Counted from the stretch's first letter, positions 1 to 19,488 are shown. The stretch is 19,488 bases of DNA from Spirochaetia bacterium (GCA_965140585.1 OZ223273.1:1-19488); one strand, 5' to 3'. A program made the numbers and translations. The notes: generated by a model from the sequence alone, not told the origin.

Positions 1-1
1 A

Positions 2-863
2 CAGCTTTCTGATTTCACCGCGGGAATTGAAGCCGCTCTGGAGAAAAATCGTAAAGGCGAAAGCCGCAGAATCAGCGCTGTAATTCCCGTTCACACAGGC
101 GGCTGCCTCTGCAGCATGAAGGTTATAAACGAAATGGCAGCTGCAGAGGGAATTGCCGTAATAGAAGACGGAGCACATCTGCAGCCGGAGCCGGATGCTC
201 TCTCGGACAGCAGAACGATGCTTGTGTATTCATTCTATGCTACAAAATGCATTGCTACCGGTGAAGGCGGAATGGTAATCACTGATAATGAAGAAGCTGC
301 CGCCCGGATGAAGCTGATGCGTTTTCACGGATTTGACAGGGAGGCCTGGAACAGGTATCAGAGCAAAGGAAAAAAACTCCTGGGAATACGACATTGCCGC
401 CCCGGGCTTTAAATATAATCTGACCGATATCGCTTCTTCTATAGGACTGGTTCAGCTTAAAAAAGCCGGGACTATGAAAGCCCGAAGGGAGGAGATTGCA
501 CGCAGATACAACGAAGCCTTCTCCGACTGCGGTTTTATCAGGCTGCCTCCCTCCCCCGTACAGAACTCCTGGCACCTCTATATTGCCGGTCTTATTCCCG
601 GCAGGCTCAACATAGATCGGGATGAGTTTGTTTTCAGGCTCGGGGAACTTGGAATAGGCACATCGGTTCATTATAAACCCCTCCATCTTATGAGTTATTA
701 TAAAAAAAGATACGGTTTTAAGCCTGAAGACTTTCCCAACAGCCTCAACAGGTTTAAAAATTCATTTAGCCTGCCGATTTACCCGGGTTTGACGGATGAT
801 GATATTTCGAGGATAATCAAGGCAGTACTTGATACGGGCACTAAATCATTCAGGAGAGTTTAA
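2..863 (+). CDS. DegT/DnrJ/EryC1/StrS family PLP-dependent nucleotide-sugar aminotransferase (5'-truncated by the window; apparent 1-nt frameshift at about 370-376)
   Basis: Frame 2 is open from base 2 and reads AVIPVHTGG...IEDGAH...SFYATK(PLP Lys)CIATGEGGM...RFHG. The family C-terminus (WEYDIAAPGFKYNLTDI...SWHLY...GIGTSVHYKPLH...SLPIYPGLT) continues in the frame of ORF 333..863. Removing one A from the A7 run at 370-376 joins the two frames as SKG-KNSWEY. Confidence 0.9.
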
Positions 864-2959
864 TGCCGGATACCCATAAAGGTAAAAAATTTATCTGTGA
901 TTATTATACAGCCGGAATGACTGTAATCAGGATAATACGCTCATCAGTAAGATCCGGTATTATCAAATCAGTCACCATCCCTGAAATGCCTGAGGGCTAC
1001 GGCATAATTGATCATTCAGGCATACCGGGTGATGCGGATCTTCATGTTTTCAACAGAAGCATGCCGGTTTTATGCAACGGAAGAGTAAACTACTTGGGCG
1101 AAGCTGTTCTGCTGCTATACGGTCCTGATGAAAGAGATCTTGATGACTTTGCTTCTGAAATAGTTATTGAATATGAAGAAACGGAACAGCATCTTGAATT
1201 TGATGATTTTGATCAGCAGCAGGTTGACCGTGAATGCCTTTACACAAAGGGCAAACCTGCAAAGAATTTCAGCAAAGCCGCTAAAGTAGTAGAAGAAACA
1301 TACCGGACAGCGCCCCAGCATCATTATGATCTGGAACCTCAGGGAGCTACTGCTGTCAGAATCGGCGACAGTATCGAACTCATAAGCGCGACCCAATGGC
1401 CTTTTAATGTAAGGGATAACGTCGCATCCGTGATAGGAATAAAACCGGCAGAGGTCACCATCAAGGTGCCCTCCATGGGAAAAACCCACAGCGGAAAGCT
1501 TTGGTACGCAGGCCTGCTGGCCAGCTATTCGGCACTTGTAACCTGGAAAACAGGCAGCCCCTCAATATGCCTTCTGACTAAAAAGGATTCCATTCTCTAC
1601 ACCCCGGGAAGAGCCGAAACAGTAATCACACATAAAACAGGAATGGATGAAAGCGGGCAGATTATCTGCAGAAGCATTGATATATCCCTCAACACCGGAG
1701 CCTACCCAATGCTTTCTGATGAGGTTGTGAACAGACTCTGTTTTTCAGCATCAGGAGTCTATAAAGTCCCCGCACTTGAAGTAAAAGCCAGAACCGTAAT
1801 CACAAACAGGTCTCCTGCAGGAGCCTTCAATGGAATGGGCTTCCACCAGGGCTTTCTGGCAGCAGAGATACACAATAACAGGCTTGCTGCAGAATCAAAC
1901 CTCGATACCCTGGAATGGCGGGTCAAAAATATTGCACAGTCATACAGCCAGCTTCCCATAGGCTGGGAAAACCGTAAAAACCTGCATTTAAAAAACCTGC
2001 TTGAGATGGTGGCTTCAGCCTCAGACTTCAGTCGCAAACAGGCTTCATATACGCTTGTGAACAGGGACCTGAACAAGTTTTCCGGTAATAGACGCGGAAT
2101 AGGAATATCTCTCTGCTGTCAAGGCAACGGATTCATGGGCAGAATAGAGGAAAACGAAAAATATACTGTTTCAGTACGGCTGGACAAGGAAGGAAAACTT
2201 TCAATAATGACTTCGGCAGTACCGGAAAATTTTCAGACGACCGCCCTCTGGAAAAAAATTGCGGGGGATATTCTGGAGCTTGAGACCGATGACGTTCTGA
2301 TAGAATCAACAAGCACTTCACTGGTTCCGGATTCCGGTCCCTCACTGTTTTCACGAAATATCACCGTAATCACTTCACTGATAGAAAAGTGCTGCAACGC
2401 CATAAAAAAAAGCCGGTTCAGGCTGCCCCTTCCTATAGAAGTTAAACGAAGCTACAGACTTTCGGGAAGCAGCAGCTGGGATCCTGAAACTTTCACCGGA
2501 ACCCCTTTTTCAACAGTATCCTGGGGAGCTGCAGTTGTAGAAACAGCAACAGACCCGATCAGCATGGATACAACGGTGCGTGGCGTCTGGCTTGCTGTTG
2601 ACTGCGGCAAGGTTGTTGATGAAACCCTGGCCCGGGCAGAACTGGAAACCGAAATATACCGATCTATAATGCGGACGCTTTTCCCCATTTCTGAAATCCG
2701 GCACCACGACAGCAGCATACCCGCTGCACCTCCGCAGCCTCTGAATCATATACCTATACGGATCGAGTTTCTTAAAAGCAGAGATCCCAAGCCTGGAGGT
2801 ATAGGCGATCTCCCTGACTGTCTGATTCCTGCTGCTGTGACCTCTGCAATCAACATGGGCTTGGGGATACAGACCAGCGATCTGCCGTCATCGCCCGAGC
2901 AGCTTTTTCATTTCTTTGACAGCAAGACTATTCCAGCGGAGATAAAAAATGACGATTGA
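863..2959 (+). CDS. Xanthine dehydrogenase/aldehyde oxidase family molybdopterin-binding (large) subunit homolog with degenerate motifs
   Basis: 698 aa. It has an a/b-hammerhead N-terminus (GRVNYLGEAVLL), QHHYDLEP, ATQWPF, RRGIGIS, PDSGPS..SR, WGAAVVE, VDCGKVV and GGIGDLP, which are recognisable but altered XdhA/CoxL motifs. The start overlaps the DegT stop (TAATG) with an AGGAGA SD upstream. Confidence 0.85.
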   Translation: MPDTHKGKKFICDYYTAGMTVIRIIRSSVRSGIIKSVTIPEMPEGYGIIDHSGIPGDADLHVFNRSMPVLCNGRVNYLGEAVLLLYGPDERDLDDFASEIVIEYEETEQHLEFDDFDQQQVDRECLYTKGKPAKNFSKAAKVVEETYRTAPQHHYDLEPQGATAVRIGDSIELISATQWPFNVRDNVASVIGIKPAEVTIKVPSMGKTHSGKLWYAGLLASYSALVTWKTGSPSICLLTKKDSILYTPGRAETVITHKTGMDESGQIICRSIDISLNTGAYPMLSDEVVNRLCFSASGVYKVPALEVKARTVITNRSPAGAFNGMGFHQGFLAAEIHNNRLAAESNLDTLEWRVKNIAQSYSQLPIGWENRKNLHLKNLLEMVASASDFSRKQASYTLVNRDLNKFSGNRRGIGISLCCQGNGFMGRIEENEKYTVSVRLDKEGKLSIMTSAVPENFQTTALWKKIAGDILELETDDVLIESTSTSLVPDSGPSLFSRNITVITSLIEKCCNAIKKSRFRLPLPIEVKRSYRLSGSSSWDPETFTGTPFSTVSWGAAVVETATDPISMDTTVRGVWLAVDCGKVVDETLARAELETEIYRSIMRTLFPISEIRHHDSSIPAAPPQPLNHIPIRIEFLKSRDPKPGGIGDLPDCLIPAAVTSAINMGLGIQTSDLPSSPEQLFHFFDSKTIPAEIKNDD

Positions 2960-3431
2960 TTTTTCACTGAACGGGAAAAAAGTATCTGTTGATGCTCCGC
3001 CGGAAAAAAGACTTATTGATGTAATTCGTGAGGATTTCGGACTGACTCAGACCAAAAAAGCATGTACAAGCGGAGAATGCGGAAGCTGTACAGTTCTGCT
3101 TGACGGCCAGCCGGTCCCGTCATGTCAGGTTCCGGTCTTTACGATACGGGCAAAACGAATTATCACCATCGAGGGATTTTCCCAGACTAAAGATTACACA
3201 GACATCATTGAAGCCCTGACTGCTGAAAAGTGCATTCCCTGCCCCTACTGTTTTTCAGGCAAGGTGCTGGCGGTTCACAGACTGATTGAAAACAGGCGGG
3301 AGCCAGAAATGAATGATATAATGCTGCTGTTATCCGATCATGTATGCAACTGCACTCCGGTTTCAAGCTTTTTACAGGCCGTAAAACGTGCATTCAGGAA
3401 CAGGGAGTTCAGGGGAGAACGCAGAAGATGA
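2949..3431 (+). CDS. CoxS/XdhC-type two-[2Fe-2S] small subunit
   Basis: C-x4-C-x2-C-x11-C (ACTSGECGSCTVLLDGQPVPSC), ITIEG, then CPYC and CNC for the second cluster. Overlaps the large-subunit stop by 11 nt, with GGAG upstream. Confidence 0.9.
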   Translation: MTIDFSLNGKKVSVDAPPEKRLIDVIREDFGLTQTKKACTSGECGSCTVLLDGQPVPSCQVPVFTIRAKRIITIEGFSQTKDYTDIIEALTAEKCIPCPYCFSGKVLAVHRLIENRREPEMNDIMLLLSDHVCNCTPVSSFLQAVKRAFRNREFRGERRR

Positions 3432-4285
3432 TGAAAAACCGCCGTTCTCCCCTGGTCTATTACCCGAAAACCGTAAATGAACTTCTCACACTTTATAAAT
3501 CCATGCCCGACAGCATGGTATACGCAGGCGGGACCGGTATTATGAGCAGCCGTGTAGAGAAGTACCCCAATCTCAACAGGAATATACTTTTTCTTTCCAG
3601 GATTGAAGAGCTTGCAGCTATCCGGCGTTCTGAAGGTTACCTTGAGATAGGAGCCTGCGCTAAACTGAACCGGATACTTGGAATCGGAGAACATGTTCTA
3701 AAGCCGGCTCTTTACAGAGCGCTGCAGAGCATTGGCACAAATGAAATCAGGAATCTCGCAACAATAGGCGGAAATCTATGCAGCAGTTACCGGATTAAAT
3801 CACTGCATCCGCTTTTCATCCTGCTTGACGTAAGACTGGAACTCAAAAAACACGGAGGCTCCCGCTGGGTTACCATGCGGAAATTTGACAATCCGGAAAC
3901 CGGGCTGCAGCCTGGTGAAATTCTCACAAGAATCAGAATCCCATTTAATAATTATAATTTCCAGAAATTTATGATAAGCGGCAATCTTAAATGCGATTTC
4001 CCCGGAGTACTTACATTCTGCAGCCTTGCAAATATTCAGAAAGAGGTCCTGACCGAAATAAAGTTTTCTGCAGGCTATGAAAACGACGGAATATTCAGGG
4101 CAAGGGAATTTGAAGACGCTCTTTCGGGCAGAAAACTGCCTATTTTCGGAATCCCGGAGGAACCGGTGTTCAACAGGCTTGCCACAGCACTTAAAAACCA
4201 GAGTCCTCCCCTTTCGCTGTTTCATCAGCAGCAGATTGAAGGCCTGCTTCTCTCCTTTATCCACTACCTCAATGACCTTATTTAA
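3428..4285 (+). CDS. CoxM/XdhB-type FAD-binding medium subunit homolog
   Basis: YYPKTVNELL, YAGGTG, LEIGA, IRNLATIGGNLC and LQPGEILTRIRIP motifs. The start is more likely ATG 3428 (ATGA overlap with the [2Fe-2S] gene stop) than 3344. Confidence 0.85.
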   Translation: MMKNRRSPLVYYPKTVNELLTLYKSMPDSMVYAGGTGIMSSRVEKYPNLNRNILFLSRIEELAAIRRSEGYLEIGACAKLNRILGIGEHVLKPALYRALQSIGTNEIRNLATIGGNLCSSYRIKSLHPLFILLDVRLELKKHGGSRWVTMRKFDNPETGLQPGEILTRIRIPFNNYNFQKFMISGNLKCDFPGVLTFCSLANIQKEVLTEIKFSAGYENDGIFRAREFEDALSGRKLPIFGIPEEPVFNRLATALKNQSPPLSLFHQQQIEGLLLSFIHYLNDLI

Positions 4286-4307
4286 ACAAGTCACATGCAA
4301 GTTCTTA

Positions 4308-4337
4308 TTGAATAAATGACCTATCTCGGGGTAATAT
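4308..4337 (+). promoter_or_regulatory. Putative sigma70 promoter for dnaE
   Basis: TTGAAT (4308-4313), 18 nt, TAATAT (4332-4337). GTG codons lie at 4341 and 4344 with no obvious SD. Confidence 0.4.
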
Positions 4338-4340
4338 TTT

Positions 4341-7300
4341 GTGGTGAATAATATACCCGATTTCGTTCACCTTCATACACATACTGATTATTCACTTCTC
4401 GACGGAGCTTCCTCCATAAAGAAGATTGTCGCTAAAGCTGTATCCCTGGGGATGAAGCATGCTGCCATTACCGACCATGGAAACATGTTCGGTGCACTCC
4501 GCTTCTATGAGGAATGCAAATCAGCCGGAATCAACCCGGTAGTCGGATGTGAGCTATATGTCGCCCCCGGTTCACGCTTTGTTAAATCAGGTTCCGAAAC
4601 AGGAAATAAATACAACCACCTGATTCTTCTGGCTAAAAGCGAGAAAGGATACCGGAATCTCATAGAGCTGAGCTCAGCCGGATATACTGAGGGCTTCTAC
4701 TACAAACCGAGGATTGATGATGAGATCCTTGAGAAATACTGTGGTGATCTGATCTGCTCAAGCGCATGTCTTGCCGGAGAAATACCCTCGCTGATAATGT
4801 TGGGTAAAAATGATCAGGCCATGGAAAAAGCCGGTTTTTACAACGAACTCTTCGGTAAAGGCAACTTCTACCTGGAACTGCAGGATCATGGAATTCCTGA
4901 GCAGAGGACCGTCAACAAGGCAATAATCGAAATATCGAAAAAAACCGGTATACCGATGATTGCAACCAACGACAGTCACTACATCGACCGTGAGGACGCC
5001 AATGCGCAGGATATTCTGCTATGTATAGGAACCGGACGGCATAAGAACGAAACTAACAGAATGACCTTCGATACCCAGGAATTCTATTTCAAGAATCAGC
5101 AGGAGATGTATGAGATATTCCGTGAAGTACCCGAAGCCCTTTCAAATACTGTAGAACTCGCTGAAAAATGCAATATAGATATCAAATATCCGGGACCGCT
5201 TCTGCCGGTTTACGATATTCCGGCCCCGCATAAAGGACCCGGAGATTACCTGAGAGCCCTTACCTATGAAGGACTTGAGTTCCGCTATCCCGGCTACGGA
5301 CCTGAAATCAAGGAAAGGGCCGACTTTGAACTTGATACGATTATTTCAATGGACTTCCCCAGTTACTTTCTTATTGTCTGGGACTTTATCCACTGGGCAC
5401 ACGAGAATGATATTCCGGTAGGGCCTGGACGTGGCTCGGGAGCAGGCTCAATTGTCGCATATGCACTTAGAATTACGGACATCGATCCGCTCAAGTACGA
5501 ACTTCTCTTTGAGCGATTTCTCAACCCTGAACGAGTATCGATGCCTGACTTTGATATCGACTTCTGCTTCGAAAGACGGCAGGAGGTTATCAATTACGTA
5601 ACAGAGAAGTACGGTAAGGAAAAAGTCGGACAGATCATAACCTTTGGAACTCTTAAAACAAAAGCAGTTCTCAAGGACGTCGCCAGAGTACTGGATATCC
5701 CTTTTTCTGAATCGGATGCAATTTCAAAGCTTGTTCCAAATGAACTGAAAATGAGCCTGAATAAGGCCCTTGAAATGGAACCGAAACTCAAGGAATATTC
5801 AGAGCGCGGCGGAATTTACAACGAACTTTTTGACACAGCCAGAAGGCTTGAGGGCTTAAGCCGTCATGCATCAACACACGCAGCGGGTATAGTTATCGGG
5901 CAGACAAAACTGACTGATTACGTCCCGCTCTACCGTGATAAGACGGGTGCAATTTCCACCCAGTATACGATGGACCAGATTGAACCTCAGGGACTTGTAA
6001 AGATGGACTTCCTGGGGCTTAAGACCCTGACACTTATCAAAAACACAGAGACCCTTGTCAGGAAAAAAATTCCTGATTTCTCTATCGAAAACATTCCCGA
6101 GGATGACGATCCAACCTTCAAGATGCTCAGTGAAGGAAAGAGTACCTGTATCTTCCAGTTTGAAAGTTCCGGAATGCAGGGGATTCTTAAGCAGGCCCAG
6201 CCTAACTCAATTGAAGACCTTATAGCATTGAATGCCCTGTACAGACCGGGGCCAATGCAGTACATACCCCAGTTTATCGACAGTAAAAGCGGAAAAACCC
6301 CGATTACCTACCCGGACCCGGCTCTCGAGGAAACTCTCAAGCCGACCTACGGTGTAATCGTATATCAGGAACAGGTAATGAAGGTCGCCCAGATAATCGG
6401 CGGCTTTTCACTGGGAAAAGCGGATATTCTGCGCCGTGCGATGGGTAAGAAAAAAGAAAAAGAAATGGATAAGATGAAGATCGAGTTCATCGAGGGCGCT
6501 GTAGCACAGGGCCTCGACAAGAAGCACGCTGACAACATCTTTGAAATGCTTAAACCCTTTGCCGGATACGGATTCAATAAATCCCACGCTGCGGCCTACT
6601 CCGTTCTGGCCTATCAGACAGCCTACCTGAAGGCAAACTTTCCTGCTGAATTTATGGCGGCAAACCTTACTAACGAAATCAACAGCCCCGACAAGCTTAC
6701 ACAGTATATTGCCGAGGCAAACGGTATGGGTATCGAACTATGCCCGCCGGATATGAACCTCTCCGATATGAAATTCACAGTTGTCGATGACAAGATCATC
6801 TACGGACTGATCGGTATTAAAAATGTCGGTGAAGCTGCTGTTGAGGAAATTCTCAAACAGCGTGAGAAGGGCGGAAAATTCAAGAGCTTCATCGATTTCA
6901 TCGAGCGGGTCGATCTGAAGACTGTTAACCGGAAGGTTATCGAAACAAGCATACAGACCGGACTTTTCGACTCGTTGGGAGAAAACCGTGCGACATTGAT
7001 GCACAATCTCGACAGGATTCTCGAATTTACCAGCCGGTCCAAGGCGGATCAGGGTGTCGGCCAGACCTCCCTCTTCGATGATCCGGAACATACCGAATTT
7101 CATTCAATTGAACTCGAACCTGTAGAGGAATGGCCCAAAAAGGAACTTCTTAATTTTGAAAAAGACTTCCTGGGATTCTACTGCAGCGGCCATCCCATGG
7201 ACAGCTACAGGAAGATGTGGGAGAAAGTCACAAATATAGACCTTTCCAACCTTGAACGGGCAAGCAACGGTAAAAAATACAAGCTTATCGGCATGATAAA

Positions 7301-7766
7301 GACATTCCGTTCGCTGATTACCAAAAAAGGTGATAAAATGGCCTTTGCGGAGCTGGAGGATTTCAGGGGTTCAATTGAGACTGTTATCTTCCCTAAGACG
7401 CTGGCAGCATATGAAACAATGATCCGTACAGATGAAGTTTACGGTTTTGAAGGAGAATTCGACAATACCAGAGGTAAGCCTACTTTGAAACTTGAGAAAA
7501 TACTTCAGCCTGAGGAGATAGACGGGGCATCAACGGCTGAACTTCATATACGTCTCTGCGGAAGCAACGGTGATGAGGAAAGTCTGTATGAACTGAGAAA
7601 TACCCTCATTCATTTTACCGGAAGCAGCCCGGTTTATCTGCATATAAACGGGAACCGGAGTGAGACAATTATTAAGGCGTCAAACCAGATACTGGTGAAC
7701 CCGACAAATGAACTGTTTGAGACAATGAAAGCGAAAGCCGAAGTTACGGACATATGGAAAGAATAA
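4341..7766 (+). CDS. dnaE: DNA polymerase III alpha subunit
   Basis: 1141 aa. PHP domain (HLHTHTDYSLLDG, ITDHG, ATNDSHY), GPGRGSGAGS, FERFLNPERVSMPDFDIDF catalytic motif, KMDFLGL, YGFNKSHAAAY, internal clamp-binding motif QTSLF and a C-terminal OB fold. No intein-sized insertion. Confidence 0.98.
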   Translation: MVNNIPDFVHLHTHTDYSLLDGASSIKKIVAKAVSLGMKHAAITDHGNMFGALRFYEECKSAGINPVVGCELYVAPGSRFVKSGSETGNKYNHLILLAKSEKGYRNLIELSSAGYTEGFYYKPRIDDEILEKYCGDLICSSACLAGEIPSLIMLGKNDQAMEKAGFYNELFGKGNFYLELQDHGIPEQRTVNKAIIEISKKTGIPMIATNDSHYIDREDANAQDILLCIGTGRHKNETNRMTFDTQEFYFKNQQEMYEIFREVPEALSNTVELAEKCNIDIKYPGPLLPVYDIPAPHKGPGDYLRALTYEGLEFRYPGYGPEIKERADFELDTIISMDFPSYFLIVWDFIHWAHENDIPVGPGRGSGAGSIVAYALRITDIDPLKYELLFERFLNPERVSMPDFDIDFCFERRQEVINYVTEKYGKEKVGQIITFGTLKTKAVLKDVARVLDIPFSESDAISKLVPNELKMSLNKALEMEPKLKEYSERGGIYNELFDTARRLEGLSRHASTHAAGIVIGQTKLTDYVPLYRDKTGAISTQYTMDQIEPQGLVKMDFLGLKTLTLIKNTETLVRKKIPDFSIENIPEDDDPTFKMLSEGKSTCIFQFESSGMQGILKQAQPNSIEDLIALNALYRPGPMQYIPQFIDSKSGKTPITYPDPALEETLKPTYGVIVYQEQVMKVAQIIGGFSLGKADILRRAMGKKKEKEMDKMKIEFIEGAVAQGLDKKHADNIFEMLKPFAGYGFNKSHAAAYSVLAYQTAYLKANFPAEFMAANLTNEINSPDKLTQYIAEANGMGIELCPPDMNLSDMKFTVVDDKIIYGLIGIKNVGEAAVEEILKQREKGGKFKSFIDFIERVDLKTVNRKVIETSIQTGLFDSLGENRATLMHNLDRILEFTSRSKADQGVGQTSLFDDPEHTEFHSIELEPVEEWPKKELLNFEKDFLGFYCSGHPMDSYRKMWEKVTNIDLSNLERASNGKKYKLIGMIKTFRSLITKKGDKMAFAELEDFRGSIETVIFPKTLAAYETMIRTDEVYGFEGEFDNTRGKPTLKLEKILQPEEIDGASTAELHIRLCGSNGDEESLYELRNTLIHFTGSSPVYLHINGNRSETIIKASNQILVNPTNELFETMKAKAEVTDIWKE

Positions 7767-7793
7767 AAATCTAAGATATATCGGAGTACATTT

Positions 7794-8384
7794 ATGATTA
7801 TGATAATGAAAATACTAAACGCAGTTTTGTCAGTTTACATGATACTGCTTATTATACGGGTAATGCTTACCTGGTTCAGAAGCGCCCAGGTCGGTTCGTT
7901 TTACACCTACCTTGCACGAATTACAGACCCCTACCTTAACCTTTTCAGGAGATTTTCCTTCCTGCGAATCGGAATGATGGATTTCTCACCGATACTCGGT
8001 TTTGTTATCCTGGGAATACTGATAAACATAATCAACAGTATTGCCACATACGGAAGCATCACAATCGGAATTATCCTGGCCATCCTTATCAGCGGCATAT
8101 GGTCTATAATTTCTGTAATTCTTTTTCTGATGATCATTCTGTCTGTAATCAGACTCATTGCTGTTTTTACGAACAGCGCAGGATTTCTCGCCCAGATGTC
8201 AGCAGGAATTGATGCAGTACTCGAACCCATTACCTCATGGGTACGGAAGGTAATATTCAGAAACAAATTTACTCCCTATTCAACCCAGTTAGGAATAGCC
8301 CTGGCAATTCTGATTGCTGCAAACATAGGCGGAAAATATCTTTTCGGATACCTGATGAACCTGGCCGCCGGTCTGCCCTTCTGA
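7794..8384 (+). CDS. yggT: YggT family membrane protein (two YggT-like repeats)
   Basis: Hydrophobic protein with YMILLIIRVMLTWF...LARITDPYL...IGMMDFSPILG and a second weaker repeat (DAVLEPI). The exact start among ATG 7794/7800/7806 is uncertain. Confidence 0.85.
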   Translation: MIMIMKILNAVLSVYMILLIIRVMLTWFRSAQVGSFYTYLARITDPYLNLFRRFSFLRIGMMDFSPILGFVILGILINIINSIATYGSITIGIILAILISGIWSIISVILFLMIILSVIRLIAVFTNSAGFLAQMSAGIDAVLEPITSWVRKVIFRNKFTPYSTQLGIALAILIAANIGGKYLFGYLMNLAAGLPF

Positions 8385-8399
8385 CAAGAAAGGGGAATA

Positions 8400-10526
8400 A
8401 TGTTTCAGGAAGAGCTTAAGCAGTCTGTCGGGCGTCTGCAGGGTATAGGACCAAAGACCTCGGCCGCACTGTCAAGGATCGGTATCCATTCTGTAAGCGA
8501 CATCCTGAAATACTACCCGAGAAGTTATGAGAACCGGCTCGATGAGGTGGATTTCACTGCAGCTTTCAAATCATCAGGACAAACCATTGTTAACACCTCC
8601 GCGACAGTGACGGCTCACGAGTACTTCGGCTGGGGAAAAAAGCAGACTCTGAAAATTCTTCTAAATGATAATAAGGGGATTCCCGCATCGCTTATATGCT
8701 TCGGGCGCAATTTTCTTGCCGAAAAACTGAAGGAAGGAACATCTGTCCTTGTTTTCGGAACTTTCAGCGTACGGTACAACGAACTGCAGAGTACAGCTTT
8801 TGATTTTGAAATAATACCCGAGCTCTTTGATATCACCGCAAAGCAGCTTTCCGCGCGGAATATATCAGACAGCTTTGGAAGAATACTTCCTGTCTACCCC
8901 CTGACTTCCGGGCTTACACAGAAAGGCCTCCGCAAGGCCGTCAGAAACGCGGTAGACCAGTACGGCAAGTTTATTTCCACAGAACTGCCGGAAAACATTA
9001 TATTATCCAACGGTCTTATGTCAAAAGCCGATGCCGTCGAAAAGATACATTTTCCGGAAAGAACCGAAGATACGGCTAAGGCTGAACTTACACTTAAATA
9101 CGAGGAGCTCTTTCACTTTCAGATGGCTGCAGCCAGAAGAGCACTCAAACGCAGGGAGGCAGGCAGACGCAGCAAAACCGGAATTCACCATCCGGAGAGG
9201 AATCTGCATCTGAAGCTGATAGACAGCCTGCCGTTCAGCCTTACCGACGGCCAGAATCAGGCTATTGATGAGATTCTTGAAGATCTTGATTCTGAGCGGC
9301 CGATGGCCAGGCTGCTTCAGGGGGATGTAGGCTGCGGAAAAACTCTTGTGGCCTTCATTTCAGCTTTAAGGTGCATCGAAAACGGGATGCAGTGTGCATT
9401 TATGGCGCCTACGGAACTGCTTGCGAGGCAGCATGCCGATAATGCTGACAGGCTGCTTTCACCCCTCGGAATCAGGGTGGCACTTTTAAGCGGTTCGGTA
9501 AAAAAGGACAAAAGAGAACTTCTTCTCAAAGCGCTGACCAACGGAGAAGTTGATCTGCTGATTGGCACTCATGCACTTTTCGGTGACGACATAAACTTCA
9601 AAAAACTTGGGCTTGCAGTAATTGATGAGCAGCAGCGATTCGGCGTGCTTCAGCGTACTGCCCTCTCGGAAAAAAATACGGCCGCAGATCTTCTGCTGAT
9701 GACTGCGACTCCCATTCCCCGAACCCTGGCAATGACGGTTTTCGGTGATATGGATGTTACAACCATTAAGTCTATGCCGCCGGGCCGCTCGCCGGTTGAG
9801 ACACACCTTGCGGCACTCGGACGTGAGGAGAAGGTCTATCAATTCATAAAAAAACAGCTGTCCAAAGGCCGGCAGGCTTACTTTGTGTATCCGCTTATAA
9901 GCAGTTCGGATAAAATAGAACTGAAAGATGCCGAGTCAATGTTCAGTTCACTGAAGGATGAGATTTTTCCGGAACACAGAGTCGAACTCATACACTCAAG
10001 AATAGATGAAAACGAAAAAAAGAAAATCATGGATGAATTTCATGCGGGAGAGGTACGAATACTTGTAGCAACAAGCGTTGTTGAAGTAGGGGTCGATGTA
10101 CCCAATGCAAACTGTATGGTGATTGAGCATGCCGAGCGTTTCGGCCTATCAGCTCTGCATCAGCTTCGCGGAAGAGTCGGCCGTGGAGAACATCAGTCAT
10201 ATGCCTTTCTGGTATACAGCCCGGAACTCACTGAGGCGGGAACTGCAAGACTGAAGGTAATGAAGGAAAGCACTGACGGTTTTCTGATTGCAGAGGAGGA
10301 CCTGCGTATCCGCGGTCCCGGAGATCTGGCGGGCAGCGCCCAGTCCGGCTTCATGCCCTTCACAATTGCAGACCTTAATACCGACTTCGATCTTCTTAAA
10401 AAAGCAAGAGTTGATGTCAGGCAGCTGATGGATACTGATCCGGGACTGCTTCAGCCGCAGAATTCAGTACTTAGAAAACTGTTTGAAACCTGCCCGCCGT
10501 TCAGCAACATGATTTCAGGAGAATAG
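8400..10526 (+). CDS. recG: ATP-dependent DNA helicase RecG
   Basis: GIGPK N-terminus, YYPRSYE, RILPVYPLT, RLLQGDVGCGKT (motif I), MAPTELLARQH, DEQQRFG, MTATPIPRTL, VEVGVDVPNA, HQLRGRVGRG and the TRG motif DGFLIAEEDLRIRGPG. SD AGGGGA upstream. Confidence 0.97.
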   Translation: MFQEELKQSVGRLQGIGPKTSAALSRIGIHSVSDILKYYPRSYENRLDEVDFTAAFKSSGQTIVNTSATVTAHEYFGWGKKQTLKILLNDNKGIPASLICFGRNFLAEKLKEGTSVLVFGTFSVRYNELQSTAFDFEIIPELFDITAKQLSARNISDSFGRILPVYPLTSGLTQKGLRKAVRNAVDQYGKFISTELPENIILSNGLMSKADAVEKIHFPERTEDTAKAELTLKYEELFHFQMAAARRALKRREAGRRSKTGIHHPERNLHLKLIDSLPFSLTDGQNQAIDEILEDLDSERPMARLLQGDVGCGKTLVAFISALRCIENGMQCAFMAPTELLARQHADNADRLLSPLGIRVALLSGSVKKDKRELLLKALTNGEVDLLIGTHALFGDDINFKKLGLAVIDEQQRFGVLQRTALSEKNTAADLLLMTATPIPRTLAMTVFGDMDVTTIKSMPPGRSPVETHLAALGREEKVYQFIKKQLSKGRQAYFVYPLISSSDKIELKDAESMFSSLKDEIFPEHRVELIHSRIDENEKKKIMDEFHAGEVRILVATSVVEVGVDVPNANCMVIEHAERFGLSALHQLRGRVGRGEHQSYAFLVYSPELTEAGTARLKVMKESTDGFLIAEEDLRIRGPGDLAGSAQSGFMPFTIADLNTDFDLLKKARVDVRQLMDTDPGLLQPQNSVLRKLFETCPPFSNMISGE

Positions 10527-10527
10527 A

Positions 10528-11061
10528 ATGCGTATCACAGGCGGAAACTACAAAGGCAGAATTATCCAGTGTCCCAAAGGCATCATAAGACCGGCTATGG
10601 ACAGGATGCGGGAATCACTTTTCTCAATTCTTGGAAACATCAGCGGAGACTCATTTCTCGATCTGTTTTCAGGGTCAGGATGCGTCGGCATTGAAGCCGC
10701 CAGCAGAGGTGCGGAACCGGTGGTGCTTGTAGAGAAGGATTTCAAAAAAAAGTCCGTTATAATAAAAAATATGAGCATTGCCGAAGAGGAAATTTCGCTT
10801 AAGATGATGTCGGCCGAAAAATACATGTCAATCTGTAAACGCAGCTTCGATCTGGTTTATATGGACCCGCCCTTTCCGATGGACGGAAAAATCAAGCTCG
10901 TAGAAAAAGCCTCATCAGAAGACATTCTTGCTTCCGGCGGAACGCTGATGATTCACTATCCTTCAGAGGAAAAATGGCCCGAAAAAGTCGGCGATTTCAC
11001 CATAACCGACCGGAGAACGTACGGACGCTCCATCCTGCTGTTTTTCAGGCGGTTGTCTTAG
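10528..11061 (+). CDS. rsmD: 16S rRNA m2G966 methyltransferase
   Basis: MRITGG.YKGR, RP..DRMRESLF, LDLFSGSG..GIEAASRGA, DPPF and C-terminal R.YGRS. Confidence 0.93.
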   Translation: MRITGGNYKGRIIQCPKGIIRPAMDRMRESLFSILGNISGDSFLDLFSGSGCVGIEAASRGAEPVVLVEKDFKKKSVIIKNMSIAEEEISLKMMSAEKYMSICKRSFDLVYMDPPFPMDGKIKLVEKASSEDILASGGTLMIHYPSEEKWPEKVGDFTITDRRTYGRSILLFFRRLS

Positions 11062-11082
11062 GATCCGTAAATCTGATATTAT
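11053..11082 (+). promoter_or_regulatory. Putative sigma70 promoter (extended -10) for hisZGB
   Basis: TTGTCT (11053-11058), 18 nt, TATTAT (11077-11082) with TG at 11074-11075. The ATG lies 5 nt downstream at 11088. Confidence 0.55.
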
Positions 11083-11087
11083 AGAGC

Positions 11088-12179
11088 ATGAATAATAAGA
11101 CAATGATGAAGGTTCCCCAGGGTTCAGAAAGTTTCTTTTTTGAGGAAGCATTTATTCACCGGAAAATTACAGAAACCCTCCAGAACCTGTTTAACTCCTG
11201 GGGTTATCTGCCTGTAGAAACCCCGGTTTTCGATCTTTACGATGTCTACAGGGAGCTCATTCCCTCCGGAGATGATGAAAGAATTTACAGGCTGATAGAT
11301 CGTGACGGTGATCTACTTATGCTCCGCTCTGATATAACACTTTTTCTTGCCCGACAGATGGGTCTGATTCTATCAGAGGAGGATCTTCCCGTTAGAGTTT
11401 GCTATTCAGACAGCATCCTCAGACATCAGGACTCAGAAGATATTTCACACAACGAGTTCTACCAGACCGGTGTTGAGCTTATAGGCAGAGGCGGCTTCCG
11501 CGGAGATATGGAGATACTCCTTCTTCTTGCAGAAACTGTAAATCTGCTTGAAATTCCTGTTAAAGTTCATCTGGGTTCACATGCTCTGTTTAACCTTATG
11601 TTCGCCGGATTCTCCGAAAAAAAGAGACTGGGACTTCAGAAAGCCATAAGCCTGCGCGATTTTGATAGGGTTGCTGAAATAACGGGAGAAGAAACCGGCG
11701 AATACGGAAGCAGAAAAATTGCAAAACTTTTCGGCTTCATAGGCGGCAGCAAAGATTTCACCGACTTCATCAATGAGAATAAAGACAGTTTCCATATAGA
11801 TATCTATGAAGAACTCAAGTATCTGAACAGCCTTGTATCATCACTTGAAAACACAGGCTTCTCAGACATTTTCACACTTGATCTTTCAGAAATTGGAAAC
11901 CAGGCCTACCATACCGGTATCGTTTTTCAGGTATACATGGATGAAGTAGACTCTGCGGTTATTTCCGGCGGTAGATACGACAACCTGCTTCTGAACTTCG
12001 GAATTAACGCTCCGTCGGTAGGTTTTTCATTGCTTCAGAGAAAGATAGAACCGGGGATAGGAAACAGAAAACGCTTTGCACCGCCGGCAGACATATTTGT
12101 TGCAGATGATGAAAATGTCATTGAAGCTTTCAGGAAAGCGCTCGAACTCCGGAAAGAAGGAAAAATAGCAGTAATATGA
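11088..12179 (+). CDS. hisZ: ATP phosphoribosyltransferase regulatory subunit
   Basis: HisRS-like catalytic fold (WGY.PVETP, LMLRSDIT, EFYQTGVELIG, YHTGIVF, SGGRYDNL, SVGFS) without a full anticodon-binding domain. Directly upstream of a short-form hisG. Confidence 0.92.
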   Translation: MNNKTMMKVPQGSESFFFEEAFIHRKITETLQNLFNSWGYLPVETPVFDLYDVYRELIPSGDDERIYRLIDRDGDLLMLRSDITLFLARQMGLILSEEDLPVRVCYSDSILRHQDSEDISHNEFYQTGVELIGRGGFRGDMEILLLLAETVNLLEIPVKVHLGSHALFNLMFAGFSEKKRLGLQKAISLRDFDRVAEITGEETGEYGSRKIAKLFGFIGGSKDFTDFINENKDSFHIDIYEELKYLNSLVSSLENTGFSDIFTLDLSEIGNQAYHTGIVFQVYMDEVDSAVISGGRYDNLLLNFGINAPSVGFSLLQRKIEPGIGNRKRFAPPADIFVADDENVIEAFRKALELRKEGKIAVI

Positions 12180-12829
12180 ACAATAATCAGCCATTACTTT
12201 TCGCTCTGCCCAAAGGCAGACTCATGGAACAGACACAGGAAATGCTTGCCACAATGGGCATTGATTTTTCTTTTGATAACAGAAAGCTTGTTGCAGATGA
12301 TAAAGATGGAAACCTGAGGTTCTTTCTGGTAAAAAACTCGGATCTTCCTACATATATTAATCACGGAATCGCAGGTCTCGGGATTTGCGGTTCGGATGTC
12401 ATCTATGAATCCGGTCACGATTTTTATAAACTTCACACCTTCTCATTCGGTGGGACAAAGATGTGTCTCGCAGGTTTGAAGGATAACCACAACTCAGGAA
12501 ATGAAGCTTCACTCAAGGTTGCAACAAAGTTTACCAAATTCACCAGCGACTATTATCACAAGGCCGGCAAACCGGTTCAGGTGATTAAACTAAACGGGTC
12601 TGTTGAACTTGGACCTGTTCTGGGGCTTGCTCCATATATTGTTGATCTTGTTGAAACAGGAAATACACTGAAAGCAAATAATCTTGAGGTTATTAGAGAG
12701 CTTGCCCCTATCAGTGTTCATCTGATTGCTAATCCTGCTTATTACAAACTTAACTATAAGCGGATAAATAAATTTGTCGATGATATTATCAAAGGGGAAG
12801 CTCGATGGCTGGAAGAAAAGCAGAAGTAA
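12176..12829 (+). CDS. hisG: ATP phosphoribosyltransferase, short form
   Basis: ALPKGRL, GICGSDVI.E, VATKF, IKLNGSVELGP..GLA..IVDLVETGNTLKANNL. At 217 aa it lacks the regulatory domain. ATGA overlap with hisZ. Confidence 0.96.
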   Translation: MNNNQPLLFALPKGRLMEQTQEMLATMGIDFSFDNRKLVADDKDGNLRFFLVKNSDLPTYINHGIAGLGICGSDVIYESGHDFYKLHTFSFGGTKMCLAGLKDNHNSGNEASLKVATKFTKFTSDYYHKAGKPVQVIKLNGSVELGPVLGLAPYIVDLVETGNTLKANNLEVIRELAPISVHLIANPAYYKLNYKRINKFVDDIIKGEARWLEEKQK

Positions 12830-13401
12830 TCAGAAAAACTAAAGAAACAGATATAAAACTCACAGTTGATCTTGATTTAAAGGGAATTAAACCGGAAATA
12901 AGCACCGGAGTCCCTTTTTTTGACCATATGCTGTACTCTATGTCTTATCATGGCGGCTTTTTCCTGAAAATTGATGCTGCCGGAGATATTGAAGTAGATC
13001 CCCATCATCTTGTGGAAGATACAGGACTGGTTTTGGGCGAAGCTTTTCGGCAGGCAGCTGAAAAAGGCGGCCCCTTAAGCCGCTTCGGACATTTCATTGT
13101 ACCTATGGATGACTCACTTTCTGAAGTCACCGTTGATGCCTGTGGACGCCCCTATCTAGTATACCGGGCGGAATATCCTCAACAGCTTGCCGGAAATTTT
13201 GATTTAAGTCTGGTTAAAGAGTTTATGAAGGCATTTTCCGACAGAGCTGGGCTAAACCTTCACGCTGAATGCCGCTATGGTGAAAACGGTCATCACATGG
13301 TTGAGGCTCTCTTCAAGGCACTTGGCAAGGCGCTTGGGCATGCCTATGCACTTTCGGGCAGCATTGAAGAGCTTTCTACAAAAGGTACCTTATCAAAATA
13401 G
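12805..13401 (+). CDS. hisB: Imidazoleglycerol-phosphate dehydratase (monofunctional)
   Basis: RKTKETDI, STGVPFFDHML, GDIEVDPHHLVEDTG, PMDD, NGHHMVEALFKA and STKG.L. Overlaps hisG by 25 nt. Confidence 0.96.
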   Translation: MAGRKAEVIRKTKETDIKLTVDLDLKGIKPEISTGVPFFDHMLYSMSYHGGFFLKIDAAGDIEVDPHHLVEDTGLVLGEAFRQAAEKGGPLSRFGHFIVPMDDSLSEVTVDACGRPYLVYRAEYPQQLAGNFDLSLVKEFMKAFSDRAGLNLHAECRYGENGHHMVEALFKALGKALGHAYALSGSIEELSTKGTLSK

Positions 13402-13421
13402 TAGCCGATTATATATAATTG

Positions 13422-13450
13422 TTGATTTTATATGGAATATTTACTATAGT
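13422..13450 (+). promoter_or_regulatory. Putative sigma70 promoter for the TPR-TPR-rlmN unit
   Basis: TTGATT (13422-13427), 17 nt, TATAGT (13445-13450) in an AT-rich intergenic gap. TTG 13456 and ATG 13459 follow closely with no SD. Confidence 0.6.
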
Positions 13451-13455
13451 TTAAA

Positions 13456-13800
13456 TTGATGCCGGGTAATTTTGAACGTATATTGAAAAATATACCACAA
13501 GAGGGTTTTTTAAAACTCACCAAAGATGATCCAATAGCGATTACCAGCGAACAGAAAGCTGCACTAATCAGAAAAGGCAACGATTTTTTCAACAGCGGAG
13601 AATTTGAGAAAGCAAAACGGGTATTTATAACCACAGGATATTCGGATGGTTTAATAAGAATCGGTGACTGGTACTATGAAAAAAAAGACCATCTTGAAGC
13701 TCTCCGGATGTACTGGCTTGCCCCGGCCCCTGACAAGATCGAAAAATGCACCATAGAAGTTGCCAATGCTTTAAAAAAATGGATTAAAGATGATTATTGA
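13456..13800 (+). CDS. Small helical (TPR-like) conserved hypothetical protein
   Basis: About 113-114 aa with TPR-like helices (LIRKGNDFFNSGEFEKAKRVF; LIRIGDWYYEKKDHLEALRMY). The start is TTG 13456 or ATG 13459. Confidence 0.75.
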   Translation: MMPGNFERILKNIPQEGFLKLTKDDPIAITSEQKAALIRKGNDFFNSGEFEKAKRVFITTGYSDGLIRIGDWYYEKKDHLEALRMYWLAPAPDKIEKCTIEVANALKKWIKDDY

Positions 13801-14972
13801 ATAATAAGGATGGTAAGATGTCAGCACTATCAAATGAACCTGATTTCATGGAGGAGAATTTCACAGACAGCAATGATCCCGAAAATGAAATTCTGAATGA
13901 AATTTCAGAACTTTCCAAAAGAGGTTACCAACTTCTAAAGGAAAATCTGATTGAGGAAGCGGAGGATTGTTTTTATCAGATTCTTGATAAGGATGAACTT
14001 AACAACTACGCACTTGTAGGTCTCGGTGATTCAGCCAGAAAAAAAAGTGACTTCAGACAGGCTATAGTCTACTATCAGAAATGTCTGGATAACCATCCCG
14101 GAAATAATTACGCATTATTCGGTCTTGCTGACTGCTACAAAGCCCTTAACAAATACAATCAGGCCATTAAAATCTGGGAAGAATATCTTCAGCATGATGA
14201 TTCAAATATAACAGTATTAACCAGAGTTGCAGATGCCTACCGAAAGGTTCGGGATTTCAAGAAATCTAGAGAAATCTATCTTAAAGTTCTTGAAATGGAA
14301 GAAAATAACGCCTATGCACTTATAGGTCTTGGCCATCTTCACTATGATTTCAGAGAATATCGTGATGCTCTGAAATACTGGGAGCGAATGTACGAAATCA
14401 ATAAGGATAATGTTGATATCAGGGTACTCACTTCTCTTGGTAACTGTCACAGAAAACTGAGAACCTTTGAAAAAGGAACCCAGTATTTCGACAAGGCGCT
14501 GGAACTTGAACCCAATAACTTCTATGCCCTTTTCGGAATGGCCGACTGCTACCGCGGTATGAATGCCCATGCAAAATCACTTGAATACTGGGATAAAATC
14601 CTTAAAAAAGACCCGGAAAACAAGGTTATCCTCACCAGAGCCGGAGATGCCTATCGAAATCTTGAAGAGTTCGATCTTGCAGAAGATTACTATAGCCGTG
14701 CACTGAATATCGAGTTCGATGTATATGCTATTTTGGGCCTTGCTCTTATAAACAAGCTTCGCGGCAACTACGAGAATGCCATAGAGAGCCTTCGGGGCCT
14801 TCTCAAGAATGATCCGAAAAATCACCGGCTTTATACTGAAATAGCCGAATGCTATATGCATCTTGGAGATAGAAACAAGGCTATTGAAACTCTTGCAGAA
14901 TTTCAGAAACTCGGTCTGAGAAACGCCTTTGTTTCCAATCTGCTCGACAGGCTCAGAGGCGGTAATTTCTGA
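13797..14972 (+). CDS. Tetratricopeptide repeat protein (about 9-10 TPRs)
   Basis: Repeating ~34-aa units such as NYALVGLGDSARK..DFRQAIVYYQKCL, NYALFGLADCYK and VLTRVADAYRK. The start is TTG 13797 (overlapping the previous stop) or ATG 13818. Confidence 0.9.
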   Translation: MNNKDGKMSALSNEPDFMEENFTDSNDPENEILNEISELSKRGYQLLKENLIEEAEDCFYQILDKDELNNYALVGLGDSARKKSDFRQAIVYYQKCLDNHPGNNYALFGLADCYKALNKYNQAIKIWEEYLQHDDSNITVLTRVADAYRKVRDFKKSREIYLKVLEMEENNAYALIGLGHLHYDFREYRDALKYWERMYEINKDNVDIRVLTSLGNCHRKLRTFEKGTQYFDKALELEPNNFYALFGMADCYRGMNAHAKSLEYWDKILKKDPENKVILTRAGDAYRNLEEFDLAEDYYSRALNIEFDVYAILGLALINKLRGNYENAIESLRGLLKNDPKNHRLYTEIAECYMHLGDRNKAIETLAEFQKLGLRNAFVSNLLDRLRGGNF

Positions 14973-14977
14973 TCTGA

Positions 14978-15994
14978 ATGACAGAATTTGAATTTAATTC
15001 TGCAGCCGGCAGTCTGCCGGAGCAGATAAGTAAAATAACCGGAAGCGGCCCCGCCTACAGAGGCCGCCAGATATTTGATTGGATATGGAAGGGTGCTCAG
15101 ACATTTACCGAGATGACCAACCTCCCTGCCGGGATTCGTTCTGAACTTGACGACAGACTTTCGCTTTATTCCTCAAAAATTCTCGAAAAACATGAAGATA
15201 ATGACAATACTGTGAAACTGCTGATAGAGCTTTATGACGGGGCGCGCATTGAGACCGTACTGCTTACGGATGAGACAGGAAGAAAGACTGCATGCCTGTC
15301 TTCCCAGGTCGGCTGTGCTATGGGCTGTAAATTCTGCCGTACGGCACTGATGGGATTGAAACGTAACCTTCGTTCCGAAGAAATCATTGAGCAGTTCCTG
15401 CATCTTAAAAACAGCTACGGAGATATCAGCAATATTGTCTACATGGGGATGGGTGAACCTCTTAACAACTACGACGAATTTAAGAAGTCGGTTGCACTAT
15501 TTACAAGGAAAGACATGCCCGGGCTCAGTCCGAGGCGAATAACAGTTTCAACCTGCGGCATAGTCTCAGGAATTAAGAAAATTGCAGCTGAACTGCCGGC
15601 GCTGAGGCTTGCAGTATCGCTTGTTAGCGCCGATCCGAAGAAAAGGCTGTCGCTGATGCCTGTAACCGCAGGAAACAGCCTGGATGAACTTAAAGAGGCG
15701 CTGATAGTATTTCAGAAGGCATCAGGAAAGAGGCTGACGCTCGAATGTGCAATAATGTGCGGCATCAACGACGCTATAGCGGATGCAGCAGGAATTGCCC
15801 GCTGGGTATCAGGACTTAATGCCATAGTAAATGTAATTCCCTGGAACAGGGCTGATGATATAGATTTTTCCGAACCGGATGAGAAATCTATTGAAGCATT
15901 CTGTGCTGTACTGGAAAAAAGCGGTGTCCCTGTTACAAGAAGATACCGCCGCGGCCGCGGACTCAACGCCGCCTGCGGTCAGCTGGCTACCTGA
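14978..15994 (+). CDS. rlmN: Dual-specificity 23S rRNA m2A2503 / tRNA m2A37 radical SAM methyltransferase
   Basis: YRGRQIFDW, MTNLP, IETVL, CLSSQVGCAMGCKFC (CxxxCxxC), YMGMGEPL.N, RITVSTCG, VNVIPWN and AACGQL. Confidence 0.95.
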   Translation: MTEFEFNSAAGSLPEQISKITGSGPAYRGRQIFDWIWKGAQTFTEMTNLPAGIRSELDDRLSLYSSKILEKHEDNDNTVKLLIELYDGARIETVLLTDETGRKTACLSSQVGCAMGCKFCRTALMGLKRNLRSEEIIEQFLHLKNSYGDISNIVYMGMGEPLNNYDEFKKSVALFTRKDMPGLSPRRITVSTCGIVSGIKKIAAELPALRLAVSLVSADPKKRLSLMPVTAGNSLDELKEALIVFQKASGKRLTLECAIMCGINDAIADAAGIARWVSGLNAIVNVIPWNRADDIDFSEPDEKSIEAFCAVLEKSGVPVTRRYRRGRGLNAACGQLAT

Positions 15995-16038
15995 ACATTC
16001 AAATCATTCCCAAGCGGATACGCCCTGCCGGGCGCATC

Positions 16039-16075
16039 AAAAAAAAGGACTGATTTTGGAAAAATCAGTCCTTTT
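16039..16075. terminator. Bidirectional rho-independent terminator between convergent rlmN and alaS
   Basis: Perfect inverted repeat AAAAGGACTGATTTT (16043-16057), GGA, AAAATCAGTCCTTTT (16061-16075). It gives a U8 tail on the - strand (alaS) and a U4 tail on the + strand. Confidence 0.85.
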
Positions 16076-16092
16076 CAATATCAGTTTATAAA

Positions 16093-17886
16093 TCAGCCCT
16101 GTTCAAGAACCGCCCGGATTCTCCGGACTCCTGATGATGAAGACTGTTCTTTCTGTATTTTAAAATGGCCCATGCCTCCGGTATGTTCAACATGGGGTCC
16201 GCCGCATACCTCCTTGGAATAATCTCCAATGGTATACACCTTGACCTTCTCTTCATACTTATCGCCGAAGAAAGCTATAGCACCCTCGCTCTTTGCCTTC
16301 TCAAGATCCATAATTTCCATGCTCACCGGAAGGTCGCGTTTGATCTGCTCATTAACCATATCTTCAACTTTCTGGATCTCTTCAGGAGTCATCTTATCAT
16401 GATGACTGAAGTCGAAACGGAGTCTCTCACTGGTTATATTACTGCCCTTCTGCTGTACATGTTCGCCTAGAACTGTTCTAAGAGCTTTATGAAGCAGATG
16501 AGTTGCAGTGTGAAGAGCTGTAGTCAGCTCTGAATGATCAGAAAGCCCGCCCTTGAAGGCTTTCTCGGCACCCTGCTTGGACAGTTCCTGATGCTTTTTG
16601 AAAGCTGCATCAAAGCCTTCACGGTCTACGGTGAACTCGTGTTCAGCTGCAAGCTCCTCGGTAATTTCAACCGGAAAGCCGTATGTGTCATAAAGCTTAA
16701 ATGCCAGTCGGCCGGGAATAATCCGTTTTGAACTCTTCATCAGGTTCGGAAGAAGCTTTTCAAACTCCTGTTCCCCCTTCTGGAGGGTTTTCAGGAATTT
16801 TTCCTCTTCATCCTTCATCTCCCTGAGAATAAAGTCATTGTTTCTCTCAAGTTCAGGATAAATGCCCTTATAAGTATCGATAACCATTGCGGCAATAGCG
16901 GTCAGGAAGGTTCCGTCTATTCCGAGTTTGCGTCCATGCCTCATTGCCCGGCGGATGAGCCGTCGGAGGATATACCCCTGCCCTACGTTTGAAGGAGCAA
17001 TACCTCGATCATCGCCAAGGATCATTGTTGAAGTTTTTACGTGGTCGGTGATAATCCTGATTGAAACATCAGTATCCTCATCTTCTCCGTATTTCTTACC
17101 GGAAATATTCTCTACGGCAGCGATAAGCGGCGTAAATGTTTCTGTTTCATATACTGATTTCTTACCCTGCAGAATTGCGGAGGTTCTTTCAATCCCCATA
17201 CCGGTATCTACACACTGTCTGCTCATCTGAACATAGCTTCCGGCTTCCTGCTTGTTGTACTGCATGAAAACATCGTTCCAGATCTCAAAGTATTTACCGC
17301 ATGAACATCCCGGACGGCAGTCATCCCCGCAGGAATCACGGCCGGTATCTATGAACATCTCGGAATCAGGTCCGCAGGGACCAGTCTGTCCCGCAGGCCC
17401 CCACCAGTTATCTTCACGTGGCAGGAAATATATTCTTTCTTCGGGAATACCAAGTTCGCGCCATACATTGGCTGATGTCTCATCACGTTCAACGGTATCA
17501 TCGCCGGCAAATACAGTTACCGAAAGTTTGTCCACATTAATGCCAAGCCATTCAGAGCTGGTAAGAAACTCATAGCTCATGCGTATTGCTTCTTCTTTAA
17601 AGTAGTCGCCGAGAGACCAGTTTCCGAGCATTTCGAAGAATGTCAGATGATGGGGATCACCGACCGCGTCTATATCGCCTGTTCTGATACATTTCTGAAA
17701 GTTTACCAGTCTGGTGCCTGCAGGGTGGGTTTCACCGAGGATATAAGGCACCAGCGGATGCATTCCGGCGGTTGTGAAAAGCACTGTCGGATCGTTTTCC
17801 GGAATCAGTGATTTTCCTGATATTTCCTTATGGTTCTTTGATTTAAAAAATTCAAGATATTTGGTTCGAAGTTCATTTCCAGTCAT
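16093..17886 (-). CDS. alaS: Alanine--tRNA ligase, short form lacking the C-Ala domain
   Basis: ENDPTVLFTTAGM, QKCIRT.DI, HLTFFEMLGNWS.GDYFK, GPCGPDSE, EIWNDVFMQY, VDTGMGIER, GYILRRLIRRA and FKLYDTYGFP. Editing motifs HTATH and CGGPH are present. The protein ends just after GVRRIRA (597 aa). Confidence 0.97.
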   Translation of the reverse strand: MTGNELRTKYLEFFKSKNHKEISGKSLIPENDPTVLFTTAGMHPLVPYILGETHPAGTRLVNFQKCIRTGDIDAVGDPHHLTFFEMLGNWSLGDYFKEEAIRMSYEFLTSSEWLGINVDKLSVTVFAGDDTVERDETSANVWRELGIPEERIYFLPREDNWWGPAGQTGPCGPDSEMFIDTGRDSCGDDCRPGCSCGKYFEIWNDVFMQYNKQEAGSYVQMSRQCVDTGMGIERTSAILQGKKSVYETETFTPLIAAVENISGKKYGEDEDTDVSIRIITDHVKTSTMILGDDRGIAPSNVGQGYILRRLIRRAMRHGRKLGIDGTFLTAIAAMVIDTYKGIYPELERNNDFILREMKDEEEKFLKTLQKGEQEFEKLLPNLMKSSKRIIPGRLAFKLYDTYGFPVEITEELAAEHEFTVDREGFDAAFKKHQELSKQGAEKAFKGGLSDHSELTTALHTATHLLHKALRTVLGEHVQQKGSNITSERLRFDFSHHDKMTPEEIQKVEDMVNEQIKRDLPVSMEIMDLEKAKSEGAIAFFGDKYEEKVKVYTIGDYSKEVCGGPHVEHTGGMGHFKIQKEQSSSSGVRRIRAVLEQG

Positions 17887-17892
17887 GCTAAG

Positions 17893-17921
17893 ATAGTATT
17901 TATGATGGACCCTAGTGTCAA
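17893..17921 (-). promoter_or_regulatory. Near-consensus sigma70 promoter for alaS
   Basis: The - strand reads TTGACA (17921-17916), 17 nt, TACTAT (17898-17893), CTTAGC, then ATG (17886). Confidence 0.8.
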
Positions 17922-17943
17922 GATTGATTAATAAGACATGGTT

Positions 17944-17983
17944 GAGCTTTTTTTAAAACTCGGGTTGTTTTAAAAAAAAGCTC
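17944..17983. repeat. AT-rich inverted repeat in the divergent alaS/fapA intergenic region
   Basis: GAGC-T7-AAAAC (17944-17959), loop TCGGGTT, GTTTT-A8-GCTC (17967-17983). This is a 16-bp stem with one extra A. Confidence 0.8.
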
Positions 17984-17993
17984 CGGATAAACT
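17965..17993 (+). promoter_or_regulatory. Possible sigma70 promoter for the DUF342/FapA gene
   Basis: TTGTTT (17965-17970), 17 nt, TAAACT (17988-17993). The ATG at 18003 has no SD. Confidence 0.4.
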
Positions 17994-18002
17994 GTAGATA
18001 AA

Positions 18003-19488
18003 ATGAGAACTGAAAGTATTTTTGACATTTACTATAAAAACGGATATGCGTGGCTCACTGTGTACCCAAGGGATGATTCCAGAACTGTCTACCCGGAGGA
18101 TATTACCGGAAGGCTGCATCTTCTGGGAATAGATAATGTACGGCGCCAGGTGATAATTGATATCATTGACTCAGGCGACGGAACACCCCACCCTCTCACA
18201 GAGTGGCCTGAAGGCCGGCATCTTGCCCCGGAAATAACTGTAGAAATCTCTGATGACCTGATGACTGCATGGATTACTGTGAAAGCAGGGAAACAGGGCG
18301 GAGAGCCTCTGAGTACTGAAATGCTTAGATCCGCACTTAAAGACGCCGGAGTCATCTACGGCATTGATGATGATGTACTTAAAACTGTTTCCTTCCGGGG
18401 CATTTACAATCAGAAGGTAGCGGCTGCTCATGGGATCGAAGCTGTTGATGAAAAGGCAGCTGAACCTGAATATTTCTTTGTAACTGACAGACTCAAACCC
18501 TTCCGTGAGCTTGAATTTAACCGGATTGATCTCAAGGAGCTCAATTTCATCCAGAACAAGCAGGCGGGCGACGTACTCGCAGTCCTGGGAACACCGGTAA
18601 AAGCCGCGGAAGGCGCGACATCACCGGTGCAGTGCTTGAACCCTTAAGAGGCACCATTGCCCAAAACTTTGAAGCCGGAGAGGGGGCTCTGCTTGCAGAG
18701 GACGGGAAATCCATCACAGCAGAAATTGACGGCAACGTGAGGCTGTCCGAGGGCGCAGTAACCGTTGATAAACTCATTGCAGTTGAGAATGTCGATTATT
18801 CCAACGGAAACATGGACTTCAACGGCTCAATCGATATAAGCGGCAGAATTGCCGACGGTTTCACAGTAAAAGCTGCAGGCGATGTACAGATAGGCAAGTC
18901 ACTGAGCAGGGTTGATATTTCATGCGAGGGAGATCTTATTCTTAAGGCAGGGATTTCCGGCAATGATGAAGGGAAAATCTATTGCGGCGGGAATCTGTAT
19001 GCGAAATATATAGAGAGCGCCAATGTAACCTGCAGGGGAAATATAATAGTCGAAGAGGCAGTCATGCACTCACGAATAAAGGCTGACGGGGACATCCTGC
19101 TTACCGGGAAAAGAGCGGAAATATTCGGGGGAAGGATATGCGCCGGAGGCAATATCAAGTGCAAAAAACTGGGCTCGATAAACGAACCGGTCACCGAGAT
19201 TTTTCCCGGTGTAGACATAGAGAGGTTCAGCCTGCTTGAGGAGCATCAGGATGCGGTGAGTTCGATGAATAAACGGCTGAACGAACTCGATACAACGCTG
19301 AGGCAGCTTAAGAATGCCTTGTTAAAAGTTGAAGACCAGGAAATCCCCAGACAGAAGGTTTTAACAGCCATAGACCAGCTATCTGCAGAGTCGGAAGAGA
19401 TAAATAAAAGGCTCAGCAATGAACTCAGGGATCTTCATGAACTTAAAAAAGACCTGACGGCAATGAAGCCTCCACCGTTTCTGTAGAC
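18003..19488 (+). CDS. FapA (DUF342) family protein, frameshifted near 18614 and probably near 19455; runs off the window
   Basis: The N-terminal part shows VEISDDLMTAWI, LKDAGVIYGID, VAAAHG...VD and RIDLKELNFIQN...GDVLA. The C-terminal beta-solenoid part shows NVDYSNGNMDFNGSIDISG, GFTVKAAGDV, GGNLYAKYIE and GGRICAG, then a coiled coil. A 1-nt insertion near 18614 restores EG-RDITGAVLEP. Confidence 0.85.

Follow-up and report, generated by a model that had tools for sequence, protein, structure and literature searches.

Gene organisation of the locus

The window analysed here is the whole 19,488-nucleotide stretch of DNA from a Spirochaetia bacterium (GCA_965140585.1, OZ223273.1:1-19488), and its first 4,285 positions hold the genes for the large (L), small (S) and FAD-binding (M) subunits of a xanthine dehydrogenase (XDH)-like trio, preceded by part of a sugar aminotransferase gene:

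2-863, + strand: 3' two-thirds of a DegT/ArnB/PglE-type sugar aminotransferase gene, truncated by the contig start, its stop overlapping the start of L
863-2959, + strand: L, large subunit, 698 aa, full XDH Mo-subunit fold with degenerate molybdenum cofactor (Moco) motifs
2949-3431, + strand: S, small subunit, 160 aa, eight cysteines for two predicted [2Fe-2S] clusters
3428-4285, + strand: M, FAD-binding subunit, AGGT and R..ATIGGN motifs

The L, S and M frames are all open and overlapping, as originally predicted, and in the window stop and start codons overlap at the DegT/L, L/S and S/M junctions. The third open frame extends from 3344 to 4285 (313 aa); its first 28 codons show no conservation across 109 relatives, and M begins at about 3428, at an ATG overlapping the S stop codon, rather than at 3344. 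Pfam matches are to MoCoBD_1 (3.2e-49) and MoCoBD_2 (1.9e-20) in L, Fer2_2/Fer2 in S and FAD_binding_5 (5.6e-32) in M; the hammerhead domain of L scores 22.9 bits, under the 31.3-bit cut-off, and CO_deh_flav_C, which is matched in the canonical paralog, has no Pfam match in the window's M. All 13 of the NCBIfam XDH subunit models listed (pucD, XdhA, xdhB, Se-dependent XDH and others) are far under their cut-offs, the best match of the trio being pucD at 185.9 bits (cut-off 783.65).

The aminotransferase gene spans two frames in the window (2-412 and 333-863), which match Pfam DegT_DnrJ_EryC1 at 4.5e-26 and 2.3e-32, respectively. The frame change sits within positions 370-376, a run of seven A's (A7) that is one shorter (A6) in the intact ortholog at locus L045 (90% DNA identity to the window gene), and a contig of run X2 has one base fewer at 370 and an extra A after base 19.

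Molybdenum cofactor motifs and cofactor supply

In molybdenum hydroxylases, GGGFGGK, (A)FRGFG, MGQG, T/PTAAS and GQxxGGxxQGxG are Moco contacts and GxGE is catalytic, and every one of these motifs is replaced in the L subunit of the window. Alignment places the following replacements at exactly the positions that had first been reported for them:

1478-1498, + strand: GKTHSGK replacing GGGFGGK
1829-1831, + strand: Asn323 of AFNGMG replacing the Arg of AFRGFG
2636-2671, + strand: AELETEIYRSIM replacing GQxxGGxxQGxG, aligned with canonical spirochaete paralogs
2807-2809, + strand: Asp649 of GGIGD at the catalytic Glu position

Residue alignment with human and bovine XDH pairs GGGFGGK with GKTHSGK, AFRGFG with AFNGMG and MGQG with PENF, and in the alignment with canonical spirochaete paralogs GQ..GG..QG.G faces AELETEIYRSIM and G.GE faces GIGD. 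The Asp649 position is occupied by Glu in most close relatives of window L.

Our phylogenetic tree places 105 degenerate L sequences in a single clade with no canonical members within it, and the sister of this clade, with a support of 1.0, is a 9-member canonical clade. The L subunit of the window falls in this monophyletic spirochaete group, and the trio is best explained as a spirochaete-specific offshoot of a purine-type xanthine dehydrogenase. The two clades share the L-S-M gene order and the canonical sister scores 460-560 bits against the degenerate-clade profile (about 120-270 bits for other XDHs), but of the two only the sister retains GG(A/G)FGGKE, AFRGFGGPQ, MGQG, VPDSGPTVASR, GQ..GG..QG and GE. 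The sister clade also differs in co-occurring with MoaC (within family f25 both are found in the identical 24 of 38 genomes) and in having no DegT, dehydratase or NusG paralog upstream. The genome of the window carries its own sister copy (G000:C6:742760-744838) within a purine/urate-type cluster, whose neighbouring genes encode amidohydrolases, an OTCase-like enzyme, a PLP enzyme, an M20 peptidase, a DHO-dehydrogenase-like protein and a second XDH.

Motif conservation was computed on one degenerate L sequence from each of 68 genomes. In the six motifs that formerly contacted Moco, the mean top-residue frequency is 0.26-0.57, the five cofactor-binding motifs falling at 0.26-0.40 and G.GE at 0.57, against an all-column average of 0.43. 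Of the residues corresponding to Gln767, Arg880 and Glu1261 (bovine numbering), the first is still present in 24% of these sequences, the second in at most 16% and the third in 43%. The six motifs are intact in the canonical sister and in further XDH paralogs, and constraint on the cofactor-binding Moco motifs is lost in the degenerate clade. The pocket motifs vary from genus to genus, and no clade-wide set of residues resembling a new shared active site was seen among the 68 sequences; the L residues that are at least 85% conserved are mostly Gly, Pro and charged positions, which presumably are fold-conserved in canonical XDHs as well.

All 65 of the same-class genomes that lack MoaC (96-100% complete) carry a degenerate L (63 typed at full length, that of G374 typed separately and that of G245 present only as a contig-edge fragment), and MoaC, MoeA_N and the MoaA C-domain were found in none of them, while each of these searches was positive in 11 of 14 named control genomes. 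Orthologs of the trio hence do not always accompany Moco biosynthesis, an association that would have spoken against the original prediction. The degenerate L is the sole PF02738 match in 57 of the 65 genomes, and a bis-MGD enzyme is present in one.

An alternative explanation is that the complex has remained a molybdenum (or tungsten) hydroxylase whose cofactor is bound by unusual loops, with Moco made in-house or scavenged. The window's own genome has the Moco pathway (MoaC plus two MoeA genes on contig C6), and in the window type the Gln and the Arg persist and the catalytic position is still acidic. Furthermore, eight of the 65 genomes (G015, G042, G215, G323, G371, G374, G377 and G380) also contain XDH paralogs with canonical motifs, so that Moco may reach some such cells by another supply despite undetected synthesis genes, and absence of the biosynthesis genes is by itself no proof of a Moco-free cell. 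However, five cofactor-contact motifs have been replaced together and have then drifted freely between genera, and the mild DGKLWY type seen in the window also occurs in G323 and G210, in which MoaC, MoeA_N and MoaA-C were likewise not found. The 57 genomes with no other XO-family gene, the 64 with no bis-MGD enzyme and the lack of an XdhC-type gene among the annotated recurring neighbour clusters also argue against a working hydroxylase, which we consider very unlikely. Judged from the motifs and gene profiles, it is highly probable that Moco is absent from the protein.

Selection, fold and redox centres

One explanation for the loss of the catalytic motifs would be that the genes are decaying remnants of a purine XDH and pseudogenes in the making. 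However, nearly every genome has intact frames, and the dN/dS values determined from 28 pairs (27 usable for S) within a genus without the Moco genes searched for are 0.069 for L, 0.076 for S and 0.062 for M, with a value of 0.060 for window L against a 92%-identical relative. Values of about 0.06-0.08, far from the dN/dS near 1 that simple decay would give, indicate that the genes are not decaying. The trio is also kept in a 1.14-Mb genome, and the structure of L is predicted with confidence; decay is in our estimation scarcely credible. The AF2 model of L (pLDDT 87.1, pTM 0.88) matches bovine XO chain C (3etr_C) in Foldseek (E 4e-56, TMq 0.88) over about 734 columns, so that no domain is missing. 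The shortening of the C-terminus initially noted for L (698 aa vs. 711-716 aa in the canonical sister) is thus only superficial.

The redox modules are well conserved. The S subunit of the window has the cysteines C39, C44, C47 and C59 and C98, C101, C133 and C135, and eight such cysteines occur in 65 of 67 genomes (50 with C-x-C and 15 with a C-C variant). The exceptions are G102, which lacks the four cysteines of the plant-type, FAD-proximal cluster, and G210, which lacks nearly all eight, so that electrons do not pass through S in every member. Among 109 M sequences, Gly62 is kept in 107, Thr64 in 106, Thr140 in 106, Gly143 in 108 and Asn144 in 99, and these FAD motifs are near-invariant, G102 included.

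These exceptions bear on the possibility that the complex is a non-redox scaffold or ligand sensor with vestigial redox centres, for G102 and G210 keep all three genes, and both the genus-to-genus variation of the L pocket motifs and the predominance of Gly, Pro and charged residues among its most conserved positions would suit such a role. Vestigial centres, however, are not expected to show the Cys and FAD conservation described above, and we regard this explanation as unlikely. The two [2Fe-2S] clusters of S and the FAD of M point instead to the trio being most likely a Moco-independent iron-sulfur flavoprotein, as judged from conserved residues. The original prediction, viz. probable loss of Moco with retention of the complex, is largely supported by the motif drift, the Moco profile, the dN/dS values and the Fe-S and FAD motifs.

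Operon context and proposed role

The trio makes up the distal half of an operon that is both conserved and translationally coupled, a context that is new in the present work and was not part of the original prediction. The order of the operon, with identities from Pfam, is NusG paralog, CapD/PglF-type UDP-HexNAc 4,6-dehydratase, ArnB/PglE-type 4-aminotransferase and L-S-M. Among the loci having enough upstream DNA, a same-strand DegT gene lies upstream of the degenerate trio at 85 of 98 loci, the dehydratase at 68 of 72 and the NusG paralog at 66 of 71; the corresponding counts for canonical loci are 0/10, 0/4 and 0/4. The dehydratase-(DegT)-L-S-M order extends from free-living Spirochaetia to G102, a single-contig 1.14-Mb genome of the same class in which L-S-M is located at about 87-90.6 kb behind the dehydratase and DegT genes. 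NeuB-type nonulosonic-acid synthase is found in all 65 genomes lacking MoaC (61 at E<=1e-48), and also in 9 of the 14 control genomes, and only five of the 65 have it within 10 kb of the trio (G180, G200, G275, G317 and G383; coordinates compared by eye).

CDP-3,6-dideoxyhexose synthesis employs E1, a DegT-family PMP dehydrase, together with E3, a [2Fe-2S]/flavin reductase, and the present operon resembles this pair in co-encoding a DegT-family enzyme and an Fe-S flavoprotein in a deoxy-sugar pathway. Nevertheless, the reductase here is XDH-type and not FNR-type, and the L045 aminotransferase is closest to ArnB (6.3e-78; E1 only 7e-21). The operon DegT retains the catalytic Lys (SFYATK aligned with SFHAIK of ArnB) and has no His replacement, and it is therefore not an E1/ColD-type dehydrase needing an Fe-S reductase.

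It is possible, though we think it improbable, that the trio is a Moco-free Fe-S flavoprotein of general electron transfer (e.g., an NAD(P)H-linked oxidoreductase with an unrelated acceptor) and that its position beside the sugar genes reflects co-expression only. The FAD and Fe-S motifs are still present, the aminotransferase is an ordinary Lys enzyme and DegT is absent at 13 of 98 loci; to our knowledge, no known chemistry joins an XDH-type S/M module to a 4-amino-4,6-dideoxy sugar. Against this, the order of the operon with its overlapping codons is conserved down to the 1.14-Mb genome and absent in the canonical sister, while the genes flanking the operon otherwise vary in order among spirochaetes. 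Gene order leads us to consider a functional link between the trio and the sugar genes somewhat better than evenly supported, and that the trio carries out an actual redox step on the sugar or its acyl group is a distinctly tentative suggestion.

The best explanation overall, which we favour with modest confidence, is that the trio is an Fe-S flavoprotein that works without Moco in the synthesis of amino-deoxy-sugars or glycans. L, S and M are made from one translationally coupled operon with the NusG paralog, the dehydratase and the aminotransferase; L keeps its whole fold but would no longer bind the molybdenum cofactor, acting as a scaffold and/or a binding module for some other ligand, while S would carry two [2Fe-2S] clusters and M would bind FAD. 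The trio may serve a pathway whose product is a 4-amino-4,6-dideoxy-hexose, from which bacillosamine or nonulosonic-acid-type glycans would likely derive, and the complex could feed electrons into a tailoring step or take them from it.

A precedent for a cofactor-free fold is NuoG/Nqo3 of complex I, in which a Moco-less molybdoenzyme-fold domain is a structural part of an Fe-S/flavin electron-transfer complex; however, this domain belongs to the DMSO-reductase superfamily and is not a separate three-subunit enzyme. The trio matches the molybdenum hydroxylases (XdhABC, PucCDE, CoxLMS, Qor and HcrABC types) in its L-S-M subunits, the fold of L, the eight-Cys S and the FAD_binding_5 M with FAD motifs, but it differs from them in that all of its Moco-contact motifs are replaced, that it occurs where Moco genes were not found and that it is encoded in a sugar-nucleotide operon and not in a gene cluster for the catabolism of purines or aromatics.

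In the portions of the published literature available to us, the family is met solely as unexplained "orphan XO" table entries. In Table S1 of Peng, Xu and Zhang (2018; BMC Genomics 19:691, PMC6147048), every one of the 19 Treponema genomes has one or more XO-family proteins, the Moco pathway is given for only four of them, and T. pallidum, T. paraluiscuniculi and T. denticola are each entered with XO (1) and no Moco. In the present analysis, the spirochaete "orphan molybdoproteins" of that source prove to be a single clade in which the motifs are explicitly lost, selection is purifying and the operon is conserved. The similar cluster suggested for T. pallidum in the original prediction is consistent with the trio of G102 and with this table entry. 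The loss of the Moco site, the retention of the Fe-S and flavin centres and the location in a sugar operon indicate that the trio has probably taken on a new job in these spirochaetes, which apparently include the syphilis-type treponemes.

The trio and the cofactor site of its large subunit

The window is the whole of contig C10 (19,488 bases), one of the 10 contigs of the 4.85 Mb assembly, and carries three intact genes for a xanthine dehydrogenase (XDH)-like protein on the + strand. Their ORFs overlap end to end, in agreement with the original prediction of three full-length overlapping reading frames.

Subunit genes of the trio in the window
863-2959, + strand: large subunit (L), 698 aa, intact ORF; Pfam MoCoBD_1 (3.2e-49) and MoCoBD_2 (1.9e-20)
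2949-3431, + strand: small subunit (S), 160 aa, intact ORF; Pfam Fer2_2 and Fer2
3344-4285, + strand: ORF of the medium subunit (M), start ATG at 3428, intact; Pfam FAD_binding_5 (5.6e-32)

None of 109 relatives has an equivalent of the initial 28 codons of the M ORF, and the start of M is hence placed at 3428, where the ATG overlaps the stop codon of S. Immediately 5' of the trio lies the 3' part of an aminotransferase gene of the DegT family, whose end at 863 overlaps the start of L, and the downstream neighbor of the trio is dnaE. A promoter and terminator scan of positions 1-4700 gave counts that were not above those of shuffles, and a look-up of RNA data sets listed none that contains the window. 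Elsewhere in the window, an ordinary run of hisZ-like (tRNA-synt_His), hisG, and hisB (IGPD) genes is found at 11088-13401, and FapA_N (18003-18647; 1.3e-20) and FapA (18632-19486; 2.2e-51) are encoded by two ORFs that overlap but are not in the same frame. These two domains normally occur within a single protein, and their split may be an assembly frameshift.

Residue-level alignment of L to human and bovine XDH (best PDB match 1.1e-29) pairs the Moco-contact motifs GGGFGGK, AFRGFG, and MGQG with GKTHSGK, AFNGMG, and PENF, respectively, and comparison with the canonical spirochaete paralogs pairs GQ..GG..QG.G with AELETEIYRSIM and G.GE with GIGD; every motif position reported in the original prediction was exact. 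The window retains the Gln in QEHFYLE and the Arg in GGRHP, which we take to be Gln767 and Arg880 in bovine numbering. None of the NCBIfam XDH models comes near its cut-off for L (the best is pucD, with 186 bits vs. 784), and the hammerhead domain scores 22.9 bits, under the Pfam cut-off of 31.3 bits. The fold of L is predicted to be intact, as its AF2 model (pLDDT 87.1, pTM 0.88) aligns with chain C of bovine xanthine oxidase over about 734 columns in Foldseek (TMq 0.88); model confidence falls at residues 201-210, which form the altered loop, and at 610-617. The C-terminal region had been described as shortened, and L is indeed slightly shorter than the proteins of the canonical sister clade (698 aa vs. 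711-716 aa), but the full-length structural alignment indicates that no domain is missing.

Distribution, motif drift, and selection in the spirochaete clade

A protein search gave 177 matches, in which all of the names given by the source are spirochaetal. Scanning a single genome for each species yielded 227 loci; of the best 80, 76 bear a Spirochaet-, Treponema-, Rectinema-, or Breznakiella-type label and the remaining 4 are labeled just "bacterium". The family profile was matched in 136 of the 401 sampled Spirochaetota genomes, including 50/50 genomes of family f2, and gave no matches in families f5 (8 genomes of 1.0-1.8 Mb) and f20 (75 genomes). A protein-atlas search gave only the family's own spirochaete clusters, either without a name or labeled XDH. 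Extensions of 150-180 aa at the N-terminus of L in some high-GC loci were dismissed as Arg/Pro-rich read-through by the ORF caller that contains no domain.

Motif typing divides the matches into a canonical group (TGGAFGGKE, AFRGFGGPQ, VEMGQG, VPDSGPTVASR, GQIEGG..QGLGY, AGELPF), which includes a paralog from the window's own genome (C6:742760-744838), and a degenerate group in which the Moco-contact motifs are replaced and to which the window belongs. A FastTree phylogeny built from 116 large subunits places all 105 degenerate sequences in a single clade that contains no canonical members and has a 9-member canonical group as its sister; the support values are 1.0 for the canonical group, 1.0 for the node joining the two, and 0.44 for the degenerate node. 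Two canonical XDH trios are found in the window's genome at C6:738000-756000. The neighbors of the canonical trio (viz. two amidohydrolases, an OTCase-like gene, a PLP enzyme, an M20 peptidase, a DHO-dehydrogenase-like gene, and the second XDH) are those of a purine or urate-type catabolic cluster, with moaC and two moeA genes about 40 kb away.

In 68 degenerate L sequences, one per genome, constraint on the former Moco-contact motifs is gone. The mean frequency of the top residue in the six motifs is 0.26-0.57 (0.26-0.40 in the five cofactor-binding motifs and 0.57 in G.GE), as compared with an average of 0.43 over all columns, and the Gln, the Arg, and the catalytic Glu are retained in 24%, at most 16%, and 43% of the sequences. 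The altered loop reads DGKLWYP in the milder members and DGRIWFP in genus g2, and consists of unrelated strings (e.g., NSIWYN and NGMWRN) in genus g8.

The gene content of these organisms points in the same direction. MoaC, MoeA_N, and the MoaA C-terminal domain were each detected in 0/65 genomes of the same class that carry a degenerate L and are 96-100% complete, and a bis-MGD enzyme domain was found in one of them (G398). L was typed at full length in 63 of these genomes and was also typed in G374, and the contig-edge fragment in G245 was typed by its C-terminal motifs only. Each marker search was positive in 11 of 14 named control genomes, and family f25 serves as a positive control from the phylum itself, since 24 of its 38 genomes have the canonical sister type and precisely those 24 have MoaC. 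Constant co-occurrence with Moco biosynthesis, which would have spoken for a functional cofactor site, is thus not observed. Two genomes (G323 and G210) have the mild motif type of the window, with Gln, Arg, and Glu retained, yet lack all three markers, which indicates that retention of these residues is not tied to Moco.

Simple decay of the genes is the other explanation to be weighed, and the Nei-Gojobori dN/dS values argue against it. They are 0.069 for L, 0.076 for S, and 0.062 for M in genus g2 (8 genomes, 28 pairs, of which 27 are usable for S), and 0.060 for the L of the window vs. its 92%-identical relative. Together, the motif drift, the phylogenetic profile, and the selection on these sequences suggest that the original prediction of a complex retained but probably without Moco is largely right.

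The degenerate L is the sole PF02738 match in 57 of the 65 genomes, and the other eight (G015, G042, G215, G323, G371, G374, G377, and G380) also contain XDH paralogs scoring 225-273 bits. Motifs are fully canonical in the five that were examined (G015, G323, G374, G377, and G380), and the G015 paralog has an apparent frameshift near its C-terminus. The sites of the paralogs are G015:C1:~24.9-27.0 kb (locus L175), G323:C1:670690-671409, G374:C8 and C35, G377:C5/C6/C13, and G380:C1:2642-2652 kb, and G371 has 6 extra PF02738 matches. Recent orphaning, scavenging, or another route of Moco supply could account for these canonical-looking molybdoenzymes where the marker genes were not found, and the missing biosynthesis genes are therefore support for, not proof of, a Moco-free state, the case for which rests on gene absence combined with motif drift.

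A sugar-nucleotide operon at the degenerate trio

Our analyses add to the original prediction a genomic context that it had not noticed. The gene order at the degenerate trio is conserved, with three genes preceding L, S, and M, and it is shared by three genomes that differ widely from one another: the 92%-identical relative (locus L045), Breznakiella homolactica (L093; complete genome), and the 1.14-Mb genome G102.

Genes preceding L, in operon order, with their occurrence upstream on the same strand, counted only at loci with enough upstream DNA
NusG paralog, NusG and KOW domains, about 180 aa: degenerate clade 66/71, canonical loci 0/4
Polysacc_synt_2 protein (CapD/PglF-type 4,6-dehydratase), about 495 aa, E about 1e-110: degenerate clade 68/72, canonical loci 0/4
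DegT/DnrJ/EryC1 aminotransferase, E about 1e-100: degenerate clade 85/98, canonical loci 0/10

ArnB is the closest match of the operon aminotransferase (6.3e-78), in which the catalytic Lys is present, and an analogy to E1/E3-type deoxygenation was on these grounds rejected as stated. In G102, a sigma-54 activator with a GAF domain lies 3' of the operon on the opposite strand.

In the assembly to which the window belongs, contig C4 carries at its very end the initial 97 codons of the NusG paralog (G000:C4:3-293, - strand; 96% identical to that of L045), and the dehydratase gene is absent, falling in the gap between C4 and C10, which are probably neighbors. The DegT gene of the window (2-863) lies in two frames, with the frame change at an A7 run (370-376) and a one-base difference near base 19-20. 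In the relative L045 (90% DNA and 92% protein identity) the run is A6 and there is an additional base near position 20, and precisely these differences recur in a contig of run X2 (depth 2), from which the frameshifts are probably homopolymer assembly errors or strain differences and not the mark of a dead gene.

A NeuB-type synthase is present in all 65 degenerate-L genomes (61 at E<=1e-48) and lies 6-9 kb from the trio in five (G180, G200, G275, G317, and G383; coordinates compared by eye). Because the NeuB profile is also positive in 9 of 14 controls, its presence is consistent with a nonulosonic-acid pathway and is not specific evidence for one. Several treponeme-like genomes encode, no more than a few kb from the trio, a protein of about 650-690 aa; it matches DUF4015, a putative glycosyl hydrolase, in G102 (L037 10292-12370), and elsewhere (G383:C13:157038-157628; G344:C56:87453-88043) it gives weak partial matches to the NeuB profile.

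Electron-transfer subunits, proposed role, and significance

In XDH, the N-terminal [2Fe-2S] cluster lies next to FAD and the C-terminal cluster next to Moco. S retains all eight Cys residues in 65 of 67 genomes, with the usual C-x-C in 50 of them and a C-C variant in the other 15; an apparent loss of the seventh Cys in those 15 was rejected as an alignment effect of this variant. In the two exceptions L, S, and M are all intact despite the lost cysteines: His, Asn, Ser, and Tyr replace the four Cys of the N-terminal plant-type site in G102 (L037 7270-7737), the other four being kept, and almost all eight are gone in G210 (L171 8823-9302). The AGGT (Gly62 107/109, Thr64 106/109) and R..ATIGGN (Thr140 106/109, Gly143 108/109, Asn144 99/109) motifs of M are near-invariant, and both are likewise kept in G102. 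By its Fe-S and FAD motifs, the electron-transfer half of the trio thus appears to be kept.

These observations suggest a history in which a duplicate of a purine-type XDH would have lost its cofactor site and been captured by a sugar-nucleotide operon. The chemistry of PglF/PglE, CapD, and ArnB-type enzymes is established, and on this basis the dehydratase and aminotransferase are predicted to produce a UDP-4-amino-4,6-dideoxy-HexNAc. The trio would be translated from the shared message of the operon via overlapping stop and start codons, and would supply an FAD and two [2Fe-2S] clusters, with a large subunit free of cofactor holding them. Most likely, the trio is a Moco-independent Fe-S flavoprotein serving the glycan pathway, in which L would be a scaffold and possibly a ligand-binding module. 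No new active-site motif is shared across the 68 degenerate L sequences, and two lineages have lost Fe-S ligands, both of which argue against a universal catalytic role for L.

A bolder reading is that the old pocket of L is re-used for a nucleotide-sugar or its acyl substituent, which would take the position of the pterin dinucleotide, while S and M supply or withdraw electrons at this site, making the trio a new kind of molybdenum-independent redox enzyme of spirochaetal bacillosamine or nonulosonic-acid-type (possibly flagellin) glycan biosynthesis. We consider this rather unlikely. If true, it would describe a pocket-re-use enzyme important enough to outlast genome reduction in syphilis-type treponemes. 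The description that we favor from sequence is that of an XDH-family heterotrimer which appears to lack a molybdenum center and occupies a conserved new genomic context.

In our searches of the literature on the treponemal trio, XDH or molybdenum in Treponema, and a link between XDH and nonulosonic acids (author manuscripts being outside their scope), no treatment of the trio was found, and the papers listed for T. denticola flagellin glycosylation showed nothing bearing on it. Table S1 of a study of orphan molybdoproteins (Peng, Xu and Zhang, 2018, BMC Genomics 19:691, PMC6147048) has 19 Treponema rows, each with at least one xanthine oxidase (XO)-family protein, and among these it assigns the Moco pathway only to T. 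medium, T. phagedenis, T. primitia ZAS-2, and T. vincentii; one XO protein and no Moco are entered for each of T. pallidum Chicago, T. paraluiscuniculi, and T. denticola ATCC 35405. The present results would explain a large group of these orphan XO-family proteins as one clade of cofactor-less descendants and not as sequencing gaps, and the current annotation label would wrongly imply that treponemes catabolize purines and require molybdenum. The trio would also be a clean natural case of a multi-subunit redox enzyme whose electron-transfer half has outlived its catalytic metal center. Its strong purifying selection, its retention in a host-restricted genome of 1.14 Mb, and its place in a sugar operon point to what may be a new step in the envelope or flagellar glycan biology of spirochaetes.
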